Shown one piece after another: positions 1 through 64,000 of a DNA stretch of 64,000 nucleotides. The notes under the pieces are model-generated. The model ran no database searches. It had not been told where the DNA came from and was given only the letters and a program-made list of their open reading frames with translations. Source of the stretch: an uncultured Acidobacteriota bacterium (GTDB taxonomy: Bacteria > Actinomycetota > Acidimicrobiia > Spongiisociales > ZC4RG35); assembly GCA_963843585.1 (NCBI GenBank), contig CAWJLJ010000022.1, positions 4,678 to 68,677 on the forward strand. The letters are read 5' to 3'. Each line of letters opens with the position of its first letter. Position 1 is the stretch's first letter. The position numbers were made by a program, and so were the translations under genes.

Positions 1-640
1 GCTGAGACCACGACGTCGAACCCACGGCAGGACGGCACACGAATGACGTGGTGTCGTTCCAGTCCCCGGTCGGGTGGGCATCTATCTCTTCCTTGGTGAT
101 GACCCGCATCTGCTCGATCGGGAACCGCGCCTCGTGCAGTCTCCGGAAGATCTCAACCACCTGTTCCGCGACGGCGGCGTTCACGATCATCTCCCCGGTG
201 TGGAATCGCTGGTCGAATCCAAAATGGGTCATCGTCAGGTAGGAAAGCTCGTCGAGGGTCACCGGGCACTCCGGAACCCAACTGGAGCGAGCCAGGACAT
301 CGGGCGGGATCGGCTCGATCGTCGCCTGAAACTGATCGTCGGACGGCGCCGGGAGCAGATCCAGCGTCTCGAACTGCCTGTCCTGCATCTCCGGGGGTGT
401 CGGCTGCACCACCCCAAACTCATCGGGCCGAAGGGGCAGGAGCCTGGTGCCCATCCAGTCGGGCCGGGCATAGGGGTTGGTCGTGGTGGTCGTGGCCATC
501 GTGGTCGTGGTCGTCGGGGTCGTCGTGGTGGACGTGACCTGAGTTGTGGTCGTGGGGACGGTCGACGTGCTGGAGACAGCCGTGGAGGTGGGTGCACACC
601 CGGCCACGAGGACCAGGACGGCAACGAAGCCCCGTCGCAT
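1..640 (-). CDS. Lipoprotein with Thr-rich linker and M15-family (D,D-carboxypeptidase-like) peptidase domain; runs off the window
   Basis: Not in the ORF track. Manual translation from ATG 640 gives MRRGFVAVLVLVAGC (lipobox), a poly-Thr linker, then SSWVPECPV..LSYLTMTHFGFD..HTGEMIVN..FPIEQM..NDTTSFVCR..SWSQ. Confidence 0.8.
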   Translation of the reverse strand, partial: MRRGFVAVLVLVAGCAPTSTAVSSTSTVPTTTTQVTSTTTTPTTTTTMATTTTTNPYARPDWMGTRLLPLRPDEFGVVQPTPPEMQDRQFETLDLLPAPSDDQFQATIEPIPPDVLARSSWVPECPVTLDELSYLTMTHFGFDQRFHTGEMIVNAAVAEQVVEIFRRLHEARFPIEQMRVITKEEIDAHPTGDWNDTTSFVCRPAVGSTSWSQ

Positions 641-695
641 GGCATCGACGCTAACCGGGCCGAGAGCGCAATCGGCGGAGACGTAGGATTGGCCG

Positions 696-1115
696 ATGAC
701 TGCGGTCAGCCAGGCTGTTCGGGACTTTCTCGCCACCGGCCCTCTGGGTCACGTGGTGACACTGAATCCCGACGGCACACCGCACGTCACGCTGGCCTGG
801 GTTGGCGTCGATGGTGACGAGTTGGTCTGGTCCACCTTCTTCGATCAGCACAAGCTCGAATCGTTGCGGGCCGACCCGAGGATCACGATCTCCTTCCAGG
901 CCAACGAGCACAGTGGCGAAGGGCTACATCCGTACCTGGTGGCCAGAGGCACCGCCCGCATCACCGAAGGCGGGGCGATGCCCGTGATGGACCGGCTCGC
1001 CGAGGCGTACATCGGGCCGGGAGCCGTGTTCCCCAATCGGGACATGCCCGACGGTTTCACCATCCATGTCGAAGTGGAGCGGATCTACGGTCTCGGCCCC
1101 TGGGCGCAGCGGTAG
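696..1115 (+). CDS. PPOX-class (probably F420-dependent) oxidoreductase
   Basis: GHVVTLNPDGTPHVT..W and KLESLRADPRITIS motifs. Confidence 0.85.
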   Translation: MTAVSQAVRDFLATGPLGHVVTLNPDGTPHVTLAWVGVDGDELVWSTFFDQHKLESLRADPRITISFQANEHSGEGLHPYLVARGTARITEGGAMPVMDRLAEAYIGPGAVFPNRDMPDGFTIHVEVERIYGLGPWAQR

Positions 1116-1138
1116 TTTCCGGACGAGGAGGAACCGCA

Positions 1139-1363
1139 TTGTCATCCATCACCAAAACCATCAGGCTCTCGGGCCAGGCCGCCGACTCGATCGAAGATGC
1201 CGTCAGGACAGTCCTGGCCCGGGCGGCCTCCACCATCTCGGACATACAGAACTTCAGGATCGTGGAGGTCGGAGGCTCGGTGGACGACTCAGGGGTGCCT
1301 ACCCAATTCAGCGTGACCCTCGACATCACTTTCGGGATCAAGGACCCGGTCGAGCATGGCTGA
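1139..1363 (+). CDS. Dodecin-family small protein (divergent)
   Basis: 74 aa; K.I.L.G...SIEDAV..LARA..T pattern and C-terminal VTLDITF; GAGGAGG RBS upstream of TTG. Confidence 0.7.
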   Translation: MSSITKTIRLSGQAADSIEDAVRTVLARAASTISDIQNFRIVEVGGSVDDSGVPTQFSVTLDITFGIKDPVEHG

Positions 1364-1847
1364 TCCGATTCTCACCGACCACGAGATCAAGACCCTGGAG
1401 CCACAGTCGAGTCTGGCTGTGCGAGTTCGGGTTCCGATGGATCAGCTCGATCTGGGGGCGCTATTCGCCACCCTTCTCCCCCGTCTCCATGCCGTCGCCG
1501 CTGACGGCGGCCCACCCTATGGCAGGTATCACGAGTTCGGCCCAACCCAGGCCGACGTCGAGATCGGAATCCCGGTCGGCGACGTCTCGCCCGATCTCCC
1601 CGATCAAGGGGTCGGTGAGCACCCGATAGAGCCGTCCGAGCTCCCGGGAGGCCCGACAGCCGTTGCCATCCATCACGGGAGCTACGAGACACTCGGTCCC
1701 GCCTACGACCGGCTCCACGATTGGATCCATTCTCAGGGTCACGATGAAGGCCCCGGGCCGTGGGAGTCGTATCTCGACCTTCCCGATCAGGTTGAGGACG
1801 AAGCAAGCCTTCGGACGGTGTTGCACTGGCCTCTCCTGGAGAGATGA
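1356..1847 (+). CDS. GyrI-like small-molecule-binding protein
   Basis: GPPYGRY, DVEIGIPV, LPGG..AVAIHHGSYETL..AY, GPWESYL. Confidence 0.85.
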   Translation: MADPILTDHEIKTLEPQSSLAVRVRVPMDQLDLGALFATLLPRLHAVAADGGPPYGRYHEFGPTQADVEIGIPVGDVSPDLPDQGVGEHPIEPSELPGGPTAVAIHHGSYETLGPAYDRLHDWIHSQGHDEGPGPWESYLDLPDQVEDEASLRTVLHWPLLER

Positions 1848-1866
1848 CCGCGCCGAGGCGCCGGAT

Positions 1867-2854
1867 ATGAATGTCCCCATCCCCGAGCCCGCGTCACTGG
1901 GCCACGGGATCCACCTGATCCCGGCACCACTTCCCTTCAAGAGCCCGGCCTGGGTCAACACCTACGCCATCGAGGCAGATGGGGGGATCCTCCTCCTCGA
2001 CTGTGGGACGGACTGGGAGCCGGGACGGGAAGCGATTCGTGATGGGTTCCGGCGGCTCGGTCTGGACGAGTCGGCGGTGCACACGCTGGTCGTATCGCAT
2101 CTCCACCTCGATCACGTCGGTATGTCGGCCCGACTGGTCAGCGAGTTGGGCTGCCGGTTCGTGATGCACGAGAGGGCCGCCAAGCTGGTCGATCGTTACA
2201 ACGACACGCCCGGATACGTCGATCGGCTCCTTCGCATCGGCCGGACTCACGGCGTCCCATCTCGTGCGCTTGGCTCGGTTACCGGCGACCTGGCCACCCG
2301 CCCCGAGTACATGCCGCTAATCGATCCGCCGGATCACACGGTGGCCGACGGTGAGCGGATCGACATCGGCGATGGTCGCTCGCTCGAGGTGATTCACACC
2401 CCAGGGCACGAGCCGGCCCATATATGTCTGCGTGACTCGAGGACGGGGATCCTCTTCTCCGGTGACCACGTGTTGCCCCGCATCTCCCCGGTGATCATGT
2501 GGGACGAAGACCTCGGCGATCCTCTCGGCAACTATCTGGCCAGCCTCCAGAAGCTCCTCGCGAATGAATCCGCGAATCACCTACCCGGCACATGGCACTC
2601 TGATCGACCGGGGCGACGAGAGGGCACGACAGATCCTTCTCCATCACGATCGCCGGCTGCTCGACATGGCCGAGCTGGTCCGATCAGCCGACACCACCGC
2701 ATGGGAGGTGATGCTCAAGTCCTTCCGCCCCAATCTGACCCCGTTGGAGGCGAGGCTGGCCTTCTTGGAGACCGTCTCCCACCTCGAGCATCTGAGGATG
2801 ACGGGGAGACTCCAGACCGAGCAGCGCGACGGGACCGTGGTGTTCCGCCGCTGA
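1867..2854 (+). CDS. MBL-fold metallo-hydrolase with C-terminal winged-helix-like tail; frameshift near 2562
   Basis: SHLHLDH, HTPGH and SGDH in ORF 1663..3075; continues as YPAHG in ORF 2564..2854. Confidence 0.85.
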
Positions 2855-2909
2855 GGGTTTCTCGCTTCAGCGCGACGGGTAAATCAGGTCAACGACAACG
2901 GAGGAATGC

Positions 2910-3075
2910 ATGCCCGTACATCGTGGCAAGGACGGCAAAGGGCCCCTATTACCAGTGGGGCGACTCAGGCAAGAAGTACCACTATCAGGCCGGCGAGAAG
3001 AAGAGCCGAGAGTCCGCCAAGCAAAAGGCAACGAAGCAGGGACAGGCCGCCAGGGCATCCGGCTACAAGGGCTGA
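2910..3075 (+). CDS. Small basic protein (~54 aa); one extra base near 2945
   Basis: GGAGG RBS. Joining two frames gives MPVHRGKDGKGPYYQWGDSGKKYHYQAGEKKSRESAKQKATKQGQAARASGYKG*. Confidence 0.65.
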
Positions 3076-3125
3076 GCATTTTCTCCCCCTGAAGGGGGGA
3101 GTGCCGGCGGAGCCGGGAGGGGGAT

Positions 3126-3860
3126 TCATCCCTCGAGCAGGTGGACACCGTAGGCGACGACGAAACCGACCACCGTCAAAACGCCAACCGGTCTGCCCGC
3201 GTGCTCATATGCCTCTGGCATCATCGAAGTGGCGAGCATCGTGAGCACCGCCCCACCGGAGAAGGCGAAGACGAACGAGATGACGTCGGTCGACGCGCCG
3301 TCGAGGAGTAGATAGCCGGCCGCGGCGGCGAGGCCACACGCCAGGACCACGGCACCCCAGATCTCGAGAACCACCGAGCGCTTCCAGCCACCTTCGACCA
3401 GGGTGGTGGTGGCAGCGATCCCCTCGGGCAAGTTGGAGATGAAGACAGCCACCAGCATCGCCACACCGATCTCGTTGGTCTGGAGCAGCGTCAGGCCGAG
3501 CACCGCGGTCTCCGGTACTCCATCGAGCAGAGCGCCGAGGAGGATCGACAGCCCGGCTCCCTCCTCCGCGTTCGGCATGGCGTTGCCCTGACGTCGTCGC
3601 TGGAATCGCCCGATGAGCATGTCGCCGAAGGTGAAGGCCGCTGCCCCGGCGAAGATCCCGAGCACCACCGACCAGGGGCCGCCGCCGACCTCGGTCGCCT
3701 CGGCGATCAGTTCGTACGCAACTGCGCTGAGCAGAACACCGGCCCCGAAGGCCATGATGAGACCCAGGGTGCGGCGGTGTGGTGGGCGACCGAGGGCCAC
3801 CAGGGCACCGATCAGAAGCGAACTGGCAGCAAACAAACCCCAGAGAAATGCCTCGGCCAC
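3126..3860 (-). CDS. ZIP-family metal transporter
   Basis: Multiple TM segments; LDGVPE and SNLPEG motifs. Confidence 0.85.
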   Translation of the reverse strand: MAEAFLWGLFAASSLLIGALVALGRPPHRRTLGLIMAFGAGVLLSAVAYELIAEATEVGGGPWSVVLGIFAGAAAFTFGDMLIGRFQRRRQGNAMPNAEEGAGLSILLGALLDGVPETAVLGLTLLQTNEIGVAMLVAVFISNLPEGIAATTTLVEGGWKRSVVLEIWGAVVLACGLAAAAGYLLLDGASTDVISFVFAFSGGAVLTMLATSMMPEAYEHAGRPVGVLTVVGFVVAYGVHLLEG

Positions 3861-3861
3861 G

Positions 3862-6393
3862 TCAGTTGGCGCTCAGCACCGCTTCGACCGCGAACTCACC
3901 CTCGGAGTACAGCACCTCGCCGGCTCGAGCTGCCGCCTTCAGATCATCCTCCGCCTGCCGCACCAGCTCGATCGACTCCGGACTGGCCGAGACCGACACC
4001 GAATCCACCTCGGCCCGCATCGAGACCTTGGCGTCGGATTTGGCCTTACGCACCGCGGAAAGGACGGCACCGGTCTCGGTCAGGACGGCAGGGTCCCCGG
4101 AGTAAGGCGCAAGCTCGTCGACATTGGGCCAGCTCGCCCGATGAACCGAGCCCTCTCTCCACCAGGACCAGACCTCCTCAGTCACGAAGGGCAGGAACGG
4201 GGCAAAGAGCCGCAGATACACCCCGAGCGCCATTTGCAGCGCGGCATGGGCCGATGCGCTCTCGCTCCCACCGCCCTCGTACGCCCGCCCCTTGACCAGC
4301 TCCAGGTAGTCGTCGGTCCAGGTCCAAAACGATCGCTCGACGATCTCGAGAGCACGGGCATAGTCGAACGCATCGAACGCCTCGGTCGCCCGCTCCACCA
4401 CCCTGGCGAGGGCGGCCAGCATCGAGCGGTCGAGTGACACCGAGATGGCCGATGCATCCACGTCTTCGGCGAACCCGAGGGCGAAACGTGATGCGTTCAG
4501 GATCTTCGTGGCGAGACGCCTCCCGATCCTCATGACACCGTGGTCGACGGCGGTGTCGGTGCCGGGACGACCGTTGCAGGACCAATAGCGGACGGCCTCC
4601 GCACCGTGCTCTTCGATCAGGGCGTGGGGTGTGATCACGTTTCCCTTGGACTTGGACATCTTCTTCCTGTCCGGGTCGAGCACCCAGCCATTGATCGTGG
4701 TGTGGGCCCATGGCAGGGCATCGTGCTCGTAGTGCGAGCGGACGATGGTCGAGAAGAGCCACGTGCGGATGATCTCCGGGCCCTGCGGCCGAAGATCCAT
4801 CGGGAAGACCCGGGAGAAGAGGTCTGGATCGTCGTCCCAGTGCCCGGCGATCTGGGGAGTGAGCGAAGACGTGGCCCAGGTGTCCATGATGTCCGGATCA
4901 CCCACGAAACCTCCTGGTTGGCCTCGCTGCCCCTCGTCGTAGCCGGGGGCGGTGGCCGAAGTGGGGTCGACGGGCAGTGACGCCTCGTCAGGGAGGATCG
5001 GGTGGTCGTACTCGACCGCCCCGTCGGCCCCGACCGGGTACCAGACCGGGATGGCCACGCCGAAGAACCGCTGCCGCGAGATCAGCCAGTCCCCGGTCAA
5101 CCCGTTGACCCAGTGCTCGTAGCGCACCTGCATGAAGTCCGGCACCCAGTCCAGCTCGGAGCCGCGTTTCAGGAACTGCGACCTCAGCTCTTGGTCCCGG
5201 CCACCGTTGCGGATGTACCACTGCCGGCTGGAGACGATCTCGAGAGGGCGGTCGCCGTTCTCGTAGAACTTGACCGGATGGGTGATCGGACGCGGCTGAC
5301 CATCGAGATCGGCCGACTCGGTGAGGAGCTCCTCCATCCGCTTCTGGGCCTGATTGGGGTAGAGCCCGGCGATCTGCCGGTATGCCTCACGACCCGACTC
5401 GGAGTCGATCCAATCCGGCACTTCCTGATGAAGACGACCCGTCTGCTGGATCAGGGCGCGGGTGGGCAAATCGAGCTCACGCCACCAGGTCACGTCGGTG
5501 GTGTCGCCCCATGTGCAGATCATGGCGATGCCACTCCCCTTCTCCGGGTCGGCCAGATGATGCGATACGACCGGAAGCTCGACCTCGAAGAGCGGGGAGG
5601 TGACAGTCGTTCCGAAAAGCGCCTGATACCGCTCGTCCTCGGGATGGGCGACCAGGGCGACGCAGGCGGCGATCAGCTCGGGTCGCGTGGTCTCGATGAA
5701 TAGCGGGGACCCGTCCGGTTTCCGGAAGGCCACCCGGTAGTAGGCGGCGGGACGTTCCCTGTCTTCCAGCTCGGCTTGGGCGATCGCCGACTTGAAATCG
5801 ATATCCCAGAGCACCGGTGCCTCCTGGGAGTAGGCCTCACCCCGGGCCAGGTGGTGAAGGAATGCCTTCTGGCTGGTGCGCTGGCTATGGAGATCGATGG
5901 TGGCATAGCTCTGACTCCAATCGACGGACAACCCGAGCGTGCGCCACAGGTCTTCGAAGACCTTCTCGTCCTCGGCGGTGAGACCGTGGCACAGCTCGAT
6001 GAAGTTCCGTCTGCTGATCGAGAGCGGTGGATCGGATGGCTCATCTGGTGGGGTGAAGTCAGGGTCATAGGGCAGGGTCGGGTCGCAACGCACCCCGTAG
6101 TAGTTCTGCACCCGCCGCTCGGTAGGGAGACCGTTGTCGTCCCAGCCCATCGGGTAGAAGACCTCGTTGCCTTTCATCCGGCGGTACCGGGCATGAGCAT
6201 CGGTCTGGACATACCCGAAGACCGATCCCATGTGGAGCGAGCCGGAGACGGTCGGGGGCGGGGTGTCGATCGAGAAGATCTCTGAGCGCTCCTTGGAGCG
6301 ATCGAATCGATAGGTTCCCTCGTTCTCCCAGCGCTCCATCCACTTCGCCTCGAGCCCTTCGAGGGCAGGTTTCTCCGGGATGTTCCTGGTCAT
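3862..6393 (-). CDS. valS: Valine--tRNA ligase
   Basis: DTPPPTVSGSLHMGS (HIGH-like), DWLISRQR, KMSKS; start moved to MTRNIP. Confidence 0.97.
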   Translation of the reverse strand: MTRNIPEKPALEGLEAKWMERWENEGTYRFDRSKERSEIFSIDTPPPTVSGSLHMGSVFGYVQTDAHARYRRMKGNEVFYPMGWDDNGLPTERRVQNYYGVRCDPTLPYDPDFTPPDEPSDPPLSISRRNFIELCHGLTAEDEKVFEDLWRTLGLSVDWSQSYATIDLHSQRTSQKAFLHHLARGEAYSQEAPVLWDIDFKSAIAQAELEDRERPAAYYRVAFRKPDGSPLFIETTRPELIAACVALVAHPEDERYQALFGTTVTSPLFEVELPVVSHHLADPEKGSGIAMICTWGDTTDVTWWRELDLPTRALIQQTGRLHQEVPDWIDSESGREAYRQIAGLYPNQAQKRMEELLTESADLDGQPRPITHPVKFYENGDRPLEIVSSRQWYIRNGGRDQELRSQFLKRGSELDWVPDFMQVRYEHWVNGLTGDWLISRQRFFGVAIPVWYPVGADGAVEYDHPILPDEASLPVDPTSATAPGYDEGQRGQPGGFVGDPDIMDTWATSSLTPQIAGHWDDDPDLFSRVFPMDLRPQGPEIIRTWLFSTIVRSHYEHDALPWAHTTINGWVLDPDRKKMSKSKGNVITPHALIEEHGAEAVRYWSCNGRPGTDTAVDHGVMRIGRRLATKILNASRFALGFAEDVDASAISVSLDRSMLAALARVVERATEAFDAFDYARALEIVERSFWTWTDDYLELVKGRAYEGGGSESASAHAALQMALGVYLRLFAPFLPFVTEEVWSWWREGSVHRASWPNVDELAPYSGDPAVLTETGAVLSAVRKAKSDAKVSMRAEVDSVSVSASPESIELVRQAEDDLKAAARAGEVLYSEGEFAVEAVLSAN

Positions 6394-6487
6394 CGGGGGG
6401 TGAGGGTACCGGCCGAACGAGGATGGATCCGCGCCGGCAATGACGGTCGTAACGCTTCGGGAACGCATGTCGCGGTAGCTTCATGAC

Positions 6488-7656
6488 GTGAACGAGGCGA
6501 CACCCAATGCGGTCTGGCATCGACGGCTGGCGATCGGCGCCGCCGCTCTGATCGCGGCCTTCTATCTCGGCTCGTTGCTCGCTATTCGGGAACGCGGGGC
6601 CGTGGGTGTGGGCAGACGCTCTCGGCTTCTCCGCTCTGGATCTTGTCGTTCACCGTGGTGGGGGTGATCATCGCCTTCCATCGCTCCGGGAAACCCGGAT
6701 CGCCTGGATCTGTCTCGGATTCAGCGGCGTCTGGTCGATCTGGATCTTCCTCGACGGGCTCCTCGCCTATGAAGCCGCCAATCCCGGCTCCTTGAGCCGA
6801 CCTGACCTGATCGCCGCATTGGCCTATCCGTTGTGGGTGCCAGGAGTCGGTCTGATCGGATTCCTTCTCTTGTTGTTCCCCGACGGGCACCTTCCCTCGC
6901 CTCGCTGGCGGCCATGTCGCCTGGCTGCTCGGCTGGCACCATTGCGCTCCTCACCCTCACCGGTTTCTTCCTTCCGGGAGTGATCCAGGAGACGGAGTAT
7001 GTGAACCCGCTGGGCATCGAAGCGTTGGAGACGTTCGATCAAGGAGCAGCCTGGTTTCGCCCTCGTGGTGATCCTCGTCTTGTGCATCGTGGCTTCGGCC
7101 GTCTCCGTCGTCGTCCGCTATCGAACGGCGGTCGGAAGCTGAGCGCCTGCAACTGAAATGGATGATGGCGGCAGGTGTGGTGGCGGCCGCCGCCTATGCG
7201 CTCCTCTTCTTCTGGGACGAACTTCAACATCCAACTGGTGTGGTCGCTCATCCCGATCGCCATCGGGCTGTCAATGCACCGCCACCACCTGTATGACATC
7301 GACCGACTGATCAGCCGGACGATCGTCTACGCGGTCGTGGTCGGCGCCCTGGCAATCGTGTTCGCCTCGGTCATCTTCGTCCTTCAAGTGGTGTCGCCCT
7401 TCCAGAGACGATTTGGCGGTGGCTGCATCGACATTGGCGGCGGCCGCTGCTTTCAACCCGATTCGAAGCAGGGTCCAGGAGCGGGTGGATCGCCGATTCA
7501 ACCGGTCCCGCTACGACGCCGAGAGAGTGTCGGTCGAGTTCGCCACCGGTCTGCGCGACGAGACCGACTCCGACCAAATCTTGGACGGATGGGCAGGCGT
7601 GGTGACCCGAGACCATGCAGCCGACGAGCATGGGCATCTGGTTGAAGCCAGACTGA
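6488..7656 (+). CDS. Multi-pass membrane protein resembling the membrane part of actinobacterial sensor kinases, with no kinase domain; several frameshifts
   Basis: Fragments in different frames: [58 protein letters not shown]. Confidence 0.7.
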
Positions 7657-7659
7657 GAG

Positions 7660-7687
7660 TTGCCATCTCCTGCCAGGCGCGTATGCT
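7660..7687 (+). promoter_or_regulatory. Putative housekeeping-sigma promoter of the his operon
   Basis: TTGCCA (7660-7665), 16 nt spacer, TATGCT (7682-7687); ends 10 nt before the leader ATG. Confidence 0.55.
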
Positions 7688-7697
7688 CATATCCGAC

Positions 7698-7754
7698 ATG
7701 AACCGGCTTTTCGCCCACGGCCATCATCACCATCACCCTTCATGGGTCGGATGA
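7698..7754 (+). CDS. hisL: his operon leader peptide [18 protein letters not shown]
   Basis: 6 His codons, 5 of them consecutive (7722-7736); ends 108 nt upstream of hisG and overlaps the attenuator helices. Confidence 0.85.
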
Positions 7755-7780
7755 CGATGGCCTGAGGCAGAGAAGCCACC

Positions 7781-7819
7781 AACGCAAACGCCGACCCAAG
7801 CGGTCGGCGTTTCTCGTTT
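7781..7819 (+). terminator. his attenuator terminator hairpin
   Basis: AAACGCCGACC (7786-7796), loop CAAGC, GGTCGGCGTTT (7802-7812), then CTCGTTT. Confidence 0.8.
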
Positions 7820-7862
7820 ACGAGGGCGATATCCCGGCCGCACGGCGGGAAGGAACCCCGAC

Positions 7863-8735
7863 ATGAGCATCGAGCCACCGACGATCCACCTGGCCCTCCC
7901 CAAGGGGCGAATGGAGACAGGTGTCTTCAACCTGCTCTCCGCCGCCGGCATCGAGCTCCACGTGGGACAACGGGGTTACCGACCGGTGCTCTCCGAGCCC
8001 GGGTTCGAGGTGAAGCTCCTCAAACCACAGAACATCGTCGAGATGCTGGCGGTCGGGACCCGCGACATCGGATTCGCCGGCGCCGACTGGGTGGCCGAGC
8101 AGCAAGCCGATCTGGTCGAGTTGCTCGACACCGGTCTCGACCCGGTTCGCATCGTGGCTGCCGCCTCGGAGAGCCTGCTCGATGAGGGCGGCAATCTCCC
8201 GAATCGAACACTCGTCGTGGCCAGTGAGTACGAGCGGCTCACCCGGTCCTGGATCGCCAATCGACAACTCGACGCGTCCTTCGTTCGATCGTACGGGGCG
8301 ACGGAGGTCTTCCCACCCGAGGACGCCGACGTGATCGTCGACAACACCGCCACCGGGGAGACCCTCGCCGCCAACGGGTTGGCCGTGGTCGATGAGCTGA
8401 TGCCGTCTTCGACCCGCTTCTACGCGAGTCAGGGCGCCGTGGCCGATCCCGACAAGAAGAGCGCGATCGACGGGCTGGTGTTGAGCCTGCGCTCGGTGCT
8501 CGATGCGCGGAAGAGAGTCATGCTCGAGCTCAACGTGTCGCTCGCCGACCTCGACGCTGTCATCGACGCACTGCCCGCCATGCGCGAGCCCACAGTGGCC
8601 ACACTCCATGGTGGTGCCGGTATGGCGGTCAAGGCGGCCGTGCCCCGAAACGAGCTCCCCCGACTGATCCCCCGGTTGAGGCAACTCGGCGCCACAGACA
8701 TCGCAGTCTCGAAGCTGGAGCAAATCGTCCCATGA
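7863..8735 (+). CDS. hisG: ATP phosphoribosyltransferase (long form)
   Basis: LALPKGR, DIGFAGAD, YGATE, IVDNTATGETL, plus C-terminal regulatory domain. Confidence 0.96.
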   Translation: MSIEPPTIHLALPKGRMETGVFNLLSAAGIELHVGQRGYRPVLSEPGFEVKLLKPQNIVEMLAVGTRDIGFAGADWVAEQQADLVELLDTGLDPVRIVAAASESLLDEGGNLPNRTLVVASEYERLTRSWIANRQLDASFVRSYGATEVFPPEDADVIVDNTATGETLAANGLAVVDELMPSSTRFYASQGAVADPDKKSAIDGLVLSLRSVLDARKRVMLELNVSLADLDAVIDALPAMREPTVATLHGGAGMAVKAAVPRNELPRLIPRLRQLGATDIAVSKLEQIVP

Positions 8736-10405
8736 GCTCACCCGCTACCTATCTCCCGCCGGGCTTCGGCGTGCCCATCGATCTGGACCTCTCCAAGAAC
8801 GAAGGGCGAAGCCGGGCCGAGGAGCTCCTCGATGCGATAGACGACCCCCGGCGATTGGTCGGCCGTTACCCGGACACATCTCCTCTTCGGGCCCGGCTTG
8901 CCGCCCTGCACGGGGTGTCCGAGGATCGGGTCCTGGTGACAGCCGGGGGCGATGATGCCCTTTCCCGTTGTTTTCTTGCACGCGTGTCCGAGGGCGGCGA
9001 GGTGGTCAGCACCTATCCCACTTTCGAGATGATTCCGCGCTACTCCGAGCAACGAGGAGCGACGTTGTCGGAAGTGCCCTGGTGGACCGGCCCCTTCCCT
9101 GTCGATGAGGTCCTGGCGGCCATCGGCGACGACACCGACGCGGTATTCATCGTGTCGCCCAACAACCCGACGGGTGGTGTAGCGACCGAGATCGACCTCC
9201 TCAAGGTGGCCGGTGAAGCGCGATTGCTCGTTCTCGACGCCGCATACGTGGAGTTCGCCGAGTCCGACCCGACGCCCGCATTGCTCGAGCTCGGCAACGT
9301 GGTCGTGACCCGGACCATGTCGAAGGCCTACGGGCTCGCCGGTCTCAGGGTCGGGTATCTGCTCGGGTCCCCGGAACTCGTCGCGGCCATCGGGGCCTTC
9401 GGCAACCCGTACCCGGTCTCTGCACTCTCTGCCGCCCTGGCCGAGACCCGGCTGGACCGTCCCCTCTTGGAGCTGACGACATTCGTCGACGAAGTGAAGA
9501 GGGAACGAGTCGTCCTGACCGGCACCCTGACCGGTGTCGGCGCCCGCCCGCTCCCATCGCAAGGCAATTTCGTCCTCGCCGAGTGCGACGACGCCGAATG
9601 GGTGATATCGGCTGCTGCCTCACTTGGCGTCGGGCTGCGCCGGTTCCCGAGCCGGCCCGGGCTCGAGTCGGCGGTCAGGATCACCGTCCCCGGCGACGCC
9701 GACGATTTCGACCGGCTGGTGACGACCCTCGGCTCTGTGTTCGACCCGCAGGCGATCGTCTTCGATCTCGATGGGGTGATCGCCGATGTCAGCGGCTCCC
9801 AGATCCACGCCATCATCGAAACGGCCCGTAGCTTCGGAGTAGTGATCGAGCCCTCGGACATCGAAGCGGCCAAGACCGATGGCAACAGCAACGACGACTG
9901 GGAGCTGACCCGACGTCTGTGTCTCGAACGGGGCGTGGACGCTCCGATCGAGGCGGTCACCGAGCGGTTCGAGACCCTCTATCAGGGGAGCGGATCCGAG
10001 CCCGGGCTCAAGTCGGCGGAGACATCGCTGGTTGACACCGGGACCTGGCAAAGGTGGGCCGCTAGCAGGCCCCTAGGCATCGTCACCGGGCGCCCTCGCT
10101 CCGATGCGGTCGAGTTCCTGGAACGCTTCGGCCTCACCGATGGGCTTGCTGCCCTGGTGACACGGGAGGATGCCCCACTCAAACCTGACCCGGCGCCGGT
10201 GCTGAAGGCTCTCGAGATCATGGGAGTGACGCGTGCCTGGATGCTCGGGGACACGCCCGACGATCTGGCGGCGGCACGGGGGGCCGGAGTGGTGCCCATC
10301 GGGGTCATCGCACCCGGCGACGACCCGGCACGGGCCAGGGAACGCCTGCGACCCGCGGCCCGAATTCTCGACAAGACGATCGACCTGGAGGAGATGCTGC
10401 CATGA
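8732..10405 (+). CDS. hisC: Histidinol-phosphate aminotransferase fused to a HAD-family phosphatase
   Basis: SPNNPTG, LDAAY and RTMSKAYGLAGLRVGY, followed in frame by FDLDGV, VTGR, KPDP and GDTPDD. Confidence 0.9.
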   Translation: MSSPATYLPPGFGVPIDLDLSKNEGRSRAEELLDAIDDPRRLVGRYPDTSPLRARLAALHGVSEDRVLVTAGGDDALSRCFLARVSEGGEVVSTYPTFEMIPRYSEQRGATLSEVPWWTGPFPVDEVLAAIGDDTDAVFIVSPNNPTGGVATEIDLLKVAGEARLLVLDAAYVEFAESDPTPALLELGNVVVTRTMSKAYGLAGLRVGYLLGSPELVAAIGAFGNPYPVSALSAALAETRLDRPLLELTTFVDEVKRERVVLTGTLTGVGARPLPSQGNFVLAECDDAEWVISAAASLGVGLRRFPSRPGLESAVRITVPGDADDFDRLVTTLGSVFDPQAIVFDLDGVIADVSGSQIHAIIETARSFGVVIEPSDIEAAKTDGNSNDDWELTRRLCLERGVDAPIEAVTERFETLYQGSGSEPGLKSAETSLVDTGTWQRWAASRPLGIVTGRPRSDAVEFLERFGLTDGLAALVTREDAPLKPDPAPVLKALEIMGVTRAWMLGDTPDDLAAARGAGVVPIGVIAPGDDPARARERLRPAARILDKTIDLEEMLP

Positions 10406-10986
10406 CACGACGATCAGAGATCCAACGTGAGACCACCGAGGTCACCATCCGTGGCCACCTCGACATCGACGGGACCGGCACCTCAGACATCAAGACGGGA
10501 CTCGGCTTTCTCGACCACATGCTGGCGGCCCTGGCAAAGCACGGGCGATTCGACCTGACCCTCACCGCCACCGGCGACACCGAGGTGGACGACCACCACA
10601 CGGTTGAGGACTGCGCCATCGTCCTCGGGCGCGCCTTCGACGAGGCACTCGGGGATCGCACCGGCATCGCCCGCTTCGGATATGGCTATGCCCCCCTCGA
10701 CGAGTCGCTGAGCCGGGCGGTCGTCGACCTCTCCGGACGCCCCTGGCCCGAGGTGTCGATCGATTTCACCCGGGAAACCATCGGCGAGGTTGCCACCGAG
10801 AACATCATCCACTTCCTCAGGTCATTCGCCATCGAGGGTCGGATGGCGCTCCACGTCGACCTGTTGCGCGGAGACAACGACCACCACAAGGCCGAGTCGG
10901 CGTTCAAGGCACTGGCGATCGCCCTTCGAGCGGCGGTGACCGCCGACGGCGACGGTGTGCCCAGCACCAAGGGAACACTGACGTGA
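10402..10986 (+). CDS. hisB: Imidazoleglycerol-phosphate dehydratase (monofunctional)
   Basis: FLDHML, DDHHTVED, NDHHKAESAFKA, PSTKG. Confidence 0.97.
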   Translation: MTRRSEIQRETTEVTIRGHLDIDGTGTSDIKTGLGFLDHMLAALAKHGRFDLTLTATGDTEVDDHHTVEDCAIVLGRAFDEALGDRTGIARFGYGYAPLDESLSRAVVDLSGRPWPEVSIDFTRETIGEVATENIIHFLRSFAIEGRMALHVDLLRGDNDHHKAESAFKALAIALRAAVTADGDGVPSTKGTLT

Positions 10987-11588
10987 GACTGGTGACCATC
11001 GTCCCGACCGGGACGGCCAACACCGCTTCGGTCGTCGCTGCCCTGACCCGCCTCGGGGCGGCGGTCGAAGAGGCGGCTTCGGCCGGCGACGTAGAGACCT
11101 CGCCGGGCGTGGTCCTCCCCGGGGTTGGCGCCTTCGGGTCGGCCATGGACAGGATCGACTCGCTGGGTCTCGCCGCCGCGATTCGGGAGAGGATCGAAGC
11201 CAATCGTCCCACCCTTGCAGTGTGCGTCGGGATGCAACTCCTCAGCCGGGACAGCGAGGAGAGCCCGGGAGCCACCGGCCTGAAGGTGCTCGAGGAGACG
11301 GTGGGCCGTTTTGGTGATGGGGTGACGGTGCCCCAGATGGGATGGAACCGCGTCGAGCCCGGACCCGGCTCCCGGTTTGTCGAGTCGGGCTGGGCCTACT
11401 TCGCCAACTCCTACCGGATCGACCGGCTCCCCGAGGGATGGGTGGGCAGCAGCACCGACCACGGTGGCGAGTTCGTCTCGGCGCTGGAGAAGGGTGATGT
11501 CCTCGCCTGTCAGTTCCACCCCGAGCTCTCCGGCGAATGGGGCGCCCGGCTCCTCGACCGCTGGCTCCAAAGAGTGGAGGCGGCATGA
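10983..11588 (+). CDS. hisH: IGP synthase glutaminase subunit
   Basis: LPGVGAF, CVGMQLL, PQMGWN, QFHPE. Confidence 0.95.
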   Translation: MRLVTIVPTGTANTASVVAALTRLGAAVEEAASAGDVETSPGVVLPGVGAFGSAMDRIDSLGLAAAIRERIEANRPTLAVCVGMQLLSRDSEESPGATGLKVLEETVGRFGDGVTVPQMGWNRVEPGPGSRFVESGWAYFANSYRIDRLPEGWVGSSTDHGGEFVSALEKGDVLACQFHPELSGEWGARLLDRWLQRVEAA

Positions 11589-12340
11589 CTCTGGCATCAC
11601 GCGTCATACCGTGTCTCGACATCAAAGACGGGCGCGTCGTCAAGGGGGTCAGGTTCCAGGGTTTGCGGGACGCAGGCGATCCGGTGGAATGTGCCGGTCT
11701 GTACGAGCGCCAGGGAGCCGATGAGATCGTGCTCCTCGATGTGTCGGCCACACCCGAGGGCAGGGGCCACGCGCTGGAGACAGTGCGGGCAGTCCGCTCC
11801 GAGCTCTCCATCCCCCTGTCTGTCGGCGGAGGGGTGAAATCGCCCGACGATGCCGGGCGTCTGCTCGAGGCAGGCGCCGACAAGGTTGGAGTCAACACCG
11901 CTGCCGTGTCACGGCCCGGGCTCATCGGTGAGATTGCGGAGAGATTCGGGACCCAGTGCACGGTGCTGGCCGTCGACGCCGCCGCCGGCGAAGCGGGCTG
12001 GGAGGTGGTGGTGGAGAGCGGCAGGACGAGGACCGGGCTCGATGTCGTCGAGTGGTGCCGTAAGGCGGTGGCGATAGGCGCCGGCGAGATACTCCTCACG
12101 AGTTGGGACCGCGATGGGACCAGGTCGGGCTACGACCTCGACCTGATCGCGTCGGTCTCGTCTGTGGTGACCGTCCCCGTGATCGCCTCAGGTGGCGCCG
12201 ACCGGCCGGGCCATCTGGTCGCAGCGATCGAAGCCGGGGCCTCGGCTGCGCTGATCGCCTCGATCCTTCATGACGGCGACACGACGGTGGGAGAGCTGAA
12301 AGCGGCGCTGCGTGAGGCCGGGATAGTGGTGCGGCCATGA
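11585..12340 (+). CDS. hisF: IGP synthase cyclase subunit
   Basis: RVIPCLD..GRVVKG, GADKV..NTAAV, RDGT..GYD, VIASGG. Confidence 0.96.
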   Translation: MTLASRVIPCLDIKDGRVVKGVRFQGLRDAGDPVECAGLYERQGADEIVLLDVSATPEGRGHALETVRAVRSELSIPLSVGGGVKSPDDAGRLLEAGADKVGVNTAAVSRPGLIGEIAERFGTQCTVLAVDAAAGEAGWEVVVESGRTRTGLDVVEWCRKAVAIGAGEILLTSWDRDGTRSGYDLDLIASVSSVVTVPVIASGGADRPGHLVAAIEAGASAALIASILHDGDTTVGELKAALREAGIVVRP

Positions 12341-13603
12341 TCATCCCATCCATCGACATATCAGGCGGGCAGGCGGTCCAACTGGTGGGTGGCGAGACGC
12401 CGGCTATCGAGGCCGGTGACCCACTCCCCATCCTGGAGCGCTTCGGCCTGGTCGGCGAGGTCGCGGTGGTCGATATCGATGCCGCTCGTGGCGAAGGCGA
12501 CAACGCTGAGCAGATCACCGAGCTGTGCCGCCGGGGCCGTGTCCGGGTAGGGGGCGGGATTCGGGACCTTGCCGCCGCCAGGCGCTGGCTGGACCTGGGC
12601 GCCGAGAAGATCGTGATCGGGACCGCGGCAACACCGGACTTGCTCGGCGAGCTGCCCCGCGACCGGGTGGTCGTCGCGCTCGACTCGCGAGATGGCGAGG
12701 TGTTGACCCATGGCTGGAGACAGGGAACAGGGACCGGCGTGCTGGAGCGGATCCAGCAATTGAGGGGACTCTGCGGTGGGTTCCTGGTCACTTTTGTCGA
12801 GAGGGAAGGCCGACTGGCCGGGACCGACATCGATCGGGCCGCCACGGTGATCGAGGCTGCGTCGCCGGCGAGGGTCACAATCGCTGGGGGCATCACCACC
12901 CCCGACGAGGTGGCCGAGCTCGACCGGATGGGCGCCGACGCGCAGGTGGGCATGGCCCTGTACGGCGGGCAGCTCACCCTGGCCGGATCACTCGCCGCAA
13001 TGATGCATTCCGACCGCCCCGACGGCCTATGGCCCACTGTGGTGGTCGACGAGCTGGGGACCGCGCTGGGGCTCGTCTACTCCAGTTCGGAGAGCCTGGA
13101 CCGGGCGTTCGAGGAGCGGCGAGGCGATCTATCACAGCCGCACACGCGGGGTCTGGGCCAAGGGTGAGACGTCGGGCGCCACCCAGGACCTCCTGGCGGT
13201 AGACATCGACTGCGATCGAGACACGCTCCGTTTCACCGTCAGACAGAGCGAGCCCGGGTTCTGCCACACCAGTCACCGAACCTGCTGGGGAGAGGACTAC
13301 GGCGTGGGGCGGCTGGCGAGACGTCTCGGTCAGATCGCCGTCTCCGATGACTTCGCATCGAACACACGAAAGCTCTTCCACGATCCAGACCTGCTCGCGG
13401 CCAAGTTGAATGAAGAGGCGGCGGAACTGGGAGCCGCTCAAACCAGCGAAGAAGTGATCCACGAGGCCGCCGACCTCCTCTATTTCCTCCTGGTGAGGGC
13501 TCGTGCCGCAGGTGTGGATCTCGACGAAGTGGCAAGGGAGCTCGACCGGCGCGAGCGCCGAGCCACCCGTCGGCCGATGACGACGAAGGAGAGCCTGCCA
13601 TGA
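12337..13603 (+). CDS. hisA-hisIE: HisA-like TIM barrel fused to HisI and HisE; frameshift near 13122
   Basis: IPSID..GGGIR..ALD..THGW is in frame with DGLWPTVVVD. After the shift come WAKGETSG, DCDRD, FCH..TCW, then KLNEEAAEL and EAADLLYF. Confidence 0.85.
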
Positions 13604-14844
13604 GATCGCTGCCCCGCACCGAGGTCTTGCCTGCTGTCGTTCGCCGCCCTGCCGACTTCGATACAGGGACTCTCATCGACGAGATCCTCGAGGAGGTGCG
13701 TACGGTCGGCGAGCCTGCGATTCGCCGGTTTTCTGAGCACTTTGGCGACCTGGCCCCGGGTGATCAGATCGTTCACGACCGGGCAGACCTGAAGAAGGCC
13801 CTCGATCGGATTGGCGCCGACGAGCGCCAGACATTGGAGAGAGTGGCTTCGCGGATCAGGCATTTCGCCGAGGCTCAGCGGGAAGCCCTGATCGATGTCG
13901 ACGTCGAGGTGACCGGAGGACGAGCCGGGCATCGCTGGGTACCGGTGGCATCGGTGGGCGCCTATGCGCCGGGAGGGCGGTATCCCCTGCCCTCCTCGGT
14001 CCTGATGACCGTGGTACCGGCATGGGTCGCCGGAGTGAAGACGGTGTGGGCCGCCTCACCACGCCCGACCGACGTCACACTGGCCGCAGCCGCCATCGCC
14101 GGGGCCGACGGCTTGCTCGCGATCGGGGGCGCCCAGGCCATCGCCAGCTTGGCCTTTGGCGTTTTGTCCCCTGCTTGTGATCTCATCGTGGGCCCGGGGA
14201 ACAAGTACGTGACAGCCGCGAAGAGGGCGCTATTTGGTGAGGTCGGGATAGATGGCCTTGCCGGCCCGAGTGAGATCCTGGTCGTCGCCGACGACCGGGC
14301 CGACCCCGCGTTGGTCGCCGCCGACCTGCTTGCCCAGGCGGAGCACGACATCGACGCCCTCCCACTCCTGGTGACGACCAGCCTGCGTCTGGCCAATGAC
14401 GTGGATCACCAGATCGAGCTTCAGCTTGCCGACCTGCCGACCTCGTCGGTTGCCCGGCAAGCACTGACCAATGGCTTCTCCCTCGTGGTCGGCTCGTTGG
14501 ATGAAGCCGTGTCCGCTGCCGAGCTGGTGGCACCAGAGCATCTGGCCCTGCACGTCGAGCAGCCCGGGGATCTGTTGGGGAAGCTCACGTCCTACGGCTC
14601 GGTGTTCCTCGGTGGCCGGAGCGCCGAGGCGTTCGCCGACTATGGAGTCGGCCCCAACCACGTCCTCCCCACTGCGGGCGGAGCCAGGTACCAGTCCGGG
14701 CTCTCGGTGATGACATTCCTCAAGGCCCCGACCTGGTCACGGCTCGACGACCCGGCTGAGTTGATCGATGACACGGTCCTCCTCGCCCGTCTCGAGGGTC
14801 TCGAGGGTCATGCGCGCGCCGCGATGATCCGTGTCGAGCCGTAG
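13600..14844 (+). CDS. hisD: Histidinol dehydrogenase
   Basis: YAPGG, GGAQA, GPGN, AGPSE, QAEH, APEHL, GPNHVLPT. Confidence 0.96.
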   Translation: MRSLPRTEVLPAVVRRPADFDTGTLIDEILEEVRTVGEPAIRRFSEHFGDLAPGDQIVHDRADLKKALDRIGADERQTLERVASRIRHFAEAQREALIDVDVEVTGGRAGHRWVPVASVGAYAPGGRYPLPSSVLMTVVPAWVAGVKTVWAASPRPTDVTLAAAAIAGADGLLAIGGAQAIASLAFGVLSPACDLIVGPGNKYVTAAKRALFGEVGIDGLAGPSEILVVADDRADPALVAADLLAQAEHDIDALPLLVTTSLRLANDVDHQIELQLADLPTSSVARQALTNGFSLVVGSLDEAVSAAELVAPEHLALHVEQPGDLLGKLTSYGSVFLGGRSAEAFADYGVGPNHVLPTAGGARYQSGLSVMTFLKAPTWSRLDDPAELIDDTVLLARLEGLEGHARAAMIRVEP

Positions 14845-14886
14845 TGCCATCTGCCTAGGGTGGGACGCCCGACGAAAGGAGAGCAA

Positions 14887-15251
14887 TTGTCGGGTGAACT
14901 GGCCTTCGTGGAGTTCGGTGTCGAGGACGTCGACAAGGCACAGGTCTTCTACTCGGGCTTGTTCGGTTGGAAGTTCGAACCTGGACCGTCGGGTCAGGGT
15001 TATGTGATCTCGTTGCCCAATGTGGGGGCCGGCATCCATGGAAGCGATCCGGGCGCCGCCCCGTATCTCTTCTTCAGGGTCGACGACATCGACGCCGCCG
15101 CCGAGAAGGTCCAGGAGCTGGGCGGATCCATCGACGATATCGACGTCGAAGGAGACGAAGAATCGATTGCGACGCTTCGGCCGATTCAGGCTGTGCAAGG
15201 ACGACCAAGGCTCACCATTCGGCCTGCATCAGGCCGCCACTGCCCATGTAG
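14887..15251 (+). CDS. VOC/glyoxalase-family protein; frameshift near 15178, end approximate
   Basis: FYSGLFGWKF and YLFFRVDDID, then FGRFRLCKDDQGSPFGLHQ in the next frame. Confidence 0.75.
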
Positions 15252-18200
15252 TCACATATTGCGTCGGTATTGCCCGCCGACCTCGTAGAGGGCGTTGCTC
15301 ATCTGCCCCAGAGAGGCCACCTTGGCCGTCTCCATGAGCTGGGCAAAGATGTTGCCTCCCGAGACTGCGGTCTTCTGCAGCTCTTCGAGGGCTCTCGGTC
15401 CGGCGTCTCGGTTCCGGTCCTGGAAGGAGCGCACATTTGCGATCTGGCGGTCCTTGTCTTCGGTCGTCGACCTGATCAGTGCTTGGGGGATGACGAACGG
15501 AGACCCCTCCTTCGAGATGAAGGTGTTGACCCCGACCACCGGGTAGACGCCGGCCTCCTTCTGCTGCTCGTAGTAGAGCGACTCCTCCTGGATCTTGGTG
15601 CGCTGGTACTGCCGCTCCATCGCCCCCAGCACTCCCCCGCGGCTGTTGATCCGATCGAATTCGGCAAGCACCGCCTCCTCGACCAGATCGGTGAGCTCCT
15701 CGATGACGAAGCTGCCCTGAAGCGGGTTCTGGTTCTTGGCCAGCCCCAGCTCCTGATTGATGATGAGTTGGATGGCGAGGGCTCGGCGCACCGACTCCTC
15801 CGTCGGAGTGGTGATCGCCTCGTCGTAGGCATTGGTGTGGAGGCTGTTGGTGTTGTCGTAGATGGCATACAACGCCTGCAGCGTGGTCCTGATGTCGTTG
15901 AACGAGATCTCCTGGGCATGGAGGGACCGCCCCGAGGTCTGCACGTGGTACTTCAGCTTCTGCGATCGCTCGTTGCCCCCGTAGCGCTGCCTGATCGCCT
16001 TGGCCCAGATGCGACGGGCAACACGGCCGATCACGGCGTACTCGGCGTCGATGCCGTTGGAGAAGAAGAAGGAGAGGTTGGGGGCGAAGTCGTCGATGTC
16101 CATGCCCCGGGCCAGGTAGTTCTCGACGTATGTGAACCCATTGGCCAGCGTGAAGGCGAGCTGGGTGATCGGGTTGGCCCCCGCCTCGGCCATGTGATAC
16201 CCGCTGATCGACACCGAGTAGAAGTTTCGGACGTCGTTGTCGACGAACCATTGCTGGATGTCCCCCATCATGCCGAGAGCGAATTCGGTGGAGAAGATGC
16301 AGGTGTTCTGGGCCTGATCTTCCTTGAGGATGTCGGCCTGCACGGTGCCCCGCACCCGGGAAACGGTCTCGGCCCTGATCCGCTCGTAGACATCCGCCGG
16401 GAGCACCTGATCTCCCGTTACTCCGAGGAGCCGAAGCCCGAGCCCGTCGTGACTCTCCGGAAGGTCCCCGGTATAGACGGGCCTGGGTCGATCGCCATAG
16501 ATCTCGTCGATCCGGGCCTCGACCTCCTCCCACAGGTCGTTGTCGGTGATGTGACGCTCACAGGCCTGATCGACGGCCGCATTCATGTAGAAGGCGAGGA
16601 TCATCGGGGCGGGCCCGTTGATGGTCATCGAAACCGACGTGGTGGGGTCGGACAGATCGAAGCCGGAATAGAGCTTCTTGGCGTCGTCGAGGGTGGCTAT
16701 CGAGACCCCGGAGTTGCCCACCTTGCCGTAGATGTCGGGCCGCTCGTGGGGGTCCTCTCCGTATAGCGTCACCGAGTCGAATGCAGTCGAGAGCCGCTTC
16801 GCCGGCAAGCCCGCCGCCAGATAGTGGAACCGGCGGTTGGTCTGCTCCGGGGGGCCCTCACCGGCGAACATCCGTGCCGGGTCCTCTTCCGCTCGCTTGA
16901 AAGGGAAGACGCCTGCGGTGTAGGGAAACTCACCCGGGACGTTCTCCTGAAGCAGCCATCGGAGCCGGTCACCCCACGACCGGTAGCGGGGCAGCGCCAC
17001 CTTCGGCACCCGGGTGTGGCTCAGTGTCTCCTCGTGGAGCGGGACCCTGATCTCACGACCCCTGACGTGATAGATGTACTCGGTGCCCGAGTACTCGGCG
17101 ATCATCGCCTCCCAGCGCTCGAGAGACCTGCGGTTCTCAGGATCGAGTGCCTCCTCGACCTCGCCGACCAGCTCGCCCACGTTCGGCGCCCCGTTCGCGA
17201 GCTCCCTCGAGCCGGTACAGAGTCTCTGCGATATCCGACTGCGCGGTAGCCCAGGTGTCGTATTCCCGGTTCGCCTCCACTATCTCGGCCAGATACCGGG
17301 TCCGTTCCGGGGGGACGACGTGCTGTTTGGCCTCGTCGTGCAAGGGGAGATCGAGGCTCGACTCGAGGGCGAGGCCGTGTCCGGCCAGCTCGCCGAGAAA
17401 GGCCTGATAGAAGCGGTTCGTCCCGGGGTCGTTGAAATCCGAGGCGACGGTCAGGTGGACCGGAAGCCCGTCGTCGTCGGCGGTGAAGGCCAGGCGGTTC
17501 CGCTTGTACTGCTTGCGGACGTCTCGAAGCGCGTCCCGGGCGCCTTCCTTGTCTGCCTTGTTGATCGCGACCAGGTCGGCGAAGTCGAGCATGTCGATCT
17601 TCTCCAGCTGGGTGGCGGCCCCGTACTCGGGGGTCATCACGTAGATCGACATGTCCGAGTAGTCGACGATCTCCGTGTCGGACTGCCCGATCCCGGATGT
17701 CTCCAACAGCACGAGGTCGAACCCGGCGGCCTTGACCACTTCGATGGCGCGCTGCACATGCGGCGAGAGGGCGAGGTTGGCCTGACGGGTTGCCAGCGAC
17801 CGCATGTACGCCCTGGGGTGGGGAAGGGAGTTCAGCCGGATCCGGTCACCGAGAAGGGCTCCTCCCGACCGCCGCTTCGACGGGTCCACCGAGATCACGG
17901 CGACCTTCAGATCCTCGAAATCGAGGAGGAACCGTCGCAGCAGCTCGTCGACGAGGCTCGATTTACCCGAGCCACCGGTGCCGGTTATCCCCACCACCGG
18001 GGCGGAGGAGGTCGCGGCCCGGGCCTCGATCTGCTCGAAGACGTCCTGGTATTTCTCGGGAAAGTTCTCCGCTGCCGAGATGAGATTGGCCACCATTCGG
18101 GTGTTGCCGGCTTCGAGGTCGTCGAGATCGAAGTCCTCACCCAATTCCCCGGTGGCGAAGTCGGATCGGGCCAGCATGTCGCTGACCATCCCCTGCATGC

Positions 18201-18597
18201 CCATCTCGCGCCCATCGTCGGGCGAGTAGACCCGGGTGATCCCGGACGCGGCCAGCTCCTCGCCTTCGTCGGGAAGAATCGTTCCGCCGCCCCCACCGAA
18301 GATACGGATGTGCCCGGCGTCCCGTTCCACGAGCAGGTCGCGCAGATAGCGGTAGAACTCCATGTGACCACCCTGATAGGAGGTCACCGCGATGGCGTGG
18401 GCATCCTCCTCGACGGCCGTCTCCACGATGTCGAGACCGGTCCGGTTGTGACCGAGATGGATGACTTCGGCGCCTGAGGCCTGAAGAATGCGGCGAAAGA
18501 TGTTGATGGAGGCGTCGTGGCCATCGAACAGCGTGGTGGCGGTCACGAATCGGGCCTTGTTGGCCAGATTTGGCCTGTCGAGGGAGGCCTCCGTCAT
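15252..18597 (-). CDS. icmF: Fused B12-dependent isobutyryl-CoA mutase / MeaB-like GTPase; frameshift near 17185
   Basis: FDGHDA B12-binding motif, [22 protein letters not shown], then mutase [18 protein letters not shown] and GGQYRRNM. Confidence 0.93.
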
Positions 18598-18691
18598 TCA
18601 TCCCTTCCGCTGACTAGCTCAAACTGTACCCAGGAATTGGGCGTTCTCTCCCTTGTTCCCACTTCATGCAAACGAGTAGATTGACGTCGGG

Positions 18692-18997
18692 ATGTATTAC
18701 ACGGGGCGGCTAAAAGCACAAAGACTCGAGCCGACCGCGGTCACGATCGAGGTCACCGAGGGCAGATTCCGCGTGGTCGCCGGGAAACGGCACCTCGGCT
18801 CTTGGCCCATGGACACTCTCGAGATCCACCGGACGTCGGTTTATCGCTTTGCCTTCGACATCGAAGGGGACACCTTCGAGTTCTTCCCGGAGGACCCCTC
18901 TGCCTTCGCGAATGCAGCCGGGGCAATCATCGATCTGACCGAAACCAAAGGCCGTTTCGGGCTCAAGGCGCGGATCCAGGACGCAAGCAGCGCCTGA
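18692..18997 (+). CDS. Hypothetical beta-rich protein
   Basis: Clean 101-aa ORF divergent from icmF; resembles the N-terminus of the CDS at 30504-31196. Confidence 0.7.
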   Translation: MYYTGRLKAQRLEPTAVTIEVTEGRFRVVAGKRHLGSWPMDTLEIHRTSVYRFAFDIEGDTFEFFPEDPSAFANAAGAIIDLTETKGRFGLKARIQDASSA

Positions 18998-19025
18998 ACC
19001 AGGATTTCCCTGTAAGAATTGAGGG

Positions 19026-19764
19026 ATGGTCCCCCGTCTTCTGATACGTGGAGTCACCGCCGGCGCCGTGATCCTCGGCGCCGAAGTCTCTGTACGCGGC
19101 GCTCCAACCTGCTCCCCGTCAGGCCGAGTTCGATCCCTCCGGTGTCTTCGGTGACCCGAGCCATCCACCCTTGCGAATAGCTGTGTTGGGAGATTCCTCG
19201 GTGACCGCTCCGGGTGTGGCCGGACCGGAGGAGATCTGGGTCAGCATCATCAGCCAGAGAGCAGCTCAGAATCGCCATGTCACCCTCCGCTCCTACGCGG
19301 TGAGCGGGTCACGCGCCGACGATCTGCTGCGCGACCAACTCGAGCCGGCAATCGCCTTCGATCCCGACATCTTCCTGGTCTCGGTCGGCGCCAACGATGT
19401 CATCCACGGAGTCGGCATTCGCGTGTTCGAGAGACGGCTGGACGAGCTCGTCGCCGCGTTGACCGACACCGGATCACTTGTCATCCTCAGCGGTGTCGGC
19501 GACATCGGCACCATCCCCAGGCTGAAGCCACCTCTGCGCAACCTGATGACACAGCGCTCGGCCCGCTTCGATCGGGCGCATCACCGCGTGGCTGCACGTT
19601 ATGGCGCCCATGTGGTCCCGCACAGAAAGGACGACCCGACCATCTGGTACACGGACCGGGACCTCTGGTCGGCCGACAAGTTCCATGTCAGCGCGGCCGG
19701 CCACCGGCGCTGGGCGGAATCGACATGGCGCACTTTCGAGCCCCTGCTCGAACAGCATGGATGA
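19026..19764 (+). CDS. SGNH/GDSL hydrolase; frameshift near 19090
   Basis: LGDS, AVSG, GAND, DKFH. Confidence 0.85.
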
Positions 19765-20167
19765 CGCCGAGGCGCTGCAACGACTCGCCGCGGCGCGAGT
19801 GGGCCGGTTCGCCTCGATAACACCAGACGGCCGGCCGCATGTGGTCGTTGTCACATTCACCGTGATCGGGCTGAACGTCGTTCACATGATCGACGAGAAG
19901 CCGAAATCAACGCACCACCTGCAACGACTGCAGAACGTGGAGACGCTTCCTGTCGCTTCGCTGCTGGTCGACCACTACGACGAGGACTGGCACCAGCTCT
20001 GGTGGGTCCGCGCCGACGGCGAGGTCACCATCGAGAAGGATGGGGGCAATTGGTGGGAGGCGAGGTCACGTCTCAAGGGGAAATACCGGCAATACCGCAA
20101 TGCCCCACCGAGCGGCCCCGCCATCTTCCTCTCGATCGACCGGCTCACCCATTGGGAGCACAGCTGA
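19757..20167 (+). CDS. PPOX-class F420-dependent oxidoreductase (Rv0121-like)
   Basis: DGRPHVV, DEKPKS, SLLVDHYDEDWHQLWWVRADG, KYRQY. Confidence 0.85.
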   Translation: MDDAEALQRLAAARVGRFASITPDGRPHVVVVTFTVIGLNVVHMIDEKPKSTHHLQRLQNVETLPVASLLVDHYDEDWHQLWWVRADGEVTIEKDGGNWWEARSRLKGKYRQYRNAPPSGPAIFLSIDRLTHWEHS

Positions 20168-20691
20168 TCACCCCTTCTTCGGTCGCCAGCCAGCCAACCC
20201 GGACGTCATGCGCTCTCGACCGGCACTGCGTCTACCAGCCGCGGTGCAGGTGCGATCCCGATCGCAGCTGTGTCGCCGCGGGCCGATGAGAGGATCCTGT
20301 CGTAGTGCCCCGCCCCGTTCCCGAGCCGACCACCGCTCGGGTCGAAGGCAAGACCGGGGACGAGGAAGACATCGATCTCAGGAATGGGGATGGCCGGCCC
20401 CGAATCGCTGGGCTGCTCCATCCCGAAGGGATGGGTCTCACGAGGGACGGCGACATCCCTGAACGTGACCGAGCGGTCGTCCTCGACCCGAGGCAGCACC
20501 CATCGCCAGCCCGGGAGCATGTCAAACAAGGGGCGAAGATCCACCTCACCCTCCATCGGGAGGAAGGCCGAGATGGTCCCGGGGAGACTGGGAGACAGCC
20601 AGGCGAACAAACCGGCGACGATCCCCCGGCTCATCTGCGTCGGGATAGGGCCCACTTCTCGCATCCGAGTCCGAAGGGATGCCTTGTCCAT
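20145..20691 (-). CDS. 5-formyltetrahydrofolate cyclo-ligase; frameshift near the 3' end
   Basis: MDKASLR, EVD, LPRV, VPGLAFD..GGRLGNGAGHYDR; HDVRVGWLATEEG in the adjacent frame. Confidence 0.88.
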
Positions 20692-20730
20692 GATGGGCCA
20701 GGGTAAGAGACCGATCGGTACTCTCCGTCC

Positions 20731-21475
20731 ATGCGGTTGTTCATCGACGTGCCCAGGACGATCATCACCGTGGTCGCCGGAGTGACCGCCACCATCGTCG
20801 CCGTCGCTCTCATCGCGGTCATGGTCGTGATCAACGACAGCTCGCCGATGATCGAGAAGATCATCAGGGGGTGGAGCCGCGTGTGGCTCGCCGCCTCTGG
20901 GACGAAGCTCGAGATCGAGGGGGCCGAGAACATCGATCCGAATCGGTCCTACGTCGTCGTTGCCAACCATCTGTCGGCTCTCGACATCATGGCGTGCCTC
21001 CTCGCGGTTCCCCTGCCGATCCGATTCCTCGCCAAGAAGGAGCTGTTCCGGGTCCCGGTGCTGGCACAAGGGATGAGGATGGTGGGGATCATCGAAGTCG
21101 ACCGCGAAGCCAGAGGTGCGGTGCACTCCGAGGTGAATCGTCAGTCGCGAGAGCTGATCGAGAAGGGTCGAAGCCTGATCATCTACGCCGAGGGGACCAG
21201 GCCCCGCAACGGGGTGATGAAGCCGTTCAAGAAGGGCGCCTTCACGATGGCGATCAGATCGGGGCTTGCCGGTCCTCCCCCTGTCGATTCACGGTTCGTA
21301 CGAGGCCTGGCCTCCGGGCACGCCCGTTGGTCAGGGGCGGGGTGATCAGCAGTCGTCCTCGACAAGCCAATCGAGACCGATGGCATGTCCACTTCGGACA
21401 CCGGCGATCTGCGTGACCAGGTCCGCGAGGTGATCGCGGGCCGGGTGGAGGCACTTGGGCGGGGCAGTCGGCTAG
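20731..21475 (+). CDS. Lysophospholipid (PlsC-like) acyltransferase; frameshifted, end approximate
   Basis: NHLSALD, FLAKKEL, YAEGTR, FKKGAF. Confidence 0.88.
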
Positions 21476-21476
21476 C

Positions 21477-21716
21477 AGAGGAACATCGGCTGGCTCTCGA
21501 AACGTGACACACTGGACACGAATCGAATTCGATTCGCCCAACAGAGAGGCCCGAAGTGGCTAACAAAGACAAGGGTGGCAAGAGCACCAAGAAGGTGGCG
21601 GCCAAGGACTTGAAGGAAAAGCGCCAGGCCAAGAAGGACAAGAAGGCTGTTGCCGCATCGGCCAGCCGCGTGACGCGCTAGACGAGCCTCACCCCGTCAG
21701 TAGAGGAACATCGGCT
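21477..21716. repeat. 15-bp direct repeat AGAGGAACATCGGCT (21477-21491 and 21702-21716)
   Basis: Exact match read from the sequence; the second copy lies in the pfk 3' end. Confidence 0.85.
21556..21681 (+). CDS. Small Lys-rich peptide (41 aa)
   Basis: AGAGAGG RBS, GTG start, MANKDKGGKSTKKVAAKDLKEKRQAKKDKKAVAASASRVTR*; below the ORF-track cutoff. Confidence 0.7.
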   Translation: MANKDKGGKSTKKVAAKDLKEKRQAKKDKKAVAASASRVTR

Positions 21717-22845
21717 TGCCCAGGACGTGTCGCACCTTGGGCAGATAGGTGTCGAGGTCGTAGAGCTCGTCGACGTCGACCCGTTTGACGCCTTCCTTGG
21801 TGACACCGATGGGGACGTGGGTGTAGGTGCCACCCCTCAACGCCACCATGCGGCCATGACTGTTCTCGACGGCCAGATCGGCGGCCATCACCGCGTAGTT
21901 GGTGGCCACCATGAGGTCGAGTGAGTCGGGCGCCCCCGATCGCATGAGGTAGGCCACCTGCTGGTAGAGCACCGGCTCCCCGGTTCGCTCCTTCAGCAAC
22001 TCGCCGGTGAGGGCGCCGATGCCACCCAACTTGCGGTGGCCGTACGCGTCCTCCTCCCCGGCCAGCATCATGTCCCCCTCCTGGAGCCGGGCGCCTTCGG
22101 AGATAGTCATCATGGCGTAGTTCGACGGGTTCGAGGCTCGATCAGACAAGAGCATGCCGGCGAGTTTCTCGACGTCGAAAGGGACCTCGGAGATGATCGC
22201 CCTGTCCACCCCCGACAGATAGGCGGTCACGAGTGAGGTCTCGCCGCTGTACCGGCCGAAGAGCTCCACCACCGCTATTCGTTCGTGAGATCCGGCCGCC
22301 GTGCGCAGGCTGTGGATGAACTGAACCCCGCGTGTCACCGCCGTCGAGAAGCCGATGCAGTAGTCGGTGCCATGGACGTCGTTGTCCATCGTCTTGGGGA
22401 TGGCGACCACCGGCACCCCCTCCTCGTGGAGACGAAGCCCGTATGACAGGGTGTCGTCGCCACCGATCGGGATCAGAACGTCGATCTTCTGGTCTTCGAG
22501 GACTCCGAGCACGTGGGGGGTGATGTCGACAGTCCCCTCCTCGCCCGATTTGTCGCCGAGGAAGGTAGGAACCTCCTCCGGTCTCATCTTGCCGGGATTG
22601 GTCCGAGACGTATGGAGGAAGGTTCCACCGGTGCGATCGATGGTTCGGACCACGCCGGGATCGAGTGGGATCAGCAAGTCAGCGTTCGATTGGGCGTCCT
22701 CGGGGTTGAAATGAGCCAACCCGCCCCATCCACGGCGGATCCCCACCACCTGATGTCTCTCTTCGGCAGCCCGGTTCACCACCGCCTTGATGCAGGCGTT
22801 GAGCCCGGGCACGTCTCCACCACCAGTCAAGATTCCGATTCGCAT
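21697..22845 (-). CDS. pfkA: 6-phosphofructokinase, probably PPi-dependent
   Basis: [31 protein letters not shown]. Confidence 0.92.
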
Positions 22846-22879
22846 GGGGCGGCAGGGTAACGACCGTCGCGAAGGGCGA

Positions 22880-23437
22880 CTACCGCCTCACGTATGCGAG
22901 GTACACGGCCCCCGAATCGAACACCTTCTGGTCGACGAGCTGGAGGCTCAGCTCTCTCCCCTCCGGGAAGAACGGCTTACCCGAGCCGACCACCCCAGGC
23001 AGGACAACCAGCCGGAACTCGTCGATGAGATCGATCAAGGATGCAGCGAGACCGGCGCCGCCCACGGCGAGTGGGCCTTCGGTCTCGTCCTTCAGACTGC
23101 TGACCACCGCCATCGCGTCCCGGCTGCGAACGAGCTCGACACCCGATGGGACGCTCTCCAGCGTGTCGGAGAACACGAAACGCGGCGTGTCGACATAGGC
23201 ACGTGCGAATTCTGCCTCGACGTCGGGTAGGTCGTCCTGCATCGCCGCCGCCGTCCAATGCTCATCCATCACCTCGAAAAGCCGGCGCCCGTAAAGAAGC
23301 GCGGCTGCCGCCCGGGTATGTTCATTCCAGTGCCGGTGCACGTCGTCTGCAGGCGGCCCTGAGAACGCGATACCCCCACTGGAATCCTCGATATAGCCGT
23401 CGATTGACACATTCATTCCATAGATGACCTTGCCCAT
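22880..23437 (-). CDS. Dihydrofolate reductase / RibD C-terminal family protein
   Basis: SIDGYI, LLYGRR, VGGAGLA, LIDE..L...P..GSGKPFF. Confidence 0.88.
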
Positions 23438-23453
23438 TGCTCTGCTCCTTCGT

Positions 23454-23762
23454 TCATCCCGTCATTGCGCGGGTGACATAGAAAAAGACCATCCCGACCG
23501 CCAGGACGCCCCACAGATTCCGCCGGAAGACTACGGCGCCGATGACACCACCCAGAGCGGCGGCCAGGGCCGGGGTGACGGCGGGCTCCCCTCCCGGAGC
23601 CACCAGCCCGGTCATGGCGATGGCGATGAAGAGGGCAAGAGGGAAGACATCGAGAAATCGGCCCAACGCGCCTTCCGGCACCGGACGGGGGCGGAGCAGG
23701 AAAGCCACTCTCGTTCCGTAGGTGATTGCCGCCACGGCCAGGACGAGCGTGAGGTCACTCAC
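23454..23762 (-). CDS. azlD: AzlD-family protein
   Basis: ITYGTR motif; small TM protein overlapping the azlC end. Confidence 0.8.
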   Translation of the reverse strand: MSDLTLVLAVAAITYGTRVAFLLRPRPVPEGALGRFLDVFPLALFIAIAMTGLVAPGGEPAVTPALAAALGGVIGAVVFRRNLWGVLAVGMVFFYVTRAMTG

Positions 23763-24423
23763 CGACGAACACCCCCGCCAGGGACGCCACCACCGCGGCC
23801 ACGGTGATCTGCCATGCGGTGGGAAGGACAGCAGTGGCGACGACGGAGGCCACCACCGCTGCGCCGGCCACGAGGAGATCTTTCCGGCTCTTGATCATGG
23901 GTGCGGCGAGACCGAGGAACAGCAATGGGAAGAGGACTCCGATCCCGACCGCTTCGGGATCGATCGAGCCGCCAAACCAGGCGCCGATCGTGGTCCCGAC
24001 GACCCAACCGGAGTAGAGCATGAGGTCTGCGGCCGTCTTGTACGCCACGAGGTCCTCCACACCGGCGTCGGCGGCTCGAACGGTGAGACCGAAGGTCTCG
24101 TCGACGAGGATGAATGCGAGCCTCAGCCTGGTGCCCAGTGGTCGGGCGCCGATCATGTTGGACAGCGATGCAGACATCGGGATGTGACGCAACCCGAGAC
24201 CGGTCGCTGCCAACAGCACGGCGACGGGACCGGAAGCCAGGAGTCCGATCATGGCGAACTGCGCCGCCCCGGAAACGATGATCACCGACGAAAAGACGGC
24301 GAGCCAGGGCGGAAACCCGGCCCGTACTGCCAGAACGCCGTAGGCCACGCCGAACCCGGCGACGGCGAGGATGATGAGGACCGAGTCCCGTATCCCCTGG
24401 CGAAACGACGGGTTGTCGAGCAC
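23755..24423 (-). CDS. azlC: AzlC-family branched-chain amino acid export permease
   Basis: SGAAQF, LRH, LVDETF. Confidence 0.88.
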   Translation of the reverse strand: MLDNPSFRQGIRDSVLIILAVAGFGVAYGVLAVRAGFPPWLAVFSSVIIVSGAAQFAMIGLLASGPVAVLLAATGLGLRHIPMSASLSNMIGARPLGTRLRLAFILVDETFGLTVRAADAGVEDLVAYKTAADLMLYSGWVVGTTIGAWFGGSIDPEAVGIGVLFPLLFLGLAAPMIKSRKDLLVAGAAVVASVVATAVLPTAWQITVAAVVASLAGVFVGE

Positions 24424-24458
24424 GCAGGCACGGTACCGGGCACCCGGCCCGGCTCATC

Positions 24459-25918
24459 TCAGGGGAAGGTGCGGGGAACCCGCTGCACGTTGATCCAGCG
24501 AAGCTCGGTGAACTCGTCGAGGGCGGCCTGCCCACCGAATCGCCCGTAACCGCTCCCCTTCACTCCACCGAAGGGCGCCTGGGGCTCGTCGTTCACGGTT
24601 TGATCCCCGATGTGGACCATCCCGGTCTCGAGACGCATCGCCATGTCCAGAGCCTGGGTGAAGTCGTTGGTGAGGATTCCCGACCGACAAGCCCATAGTC
24701 CGAGTCGTTGGCCACAGCCAGGGCTTCCTCGGCGTCGTCCACCACGACTATCGGGGCCACCGGCCCGAAGGTCTGCTCCCTGAACAACTGCATGTCTGGC
24801 TTGACGTCGGTGACGACCGTGGGGTGATAGACGAGGTCGTCGTGCTGCCCGCCGGTCACCAGATTGGCTCCTCCGGCCACGGCCTCCTCGACCTGGGCGT
24901 GGACCTTGTCCACGGCGCGTTGGTTGATCAACGGCCCGATCGCTGTGGCCGGATCGGTCGGATCACCCATCGGAAGCGACTCCGCACGCTCCTTGAGCTT
25001 CTCGGTGAACTCTTTGGCGATGCTCTTCTCGACGATGATCCGCTCGGTCGACATGCAGATCTCGCCCTGATGGAGGAAGGCCCCCCACGCCGCCGCGTCG
25101 ATGGCGTAGTCGATATCGGCGTCGCCGAGGATGATCAAAGGGTCCTTGCCGCCGAGCTCTAGCACGGCCCGCTTGAGATGTCGGCCGGCCTTCTCGGCGA
25201 TGACCCTCCCCACCTCGGTGGACCCGGTGAACGAGATCCGTCTCACGGCCGGATTGGCGATCATCTCGTCGCCGATCTCCTCTGCCGCCTCCCGGGTGCT
25301 GGTGACGACGTTGAGAACGCCCGGCGGCAATCCCGCCTCCTCGAAGATCTCGGCGAGGAGCAGCCCGCCGGTGAGCGGCGCATCCTCGGACGGCTTCAAC
25401 ACCGCCGTGTTCCCGTAGGCGATGGGCAGGGTGAACGACCGGCTCCCCAGGATGTACGGGACGTTGAACGGGGCAAAGCAGGCCACGACTCCGGCGGGCT
25501 GCCGCATTGCCATGAAGAAGGAGTTGGCATGGTCGGCCGGGATGATCTCGCCCTTGACGTCGTAGGCAGCGGATGCGGCCATGCGGAACAGACCGGGAAC
25601 GAAGCCCATCTGGAACATCGAGATGCCGATGGTCCCCCCGACCTCTTCCATCATCGCCTGAACGAGGTCGTCCTGACGACTCTCCATCACGTCGGCGGCC
25701 TTGAGGAAGATCTGACGTTTGGCGGCGGGAGGTGTCGCCGCCCATTCGGGGAAGGCGGCCTTGGCGGCATCGATGGCGCTTCTGGCGTCCTCGGCGTTGC
25801 CGGCCGGGACGTTGGCGTACACGTCGCCGGTGTACGGGTTGTGGTCCTCGAAGGTCTTGCCACTCGAGGAATCGACCCACTTCCCGTCGATGTACATCTT
25901 GGGGCTCTTGGCGGGCAT
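24459..25918 (-). CDS. Aldehyde dehydrogenase; frameshift near 24685
   Basis: PFN, FTGS, LELGGK, GEICMS, EQTFGP; PFGGVK.SGYGR in the second frame. Confidence 0.93.
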
Positions 25919-25947
25919 GTGTCCTCCTGAGGTGGGGACCGGGAAAC

Positions 25948-26301
25948 CTACCCCTCGATGTCGTCGGGTAGGACCGCCATCCCCGCCGGTGTCATCCGCC
26001 CCTCTTCGAGCAATCTGCGCACAACACCGCGGTTCTTGGCCGACCAGTTGGAACCAGGTCGCCGCGGGGTGAATCGAATGGCCCAGCGCTCGTCGTCGAT
26101 CCGCTGGCCGAGATTGTCGATCCAGCCGTGACAGATAGCCGTGGCCTGGAGATCGTCGAGAGTCACGGTTTGCCGACCGGACGATTTCTTGTAGATGGCG
26201 ACGACAACCACCTGCTCGCTCTTCCCGTGCTTCCTCAGCCAGGCATCGAATTCGGCGTCGGTCGAGATCGGGATCGCTTCGGTGATATCGAGTGGGCTCA
26301 T
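25948..26301 (-). CDS. YdeI/OmdA-like protein (N-terminal part only)
   Basis: CHGWID, FTPRRPGSNWS..N, GRMTPAG. Confidence 0.75.
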   Translation of the reverse strand: MSPLDITEAIPISTDAEFDAWLRKHGKSEQVVVVAIYKKSSGRQTVTLDDLQATAICHGWIDNLGQRIDDERWAIRFTPRRPGSNWSAKNRGVVRRLLEEGRMTPAGMAVLPDDIEG

Positions 26302-26335
26302 GAGGAGGAATTGTCGGGGCGGGGGAAGGGCGCCC

Positions 26336-27408
26336 CTATCGGGGTCGTTTCAGTCTGACCCTGGATGACCCCGAGTCCGGATGATCTGGAGGCCTTCGCG
26401 GTGTACGGATACGTGATGGTGAAACCAGCAGAGGGTGATCAGATTGTCAGCATCGGTTCTTCCCCCATGTGACCAGGGGATGACATGATGGACCTCGAGC
26501 CGATAGTTGAACGGGCAGCCATCGACGGTGCAGCCTCCGTCACGGTGGAGGACATGACGTCTCAGTTTCCGGTTCACGGTCCGTGATCGGCGGCCCAGAT
26601 CGAGCGGTTTGCCCATTCTCGGTGATGCCGATCAGGTCGACGTTCCCGTTGCAGATGATCTCTTCGAGGGCTGCCCGGTCCCAGTCGCGGTCCGGCCAGG
26701 ACTGACACTCCGGTTCCACCGTTCGTCTCCGCCGCGGTGCGTGCGTCGACGATCACCGCCACATCATCGGTAGCTGCTGCTTCTGAGTTCGATCCGTCCT
26801 GATAGAGACTGTCCTGGCAGGATGGAGACCAGGGCCAACGCTCTTCGTTCTGCCACCGCCAGCCTCTGATCGGCGGGAATGATCTCGTCGGCTCGTTGGT
26901 CGACCGCTTTCTCCATGATCCGGGCGTCCAACCCGGGAAGCTCACCCCAATACGAGGTGGCCAGCTCATCGGAATGACCGAAATGCAGAAACCCATTCCC
27001 GGTCTTGCGTTCCCGTTTCCGGGTCAACCGTTTGTGATGAGCCACCAGACGACGCAACCCGAGAGATGTCATAACCCTGATGACCGATCCCGATGCTCAT
27101 CCGGCAATCGGGCGAGCAGTTCAGCCCGATCGAAGGAGATGTCCCCGGCCGCTAGCTGTTCGGCCACTTCGGGAGCATCCTGGAGACGGGTCGCAGTCCA
27201 ACACAGGCTTCGAGCCGTCTCATGAGAGACATCGGCTCGAGCCGCCGTCCAATCGACGATGGACCGGTAGCCATCAGCCAGATGAGACTTGCGTCGACGC
27301 TTCTCGGCGATCGCGGCCATCTCCACCACCCGCCAGCGCGCCGATCTCGGACTCAGCCCGGACAATCAGCTGATCCAACTGATCCTCGGAGTAACTCCCC
27401 AACTCCAT
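26336..27408 (-). CDS. DUF222-like HNH endonuclease (13E12-repeat-like), copy 1; several frameshifts
   Basis: Fragments DGYRSIVDW, GDISFD and RDGGC..GC..EVHHVIPWSHGGRTD..NLITLCWFHH; the C-terminus probably reads RVRLKRPR*. Confidence 0.85.
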
Positions 27409-27414
27409 GATCCC

Positions 27415-27436
27415 AACGTACAACCCGGCTGTGACA
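27415..27436 (-). promoter_or_regulatory. PafBC/RecA-NDp-like DNA-damage promoter, leaderless
   Basis: TGTCAC-N10-TACGTT-N6-ATG. Confidence 0.6.
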
Positions 27437-27445
27437 AGAAACTCT

Positions 27446-28933
27446 TCAGTCGTAAACCCCGGCCAGGAATGTCTGGCCACCGGTCACCACGCAAAGGAAG
27501 GCGCCAACTGAAGTGACCAACTGGTAGCGGTCGGCGTCCTCCTCCCCCGCCCACCAGCGGCCGGCGAGCCGCCACGGCCCGCTCCAGGTGAGCACCGGCT
27601 CCCATCGGGTGCCCAACCGGACCCGGGAAGGCATGCCGCCGTCCCATTCCACCTCCAACGGCTCGGGACCGGGCGGGACAAGTGCGGGACTGGGCGAAGG
27701 AGTGGCCCCCGGCCAGGGAGCCGACTCGTCCCGCTCCCGATCGGATGGCGGCTCCCCCCAACGGGACCAGGCCACTCGTTCCCTGGGTAGCCGGCCCCCT
27801 TGAGCCCGACCCTGAAGCACCCCGTCGGGACCGAGCAGGGCCTGGGCCCGGGCCAACGCCCGCTCCGCCTCGATCCGCGAGGTCTCGTCCTGGAGCAACC
27901 CGAGCTGTCGGCCCTCATCGGACAGATCTGCCGGGGCAATTCGCAAACGGGAGATCCCGCCGGGGATGCCCCCCGACTCGATCCATGCCCTCAGCTGCCA
28001 CCACACCCGATCGGACAACGCCTTCTCGGTGAAGGGGTCGGCCGATCGCCAGATCCGCTCCCTCGACCCTCCGGCGGCATCCTCGGCCATGATCGAGACA
28101 CGATGCGGCGCCACCCCCGACACCCTCAACCCTCGGAGCAGCCGCTCCGCCAGGGCACGGGAGGCAAAGGCCACTGCGTCGAGGCTCTCCAATGGCTCTT
28201 CGAAACTCGCATCCACCGCCAGGTCGGGCGGGATCTCCCTCGGGTCGACGAAACGGTCCTCCCCCGCGGCCAGCCGATGAGCGAGCAGACCATGATTCCC
28301 GAAGCGGGTGGCCAGAGCGTCTCGGGGAAGACGGGCCAGGTCACCCAGCGTGGCCACCCCGAGCCAGCGGAAGGTGTCGATCAACTCGTCGGCGTCGAGA
28401 CCTTCTCTGAGCGCGGTCAGATCGAGCCGGGAGAGAAAATCGATGGTGTCTGTCACCACCCGAGGCCGGCCGACCTCGGATGTGGCTGCGGCCCAACGGG
28501 CGGCGAATGGCCCGTCGGCGATCCCGATGAGCGCCTGCCCTCCCCGGTCCCGGCCCACCATCCTGTCCAATTCCTTGGCCAGTCGCTCGGCCAGAGCATC
28601 CTCACCCCCGTAGAAGCGAACCGCTCCGGCAACCGGGACGAAGACCAGACCGGGCGCCACCACCTCCACCCTCGGGATCAGGTCCTCGATCGACTCGACC
28701 ACCGGCTCGAAACGTCGTGACTCCTCCCCCAGGTCACGGGTCAGGACTGTGGCGAAGGGGGCGAGGGCCTCGGCCTCCCGTCGGGGCATGCCCAAGCTCA
28801 CCCCCGCCTCCAACACCTCACTCGTCGCCGCGGAGACCCGATCGCCGACGATCAGGACCGGGTCATCCAACGGCGCGTCTGGCCTCCCCAACGACCACAT
28901 CGGAAACCACACGCACAACGTCCGAACCTTCAT
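27446..28933 (-). CDS. imuB: ImuB-like Y-family polymerase accessory protein
   Basis: GVSLGM..REA..P, LGV.TLGDLA.L..RFG, C-terminal GPWR..RWW..GVYD; directly downstream of imuA. Confidence 0.88.
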   Translation of the reverse strand: MKVRTLCVWFPMWSLGRPDAPLDDPVLIVGDRVSAATSEVLEAGVSLGMPRREAEALAPFATVLTRDLGEESRRFEPVVESIEDLIPRVEVVAPGLVFVPVAGAVRFYGGEDALAERLAKELDRMVGRDRGGQALIGIADGPFAARWAAATSEVGRPRVVTDTIDFLSRLDLTALREGLDADELIDTFRWLGVATLGDLARLPRDALATRFGNHGLLAHRLAAGEDRFVDPREIPPDLAVDASFEEPLESLDAVAFASRALAERLLRGLRVSGVAPHRVSIMAEDAAGGSRERIWRSADPFTEKALSDRVWWQLRAWIESGGIPGGISRLRIAPADLSDEGRQLGLLQDETSRIEAERALARAQALLGPDGVLQGRAQGGRLPRERVAWSRWGEPPSDRERDESAPWPGATPSPSPALVPPGPEPLEVEWDGGMPSRVRLGTRWEPVLTWSGPWRLAGRWWAGEEDADRYQLVTSVGAFLCVVTGGQTFLAGVYD

Positions 28934-29528
28934 CCTCCACCTCGAATCGCCGGGTCATACCGGACGCACCCTTCCCCGACGCCTCCAGCATGAGACGCCG
29001 CCTACCCAACCGGCCGTGCCCCTGATCCGCCCCCTCCCAGGTGACCCCGAGGGCCCTGAGCCGGAGATGGGCAACACCGCTGGGCAGACCCCTGCCCATG
29101 GGCCGCATCGCCACCGCCACCTTCCTCGCCCGGGCCAGGGCGGCGAGACGGCGAAGGTCCTGCTCCTTGACCCCGGCCGGCACCTCGGCATAGAGGGCGC
29201 GCACCCCCTCGAGCAAGGCGGCGGCGACCTTGGGCCAGATCCCCGGCTGGTCACAGCGCACGATGACGAAGCTCTCCGGGACGACACCGGTCTCCCATGC
29301 GGCCTCAGGCGAGATCCAACCCCGGGTGTCGAGAGCCACCACCGGAGCCGTCTGCGAAGGGCCGGCCAGCAGTCTCAGACCGAGACGGGTGAGCCCGGTG
29401 CCGGGAATGCCGAGCAATTCGGTCACATGTCCCGGCCTCAGTTGGAGAAACCCCTCCTCACGATCGGCGAGATCGATGAGAGGCACGGCGGTGACAATGT
29501 CTGCAGTGATGACTTCTTTGAGGCCCAA
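28863..29528 (-). CDS. imuA: ImuA-like RecA-fold protein
   Basis: Degenerate Walker A GIPGTGLT, WEG...GHGRL..RR; downstream of an SOS box. Confidence 0.8.
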   Translation of the reverse strand: MGLKEVITADIVTAVPLIDLADREEGFLQLRPGHVTELLGIPGTGLTRLGLRLLAGPSQTAPVVALDTRGWISPEAAWETGVVPESFVIVRCDQPGIWPKVAAALLEGVRALYAEVPAGVKEQDLRRLAALARARKVAVAMRPMGRGLPSGVAHLRLRALGVTWEGADQGHGRLGRRRLMLEASGKGASGMTRRFEVEDEGSDVVRVVSDVVVGEARRAVG

Positions 29529-29552
29529 ACTGGCTCCGCGGTCGGGCGTTCC

Positions 29553-29580
29553 ATCTTATCGAACATATGTTCGATGTAAA
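29553..29580 (-). promoter_or_regulatory. LexA (SOS) box between -35 and -10 of the imuAB promoter
   Basis: TTTACA, then TCGAACATATGTTCGA (29559-29574, perfect palindrome), then TAAGAT. Confidence 0.92.
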
Positions 29581-29585
29581 GCGAC

Positions 29586-30476
29586 CTACCCCTCCTCGAG
29601 CTCCTCGATCGTCTTGGGCCAGTCGTCCTTGAGGAGACGGGAGAGGGAGCGGTCGGCGAGCAACTTGCCCCCGGTCTGACAGGTGGCGCAATAGTTGGAC
29701 TCGTTGGCGGCGTGGACGATGCGCTGCACCTTCGACCCGCAGCGTGGACAGGGCTGGCCGAACTTGCCGTGCACCGCCATGTCGTCACGGAAGGCGGTCA
29801 CCTTGGTCGGCCAATCCTCGCCCACCTCGTCCCGGAGCCGCTCGGTCCATTCGGTCAGCGACTCGACCACAGCCTGCCGTAACTGCTCGACCTCATCGTC
29901 GGTCAGCTGGGAGGTCCGCTTCACAGGTGACATCCGGGCCTGCCAGAGGATCTCGTCCGAATAGGAGTTGCCAATGCCCGAGAAGATGCGCGGGTCGGTC
30001 AGGGCCCGCTTCAAGGTCCGGTTTTCCTTCCTGAGGGCGGCGCCGAACTCCCCGGCATCGGCATCCAGCGGTTCGACCCCGCCCCGATCGAGCTCGGCCA
30101 CGCCCTCGAATCCGCGGCTCAGCCAGATCCCGGCCCGTTTGTGGGTTCCCTGCTCGGTGAGGATCAGGGTGCCAGTGTCGAAGTCGATGGCGGCCAGGCC
30201 GACCTTCTTCGGGATCGGCTTCTTCGGCGGCTCCCAGCGAAGACGACCCGCCACCATCAGATGGATGACGAGATAGAGATCGTTCTCCATGCCGAAGACG
30301 ATCCGTTTTCCGACACGTTGCAGTGTCTTCACCTCGAGCCCCACGGGGGCGTCGTAGGGAGGGTCGTAGGTGCGCAACACTGACGGAGAGGCAATCCGCA
30401 CCCCGCGCACCACCTCACCGAGGACGCGCCGTTCCAGTGCCTCCAGATAGACCACGATGTCGGGAAGCTCCGGCAC
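29586..30476 (-). CDS. Fpg/Nei-family DNA glycosylase
   Basis: N-terminal PELPD, HLMVAG, H2TH GIGNSYSDEIL, zinc finger CPRC..CATCQ. Confidence 0.92.
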   Translation of the reverse strand: MPELPDIVVYLEALERRVLGEVVRGVRIASPSVLRTYDPPYDAPVGLEVKTLQRVGKRIVFGMENDLYLVIHLMVAGRLRWEPPKKPIPKKVGLAAIDFDTGTLILTEQGTHKRAGIWLSRGFEGVAELDRGGVEPLDADAGEFGAALRKENRTLKRALTDPRIFSGIGNSYSDEILWQARMSPVKRTSQLTDDEVEQLRQAVVESLTEWTERLRDEVGEDWPTKVTAFRDDMAVHGKFGQPCPRCGSKVQRIVHAANESNYCATCQTGGKLLADRSLSRLLKDDWPKTIEELEEG

Positions 30477-30503
30477 GAGGCGGAAGCTACCGGTCGGTCC
30501 CGG

Positions 30504-31196
30504 TTAGTCGGGCTCCCCGAACGATCCCGCGGCGATGACAGCGATCCCGACCACGACTCCCCCGGCGATGAAGCCATACGCGAGCAAGTGGTCGGCATCG
30601 GGTGTGGCGCTGCGAGCGGCGAGCCCGAACACGACCACGAGAGCTGATACGGCGATGATGGCCGCCATCCGGGACCATTTCGTCCTTCGGGCGATGGCAA
30701 GGGCGGAGCCCACCATGAGGAGGCCGCCGAGGACGAACGCGAACCAGAAGTTGCCTCCCGAGCCCAATCCCTGGCCGGCAGAGGATTGGGCGGCCGCCAG
30801 CGTCGGGTCGTCGCGGAGGAGCACACCACCGGCAAGGGCCATCACCCCACCGAGCGCGAATGCAATCGCTCCGAGGTTGGACTTGATCACCAGCGGCTCG
30901 GGGTCTGCCGTCGACGGGACCTCCTGATTCTGCGAGGCGGCCACTTTGCGAGCCAGACGGGGCGAGGCGGCGACGATCCCGATCTCACGGGCCAGGCCGA
31001 CGTCATCGTCGGTCTTGAGCACGAATTCCTCCCCTTCGGCCCGGATGGCGAACCCATCGTGAAGAGACTGGATGCCTATGTCACCAATCTCCCAGTCCCC
31101 GATCAGCTCATCCCGGTGAAGGAGGCTGATCCGAACTCCGTCGGCGAGCACCTCCACCTCGACACCGGGAGTGCTCTCACCGCGCATTTGCACGAT
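30504..31196 (-). CDS. Hypothetical protein with soluble N-terminal domain and 4 TM segments (start approximate)
   Basis: ORF 30504..31286; its 5' extension overlaps the pnp terminator. Confidence 0.7.
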   Translation of the reverse strand: MVQMRGESTPGVEVEVLADGVRISLLHRDELIGDWEIGDIGIQSLHDGFAIRAEGEEFVLKTDDDVGLAREIGIVAASPRLARKVAASQNQEVPSTADPEPLVIKSNLGAIAFALGGVMALAGGVLLRDDPTLAAAQSSAGQGLGSGGNFWFAFVLGGLLMVGSALAIARRTKWSRMAAIIAVSALVVVFGLAARSATPDADHLLAYGFIAGGVVVGIAVIAAGSFGEPD

Positions 31197-31283
31197 GCCC
31201 CGCGTCTCAACAGCCAATTCCTGCCTCCCCTGGCCAACCTTGGTGGGGATGATTTTATGACGTCCAGCCAGACAAACCAGAAC

Positions 31284-31314
31284 CAAAAGGGACGGGCAAC
31301 GCCCGTCCCTTTTG
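31284..31314 (-). terminator. Intrinsic terminator downstream of pnp
   Basis: Perfect inverted repeat CAAAAGGGACGGGC-AAC-GCCCGTCCCTTTTG. Confidence 0.88.
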
Positions 31315-31333
31315 CACGAATGAGCTAGCGTAG

Positions 31334-33751
31334 TTAGCGCTCGCTGATCTCCTCGAACACCTCGTCGAAGCTCTGAGCGGCACGACGCCGCTCGGCACCC
31401 GACTCAGCCGGCACCGGCTGGGGCGGTCTCGACGCTGCTGGGGCTGGGATCACGATCCCGGCTCCCACGGTCACGATCACGTCCGCCACGGTCGCCGCCA
31501 CGATCACGGCCCCGTCCGCCACGGTCACGATCACGGTCGCGTCCGCCACGGTCGCCGCCATCCTGACGGGGAGCCTCGGGCTCGGGAAGGGTTGCCCCCT
31601 CCAGGGCCTCGACCAACTCGAGGCTGACCTTGCCTCGATCGATCTCGCGGACCCTGACCTTCAGCTCCTGGCCGTCGACCAGATAGTCCTCGACTCGCTC
31701 CACCCGCTTCGACCCGTCGAGGCGGGAGATGTGGAGCAGCCCGTCACGCCCGGGGAGGATGTTGACGAATGCGCCGAACTTGGTGATGTTCACCACCTTG
31801 CCGTCGTACTCGGTGCCCAACTCCACCTCCGGCGGGAAGGCGATCTGCATCACCTTCTCCTTGGCGGCGGCCAGAGCCGAACCGTCGTTGGAGGCGATCC
31901 TCACGATGCCTTTGCCATCGGTCTCTTCGATCTCGATGGCGGCTCCGGTCACTTCCTCGAGCTCGCGAATCACAGCGCCCTTGGGACCGATGACCTCACC
32001 GATCTTGTCCTTGGGGATCTCGATCGACTCGATACGAGGAGCGAATTCGTTCATCTCGGAACGAGGCTCGGCAATGGCTTCTGCCATCTTGTCCAGGATG
32101 AACAAGCGGGCGACCTTGGCCTGATCGAGTGCCTCGGTCAGCACCTCGGAGGGAAGGCCTTCGAGCTTGGTGTCGAGCTGCAAGGCCGTGATCACGTCCC
32201 TGGTGCCGGCCACCTTGAAGTCCATGTCACCGAGGGCGTCTTCCGCACCGAGGATGTCGGTGAGCGTCACGTACTTCCCGTCACGGTGAATGAGCCCCAT
32301 GGCGATACCGCCGACCGGCGCCAGGATCGGAACTGCGGCGTCCATCAGCGACAGGGACGATGCACACACCGACGCCATCGAGGTGGACCCATTCGAGGAC
32401 AGGACCTCGGAGACGAGCCTGAGGGCGTAGGGGAATTCTTCCTCGGTGGGGATGACCGGGAGGACTGCCTTCTCGGCCAGTGCCCCGTGACCTATCTCAC
32501 GACGCTTCGGGCCACGCATGAACCCGGCCTCACCGGTGGAGAATGGTGGGAAGTTGTAGTGGTGCATGTAGCGCTTGGAATCCTCGAGGGCGAGGGTGTC
32601 CAGCATCTGCTCCATCTTCATCATCCCGAGCGTGGTCAGGTTGAGGACCTGGGTCTCGCCTCGTTGGAAGAGACCGGAACCGTGAGTCCTCGCCACCACG
32701 CCGACCTCGGCGCTGATCGGCCGGATGTCGGTGGGGCCACGCCCATCGAGGCGTATGCCGTCCTCGACCACCCGCTTGCGCATGAGGTCCTTGAGGACCG
32801 ACTTGAAGGCGCTGCTTTGCCTGGCCACGACCCTCGTCGTCGTCCTCGGCAAGACCGAGCTCTGCCACGACCGCCTCCAGGACCTCGTCCTCGGCGGTGT
32901 TGCGCTCCTGCTTGTCGGCGATTGTGACCACCGAGCCGAGCTTCGGCTCTGCGATCCCTCGGACGCTCTGGTAGATCTCGTCGGAGTAGTCGGCGGCGAC
33001 CGGCCACTCGACCTCTTTCTTGGTCACCTTGGAGGCCAATTCGTTCTGGAGATCGATGAACTCACCGATGTAGGTCTTGGCCTCTTCGAGACCCCTGGCG
33101 ACGGTGGCTCTCATCCGACGGGGCATCGCCCGCCGCGATCAGACGCAGGCCGTTGGGCGTCGAACCGGCCTCGACCATGATGATGTCGATCCCGCCCTCG
33201 GCGTTGCGACCACCGGCGACCACCAGCTCGAATACCGACTCGTCGAGATCGGCATGGGTCGGGAAGGGGATCCACTCCCCCTTCTTGAGACCGAGACGAA
33301 CGGCGCCGATCGGTCCCTGGAAGGGGATCGGGCTCACGCTCAATGCAGCCGAGGCGCCATTCAACGCAATCACGTCGAAGGGATTCTCCTGGTCCACCGC
33401 CAGCGAGGTGATCACGACGTGGGTCTCGTTGCGATAGTTGTCGGAGAATGACGGGCGCAGCGGGCGGTCGATGAGCCGGCAGGTGAGAATCGCCTGCTCG
33501 GAGGGTCGACCCTCACGACGGAAGAACGACCCGGGGATCTTGCCCACCGAGTACATGCGCTCTTCGAAGTCGACGGTGAGAGGGAAGAAATCGACTCCCT
33601 CTCTGATTTTCCTATTTGCAGTGGCGGTTACCAACATCTCGGTACCGCCGAGTCGGGCGACCACGGCTCCGTCGGCCTGACCGGCGAGTTTGCCGGTGCT
33701 CAGGACGAACTCTTTGCCGCCGATGGTCCCCGTTACGGAGATTTCGGGCAC
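31334..33751 (-). CDS. pnp: Polyribonucleotide nucleotidyltransferase; frameshifts near 33110, 32820 and 31450
   Basis: [42 protein letters not shown] and S1 domains, DRGGR-repeat tail. Confidence 0.97.
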
Positions 33752-33771
33752 TAAGTGCTCCTTGTGTATGG

Positions 33772-33842
33772 GAGCCGCACCCGTTGGCAGTAGTCATGTC
33801 TCAGGTGAACCGAGACATCGCCACTGACAACCGGCAAGGCTC
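33772..33842 (-). promoter_or_regulatory. Long rpsO-pnp intergenic stem-loop (probable RNase III site)
   Basis: Nested pairs GAGCC/GGCTC, GTTG/CAAC, CAGT/ACTG, ATGTCTC/GAGACAT. Confidence 0.65.
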
Positions 33843-33918
33843 AGTGTGTATGTCGGCCCCGGCCGTCCGGCCCGGGCCATCTCATGAGGAACGCTAACCG
33901 CTCCTCAGGAAAGCAGTG

Positions 33919-34176
33919 TCAGCGACGCAGCCCCAACTTGGCAATCAGGGCCCTGTATCGCTCCACATCCTCCCTACGGAGGTAGTCGAGGAGACGACGC
34001 CGCTTACCGACCATCATGAGGAGCCCGCGCCGACTGTGATGGTCGTGCTTGTGCTCACGGAGATGCTCGGTCAAATGGTTGATTCGCTCGCTGAGCAAGG
34101 CGACCTGCACTTCTGGGGAGCCGGTATCGCTCTCGTGGGTGCCGTACTCGGCGACGATTTCGGTGGTTGTCTTCAT
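33919..34176 (-). CDS. rpsO: 30S ribosomal protein S15
   Basis: [29 protein letters not shown]. Confidence 0.98.
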
Positions 34177-34288
34177 TACGCGTCAAACCTGGACTGTTCC
34201 GGGGGGACAGCAGAAACTCTAACAGCCCACTCGTTGGTAACCACAACCACGGACACGACAACCACGCGGCCTCCCCCCTTGTTCCCCT

Positions 34289-35527
34289 TCACCGCACCTG
34301 CCCGTCACCATAGAGCACGTACCGCTCGGACGTAAGGGACTCGAGACCCATAGGGCCCCGGACGTGAAGCTTCTGAGTCGAGTTGCCGATCTCGGCGCCG
34401 AACCCGAATTCCTCGCCGTCGGTGAAACGGGTCGATGCGTTCACCGCCACGACCGCGGTGTCGATCGCGGCGACGAAGCGGTCGGCTGCGACACGGTCGT
34501 CGGTGACTATGGCCTCGGTGTGACCCGTCCCGTACCGACGGACATGCTCGATGGCGACATCGATGCCGGGCACGACACGGACCGCCATGATCAGGTCGAG
34601 GTACTCGGTGGCCCAGTCCTCCTCGGTCGCCTCCCCCATCTCGGGCACCAGCTCACGTGCATGGTCGTCGCCCCGGAGTTCGACGTTTTCCGCCATGAGG
34701 GCGCGAGCTGCCTCACCGAGGAACTTCTCGGCCACGGCCTCGTGGATCAAGAGCGTCTCGGCGGCGTTGCAAACCCCGGGACGCTGGACCTTGGCGTTGA
34801 CCACGATGCCAAGCGCCTTCTCGAGATCGGCTGAGGCATCGACGTAGACATGGCAGTTCCCCGCACCGTCTATGACGGTTGGCACGGTGGCATCCGCCTG
34901 GACCGCAGCGATGAGACCAGGCCCACCCCTTGGTACGAGCAGATCCACCCATTCGGTCGCCTGCATCAGTGCTTTGGCTCCCTCTCGGCTGGTGTCCTCG
35001 AGGAGTTGGACCCCGTCGGCAGGGAGCCCGGCAGCGGTGAGCGAGCCCCGTATGGCACCGGAGATGGCCATGTTGGAGCGGAGGGCATAGGAGGAGCCAC
35101 GCAGGATGACGGCGTTGCCGGATCGAATGCAGAGCCCGGCGGCATCGGCCGTCACGTTGGGACGGGCCTCGTATATCACGGCGACGACGCCGAGTGGGAC
35201 GCGGACGCGGTGGAGTTGCACCCCGTTGTACAACGACCAGCCTCCGGTCTCGCGGCCCACCGGATCGGGCAAGGAGGCAACGCTGCGGAGACCGGTGGCC
35301 ATGGCGGAGATCCGCCTCTCGTCCAGTCGGAGTCGGTCGATGAGAGCGCCGGTGATCCCTTCACCTTCCGCCTGTGCCATGTCGGCCCGATTCGCCTCGA
35401 GCACGGCCGGGGCGGCTTCTTCCACCCCAGCGGCCATGCCGAGCAGGGCCTGCCGGCGCGACTCGCCGGTCGACTGACGCAGAACGTGTGAGGCCTCCCG
35501 GGCTCGGCGGCCGATCTCGTCGATCAT
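34289..35527 (-). CDS. proA: Gamma-glutamyl phosphate reductase
   Basis: YEARPNVT, VCNAAE, NASTRFTDG, STQKLH.RGPMG. Confidence 0.96.
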   Translation of the reverse strand: MIDEIGRRAREASHVLRQSTGESRRQALLGMAAGVEEAAPAVLEANRADMAQAEGEGITGALIDRLRLDERRISAMATGLRSVASLPDPVGRETGGWSLYNGVQLHRVRVPLGVVAVIYEARPNVTADAAGLCIRSGNAVILRGSSYALRSNMAISGAIRGSLTAAGLPADGVQLLEDTSREGAKALMQATEWVDLLVPRGGPGLIAAVQADATVPTVIDGAGNCHVYVDASADLEKALGIVVNAKVQRPGVCNAAETLLIHEAVAEKFLGEAARALMAENVELRGDDHARELVPEMGEATEEDWATEYLDLIMAVRVVPGIDVAIEHVRRYGTGHTEAIVTDDRVAADRFVAAIDTAVVAVNASTRFTDGEEFGFGAEIGNSTQKLHVRGPMGLESLTSERYVLYGDGQVR

Positions 35528-36666
35528 TGGCTCAGGTTATCGGCGGATGGGACGGTGGTGAGAACGACGAGGTCGTCGCGGTGGACCACCACACCACCCA
35601 CCTCCGAGCTGTGGCGGCCGATCGATGTGCGGACCTCCTCGGCCGTCATCGCCACCAATCCTTTGCCGATGACGGCGTTGTCATCGCCAGTCACCTCAAC
35701 GGCGGATCCGGCGTCGAAATCGCCATCGACGCCTGTTATCCCGACAGCGAGGAGAGATCGCCCGCCATCGAGCAAGGCCGAGGCCGCGCCGGGGTCAACA
35801 GAGAGGCGTCCGACAGCGGGCAGACCGAACGCGATCCAAAGCTTGCGGGCCGGGAGCCTCGACTCGTGGGGCGTTACCCACGTCCCCACGGCCTCACCGG
35901 ACACGGCACGAGCGACGACCCCGCTCTCCCTGGCATCGGCGATGACCGTGGGGATGCCCGACCAGGCGGCCATCCTGGCCGCCATCACCTTGGTGGCTGG
36001 ACCGCCCGAGCCGAAAGGTCCAGGGGCGCCACCGGCGATGTGGTCGAGTGCGGCGTCGCCGGAGTGGACCGCCGAGAGCAGCTCGACGTCGTCCATGGTC
36101 CTTGGGTCACCCGAGTAGATGCCCCCGAAGTCGGTCAGGATCACCAGGATGCCGGCAGAGACGAGGTGCGACACGATCGCCGCCAGCTCGTCGTTGCCGC
36201 CGAGCCGGAACTCGTCCACCACAACGGTGTCGTTCTCGTTGATGATCGGGACGACTCCCAGGGAGAGCATTCGCTCCAGGGTGTTGCGCGCATTGAGGTA
36301 TTGGGACCGGTTGGCGAGCACGTCCTTGGTCAGCAGCACCTGGCCAACCACCATCCCCCGGCTCTTGAACAAAGCGGCGTATCGCTCCATGAGGAGCCCC
36401 TGGCCCACTGCCGCCGCAGCCTGGAGGGCGGGCACATCTCTGGGGCGCCCGCCGAGACCGAGCGCCGGAATGCCGGCCGCTACCGCGCCAGATGAGACAA
36501 GGAGGGTCGGATGACCTCCATCCCACATCCCGGCGACATGTTCGACCGCCTGCTCGAGACCCTCGGGATCGAGCTCACCGGTGGGACGCACCAAGCTCGA
36601 AGAACCGGCCTTGACCACGACCGGTCTCCCGGCATCGATGGGCCGGCGGCCGACTGAGTCCGTCAT
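35524..36666 (-). CDS. proB: Glutamate 5-kinase
   Basis: VVKAGSS, VSSGAV, INENDTV, PUA domain, VHRDDL. Confidence 0.96.
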   Translation of the reverse strand: MTDSVGRRPIDAGRPVVVKAGSSSLVRPTGELDPEGLEQAVEHVAGMWDGGHPTLLVSSGAVAAGIPALGLGGRPRDVPALQAAAAVGQGLLMERYAALFKSRGMVVGQVLLTKDVLANRSQYLNARNTLERMLSLGVVPIINENDTVVVDEFRLGGNDELAAIVSHLVSAGILVILTDFGGIYSGDPRTMDDVELLSAVHSGDAALDHIAGGAPGPFGSGGPATKVMAARMAAWSGIPTVIADARESGVVARAVSGEAVGTWVTPHESRLPARKLWIAFGLPAVGRLSVDPGAASALLDGGRSLLAVGITGVDGDFDAGSAVEVTGDDNAVIGKGLVAMTAEEVRTSIGRHSSEVGGVVVHRDDLVVLTTVPSADNLSQ

Positions 36667-36682
36667 GGACCCACCACCGGTC

Positions 36683-37609
36683 TCAGGTCGGCACCGGAGC
36701 CGTCTTCAGCAGGCGGCGCACCTGTGCGACGTCGTCCCTGATCGCCGCGACGAGGGCATCGGCGTTCTCGAACTGGAGCTCGGGGCGAAGCCTGTCGACG
36801 AATTCGAGGGTGAGAACCGATCCGTAGATCTCCCTGTCGAAATCGATGATGTGCGCCTCGATGAGTAGCTCGGTCCCCCCGAAGGTGGGCCTGACCCCGA
36901 CGTTCACCGCTGCGGGCAGGATCTCCCGGCCGAATCGAGCCCAGGCCGCATAGATCCCGTTCCCCGGGATCACCTTTCGTTCCGGCGGTCTCAGGTTGGC
37001 AGTTGGGAACCCGAGGCCTTTCCCCCTCTTGTCACCAGGGGTCACCACGTTGGAGAGCCGGTAGAGGTTGCCGAGGAGGTCGGCCGCGTCCGAGACGTCT
37101 CCGTCCTCGATCAGCCGACGGATGCGGGTGGACGAGATGACGCCGTTCGACTCGACCAGGCCGACCACCTCGACCTCGAACCCATGACGGGTTCCCGCCG
37201 CGATCAGGAATTCGCAGTCACCGGCTCGATCACGGCCGAACTGGAAGTCGGCACCCACAACCAGATAGCTGACCTCGAGCTTGTCCACCAGCACCTGGGA
37301 GACGAACTCCTCCGGCTCGAGATGACGGATCTCAGACAGGTCGAGCACTCCAACGGTGTCGACGCCGAGAGCGGCGAGCAAGGCAATTCGCTCGTCGATG
37401 TCGGTGATCAGACGCGGATTGGTCCCAGGTGAGAGCACCTCGGCCGGATGCGGGTCAAAGGTGAGCACCGTCGAGGGATGAGGGTTGGCCACCAGCCGGT
37501 CGAGGATCACGCGGTGCCCGATATGAACCCCGTCGAACACACCCACCGTGACCGCGTTCGGCGGAGTCTGCGCCTCCCAGCGCTCCAAGGGGCCTCGAAG
37601 GATCTTCAC
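36683..37609 (-). CDS. ribF: Riboflavin kinase / FAD synthetase
   Basis: GVFDGVHIGH, TFDPHP, ISSTRIR, GFPTAN, GVRPTF. Confidence 0.96.
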   Translation of the reverse strand: MKILRGPLERWEAQTPPNAVTVGVFDGVHIGHRVILDRLVANPHPSTVLTFDPHPAEVLSPGTNPRLITDIDERIALLAALGVDTVGVLDLSEIRHLEPEEFVSQVLVDKLEVSYLVVGADFQFGRDRAGDCEFLIAAGTRHGFEVEVVGLVESNGVISSTRIRRLIEDGDVSDAADLLGNLYRLSNVVTPGDKRGKGLGFPTANLRPPERKVIPGNGIYAAWARFGREILPAAVNVGVRPTFGGTELLIEAHIIDFDREIYGSVLTLEFVDRLRPELQFENADALVAAIRDDVAQVRRLLKTAPVPT

Positions 37610-38485
37610 GAGGCGAGGACCACCTCGGGTCTCGCCTGGTCTCCATCCCGCCGGTACACGGCGATCAGGTCGCCTGCCTGGTCGAGTACGCGGATCACCG
37701 AGTGGTCCGGGGCGGCAACCATCTCGCCACCGACGAATTGCATGCCGTGACACACCCCGCGGGCCGTCTCCTCGCTCACGGTGACTGCGGGTAGATCGCC
37801 GAGAGCCTCCGCAGGCGTGAGGAAATGAGCCTCCCATTCGCCCAGATCACCGATCTCGACGCCGTGTGTCTCCACGTCGAGAGACCCGGTGCGGGTGCGG
37901 CGGAGAGCGGTGAGATGGGCCGACCCGCCGAGCGCCGCGGCCAGATCGTCGGCCAACGAGCGCACATAGGTCCCCTTGCCGCACACGACACGGAACTCCA
38001 CCTCCGGATATGGGCCGGCGCCCACGGCCCCGATCTCCAACTCGTGGATCTCCACCGGCCGTGCCTCCCGTTCAACCACCACGCCCTGACGGGCCAACTC
38101 GTAGAGACGCCGGCCCTGGTGCTTGAGGGCGGAGACCATCGGCGGCACCTGGAGCACCGTGCCGACGAAAGCGGCTGGCCACGGCTTCCAGTTCCTCCTC
38201 GGAGAACTCCATCGGCTCGCGGTTGAGAACTGCTCCATCCGAATCCAGGGTGTCGGTCGAAACCCCGAACTGGGCGGTCGCCAGGTACTCCTTCGGCTGT
38301 TCCTGTATGAATCGGATGAGTCTGGTCACCGGGCCGACCGCCACCACGACGACGCCGGTAGCGAGCGGATCGAGGGTGCCGGCGTGACCCACCTTCTTGA
38401 TGCCCGTGGCACGCTTGACGCGGCTGACGACATCGTTGGATGTCATCCCCCCCGGCTTGTCGACCACGAGAAACCCACGGGTCAT
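37606..38485 (-). CDS. truB: tRNA pseudouridine(55) synthase; frameshift near 38170
   Basis: KVGHAGTLDP, QVPPMVSA, KGTYVRSL. Confidence 0.95.
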
Positions 38486-39453
38486 CTGTGGGCCTCGAGC
38501 CTTTTCCGCACCTCGTCGATTGCCTTCTCCGGGTCTCCGTCAAACGTGAATCCCGACGCGAGGCGGTGCCCGCCTCCGCCGAGGTCGGCTGCGAGCGCAC
38601 CCACGTCTGTTGCACCCCGGGAGCGCAGGCTGACCTTCACGTGACTGTCTGCGTTGACTTTCGCCAGCACCGCCACGTCAGCCTCCTCGGCAAGTCTCAG
38701 GGTGTTGAGCAGGTTGTCGATGTCGCCCCAATCCACACCTGCTTCGTCGAGGTCCTGGTGGGTGATGATGGTTGAGACCATGCCCTCGTCGGTGTCGAGC
38801 ACGGCTCGGGCCAGGGCCACCCCGGCTGCCTTCAGATATCCGAAAGGCGCTTCCTCGTAGACCTTCTGACTGATCTGCTCGGGTCGCGCCCCGGCCGCGA
38901 CCAGTCGAGCGGCGACCTCCAACGTGGGGGCGGTGGTGTTGGCGTACTGGAAGCGGCCGGTGTCGGTGACCACGGCGGTGAGGAGACAGGTTGCGATTTC
39001 GGCCGTGATTGGCCATCCCAGCGCGTCGAGCAGGTCGACCACGATCACCCCGGTAGCCGCCGCGTCCGGGTCGACCAACGGAATATCACCAAAGCCCTCG
39101 TTGGTGACATGGTGGTCCACCACCACCAGGGTCCCTGCGTTCCCCGCCGGACCGCCCAACTCGGCAAGGCGGTCGGGTGACCCGGCATCGAAGACGACCA
39201 TGGTTTCGGGGCTCTTGGGGAATTCTCCTGGTTCTACCAACAGGTCCGTGGGGAGGAATGACAGATTGGCGGGGACGACGAACGGCGACCCGAACCCCGC
39301 CACCACTGTCTTCCCGGCGGCGCGGGCCGCGGTCCCGAATCCGAGCATGGAGCCGAGGGCGTCTCCATCGGGGCCGACATGACATGCCAGCGCCAACTCC
39401 TCACTGGCGGCAATCGTCGCGGCTGCCTTTTCGATGAGCTGTCGTTCGATCAT
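38482..39453 (-). CDS. DHH-family phosphoesterase (NrnA-like)
   Basis: PDGDALGS, VDHH, TDTGRF, SLRS, GGGH. Confidence 0.92.
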   Translation of the reverse strand: MIERQLIEKAAATIAASEELALACHVGPDGDALGSMLGFGTAARAAGKTVVAGFGSPFVVPANLSFLPTDLLVEPGEFPKSPETMVVFDAGSPDRLAELGGPAGNAGTLVVVDHHVTNEGFGDIPLVDPDAAATGVIVVDLLDALGWPITAEIATCLLTAVVTDTGRFQYANTTAPTLEVAARLVAAGARPEQISQKVYEEAPFGYLKAAGVALARAVLDTDEGMVSTIITHQDLDEAGVDWGDIDNLLNTLRLAEEADVAVLAKVNADSHVKVSLRSRGATDVGALAADLGGGGHRLASGFTFDGDPEKAIDEVRKRLEAHR

Positions 39454-39460
39454 CCGGGTC

Positions 39461-39805
39461 TCATTCCTCTTCTTGCAGGGACCGCAGGATGGCATCGATT
39501 CTCTCGCCACCGCTCACACCGGGGTCGACCGCAAACTCCAGGACCGGCGTGTACTTCATCCGGACCTGGCGGGCTATGACCGATTGGAGACGGTGTGAGG
39601 CGTGATCGAGGGCTGTGAGGGCGTCGGCGGGATCGGCACCGAGGAGGTCGATGTAGACCACTGCATGACGAAGATTGGGGCTGGTCTCGACACCTGTGAT
39701 GGACACCATCTCGAGGCGGGAATCGCTCATTCTCTCGATCTCTTCTGCAAGGACTTCGCGGAGGGTGGAGTTGACCTTCAGCATTCGGGGGCTGGCATCT
39801 CTCAT
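39461..39805 (-). CDS. rbfA: Ribosome-binding factor A
   Basis: SITGVETSPNL..A.V, MKYTPVLEF; synteny. Confidence 0.92.
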   Translation of the reverse strand: MRDASPRMLKVNSTLREVLAEEIERMSDSRLEMVSITGVETSPNLRHAVVYIDLLGADPADALTALDHASHRLQSVIARQVRMKYTPVLEFAVDPGVSGGERIDAILRSLQEEE

Positions 39806-40095
39806 TCGGGCTCCTCCAACTCGCTCATGCGCACGTCGAGGACTTCGACCTCCAGTTGCCCATCAAGGTAGCGGCGCAACTTGGAGACCTGCATGGCGAG
39901 GCTCTCGCCGTCAGGGGCGGCGATGGCGACTCCGATCGCGGCCCGCTGCCACTTGTCGTGATAGCCGACTTCGGCGACGCTGTAGGAGCCGAGGCGCCGC
40001 AGACCCTCGATGACCGGCCTGAGCACGGCTCTCTTCTCTTTGAGCGACTGGGAGGCGGGCAGATGTAGCTCGACCCTCAGGGCCGCGGCCCGCAT
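39802..40095 (-). CDS. DUF503 (YlxP-like) protein
   Basis: SLKEKR, VAEV...D.WQR; lies between infB and rbfA. Confidence 0.88.
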   Translation of the reverse strand: MRAAALRVELHLPASQSLKEKRAVLRPVIEGLRRLGSYSVAEVGYHDKWQRAAIGVAIAAPDGESLAMQVSKLRRYLDGQLEVEVLDVRMSELEEPE

Positions 40096-40108
40096 CAGGC
40101 GGCGTTTA

Positions 40109-42103
40109 TCAAGTTCGGGCCACCTCACGAATCAGGTAGGCCTCGATGTTGTCGCCTTCCTTGATGTCGTTGTAGTTCTCCAGCCCGATTCCACACTCGA
40201 ACCCGGAGGCCACTTCGCGCACGTCGTCCTTGAATCGCTTCAGCGATGAGATGACGCCGTCGTGGATGACCACCCCGTCACGGATGAGCCGGGCACGAGC
40301 CCCGCGCTGGACGACACCCTCGATGACGTAGCACCCGGCCACGGACCCGATCCGGGGGACCTTGAAAACGGCCCGGACCTCGGCGGTGCCCAACACCTGT
40401 TCGTGCTCCTCGGGGGCCAACTGACCGACGAGCAGCTGCTCGACCTCGTCGAGCAGCTCGTAGATGATCCCGTAGGTCCGGATCTCGACCCCGGCCTCCT
40501 CGGCTGCCTTGCGGGCCTTTGGCTCGGGACGGACGTTGAAGCCGACGATCACCGAGTCGGTCACTTCGGCGAGTGTCACGTCGTTCTCGTTGATCCCACC
40601 GACTGCACCGTGCAGCACCTGGATCTTGCCGCCCTCTCGCCCGATCTTCGAGATCGATTCCCGCAGGGCCTCGAGTGACCCATGCGCATCGGCCTTGATG
40701 ATGACGTTCAGAGTGGCGTCCTCGGTGCGCAGCTGGTCGAGCAGTGTCTGGAGTCGGTCGCGGGCCGAGGGCATGGCCTGGCTGACCGACCTGAGCTCCT
40801 CCTCGCGCTCGGAGGCGATGCGGCGCGCCTCCTTGTCGCTCTCGACAACTGTGAAGAAGTCGCCGGCCGTCGGGACCTCGTCCCAACCCATGATCTGGAC
40901 GGGTGTCGACGGACCTGCTTCTTTGACCTGATTGCCATTCTCGTCCATCAAGGCACGGGCGCGCCCGGAGACTGGCCCTGCCACGAAGGGATCACCAGTC
41001 CTCAGTGTGCCCCGCTGGATGATGACAGAGGCGACAGCGCCCTTGCCCCGCTCGAGCTGGGCCTCGACAACGACACCGGACGCCTCGGCTTTCGGGTTCG
41101 CCTTGAACTCCTCGAGCTGGGCGATGAGGTCCACCACCTCGAGCAACTCGTCGACGCCGTCACCGTTGATCGCGGAGACCTCCAAGCTGGGGACGTCTCC
41201 GCCGAGCTCTTCGGTGAGGACGTCGTACTCGGTCAGTTCGGTCCGCACCCGGAGCGGGTCGGCTCCGGGAAGATCGACCTTGTTGACGGCCACGATCATC
41301 TTCACCTCTGCCGCCTTGGCGTGTGAGATGGCTTCGATCGTCTGGGGCATGACGCCGTCGTTGGCAGCCACCACGAGGATCACGATGTCGGTGATGTTCG
41401 CTCCGCGTGCTCGCAGGGATGTGAATGCCTCGTGGCCCGGCGTGTCGATGAATGTGATGGGATGTCCGTTGACATCGACCTGGTAGGCGCCGATGTGCTG
41501 GGTGATCCCTCCTTGCTCTCCGTCGACCACGCTGGTCTTGCGGATCGAGTCGAGAAGTGTGGTTTTGCCGTGGTCCACATGTCCCATCACGGTCACAACA
41601 GGCGGGCGAGGGGCGAGCTCCGATTCTGCATCTTCGAACACCGGACGCTCGGCAACCGCCGGAGGGGGCGGTGGCGCTTCGATGTCGACGATGAACCCGA
41701 ACGACTCGGCCACACCCTCGATCAATTCAGGGGGCATCGTCTGGCCGGCTCCCACCGCCTGGCCACGGGTCATGAGCTGGGCAACCACGTCCTTGGCCGG
41801 AACCCCGAGTGCGTCTGCGAACTCGGTGACCGAGGCGCCGGACGGGACAGACACGATGTCGAGCTCGACCTCGGGCTCGGGGGCCGGCTCGGGAGCGACC
41901 TCTTCGGCGGCTTCTGACTCTGCCTCGGGCTCTGCCTCGACCACCTCCGGCTCATCGCCGGCGACGGCGAGACGCAGAAGCTCTGCCGACTCGTCATCGA
42001 GCCCGGATGAGGCAGTCTTCACTTCGATCCCCAGGTCATGGGCCTGCGCGAGCAACTCTTTCGAGTCGATCCCCAGGTCCTTGGCCAGCTCGTAAACCCT
42101 CAC
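40109..42103 (-). CDS. infB: Translation initiation factor IF-2
   Basis: [36 protein letters not shown]. Confidence 0.98.
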
Positions 42104-42115
42104 GCCAGAAATCCC

Positions 42116-43298
42116 CTATTCGCTCTCGTCATCCGTGTCGTCGGTTGCCACCGCATCCTCATCGTCGGACACGGGCACGTCGGCGTCGACTGCTTCCTCG
42201 ACCGACACCTCGTCTGCGGCAGCTTCATCCGTGACTGACGCTTCTCCATCGGCTCGGGGCGGCTTCTTCGGCCGGAGCGGCTTCTTCGACCGGGGCGGCT
42301 TCCGGCACCGCCTCCTCGACCTCGACGCCTTCCATGTCGGATCGGATGTCGACCTTGTAGCCGGAGAGCCGGGCAGCAAGCCGGGCATTCTGACCCTCCT
42401 TGCCGATCGCCAGGGAGAGCTGGTGCTCGGACACGACCACGTCGGCGGTCTTGGTCTCCTCGTCGATGTGGACTTCCTTGACCTTGGCCGGGCCCAACGC
42501 CTCGGCGATGAACTGGCCGATGTCGTCACGCCACTGGACCACGTCCACCTTCTCGCCACGCAGCTCGTTCACGACCTGGCGGACACGGGATCCCCTGGCG
42601 CCCACGCAGGCTCCCTTGGGGTCGACGTTGGGATCGTGGGAGATCACGGCGATCTTGGTGCGGTGACCCGGCTCGCGGGCGATGTTGACGATCTCGACAG
42701 TGCCATCGGTGAGCTCCGGCACCTCGAGCTCGAGCAGACGTCGCACCAGGTCGGGGTGGCTGCGTGAGACCACGATTTGGGCGCCCTTGGCCTCGTTGCG
42801 CACCTCGAGGATGAGCGCCTTGACCCGGTTGCCACGCTCCAGACGCTCGAACGGAATCCGCTCGGAGCCGGGGAGGATCGCCTCGGCGTCGCCGAGATCG
42901 AGGATCACGGACCGGTAATCCACCTGCTGGACCAGCCCGGTCACGAGGTCGCCCTCACGACCTTCGTACATCTCGAACACGTGCTCGCGCTTCGCCTCGC
43001 GCAGCTTGTGCTGCATCACCTGCTTGAAGGACTGCGCGGCGATGCGGCCAAAGGCCTCCCCCTCGGGGGTGTCTTCCCACTCCTTCACGACGTTGCCGTC
43101 CTCGTCCAATTCCTGGGCGTAGACGATGACTTCGCCGGAATCGGGGTCGATGGTGACCCTGGCCTCCTCTGCCGCTCCCGGGCTCCGCTTGTACGCGGCG
43201 ACAAGGGCGTTGGCGAACGCGTCGAGGATGGTGTCGATGGCCACTCCCCGTTCCCGGGCGAGTACCTCGATTGCCTCCATCATCGTGTCGAGCTTCAT
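42116..43298 (-). CDS. nusA: Transcription factor NusA; frameshift in the acidic tail
   Basis: FGRIAAQ, LEVPE, AREPG.RTK, SLAIGKEGQNARLA. Confidence 0.97.
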
Positions 43299-43307
43299 GA
43301 TTCTCCT

Positions 43308-43778
43308 TCAGTGGCCCGGCTTGGGGGCCTTTTCCCACCTGAACACCGTCTTGGCGGTGAGCACGTCTTCGTAGTCGACTACCCGGCGCTCTTCATCGCT
43401 CTCCACGGTGAACGCCGAGTCACCGGCGTCGGCCAGGACTCCTCTGATGGTCGTCTTCTGGTCGCCGTCGGCGATCTTGACCACGACCTCACGACCGACC
43501 GACTTGGTGTAATGCGACGGGCGACGGAGAGCTCTCTCCAGACCCGGCGAGGTCACCTCGAGCCGGTACGCCTCGACCAGTTCGGTTTCGTTGTCGAGCA
43601 ACCGCGACAGGCCGCGCGAGACATCGGCGAGACGATCGATGTTGACGTCCTCGCCGTCGACAACGACACGGAGGAGTGTTCCCGGCCCGCGGCCGAGCAA
43701 CTCGACATCGTCGAGCTCGAGCCTCTCGGCGGCGAGATAGGGCTCCACCACCGTCCAAATCTCTGCAGCAGTCGTCAA
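43308..43778 (-). CDS. rimP: Ribosome maturation factor RimP
   Basis: YRLEVTSPGLER; AGGAG RBS before TTG 43778. Confidence 0.93.
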   Translation of the reverse strand: MTTAAEIWTVVEPYLAAERLELDDVELLGRGPGTLLRVVVDGEDVNIDRLADVSRGLSRLLDNETELVEAYRLEVTSPGLERALRRPSHYTKSVGREVVVKIADGDQKTTIRGVLADAGDSAFTVESDEERRVVDYEDVLTAKTVFRWEKAPKPGH

Positions 43779-43827
43779 AATGCCTGCTCCTGGCGCCGTC
43801 CTGCCATCGCAATGACAGTCATCGCGC

Positions 43828-43895
43828 AAAAAATACAGGCGGGTGCCAAAGGCGCCCACCTGGTTCAAAGCGTCCTGTTGTCCGTTCGCATTATA
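43828..43895 (-). promoter_or_regulatory. rimP leader: TATAAT promoter followed by a terminator-type hairpin
   Basis: TATAAT (43895-43890), then CAGGTGGGCGCC-TTT-GGCACCCGCCTG-TATTTTTT. Confidence 0.75.
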
Positions 43896-43937
43896 GGCGA
43901 ACCGGTCACTCTGTCGGCCGGGGTGCGTGGAGCGGTC

Positions 43938-45665
<1,728 letters not shown>

Positions 45666-45701
45666 CTACCAGGTTTCGGAGCGGGCGACGGTAATAACCA
45701 G

Positions 45702-46910
45702 TCAATCGGACTTGGCGACCTCGGCGACCTTCGCCCGACGGTCCTGGGAGCGATTGGCATCACCCTGGATCTGGATCAACTCCTCGCGGGTAGCGGCGGC
45801 CAGTTCGGCGGCGTTCGCCTCGGCGTGGGCAAGTCTGCTCTCCACGCCCTCCTCGACCAGCTTTCGAGCCTCGTCGAGAAGCGCCTCGACCATCTCGGAC
45901 TCTGGCACGACCCTCACCACCTGGCCTTTTATGAACAAATGGCCTCTCCCCCGGCCGGCGGCGATACCGATGTCGGCCTCCCGCGCCTCCCCCGGGCCGT
46001 TGACGACACAGCCCATGACGGCGACCTGGATCGGGAGGTTTTCCGCCTCCAAGGCGGCCTGAGCCCGGGTGGCCACATCGATGACATCGACCTCTGCTCG
46101 TCCGCAGGAGGGGCAGGCGATGAGGTCGAGGCCCTTCCGCTCGCGAAGACCGAGGTTCTCGAGGAGCTGACGACCGGCCTTGGCCTCCTCGACCGGGTCG
46201 GCGGTGAGGGAGAAGCGAATGGTGTCGCCGATCCCTTCGTTGAGCAGGGTGGCGATCCCCGCGACTGATTTGATCAGCCCGGCCGGTGGGGGTCCCGCCT
46301 CTGTCACCCCGAGGTGGAGCGGGTAGTCGACCGTCTCGGACAGGAGCCGGTAGGACTCGATCATCGACGGCACGTTGGAATGTTTGACCGAGATCTTGAT
46401 GTCTTCGAAGTCGACATCCTGGAGATAGCGGATCTCGAGAAGGGCGGAATCGACCAAAGCCTGAGGCACCGGGCTTCCGTATTTCTCGAGGAGATCCTTG
46501 TCCAACGAGCCGGCGTTGACCCCGACACGGATCGGCACTCCGCGGTCCTTGGCCTCGCGGGCAACAGCTTTGATCTGGTCTTCCTTGCGGATGTTGCCGG
46601 GGTTGAGCCGAAGCCCCTGAACACCCGCCTCGAGTGCGGCCAGGGCGAGCCGGTACTGGTAGTGGATGTCGGCGATGATCGGGACCGGCGATCTGGGGAC
46701 GATCTCGGCCAGGCCTTGTGCCGCCTCCACCTCATTGCAGGTGATGCGGACGATGTCGGCGCCGGCCCCCGCCAGCGCATACACCTGGGCCAGGGTGCCG
46801 TCCACGTCGGCGGTCTTGGTGGTGGTCATCGACTGAACCGAGATGGGCGCATCGCCCCCGACAGCGACGTTTCCGACATGGAGTTGCCGGGTCCTGTGGC
46901 GGGTGATCAT
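45702..46910 (-). CDS. ispG: HMBPP synthase
   Basis: SVQSMT, NPGNI, HLGVTEAG, CPSCGR, MGCVVNGPGE. Confidence 0.97.
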   Translation of the reverse strand: MITRHRTRQLHVGNVAVGGDAPISVQSMTTTKTADVDGTLAQVYALAGAGADIVRITCNEVEAAQGLAEIVPRSPVPIIADIHYQYRLALAALEAGVQGLRLNPGNIRKEDQIKAVAREAKDRGVPIRVGVNAGSLDKDLLEKYGSPVPQALVDSALLEIRYLQDVDFEDIKISVKHSNVPSMIESYRLLSETVDYPLHLGVTEAGPPPAGLIKSVAGIATLLNEGIGDTIRFSLTADPVEEAKAGRQLLENLGLRERKGLDLIACPSCGRAEVDVIDVATRAQAALEAENLPIQVAVMGCVVNGPGEAREADIGIAAGRGRGHLFIKGQVVRVVPESEMVEALLDEARKLVEEGVESRLAHAEANAAELAAATREELIQIQGDANRSQDRRAKVAEVAKSD

Positions 46911-46915
46911 CCCGA

Positions 46916-48016
46916 TCAGAGACTTATCGGGTTGACGATGTCGAGAACAATCGCCACGAACCCGAGGAAAGCGAACAGCCCGATCACCGCGGCCGCCACC
47001 GGCGCCAGCTTCCGGACATTGGCCTCACGGCCGCTGACCTTCTCGTAGGCGGCGACGGCGAAGTGCCCGCCGTCGAGCGGGTAGAGAGGTAGGAGGTTGA
47101 TGGTGGCCAGGATCACGTTGACGAAGGCGAGGATCCCGAGAAAGGCAGCGGCCGATTCGGTCTGGGTACCGATGTTGACGATGCCGATCGGGCTCACGGG
47201 CCGGATCTCCTCGTCGACATCGGTGTCGCCGGCGAGAACTCCGAGGTATTGCGCCAGGCTGGAAGGCTTGATCATGTCACCGATCGCTTGGAAGGTGAAC
47301 CCGATCCCCTCCCACACCTGGGTCCCGGCCACACCGATGGCGCCGATTATCCCCGGGTCATGCGTCGCGATGACCGGGGCGACCCCGAGGAATCCGGAAC
47401 CTTCGTCACGCTCGACCAAAGTGACCTCGAGACTGCGGGGCAGGCCGTCGCGCTCGACCACCACCGTGGTGGGGCCTTCGCCGAGTGCGGTCAGGGCGTC
47501 GGGGACATCGGACCATTCGTCGATCCTGTGGTCGCCGATGGACACGATCACATCATCAGATTCCAGCCCGCCGGCGGCGGCCGGCGTGGGGACAGTGTCC
47601 TCACCGACCAGGACAGTGGGCACCACTTCGTCGACGATCGGCTGCGGCTCAGAGACGCCGTTGGCGAGCACGATCCCGTAGAAGAGAAGGAAGGCGATGA
47701 GGAAGTTCATGCCGACCCCGGCGAGCACGACCACACTCTTCTCCCAGAATTTCTTCTCCCGGTAGGTGCGGCCGATGTCGGCCGGGGAGATCTCCTCGAG
47801 GGGGTTCATGCCGATGATGCGCACATATCCCCCGAGAGGGATCGCCTTGACTCCGTACTCGGTCTCGCCGCGGCGCCAAGAGAAGATACGAGGCCCGAAC
47901 CCGAAGAAAAACTCGGTCACCTTCATCCCGGTTGCCTTCGCCGCAAAGAAATGGCCGGCCTCGTGGGCGGTGACAAAGAGAATGATGGCTGCGGCCGCAG
48001 CAAAGCCTCCGAGCAT
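46916..48016 (-). CDS. rseP: M50 site-2 protease with PDZ domain
   Basis: HEAGH, IPLGGYV, NLLP.YPLDGG. Confidence 0.92.
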   Translation of the reverse strand: MLGGFAAAAAIILFVTAHEAGHFFAAKATGMKVTEFFFGFGPRIFSWRRGETEYGVKAIPLGGYVRIIGMNPLEEISPADIGRTYREKKFWEKSVVVLAGVGMNFLIAFLLFYGIVLANGVSEPQPIVDEVVPTVLVGEDTVPTPAAAGGLESDDVIVSIGDHRIDEWSDVPDALTALGEGPTTVVVERDGLPRSLEVTLVERDEGSGFLGVAPVIATHDPGIIGAIGVAGTQVWEGIGFTFQAIGDMIKPSSLAQYLGVLAGDTDVDEEIRPVSPIGIVNIGTQTESAAAFLGILAFVNVILATINLLPLYPLDGGHFAVAAYEKVSGREANVRKLAPVAAAVIGLFAFLGFVAIVLDIVNPISL

Positions 48017-48046
48017 GCGGACACGCTACCCGCGAATCGCCGTTAG

Positions 48047-49192
48047 TCAGCAGGCTCCTGCGATAAACGAGGCTGCGATCTCCCGGCCCTCCCGGTCGGC
48101 AGTGATCACATCGTCCACGGTCTCCAACGTCCGCCAATCCGACGTCTCGAGGGTGGCCGAGACCACCTCGGCGATCCCGAGAAAGCCCAGGCGGCCATCG
48201 AGGAAGGCCGCTACTGCGACCTCATCGGCTGCGTTGAGCACCGCGGGAGAAGATCCACCTTCACGCCCTGCCTCGAAGGCCAGGTCCAGGGCAGGGAACG
48301 AGACGGGATCAGGAGCTTCGAACGTCAGGTCCATCCCGGCCAGGTCGAAGGGGCGGGCCAGCGAAGGTGCCCGCTCCGGTGAGGTCAGCGCGTACTGGAT
48401 CGGGATCCGCATGTCGGGTTGGCCCAGGTGGCCCTTCCACGACCCGTCGACGAACTCGACCGCCGAGTGGAGGATCGACTGCGGGTGGATCAGGACGGCT
48501 ATCCGGTCGTATTCGATGTCGAACAGATGATGGGCCTCGATCACCTCCAGCCCTTTGTTGAAGAGGGTGGCGGAGTCGATGGTTATCCGGGGCCCCATGT
48601 CCCAGGTCGGGTGGGCCAGCGCCTCGTCTGGCGTCACCCCGGCCAGTGAGTCGGCGGATCGGCCCCGGAACGGGCCACCGGAGGCGGTCAGGATCAGACG
48701 TGCCACCGATTCCGGCTCCTCGCCGGCGAGGCACTGGAGCAGGGCCGAATGTTCGCTATCGACCGGGATCAGCTCGCCGCCGTGCTCGGCCAGCGCCCGC
48801 TTCACGACAGGCCCACCGGCCACCAGACTCTCCTTGTTGGCCAGCGCCACGCGGTTCCCGCTCTCCAGACCGGCCATCGTCGCTCTCAGCCCGGCACTTC
48901 CGACGATTCCGTTGACAACGATGGAGCCCGGGATACGTGCTGCGTCGATGACCGCATCGGCGCCGAATTCGACGGACCGCCCTACGACACGTGTGAAATC
49001 CTCGCGCTCCTCGGAGGATCCACCCGCCACCAGAACCCGCGCCTCGGGATGGGCCGACGCCAGCTCCGCGAGCTTTGGCGAAGGCGACCTTGCGGCGAGG
49101 GCGGCGATCTCCAACCCGAGAGAGGTGGTCACCTCGATTGTCTGGGACCCGATGGACCCGGTCGCCCCCAGAACGACCACCGGGCGGGTCAC
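48047..49192 (-). CDS. dxr: 1-deoxy-D-xylulose-5-phosphate reductoisomerase
   Basis: LGATGSIG, LANKESL, PVDSEH, HPTWDMG, NKGLE.IEA. Confidence 0.97.
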   Translation of the reverse strand: MTRPVVVLGATGSIGSQTIEVTTSLGLEIAALAARSPSPKLAELASAHPEARVLVAGGSSEEREDFTRVVGRSVEFGADAVIDAARIPGSIVVNGIVGSAGLRATMAGLESGNRVALANKESLVAGGPVVKRALAEHGGELIPVDSEHSALLQCLAGEEPESVARLILTASGGPFRGRSADSLAGVTPDEALAHPTWDMGPRITIDSATLFNKGLEVIEAHHLFDIEYDRIAVLIHPQSILHSAVEFVDGSWKGHLGQPDMRIPIQYALTSPERAPSLARPFDLAGMDLTFEAPDPVSFPALDLAFEAGREGGSSPAVLNAADEVAVAAFLDGRLGFLGIAEVVSATLETSDWRTLETVDDVITADREGREIAASFIAGAC

Positions 49193-50427
49193 AACAAACC
49201 GAACCCGCGGAACAGGAAGTAGATGGCCGGGGCCACGAACAGGAAGCCGTCGATCCGGTCGAGCATGCCGCCATGGCCGGGGAGCACCGATCCCATGTCC
49301 TTGACACCAAGGGAGCGCTTGACCATCGACTCGACGGCGTCGCCCAGGGGCGCGATCAGGCCGACGACGGCACCTGCAACCAGGGCCTTGGCGATGCCGA
49401 TGGTCTCCCAGGCGGGGAAGGTGGCGAGGATCGACGCAACGACCAGCCCGGCGATAAAGCCCCCGATCAGGCCCTCGACGGTCTTGTGAGGTGAGATCAC
49501 AGGCGACAGCTTCCGACGGCCGAGGGATCGACCCACGAAATAGGCACCGGTGTCGTTGGCGGCGACCAGGAGGACTACGAACAGGATGTAGGCGACCGGG
49601 TGGGATCCCTGAGCGATGAGGATGGCGAACGAGAGGAGGCCGACCCAGACCATGCCGCCGATCGTGACCGAGGCGTCCTCCAGGGGCTGGCGTCGGGGGG
49701 ACAGAGTCAGGAAGAGGATCGTGACCACGGCAAACGCGGCAGCCCAGCCGGCTATGGCAGCGGCACCGGTCAACTGGGCGCCTACTCCCATGAAGACGAC
49801 ACCGAGCAGGCCGAACAGGGCAAGCGGGCGGGTCTCCTCGGATCTGACCGTGGCGTAGAACTCGCCGGTGGACACGACCATGGCCAGGATCACGAAGGCT
49901 GCGAACCACCAGCCACCGAGCAGCAGGCTGCCGAGGAACAACCCGAAGATGACGACCGCAGACCCCACCCGCATGGCCAGATCGCTCGAGGCGGCCTGCT
50001 CGGAGGCTTCGAAGTCCTCTTCGGCGTCGGCGCGGGAACCGGTGACGTCCTCGAACCCGACCAGACCGTGGTCTACCCCGGGAACCGTGGCCGCAACGGC
50101 CTGCTGCTCCCATTCCTCTTCGGCCGCCCGACTCACCTCCTCGGCCAAACCCTGATACTCCTGAGTGGTCGAGCCGGTGTACTGGTTGGCCTGATAGTCA
50201 TCGAGATCCTGAGGAAAGCTCATCCCCTCGTAGTCGCCCTTTGCCCCGGGCTCGGAGGCCGGCTCACCGTCGGCGGCTTGTCCCGGATCCGCGTCATCGG
50301 CCGAATCGCCCTCCCCCGCATCGTCCTCCTCGAGCAGAGGGGGAAGACTGAACACCTCGGCGTCCTCCTCGCCCTCGTCCCAGAGGCGGCTCGGCTCGTT
50401 CTCGTCTTCGGGGGTTCGCTCGCTCAA
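49189..50427 (-). CDS. cdsA: Phosphatidate cytidylyltransferase with acidic N-terminal extension
   Basis: DTGAYF.G, ISPHKT.EG, KDMG..LPGHGG.LDR.D. Confidence 0.95.
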   Translation of the reverse strand: MSERTPEDENEPSRLWDEGEEDAEVFSLPPLLEEDDAGEGDSADDADPGQAADGEPASEPGAKGDYEGMSFPQDLDDYQANQYTGSTTQEYQGLAEEVSRAAEEEWEQQAVAATVPGVDHGLVGFEDVTGSRADAEEDFEASEQAASSDLAMRVGSAVVIFGLFLGSLLLGGWWFAAFVILAMVVSTGEFYATVRSEETRPLALFGLLGVVFMGVGAQLTGAAAIAGWAAAFAVVTILFLTLSPRRQPLEDASVTIGGMVWVGLLSFAILIAQGSHPVAYILFVVLLVAANDTGAYFVGRSLGRRKLSPVISPHKTVEGLIGGFIAGLVVASILATFPAWETIGIAKALVAGAVVGLIAPLGDAVESMVKRSLGVKDMGSVLPGHGGMLDRIDGFLFVAPAIYFLFRGFGLL

Positions 50428-50428
50428 A

Positions 50429-50980
50429 TCAGACCTCGAGAAGCTCTTCTTCTTTGTGGCCGAGGAGCCGATCGATCTGCTCGACGTACCGGTCGGTCAG
50501 CTTCTGCAACTCGTCCTCGCCCCGGCGAATGTCATCGTCGGAGATCTCGCCGTGCATCGCCTCCATGTCGGCCTTGGAATGACGACGGATGTTTCGCACG
50601 GCCACACGTCCCTCTTCAGCCATGTTCTTGACCACCTTGATCAGGTCCTTGCGCCGCTCCTCGGTCAGAGGCGGGAAGGCGATCCGGATCACATTGCCGT
50701 CGTTGGTGGGGTTCAGGCTGAGCTCGGAGGTCTGCAGTGCCCGCTCGATGTCACCGACGGTCGACTTGTCGAAGGGCTGGACGACCAGCAAGCGGGGCTC
50801 AGGCACAGAGATGGATGCGAGTTGCTGAAGGGGGGTCGGCGACCCGTAGTACTCCACGGTTATCCGCTGGAGAAGCTGGGGATTGGCCCGCCCGGTGCGG
50901 ACTGTTGAGAATTCCGAGGCCACGTGGTCGGTGGCCTGGTCCATCTTGTGCTCGGCCTCGGTCAGGAGGTCGCTGATCAC
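50429..50980 (-). CDS. frr: Ribosome recycling factor
   Basis: RTGRANP, PPLTEERRK, VRNIRR. Confidence 0.97.
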   Translation of the reverse strand: MISDLLTEAEHKMDQATDHVASEFSTVRTGRANPQLLQRITVEYYGSPTPLQQLASISVPEPRLLVVQPFDKSTVGDIERALQTSELSLNPTNDGNVIRIAFPPLTEERRKDLIKVVKNMAEEGRVAVRNIRRHSKADMEAMHGEISDDDIRRGEDELQKLTDRYVEQIDRLLGHKEEELLEV

Positions 50981-50992
50981 TGTTCCTCCTCG

Positions 50993-51709
50993 TCAGTGGA
51001 TCACGGTGCCGATCTTCTCGCCGTTCACCGCCTTGACGATGTTGCCAGGTGTCGTCATGTCGAACACGACTATCGGCACACCGTGCTCCTTGCTCATCGT
51101 AACGGCGGTGGTGTCCATGACCCTGAGCTCGTCCGAGATGAAGTCCATGTAGGACAGCTCATCGAGGCGCTTGGCGTCGGGGTGGGTGGCCGGGTCGGCG
51201 TCGTAGATGCCATCCACCTTGCTCGCCTTGAGAAGCGCATCGGCACCGAGCTCGACCGCTCGGAGGGCCGCAGTGGTGTCGGTTGTGAAGAACGGGTTGC
51301 CGGTCCCGGCGGCGAAGATCACGACACGCCCCTTCTCCAGATGGCGGATGGCGCGGAGGCGGATATAGGGCTCCGCCAGCTCCTGCATGGTGATGGCGCT
51401 CTGGACCCGGGTAGGCACGCCAGCCTTTTCCAGTGCGTCGCGAAGGGCGAGGGCATTGATGACGGTGGCCAGCATCCCCATGTAGTCGGCCGATGCCGGG
51501 TCCATGCCTTTCGCTGCCTGGCTCACTCCGCGAAAGATGTTGCCTCCGCCGACGACGACGGCGATCTGGATGTCGTCGGAGTGCCCTTCGGCGATCTCCT
51601 CGGCGACCCTGACGACTGTCAGCGGATCGATGCCGTATCCGATCCCCGGATCGGCAAAAGCCTCACCGGACAGCTTGAGGATGACCCTTCTCACCGGGGG
51701 ATTGGACAA
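50993..51709 (-). CDS. pyrH: UMP kinase
   Basis: [22 protein letters not shown]. Confidence 0.97.
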
Positions 51710-51717
51710 TTCGCCTC

Positions 51718-52329
51718 CTACTCGCCGACGGCGATCCGGGAAACCCTGCGCACCGAGATGTTCTCACCCATCTTGGACGCGAGGTTGCCCACCATGTCGC
51801 CGACAGTGCCGTCGAACTTCTCGGCGTTGACGAATTTCTGGTCGTAGAGGACGTTCTCGGCGAACCATGACTCGATCTTCCCGTCCACGATCCGCTCCAC
51901 GACGTTCTCCGGCTTGCCCTCGGCCATGGCCTGACGTGAGATGAGCTCGCGCTCCTTGGCCAGCGCATCCTGGTCCACCTCGTCACGGGTGACCCACGTG
52001 GGCCGCCCCCAGCTGATGTGCATGGCGATGTCGTTTGCCGTCTGGCGGAACTCGTCGCTCTTGGCGACGAAGTCGGTCTCACAGGCCAGCTCCACCAGGA
52101 CCCCCATGACCGGGCGGTCGTTCTGGATGTGGATGTAGCTGCCGATGGTTCCCTCGTTGGCCTCCCGGTCGGCCCGCTTGGCCATCTTGGCCTGGCCCCG
52201 CTCCCGAAGCAGCTCGAACGCCTTCTCCAGGTCTCCACCGGCGTCGGTGAGTGCCGTCTTGGCGTCCATCATCCCGACGCCGGCGTCCTGCCTCAGCTTC
52301 TGGATGTCCTTGGCGGTGAACTCAGCCAT
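51718..52329 (-). CDS. tsf: Elongation factor Ts (short, ~203 aa)
   Basis: LR...[23 protein letters not shown]. Confidence 0.96.
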
Positions 52330-53164
52330 TCTCGACCGTTTCCGTCTTGGGCTCCGCGCCGGCATCGGCTGTCACAGCGGCGGGAGCAGGCTCTTGCTCG
52401 AAGTCCGGAATCGACTCGTCGACCGTGGGCTCGAAGTCTGCGGACTCGTCATCGGGACTGTCACCCTTGGACGCCTTGGCACCGGCCATCCTCCGCCCCT
52501 CGAGGGCAGCATCGGCGATTGCGCCCGCGATGAGATCGGCGGCGCGGATGGCATCGTCGTTCCCGGCGATGACGTAATCCACCCGGTCGGGATCGCTGTT
52601 CGAGTCGACGAGGGCGATCACGGGCATGCCGAGACGGGCAGCCTCGGTGACTGCTGTGGCCTCGGTGTTGACGTCGACGATGAACACGGCGTCGGGGGTC
52701 TTCTGAAGATCGACCACTCCACCCAGGTTCTGCTCCAGCTTGGCCAGCTCACGCCGCAGCTTCAGACGCTCCTTCTTGGGAAGGTTGTTGATCTCACCGC
52801 TCGCCTCGAGACGTCGCAGCTCGCGCATGTAGAAGATCCGCTTCTGGATGGTCTGGAAGTTGGTGAGCATGCCGCCGAGCCAGCGGTAGTTGACATACGG
52901 CATGCCAGATCGGGTGGCGTGCTCGGCCACCGCGGCCTGAGCCTGTTTCTTCGTGCCGACGAAGAGGACGACGCCCCCGTCGGAGGTGAGGTTCTTGACG
53001 TAGTCGGCGGCGGCGGCGGTCTGCTCCACCGTCTGCCGGAGGTCGATGATGTGGATTCCGTTGCGCTCCCCATAGATGTAGGGGCGCATCTTTGGGTTCC
53101 ATCGGCGGGTCTGATGCCCGAAATGGACACCCGCCTCCAAGAGTTGCTTCATCGAGACAGCCAA
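52322..53164 (-). CDS. rpsB: 30S ribosomal protein S2
   Basis: [28 protein letters not shown]. Confidence 0.98.
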
Positions 53165-53169
53165 AGCTG

Positions 53170-53280
53170 CTCCTTTCTGGTTGTTCCTCCGCCTGCCGGC
53201 GAGTGCCTATCCGTTTTCACGGATGACCCTCTTTCGGGACGCGCCCGACCAGTGAGGGTCAGCAGACGTGTGTGATGGGC
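53170..53280 (-). ncRNA. rpsB 5' leader (t44-like structured RNA)
   Basis: TACCAT -10, then CACACACGTCTGC...GCAGGCG-GAGG closing stem with internal hairpins TGACCCTC/GAGGGTCA and ATCCGT/ACGGAT. Confidence 0.6.
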
Positions 53281-53317
53281 TGAATGGTACGGGCGTAGAA
53301 GCGTAAAACGTAAAACG

Positions 53318-54105
53318 CTAGAGCCTGACTGCCAGGATGGCTCGCCGAGACGATTGCGAAGCGACATCATCGTCTTGGCGTGGATCTGGCAGACCCGTGA
53401 CTCCGTGACGCCGAGCACATCACCGATCTCGGCCAGTGTCATGCCCTCGTAGTAATAGAGGGTGACCACGAGCCGTTCCCGCTGGGGAAGGCGGTTGATG
53501 GCGTCGACCAGCCCATGACGTGTCTCCTCGGCCTGGAAAGCGGTCTCTGGCGACACCCCGGTGGGGTCGGCAAGCATGTCGCCCACAGACGTCGACGAGT
53601 CGGACCCGACGAACTCATCGAGTGCTGCGATACCCGAGCGCCCGATCTCGGCCAGGGCGCCCTGCAAATCGCCGACATCCATCTCGAGAGTGTCGGCCAG
53701 CTCCTGGTCGGTCGGTGCCCGCTGCAGTGTGTGCTCCAACTCGGCCACGGCGGTCTCGATCTGGCGGGCCCTGGAACGCACCGAGCGCGGCACCCAGTCG
53801 AGGGCTCGGAGCTCGTCGAGAATGGCTCCCCTGATGCGGTTGATGGCATACGTCTCGAACTTGAAGCCCCGTTCGAGCTCGAACTTGTCGATGGCGTCGA
53901 TCAATCCGAAGAGCCCGTAGCTGGCGAGATCGTTCTGGTCGACCGAGCGCGGCAGCCCGGCTCCGATCCGACCCGCCACGTACTTGACCAGGGGCGAGTA
54001 GTGGAGGATCAGTCGCTCACGGGCGTCGGCGTCGGCCGATGCCTTGAAGCGCTCCCATAGGGCATCGACCTGTCCGGTCTCAGGCCCTCGGGTGGCTTCG
54101 GTCAT
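53318..54105 (-). CDS. whiG: FliA/WhiG-family sigma factor; true stop probably near 53318
   Basis: PLVKYVAGR, FETYA..RIRGAILDELR..DWVPRS, TESRVCQIH. Confidence 0.88.
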
Positions 54106-54967
54106 AAGTGCCTCTCAGGTGCTGACGGGTGACGGCAGTGTAGATCTGGGTCGTGGCCAGGTCGGTGTGACCGAGCAGGTCCTGGACCGAGCGAAGATCG
54201 GCGCCGCCTTCGAGGAGATGGGTGGCGAAGCTATGTCGGAGGGCGTGGGGGAAGGTGGCGACTCGCTTTCTGACCACAGATCGGATGCCACGCGTGCCCA
54301 GCGGTCCGCCCCGCAGCCCCACCCACAGCGAGTTCCCGGCGGCTGCCCCCGCCAGCTCTGGCCTCCCTTGACCGAGATAACGGCGCACAGATTCCTGGGC
54401 GGGCCTGCCAATCGGGACACGACGGGTTTTCCTCCCCTTGCCGACAACGGTCACCATGTCACCGCCCACGTCGTCGACCGACAGCGAAGCGAGCTCGGAG
54501 ACCCGGAGACCGGTCGAATACAGGGTGTCGATCAGGGCACGGTCGCGGAGTCCTTCAGGGGTCGTGGGATCGATGGTCTCGATGGCATGCACCACGGTCC
54601 GGCTGGGAAGGGCATGGGGCAGCGGCCTGTCGAGCCGGGGTCGGGAGACACCCTCGAATGGGTTGACCGTCGCCGAGTTCCGGCGACCGGCATCGTTGTA
54701 GAAAGATCGAACGGCAGATGCTTTGCGTGTCATCGACCTCTTCGAGTATCCCTGAGCGGAGAGGGAGCCGAGATAACGGCGGGCGTGCTGTCGGCGCACC
54801 GCACCAATCGAGTCCACCCCTTCGTCCCCGCAGTAGGCGAAGAACTGGGCCAGGTCGCGCCGGTAGGCCTCGAGGGTGTGTGGGGAGAGCTCTCTCTGAT
54901 CACGCATGCGATCGAGGTATCCGTCGACGGGCCTGACGGCCCAATCCGGCATCGGAGGGATCCTCAC
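54080..54967 (-). CDS. xerC: XerC-like tyrosine recombinase
   Basis: TGLRVSEL, GKG.K.R, PHALRHSFATHLL, LLGH..TTQIY, HPRA; downstream of dprA. Confidence 0.9.
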   Translation of the reverse strand: MRIPPMPDWAVRPVDGYLDRMRDQRELSPHTLEAYRRDLAQFFAYCGDEGVDSIGAVRRQHARRYLGSLSAQGYSKRSMTRKASAVRSFYNDAGRRNSATVNPFEGVSRPRLDRPLPHALPSRTVVHAIETIDPTTPEGLRDRALIDTLYSTGLRVSELASLSVDDVGGDMVTVVGKGRKTRRVPIGRPAQESVRRYLGQGRPELAGAAAGNSLWVGLRGGPLGTRGIRSVVRKRVATFPHALRHSFATHLLEGGADLRSVQDLLGHTDLATTQIYTAVTRQHLRGTYDRSHPRA

Positions 54968-55004
54968 AGGCCAGATGCTATTGGCGGAGCTAACCCCGGT
55001 CCGG

Positions 55005-55835
55005 TCAACCCGAGCCCGGGAGCACCACGCCGCCCACCCGGCGCGCCTCTCCCGCGATCTCCATCCTGGCGAGACGGGCCAGGGCCTCGGCAGGCGTGCA
55101 ATCCCAGATCGAGGGCAGATCGTCTATGGCCAGACCCGTCGCCGGGATGATGCCCGCTGCAGCGGGCGTTTGGTTGGGCGGCTTGCCGAGGATCAGCTCG
55201 AGCTCGGCCAGGAGGTCGTCGACTCCAAGGACCGGATGAGCTCCGTCACGTATGAGAAGGTTGCACCCGACCGAGGCGAATCGGTCGACATCACCAGGAA
55301 CCACCAGGACCGGACGCCCCATCTCGGCGGCCAGGCGCGCCGTGATCAATGCCCCGCCCTTCACCCCGGCCTCGACCACCACGACGGCCGAGGAAATGCC
55401 GGCGATGATGCGGTTCCGTGCCGGGAACCGCCAGCGGTCGGGCCTGGTCCCCGGTGGGTACTCGGACACGATCGCCCCGCCGCTCGCCAGTATCGACCGA
55501 TAGAGATCGGTGTTCTCGACCGGGTAGACGACATCGACCCCAGACCCCAGAACCGCCACGGCGCTGCCCTGCCCCCGGAGAGTTCCGCGATGGGCCGCAG
55601 CGTCGATCCCCCTGGCCAGACCGCTCACCGTGGTCCATCCCGCCCGGGAAAGGGCGTGGCCGAAGGCCTCGGCCAGATTGAGGCCATAGCGGGTGCACTT
55701 CCTCGTGCCCACGACGGCAACGGCTGGGGCGGTCGTGGTGACGCCGAGGACATATAGGGGTGGAGGATCCTCCAGATCGTGCAGACCCACGGGGTAATCC
55801 GGTCCGTTCGGGGCGATCACCCGTAGGTCATTCAT
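55005..55835 (-). CDS. dprA: DNA-processing protein DprA
   Basis: VVGTR, VSGLARGID..AH, FPARNRII, GCNLLI. Confidence 0.95.
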   Translation of the reverse strand: MNDLRVIAPNGPDYPVGLHDLEDPPPLYVLGVTTTAPAVAVVGTRKCTRYGLNLAEAFGHALSRAGWTTVSGLARGIDAAAHRGTLRGQGSAVAVLGSGVDVVYPVENTDLYRSILASGGAIVSEYPPGTRPDRWRFPARNRIIAGISSAVVVVEAGVKGGALITARLAAEMGRPVLVVPGDVDRFASVGCNLLIRDGAHPVLGVDDLLAELELILGKPPNQTPAAAGIIPATGLAIDDLPSIWDCTPAEALARLARMEIAGEARRVGGVVLPGSG

Positions 55836-57300
55836 CCCGCCACTCGCCGCGCAGGCCGACGGCCTCGGCCATGTGGTGCTCCTCGACCTGGTCTGCTCCT
55901 TCCAGGTCGGCAATGGTGCGGGCTACTCGACGGACGCGGTCACCGCCTCGGGCGGTGAGCACCGCGTTTCCGACGGCCATGGCCACCAGACGGCGTGCTG
56001 CCTTCGATTCCTGCCCATCCCCCGCCTCGAGATAGCGGTTGATCTGCCCCCGTTCCAACTGAGCGGCCCGCGCCTGCTCGACCCGATGGGCGACCGAGGC
56101 GCTCGTCTCGCCTTTCGGCCCCGAGTACTCAGTGGCCTCGACCCGGCCCACGCGGACGATCAGGTCGAATCGGTCGACGAGTGGGCCGGAGATCCGGGAC
56201 CGATACCGCCCCAGGATGGCCGGGCGACAGTCACACGGCCGGCGGCCGTCGCCGAAATATCCGCAGGGACACGGATTGGTCGCAGCCAGGAGCTGAAACG
56301 AAGCCGGGAAATCGAGGGAGGAGCCCCGGCGGGCCACGGATACGACACCTTCCTCCAACGGCTGGCGGAGCGTGTCGAGATGACTGCGAGGAAATTCGGC
56401 CAACTCGTCTAGAAAAAGAACACCCCTGTGGGCGAGGGACACCTCACCTGGGACCGGATTACCACTGCCGCCGCCGACGAGGGCCGCCTTGGAGGCGGTG
56501 TGATGGGGAGCACGAAATGGTGGAGTGACGACCAGGCCCCGGCGCCGGCCCGCCGCAGCCCAGAGCATTGCCGTCTCAACCGCCTCTGCGATCTCGAGTG
56601 GTGGGAGGATGCCAATGATCCGCCGGGCCAGCATGGTCTTGCCCGATCCCGGCGGGCCATGCATCAGGAGGTGGTGGCCGCCGGCTGCCGCCACCTCGAG
56701 TGCCCGCCTCGCCATCGGCTGGCCCCTGATATCGGCGAGGTCTGGTGCCCGCTCCTCGGACATGGGGGCACCTGGTCGTGCCGGCTCGACGGTCTCCAGA
56801 CCTCCCCTGAGAAGGTCCACCGCGTCCGCCAGGCTGGCGACCCCATAGGCGGTGGCTCCGGGGATCGATGCCGCCTCACCGACGACGGCGGTGGCGACGA
56901 GGCACGGCACGTTCTGCCTGGCACTCAGCACGCCGGCACCGAACGCGTGGGATCCCGCTCTGACGGCGCCGTCGAGCGCAAGCTCGCCGACGACGACGGC
57001 GTCGCGGAGTGGCGGGATCTCCTTGCTGGCAGCGAGGATGCCCAGGGCGATCGGGAGGTCGTAGTCCGTCCCTCCCTTGGGGAGGTCGGCAGGTGCGAGG
57101 TTCACCGTGACCGTCCGATTGGGAAAACGGATCCCGGCCGAGGCGACCGCGGCCCGAACCCGGTCTTTTGCCTCTCGCACGGCGGTGTCGGGGAGACCGG
57201 AGAGCTTGAATGCCTCGCTCTGACGCCCGACATGGGCTTCGACGCGGACAGGTCGCGCCTCTCCCCCCACGAGGGCCACCGAAGTGGCTGCCGCGTACAT
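55828..57300 (-). CDS. comM: YifB/ComM Mg-chelatase-like AAA+ ATPase
   Basis: NLAPAD, GPPGSGKT, FRAPHH, GEVSLAH.GVLFLDE, NPCPCG. Confidence 0.93.
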   Translation of the reverse strand: MYAAATSVALVGGEARPVRVEAHVGRQSEAFKLSGLPDTAVREAKDRVRAAVASAGIRFPNRTVTVNLAPADLPKGGTDYDLPIALGILAASKEIPPLRDAVVVGELALDGAVRAGSHAFGAGVLSARQNVPCLVATAVVGEAASIPGATAYGVASLADAVDLLRGGLETVEPARPGAPMSEERAPDLADIRGQPMARRALEVAAAGGHHLLMHGPPGSGKTMLARRIIGILPPLEIAEAVETAMLWAAAGRRRGLVVTPPFRAPHHTASKAALVGGGSGNPVPGEVSLAHRGVLFLDELAEFPRSHLDTLRQPLEEGVVSVARRGSSLDFPASFQLLAATNPCPCGYFGDGRRPCDCRPAILGRYRSRISGPLVDRFDLIVRVGRVEATEYSGPKGETSASVAHRVEQARAAQLERGQINRYLEAGDGQESKAARRLVAMAVGNAVLTARGGDRVRRVARTIADLEGADQVEEHHMAEAVGLRGEWRDE

Positions 57301-57411
57301 GGCTCGAACGTACGAGAGGCCCGGGGTCGTTGGAAGGGGTGCGTGCCGAAGGTGCGCGACTAACTGTTAGGTCAGGTTTACCGTCTTTCCGGCACGTTTC
57401 GTGCGATCGTC

Positions 57412-58414
57412 ATGACTCACAACCCTGCTATCAAGACGCCAACCCGCGGTGCGCCGCCGAAGACACGTCGTCGTCGCTACAGCCGAGGGCAGCGGTGGAC
57501 CATCCGAATCCTGCTCTTACTGGTGCTGGCAGCCGCCACGCTGGTCGCGCTCACCTTCCTGGCCGACTTTCAGATGGAGGACGCCGGGCCGATGCCGTCG
57601 CTGGCAGCAGGTGACGGGGTTTATCTCATCGTGGGCAGCGACAGCCGGGAGAACCTCCCGGACGATCTGGAAGGGAGCTTCGGTGACTTCGCCGGCGCCC
57701 GCGCCGACGTCATCATCCTGGCCCAGGTGGTGGATGGGCGGAGACAGCTGCTGTCGATACCCCGCGACCTCAGAGTGGAGATACCTGGCCAGGGAGTGAA
57801 CAAGGTCAACGCGGCCTACGCCTTCGGTGGCCCTGATCTCCTCGTGGACACAGTCGCCAACGCCACCGGGGTGCGGCCGAATCACTATCTCGAAGTGGAA
57901 TTCGGAGGGTTTGCCGGGATCGTCGACGCATTGGGTGGTATCGAGCTCGACATCCCCTACCCGGCCCGCGATGCCAAGTCGGGGCTGGATATCGGGGCCG
58001 GGGTGCAAACAGTCGATGGCGCGACCGCCTTGGCGTATGCCCGTTCGCGCAGTTACGAGGAACAGATAGATGGGGAGTGGGTGGCTCAGGGTGGTGGCGA
58101 TGTCGCTCGTGCCGCCCGTCAACGCGAGGTCCTGACCAAGATCATGGCTGCGGCGTCGTCACCTTCAGGTCTGGTCCGCAGTCCTCTCGTGGTGACCGCG
58201 GTTGGCTCTCATCTCACCGCCGACTCCGGCCTGACCGTCTTCGATCTGGCGAGGACAGGGTGGGGCATGCGCTCTGCCGGTGTCACCGAATCGATGACGC
58301 TCCCCGTCGTCGGCGCCGAAGAGGGCGGCGTCTCCTATCTGGTGCGATCCGAGCCGGCCGCGACCGAGGTGCTCGACGCCTTCGCCGCCGGTCAGCCACT
58401 GCCCGCCTACCTAA
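57412..58414 (+). CDS. LCP-family cell-wall ligase; the stop was lost to a frameshift, end approximate
   Basis: N-terminal TM, GSDSR, RADVI, SIPRD, KVNAAY, ALAYARSR, R..RQ. Confidence 0.88.
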
Positions 58415-59218
58415 CCCGGCTGCGGGGGCCCGCTCCGCAGCCAGGCGATCGTCTCTTCAACCGGCTCGTCGTCCAGATCAGGCCCGCTGAGAATCCAGGT
58501 GGCACCCGCCTGCTCGAATGCCTCGACGTCGGCAGTGGGCGGCCCACCGATCACGACGTCGTAAGGCTCATCGCCCTGTCTATGGATCTTGACGTAACCG
58601 GCGATCATCGCCACATCGGAGGGGTCCAGCGGCTGCTCGTCGCTCCGCATCGGAACCACACCGTCGAAGCGTGCCGCACGACGCAGGGGTCGCAGGTTGG
58701 GCAACATCCCGGCCACCCAGATCGGGATCTTGCCAAGTGGCCGAGGGGCGAATCGGTTTTCGGCGATCGTGTAGTGCTCCCCTTCGAAGTCGAAGGCCTC
58801 GGCCGACCACACGGCCTGGATGATGGTGAGAGCCTCGTCCAGCATGTCTGCGCGTTCTCTGGCATCGGTCGGATCGCCGAAGGTGCCGAACTCGACCTCT
58901 GGCCAGTACCCGATACCGACACCCAGGATCATTCGCCCTTCGGTCAGCCGATCCAGCGTCACGGCTCGCCGGGCCACCTCCCAGGGACGGTGCCGGGGAG
59001 GGCGGCCACCATCGGGCCGATGTGCACTCTGCTCGTGGCCTGTCCGATCGCCCCGAGCAACACCCACGGATCGGCCACCGGCATGCCGTCAGCGACGACG
59101 ATGTGGTCCCAGACGAAGAACCCGTCCCAGCCTGCCTCCTCGGCGGCGATCGCAAGGTCAACCAGCACCCGGGCTCCGCGTACAGTCCGAAGTTCGGGAA
59201 GTTGAGGCCGAATCGCAC
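58411..59218 (-). CDS. LLM-class flavin-dependent oxidoreductase; frameshifts
   Basis: AEEAGWDGFFVWDH, DPW, TLDRLTEGR.ILGVG.G, IPIWVAG. Confidence 0.88.
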
Positions 59219-59345
59219 CCTGCCGAGGCTATCGTCGGGAGACGCGGTCCACCAACAGTCCCGATCGTCCGATGCCGGATGCCTCCGAGCGATACACCCC
59301 GGTTCGTCGCCGAGATCTACGGGGTCGGGCACGTACCATCTCCAC

Positions 59346-59789
59346 GTGCCCGACCCGTTTCTCGACGCTGCCATCGACGAGGCCGGGCTCGGTCTGGCCG
59401 AGGGCGGGATCCCGATCGGGTCGGTGCTGGTTCTCGACGACCGGATCGTCGGTCGGGGTCACAACCGACGGGTGCAGAAGGGCAGCCCGATCCTCCACGG
59501 TGAGATGGATGCCCTGGAGAATGCCGGCCGTCTCGTCGCCTCCGAGTATCGGAGATCCACGATCTACACCACTCTCTCTCCGTGCCCCATGTGCACCGGT
59601 GCGATCCTGCTCTACGGGATCCCCAAGGTGGTGATCGGGGAGAACCGAACCTTTCTCGGCGCCGAGGACCTGCTCCGTGCCAACGGCGTCGAGGTGGTCG
59701 TGGTCGACGACCAGCGATGTGTCGACATGATGACCGGGTTCATCGAAGCCCGGCCAGATCTGTGGAACGAGGACATCGGAGAGGTCTAG
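59346..59789 (+). CDS. Nucleoside/cytosine deaminase
   Basis: EGGIPIG, HGE, TLSPCPMC, WNEDIG. Confidence 0.9.
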   Translation: MPDPFLDAAIDEAGLGLAEGGIPIGSVLVLDDRIVGRGHNRRVQKGSPILHGEMDALENAGRLVASEYRRSTIYTTLSPCPMCTGAILLYGIPKVVIGENRTFLGAEDLLRANGVEVVVVDDQRCVDMMTGFIEARPDLWNEDIGEV

Positions 59790-59812
59790 AGCGGAGGCCG
59801 GGGCGGTTGCCC

Positions 59813-60966
59813 CTAGGTTCGTTGTCCGACGAGTTCTCGGAGTCGGGGGTCGAGTCCGGGTCGGATGGGTGGGTAGACCTGTCCGTCGGGTTTCCGGAAG
59901 ACGGGTTTGTCGTATCCGTCGTTTTCGATGGTCCATCCGTGTTCATGTAGGAACCGGTGGTGGTAGCCGCAGAGGAGGATCAGATTGTCCAGATCGGTGG
60001 GTCCTCCATCGGCCCAATGGGTCTTGTGGTGGGCGTGGAGCCAACCTTTGAACGGACAGCCCGGCCACCGACAGCCTCCGTCCCGATGCCAGAGCTGGTG
60101 ACGTAACCAGGCCGGGATGAGCCGGGAACGACGACCGATCCCCAACACTTTCTTGTGGTCATAGACAGTACATTCGACGATCGGATCACAGGAGAGTCGT
60201 GCGGGCGGTCTCATTGGCGATGACCGGACCACCCTCGATCTCGGCCACCCCGGTCTCTGAGTTCTCGATCAAGGCTTCCAGATCGGCGTGGACCACGATC
60301 TGGGTCGGAGCCGAACCGTTCTCATCACCGGTGGTGGAACAGAGTTCGACCAGATCCGTCGGCCATCCGCTGCGGATACGGATCGAACAATCCTGATTCG
60401 GGGTTGACCGGTATCCGATCCGCTCTCTCTCGGATCGCTGATTCCACCAGGACTCATTTCCGTCCCGGGCAGATCAGCGTTCAGATGGCCTCTGATCCCG
60501 TCCAGGGTGTATTGGATCGACAACCACCGCTCCCGCCAGGAATCCGACTGCATCCTCAGTGGACGGCGGGTTGGCTCGCCGAGCGGCACGATCCAGGGCC
60601 GCATTCGACAAACCCAGACACTCTGCAATCACCGCCTCCTCGGTCTCCGCAGTGGCCAGCTTCGAAATCGCATCGACCTGATCCAGACGACAACTCACCA
60701 GCCGCAAACCGGGAACGCAAGACAGGCAGATCCTCCAGCCTCCTCGCCACCCGAACCAGCTGAGCAGCAGTCGAATGACGAAGACCAAACCGGGCCGACA
60801 CCCACTCCGGAAGATTCCGAGCCCCATCCGCCAGGAAGAGTTGACCCCGATCCGCCTCCATCAGATCCACTCGCAGATCTCGGCCGCCAGAAGCCGCCGC
60901 CAGAAAGACTCAGAAAATGGCCGATCCCCGCATCCACCTGATCACTGCGAAACAGTCCCTCTCCAT
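59813..60966 (-). CDS. DUF222-like HNH endonuclease, copy 2; heavily frameshifted
   Basis: DGARNLPEW, FAAGELS, RLSCD, RDGGCRWPGC..HAHH..HWADGGPTDLDNL.LLCGYHH. Confidence 0.82.
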
Positions 60967-60973
60967 ACTCCCA

Positions 60974-60996
60974 AACGTACGAAACCGGTAGTGACA
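60974..60996 (-). promoter_or_regulatory. PafBC/RecA-NDp-like promoter of HNH copy 2
   Basis: TGTCAC-N11-TACGTT-N7-ATG. Confidence 0.5.
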
Positions 60997-61051
60997 GAAT
61001 CCGGGTCAGAAACCAGCAATCCGAAAGAAAATCGAGAAATTTCTGTCGCCC

Positions 61052-61849
61052 CTAACGGCCCTTCCATTCCGGGTCCCGCTTCTCGAGGAAGGCGAGCAAT
61101 CCCTCGGCGGCATCCTCTGTGCCGAGGGCGACGGACTGAGCCTCACCCTCCCAGGAGAGGGCATCGGCGAGCCCGATCTGGAAGCTGGCGTTGAGGGTCT
61201 GCTTGGCGAACATCTGGGCCACGGGCGCCCCGGCCAGGAAGCCATCGGCGATCTCGGTGACCCGATCTTCGAGGACATCGACCGGGACGACCTCGGTGAC
61301 CAGCCCGATCCGCTGCGCCTCATCGGCCTCGACGATCCGCCCCGATAACGCCAGGTCCTTGGCCCGTTGCATGCCGACGATCCGTGGCAACAGCCACGAC
61401 CCGCCAAAGTCCACGGTGAGCCCTCTCCTCACGAAGATCTCGGAGAATCGGGCCCGCTCGGTGGCGACCACAACGTCACATCCGAGGGCGAGGTTCAAAC
61501 CGGCCCCGACTGCAACCCCATCGACAGCAGCGATGGCCGGCTTCGTCAACCGGTGGAGGGCCATGGCGGCGCCGGCCACCTCCTTCATCCGTGAGTGACG
61601 ATCCTCTACGGATTGGAGCCGATCCACCCGCGATGGGTCCAGGTCGGCGCCGGCGCAGAACTCGCCGCCGGCGCCGGTGACGACAAGCACTCGCTGCCCA
61701 GACGCCTCGAATCCCTCGAAGGCGATCCGGAGGTCTGGCCAGCCATCGAACGGGATGGCGTTCTTGCGATCGGGACGGTCGATCGTGAGCCAGCGCACCA
61801 GTCCGCGATCGTCGGAATGCAACCAGCTCACCGCGATGACGGTAGACAC
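61052..61849 (-). CDS. Enoyl-CoA hydratase/isomerase family protein
   Basis: FCAGADL, AVDGVAVGAG, GLTVDFGGS, AFLEKR.P. Confidence 0.92.
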   Translation of the reverse strand: MSTVIAVSWLHSDDRGLVRWLTIDRPDRKNAIPFDGWPDLRIAFEGFEASGQRVLVVTGAGGEFCAGADLDPSRVDRLQSVEDRHSRMKEVAGAAMALHRLTKPAIAAVDGVAVGAGLNLALGCDVVVATERARFSEIFVRRGLTVDFGGSWLLPRIVGMQRAKDLALSGRIVEADEAQRIGLVTEVVPVDVLEDRVTEIADGFLAGAPVAQMFAKQTLNASFQIGLADALSWEGEAQSVALGTEDAAEGLLAFLEKRDPEWKGR

Positions 61850-61875
61850 CGCGAGGCGTGGTTACCGTTCCAGGC

Positions 61876-61989
61876 ATGGGGTTCAACCCGTTTCGCGATC
61901 ACGAAAAGAGCACCGCCGACATCGTCGCGGTGGTGGTGGCGTTCGCGGCGATATTCGCGGTCCTGGCGTGGGCGATCTTCTCGGGGTGA
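61876..61989 (+). CDS. Small single-TM peptide (37 aa)
   Basis: MGFNPFRDHEKSTADIVAVVVAFAAIFAVLAWAIFSG*; TACCGT -10 element 7 nt upstream; GTGA overlap with the next gene. Confidence 0.6.
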   Translation: MGFNPFRDHEKSTADIVAVVVAFAAIFAVLAWAIFSG

Positions 61990-62174
61990 CCGTCTCCCCG
62001 GTGCAGCCCTACGCGGCGCGGAAGGAGTACATCTGCCCCGGCTGCTCGACGATCATCCCACCCGGCACGTTTCATCTGGTGGTCGTGCCCGACCACGAGC
62101 CCGACCTACGCCGGCACTGGCATCACGGCTGCTGGCACAAGGAGATGCGTCGTCGGTTCGGCGCTCGGACCTAG
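61986..62174 (+). CDS. Small Cys/His putative zinc-binding protein
   Basis: KEYICPGC...H.V...DLRRHWHHGCW. Confidence 0.7.
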   Translation: MTVSPVQPYAARKEYICPGCSTIIPPGTFHLVVVPDHEPDLRRHWHHGCWHKEMRRRFGART

Positions 62175-62179
62175 CGCCG

Positions 62180-62863
62180 ATGAGAGGCGAGGCCTTCCTG
62201 CTCGTCCATAGCCCGCTGCTCGGACCGTCCTGCTGGGGCCCCTTCGGGAAGGTGGCATCCAAAGCCGGCCATCCGATCGCGATCCCGGACCTGACGAGCG
62301 CCAGTACCGCGCAACCACCCCACTGGGAGGCTCTCGTCGAAGCCGCAGTCGATGCCGGGGAAGATCTCGGATCGGCGCCGGTCGTGATCGGCCATTCGGG
62401 CGCTGGCGTGTTTCTCCCCGAGATCGCCCATCGACTTGGAGCAATCGCACTCCTCTTCATCGATGCCGTGGTGCCGCCCCTTCAGGGAGTGCACCGGACA
62501 TCGCCGTCGCTGGCACGACTGCTCGACGATCAGGTCGTCGACGGGAAGCTCCGTCCATGGATCGAATGGTGGCCGGCGGAGACGGTCGCCGACTTGCTTC
62601 CCGAACCGGAAGACCGCTCACGCTTGTCGAGTGACATGCCAATCGTGCCGAGGTCCTTCTACGACGAGGCAGTCCCCGTCCCCGAAGGTTGGTCGGACCG
62701 CAACTGCGGCTATCTCCGGCTGAGCGCGGCCTACGACGAGGAATATGCCGAAGCCGGGAGGCGGGGCTGGGCTCGTCTGCAGTTCGATGGGGACCACCTC
62801 AGCATCTTCACGCGGCCCGCCCCGGTCCTCTCCGCACTGGAGGGGCTGATCGCCGCCTTGTGA
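62180..62863 (+). CDS. Alpha/beta hydrolase
   Basis: LVHSPLLGP, GHSGAG, GDHL. Confidence 0.85.
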   Translation: MRGEAFLLVHSPLLGPSCWGPFGKVASKAGHPIAIPDLTSASTAQPPHWEALVEAAVDAGEDLGSAPVVIGHSGAGVFLPEIAHRLGAIALLFIDAVVPPLQGVHRTSPSLARLLDDQVVDGKLRPWIEWWPAETVADLLPEPEDRSRLSSDMPIVPRSFYDEAVPVPEGWSDRNCGYLRLSAAYDEEYAEAGRRGWARLQFDGDHLSIFTRPAPVLSALEGLIAAL

Positions 62864-62870
62864 GGCGCGC

Positions 62871-63635
62871 TCAGGCGTCGCGGCGGTGAAGACCCCACCA
62901 GGTCAGAAACAGACCGAGAGCGGTCCAGCCCAACATGATCGCCACCGCGTGAGGAAGTGACAGGTCTGTCCCGGGTACGAACGCCCCGAACCCGCCGGGG
63001 ATGTCGATCTGGAAGAGGGCGCTGCTAGCTGCAGACAGGGAGACGGTCTCCCAAGGTCCCCACAGGCCGAGAATCGGGTCGATGAAATAGAGAGCGAGCG
63101 CTGCTCCGATCGCCGGCCCGACCGACCGGAGCATGGCCACGGCTCCCAGCCCAATCGCCGTCCACGCCAGCTCGATCAGTCCGACCTTCCACACCAGGTT
63201 CAGCCATTCCTCGACGCCGGGACCACCTTCTCCCGGCACAGCGATCGCTGTGACAATCGACCACCCGGCGATGCCGGCGGCGATCGCGAGCAGCGAGGCG
63301 AGGGCGAGAACCAAAAAGCGGGCCGAGATCTGACTGACCCGACGCGGATCCCTGGTCAACGCCGTCGCCCACACCGTGCTCCCGAACTCGCTCCCCAGCA
63401 TGACGACCGCCAGGATCAACGGGAACCAGGTCTGCCCGGCCACCTGCTGGGCGCCAAAGACGTAGGCGACGGGTTTCCTCAGCAGCGGCACGTCTTCGGC
63501 CAGCTCGGGTGCGATCTGGGCGAAGATCAACAGGAAGAAGGCGAGCAACCCGACCAGTGCGGCCAGGATGATCACCATCATGTAGTAGAGCCTCCGACGG
63601 CTCAGCTTCAGGTACTCGGCATGAAGGAGACTCAT
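62871..63635 (-). CDS. ABC-2 type transporter permease
   Basis: AEYLKL, GSEF, six TM segments, C-terminal RRDA. Confidence 0.85.
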   Translation of the reverse strand: MSLLHAEYLKLSRRRLYYMMVIILAALVGLLAFFLLIFAQIAPELAEDVPLLRKPVAYVFGAQQVAGQTWFPLILAVVMLGSEFGSTVWATALTRDPRRVSQISARFLVLALASLLAIAAGIAGWSIVTAIAVPGEGGPGVEEWLNLVWKVGLIELAWTAIGLGAVAMLRSVGPAIGAALALYFIDPILGLWGPWETVSLSAASSALFQIDIPGGFGAFVPGTDLSLPHAVAIMLGWTALGLFLTWWGLHRRDA

Positions 63636-64000
63636 TGGTCCTCCTCGCCGGTCATGCCGAGGAACACGGACTCCAACGTCGACCGGGCAGGCCTGACCTC
63701 CTTTGGATAGATCCCCGCCTCGGCCAGCACCCTGACCACCCGGCTCCCGTCGTTCTCCTCGACGATCAGCCCACTGCCGTCCTGCCTGACGCCGATGCCG
63801 GCTGCCGAAAGGGCGGCCACGGCGGCAGCCGCTCCGTCGGTGACAACCCGTGTCGCGCCACCGGAGAGCATCTCCTCCAGAGGTCCTTCTGTGACCAGCT
63901 TCCCGCGGTTCAGGACCACCACGTAGTCGGCCAGGGCCTCGATATCCGCCAGGTCATGGCTCGAGACGACGACGGTCTGGCCGCTATCGGCGATCTCACG
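63632..64000 (-). CDS. ABC transporter ATP-binding protein (C-terminal part; starts beyond the window)
   Basis: TVVVSSHDLADIEALADYVVVLNRG, TLESVFL. Confidence 0.85.
   Translation of the reverse strand, partial: REIADSGQTVVVSSHDLADIEALADYVVVLNRGKLVTEGPLEEMLSGGATRVVTDGAAAAVAALSAAGIGVRQDGSGLIVEENDGSRVVRVLAEAGIYPKEVRPARSTLESVFLGMTGEEDQ

Follow-up and report, generated by a model that had tools for sequence, protein, structure and literature searches.

The window, the whole 64,000-nucleotide stretch of DNA analysed here, carries a histidine biosynthesis operon on its plus strand. The first gene is hisG (7863–8735), which encodes the long form of ATP phosphoribosyltransferase (HisG and HisG_C domains) and has a Shine-Dalgarno-like AAGGA motif at 7850–7854. 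A CGGG-AAGGAA-CCCG arrangement around this ribosome-binding site (window 7844–7862) recurs in most relatives in our alignment and may form a small hairpin with the Shine-Dalgarno sequence in its loop, a structure that RNAalifold did not call. The rest of the operon spans 8732–14844, also on the plus strand, and starts with a gene for a 557-aa protein (8732–10405) composed of a HisC-like Aminotran_1_2 domain and a C-terminal HAD_2 hydrolase domain, presumably a histidinol-phosphate aminotransferase fused to a histidinol-phosphatase. This is followed by hisB/IGPD (10402–10986), hisH (10983–11588), a His_biosynth gene (11537–12340), a fused gene in which a second His_biosynth domain runs on into HisI (PRA-CH) and HisE (PRA-PH) (12337–13603), and hisD (13600–14844) as the last gene. 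The fused gene is frameshifted in the window near 13120–13135, where the coding sequence passes into the +1 frame for the HisI part (EERRG followed by AIYHSRTRGVWAKGETSG). The same fusion lies wholly in one frame in all five relatives fetched, and the shift in the window is either an assembly error or specific to this genome. Upstream of the operon, the minus strand encodes an 868-aa class I aminoacyl-tRNA synthetase (3862–6468; tRNA-synt_1 and Anticodon_1 domains), and the ORFs at 6606–7645 gave no Pfam match.

Between these ORFs and hisG we identified a short plus-strand leader ORF (7698–7754) that starts with ATG at 7698 and contains 18 codons followed by a TGA stop codon at 7752–7754. Six of its codons specify histidine, in a 5+1 arrangement at 7716–7718 and 7722–7736, and the distance from the leader stop to the hisG start is 108 nt. 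The frame is also open further upstream, forming a 113-codon ORF with a TTG start (7413–7754); in DNA this rich in G+C, we consider the extension fortuitous. Counting both strands, the 3.4-Mb genome contains only seven runs of five CAY codons, one of which is the leader run. The other six are located on contigs C3, C19, C22 (outside the window), C25, C34 and C35 of this genome (G000). All six lie within stop-to-stop frames of 117–303 codons, a weak criterion because the real leader also sits in a long open frame. None is matched by R1, a covariance model built from the 48 Acidimicrobiia-type sequences described below, which has a single match in the genome; no second His leader was found among the other (CAY)5 runs.

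A promoter-like site on the plus strand (7660–7687) is composed of a –35 hexamer TTGCCA (7660–7665), a 16-nt spacer and a –10 hexamer TATGCT (7682–7687), and is the sole sigma-70-like site in 7000–8500 (mean of 0.3 in shuffled sequences). The initial annotation had reported a candidate promoter about 10 nt upstream and the absence of a Shine-Dalgarno sequence, and both points hold: 10 nt separate the –10 hexamer from the leader ATG, and these 10 nt are devoid of such a sequence. This arrangement recurs across the Acidimicrobiia: a TAnnnT hexamer ends 8–11 nt before the leader ATG in 48/48 versions (10 nt in 37), and a TTGnnn hexamer is found 16–18 nt further upstream in 38 of the 48. The accessible text of a study of Corynebacterium glutamicum places the –10 box of that species 7 ± 1 nt from the start site (PMC3896937). 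Based on this spacing and the position of the –10 hexamer in the window, the leader transcript is predicted to have a 5' UTR of only 2–4 nt, and probably does not start with a true leaderless 5'-AUG.

The leader RNA can be divided into regions, all on the plus strand, that engage in alternative pairing. Region 1 (7705–7741) holds the His codons and forms the 5' arm of a 1:2, or anti-antiterminator, hairpin. The 3' arm of this hairpin, region 2b (7752–7777; TGACGATGGCC...GAAGCC), can pair with the His codons as well as with the beginning of the ORF; both arms were delineated from the minimum free energy (MFE) fold and pair counts. Region 2a, TGGGTCGG (7743–7750), ends 1 nt before the leader stop codon and represents the 5' arm of the antiterminator. 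Region 3 (7786–7798) is shared between the 5' arm of the terminator, AAACGCCGACC (7786–7796), and the 3' arm of the antiterminator, CCGACCCA (7791–7798), and region 4 (7802–7819) consists of the 3' arm of the terminator, GGTCGGCGTTT (7802–7812), and an interrupted U-tract, TTTCTCGTTT (7810–7819). Helix 1:2 pairs GGCCATCATCA (7719–7729) with TGACGATGGCC (7752–7762) and contains one A/C mismatch (7726/7755). The antiterminator helix 2:3 comprises 8 perfect base pairs (7743–7750 with 7791–7798), and the terminator helix 3:4 comprises 11 perfect base pairs (7786–7796 with 7802–7812) closed by a CAAGC loop. The initial annotation had described the 18-codon ORF and these three helices at coordinates that proved correct to the base when we re-read 7400–8100. 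We add that region 2 (GGGUCGG) does more than lie in the loop of helix 1:2: it pairs with CAYCACCC within the 1:2 hairpin, and this pairing forms one of the consensus hairpins described below.

Folding of the segment 7690–7830 (141 nt) yielded –68 kcal/mol (z = –6.9), and 0/200 shuffled sequences were as stable. The G+C-rich terminator hairpin alone has a value of –18.9 kcal/mol. A simple terminator scan called no site, because the first Ts fall within the stem and the T-tract is interrupted (UUUCUCGUUU). With a ribosome footprint masked, equilibrium folding always kept the terminator (–32.3 versus –23.7 kcal/mol), and antitermination must therefore be kinetic, as in classical systems. Co-transcriptional folds gave the corresponding picture: for an RNA ending at 7800 and masked up to 7739, that is, over the His codons, the MFE structure was the antiterminator (–21.5 kcal/mol), and for the same stage with no ribosome it was the 1:2 hairpin (–42 kcal/mol), which leaves region 3 unpaired. 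The masked-footprint folding proposed in the initial annotation thus favoured the antiterminator during transcription, whereas the terminator won at equilibrium.

The element shares with classical leader-peptide attenuators an ORF with cognate codons, a terminator, a mutually exclusive antiterminator and 1:2 pairing that involves the His codons. Based on this, we consider it highly likely that it is a classical ribosome-mediated transcription attenuator that senses charged tRNA-His, and it very probably switches the his operon on when histidine is short. According to this model, transcription would start a few bases before the leader ATG and a ribosome would translate the 18-codon leader. When His-tRNA is plentiful, the ribosome would reach the TGA at 7752 and cover region 2 (7743–7750); after its release, the His codons would pair with 7752–7777, and region 2 would also be held in the resulting long 1:2 hairpin. 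In either state region 3 would be left to pair with region 4, and the terminator (7786–7812 plus the U-tract) would halt RNA polymerase before hisG, with termination expected at about 7817. When His-tRNA is scarce, the ribosome would stall on the first His codons (7716–7730), holding region 1 and exposing region 2. The exposed region 2 would pair with region 3 as the latter emerges, the terminator would form too late, and the nine-gene his operon would be transcribed. This model predicts that initiation on the leader occurs from a 2–4-nt 5' UTR with no Shine-Dalgarno sequence; the efficiency of such initiation is putative and was counted against the attenuator.

Searches of the window (6500–9000) against Rfam returned no match to His_leader (RF00514) at E ≤ 10 and no T-box match, and 16 related loci gave no match at E ≤ 1, including to His_leader and T-box. 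The best Rfam match in the window was to Thr_leader (7703–7818; 21.8 bits, E 0.45), below the gathering score of 55. We rejected membership of that family, as the sub-threshold match reflects the generic layout of attenuators.

We retrieved the best 80 hisG loci from contigs representing one genome per species, and in 51 of these an ORF with at least four His in eight residues was present within 400 nt upstream of hisG. The DNA of 7640–7870 is matched in 26/41 relatives, among them 22 of the 24 other genomes of the genus (unpublished G018 and G027 counted). Record titles of the closest contigs name Acidimicrobiia metagenome-assembled genomes (MAGs), and the initial assignment of this DNA to an actinobacterium was right at the phylum level. 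For detailed comparison we assembled 48 distinct Acidimicrobiia-type versions, namely the window and 47 loci. Each of these has an ATG-started leader ORF of 17–23 codons with 4–6 His, and the His codons are synonymously mixed (CAC 178, CAT 99). The leader stop codon is TGA in 44 versions and TAG in the remaining 4. Region 2 could be located in 44/48 versions and ends 1 nt before the stop codon in 37 of those. The expectation that the His run and stems would be kept at related hisG loci was borne out in 48/48 versions. In three of the loci (L007, L087 and L091), a 1-nt insertion alters the C-terminal peptide and the RNA motif GGGTCGGATGA is kept, which argues that the 3' part of the leader is constrained as RNA and not as protein. 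We also considered that the conserved C-terminal ...HPSRVG might act as a peptide and rejected this, since in the frameshifted versions it is the RNA that is retained, not the peptide. Seven loci with Acidimicrobiia-type leaders (L004, L005, L020, L023–L025 and L050) have record titles naming Acidobacteriota or Armatimonadetes, yet they nest within the Acidimicrobiia clade of HisG sequences, and these labels are probably wrong.

The RNAalifold consensus of the 48 sequences contains two hairpins, one formed by the last His/Pro codons with region 2 (CAYCACCC:GGGUCGGNUG) and the other corresponding to the terminator. When the 1:2 hairpin and terminator of the window were projected onto the alignment, 80.2% of cells were paired, compared with 26.8–41.7% when the partners were slid. 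Both sides had changed in 15 of the 40 pairs, a number reached by 6/500 shuffles, and the covariation score of 0.108 (shuffled mean 0.082) was reached by 0/500. This variation is mostly in the outer 1:2 helix. The GGC/GCC change of the window at 7720/7761 is compensatory relative to its neighbours in the alignment. For the antiterminator, 91.0% of cells were paired compared with 25.9–56.1% for slid partners, and 5 of the 8 antiterminator pairs show no variation. Within the Acidimicrobiia, helices 2:3 and 3:4 have invariant cores, and T-rich sequence follows the terminator in all versions. Three-way pairing would give such near-invariance of regions 2, 3 and 4, which taken alone is neutral with respect to the helices.

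Covariation in the 2:3 and 3:4 cores rests on distant sequences, which were paired by a custom script. When the 42 other hisG loci were searched with R1, 15 had a plus-strand match over the full length of the model at E ≤ 0.004; one of these (L060) is doubtful, as no terminator was found there. According to the record titles, which carry MAG labels as deposited, the distant matches belong to Planctomycetota, Myxococcota, Gemmatimonadota, Candidatus Eisenbacteria, Thermodesulfobacteriota and one "Cyanobacteria". At these distant loci the short His-bearing ORF ends at or beside a segment complementary to the 5' arm of the terminator, and we identified several compensatory variants of region 2 and the terminator arm: GAGCCGG/CCGGCTC in L075, GGGCCGG/CCGGCCC in L063, L053 and L038, GGCTGGT/ACCGGCC in L071, and GCGGTCGGCG/CGCCGGCCGC in L048. 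In 17 of 18 sequences from several phyla, no more than 13 nt separate the first base of the stop codon from the end of the most stable duplex formed with the 5' arm of the terminator, the exception being L043 at 21 nt. The energy of this duplex is non-significant in several G+C-rich distant sequences (shuffles reach it in 0 to 174 of 500), and its constant position is the stronger argument for the distant versions. Together, the conservation in 48/48 versions, the distant covariation and the co-transcriptional folds support the proposal of the initial annotation that stalling on the His codons would free 7743–7750 to sequester the terminator arm.

Among the metatranscriptome runs listed (21, all with small word shares), assembled contigs of four RNA runs from four studies cover the leader. 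Contigs of X1, X2, X4 and X5 continue past the terminator towards or into hisG, although contigs cannot show levels. Two contigs of X2 end at 7817, a weak hint given that assembled contigs show neither the starts nor the ends of transcripts. Contig coverage also includes the promoter, which precedes the predicted start, and this makes DNA carry-over possible. The passage of several contigs through the hairpin into hisG would suit an alternative in which the leader acts post-transcriptionally or via Rho, stalling altering Rho access or hisG translation, and 7786–7812 is an inefficient intrinsic terminator; the interrupted U-tract missed by the consensus scan and the conservation of a segment GGGAAGGAA..CCC around the ribosome-binding site of hisG point the same way. 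We regard this alternative as very unlikely, because the hairpin and T-tract are nearly invariant and are followed by T-rich sequence in all versions, and because, in all lineages examined, region 2 is complementary to the 5' arm of the terminator, which makes sense only with formation of the hairpin as the regulated step. In addition, RNAalifold on 25 sequences predicted 0 pairs, and thus no conserved structure, between the terminator and hisG, and with 108 nt between the leader stop and the hisG start, the distance is too great for the two to be translationally coupled.

The cores of regions 2, 3 and 4 are invariant in the 48 sequences, which is unusual for plain hairpins, and the leader has no Shine-Dalgarno sequence. 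Both features would fit a model in which the hairpins switch independently of translation, the choice between antiterminator and terminator being made by a ligand, by uncharged tRNA-His or by a protein, and the small ORF is incidental. Core invariance is, however, explained by the three-way pairing of region 2 with region 1, region 2 with region 3 and region 3 with region 4. An incidental ORF is also difficult to reconcile with the ATG, frame, length and 4–6 His kept in 48/48 versions through synonymous CAC/CAT changes, or with the recurrence of His-rich ORFs in distant phyla despite differing nucleotide sequence. As we also obtained no match to a T-box or riboswitch family in 6500–9000 of the window or in 16 related loci, we judge such a switch to be highly improbable. 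That the hairpin is merely the terminator of an upstream gene (7175–7645) and the His run a chance ORF in G+C-rich DNA, as the 113 codons of open frame and the six other (CAY)5 runs in frames of 117–303 codons might suggest, is scarcely credible and already contradicted by the conserved promoter between the upstream gene and the leader ORF and by the linkage of the module to hisG, which holds in 12/12 genomes and in other phyla with different upstream genes.

The taxonomic range of the predicted attenuator was assessed with R1 in samples of genomes under strict filters. Of 151 evenly drawn Acidimicrobiia genomes, 12 have an R1 match, in each case 36–72 nt upstream of hisG, and these genomes all belong to the order of the window; when 151 genomes were drawn from the whole phylum, 2 were matched, both from the family of the window. 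HisG itself was identified in 101 of the 151 genomes of the class sample. The genomes with 61–100% HisG identity to the window are exactly the 12 R1-positive ones, whereas the other 89 HisG sequences, members of the same family included, show at most 42% identity. HisG sequences of other phyla among the best hisG loci are 62–68% identical to that of the window. In a FastTree phylogeny of 89 HisG sequences, for which only SH-like support is available, one clade (support 96) unites 40 rows with a leader, the window among them, most of which are labelled Acidimicrobiia. This clade sits within an 81-row multi-phylum group (support 99) that is separated from 8 other Acidimicrobiia HisG sequences, and 14 of the 41 rows of this group outside the clade also have a leader, in scattered positions. 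This distribution suggests that hisG and the attenuator were acquired or kept together. Judged from these samples, the attenuator is not a general feature of Actinobacteria: it accompanies a single HisG subtype, and this in only part of one order.

More tentatively, the attenuator and the HisG subtype may represent one regulated cassette that moved between phyla and arrived once in Acidimicrobiia, replacing the usual HisG of the class. In Actinomycetota, Planctomycetota, Myxococcota, Gemmatimonadota and others, such a cassette would have a near-invariant CCGRCC core of three-way pairing and a transcript almost devoid of a 5' UTR. We hold this possibility at clearly less than even chances; if it is true, classical attenuation would operate on leaderless-type initiation across many little-studied phyla.

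The closest known counterpart is hisL of E. coli and Salmonella (RF00514), the mechanism of which we take as summarised in the accessible parts of PMC3896937 and PMC9413887. Both elements feature a short ORF with a His run before hisG, alternative helices 1:2, 2:3 and 3:4 and an intrinsic terminator, with the same predicted logic. The two differ in that hisL has 7 His codons in its run compared with 5+1 here, and the present element shows no sequence or structure match to RF00514. It also lacks a Shine-Dalgarno sequence, is predicted to have a 5' UTR of at most a few bases, has a G+C-rich CCGRCC core motif with an interrupted U-tract, and belongs to a host of a Gram-positive-type phylum. Outside Proteobacteria, the sections available of PMC9413887 and PMC2965389 describe his attenuators in Firmicutes (Bacillus cereus group, Peptostreptococcaceae and Erysipelotrichales) that were predicted by comparative genomics and are unmatched by RF00514. 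These resemble the present element, by their description, in combining a His-leader peptide with a terminator and an antiterminator, and differ from it in belonging to other phyla and in lying upstream of hisZ or his operons.

Within Actinobacteria, attenuators of the same mechanism class are described for trp, ilvB, leuS/trpS and cys in the accessible text of PMC1262725. The same text of this survey reports no conserved RNA structure upstream of his operons, and according to the available portion of PMC9413887, his attenuators belong to Proteobacteria and a few Firmicutes, with T-boxes being the type assigned to Actinobacteria. As far as these portions of PMC1262725 and PMC9413887 go, they agree with the initial annotation, in which the attenuators described for Actinobacteria are mainly for trp, ilv/leu and cys, and not for his. 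For C. glutamicum hisD, a T-box-like 5' UTR is reported in the part of PMC3896937 available. Mycobacterial leaderless short ORFs rich in cysteine codons, which attenuate the expression of operons, as outlined in the accessible text of bioRxiv 10.1101/834739, are likewise regulatory, actinobacterial, enriched in cognate codons, devoid of a Shine-Dalgarno sequence and located at or near the mRNA 5' end. Those poly-cysteine ORFs sense cysteine, whereas the element in the window is predicted to sense histidine and has a putative 2–4-nt 5' UTR. His-containing leader peptides of Actinobacteria are the subject of a 2015 conference paper, known to us through its citation in the accessible text of PMC4833913, that may be prior art; apart from the content of that paper, we found no description in the literature of a his leader-peptide attenuator in Actinobacteria or Acidimicrobiia.

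The mechanism itself is known, and the conserved RNA family is absent from Rfam 15, so that genome annotation misses both the small ORF and the regulator. The attenuator proposed here would extend textbook amino-acid attenuation to the histidine genes of an actinobacterial class for which surveys, in their accessible text, give a T-box-like element or nothing. It also raises the question of how ribosomes could be loaded onto an almost leaderless RNA quickly enough for translation to remain coupled to RNA polymerase. Finally, the strict linkage of the attenuator to one cross-phylum HisG subtype would make it a clean case for the joint spread of a gene and its cis-regulator.
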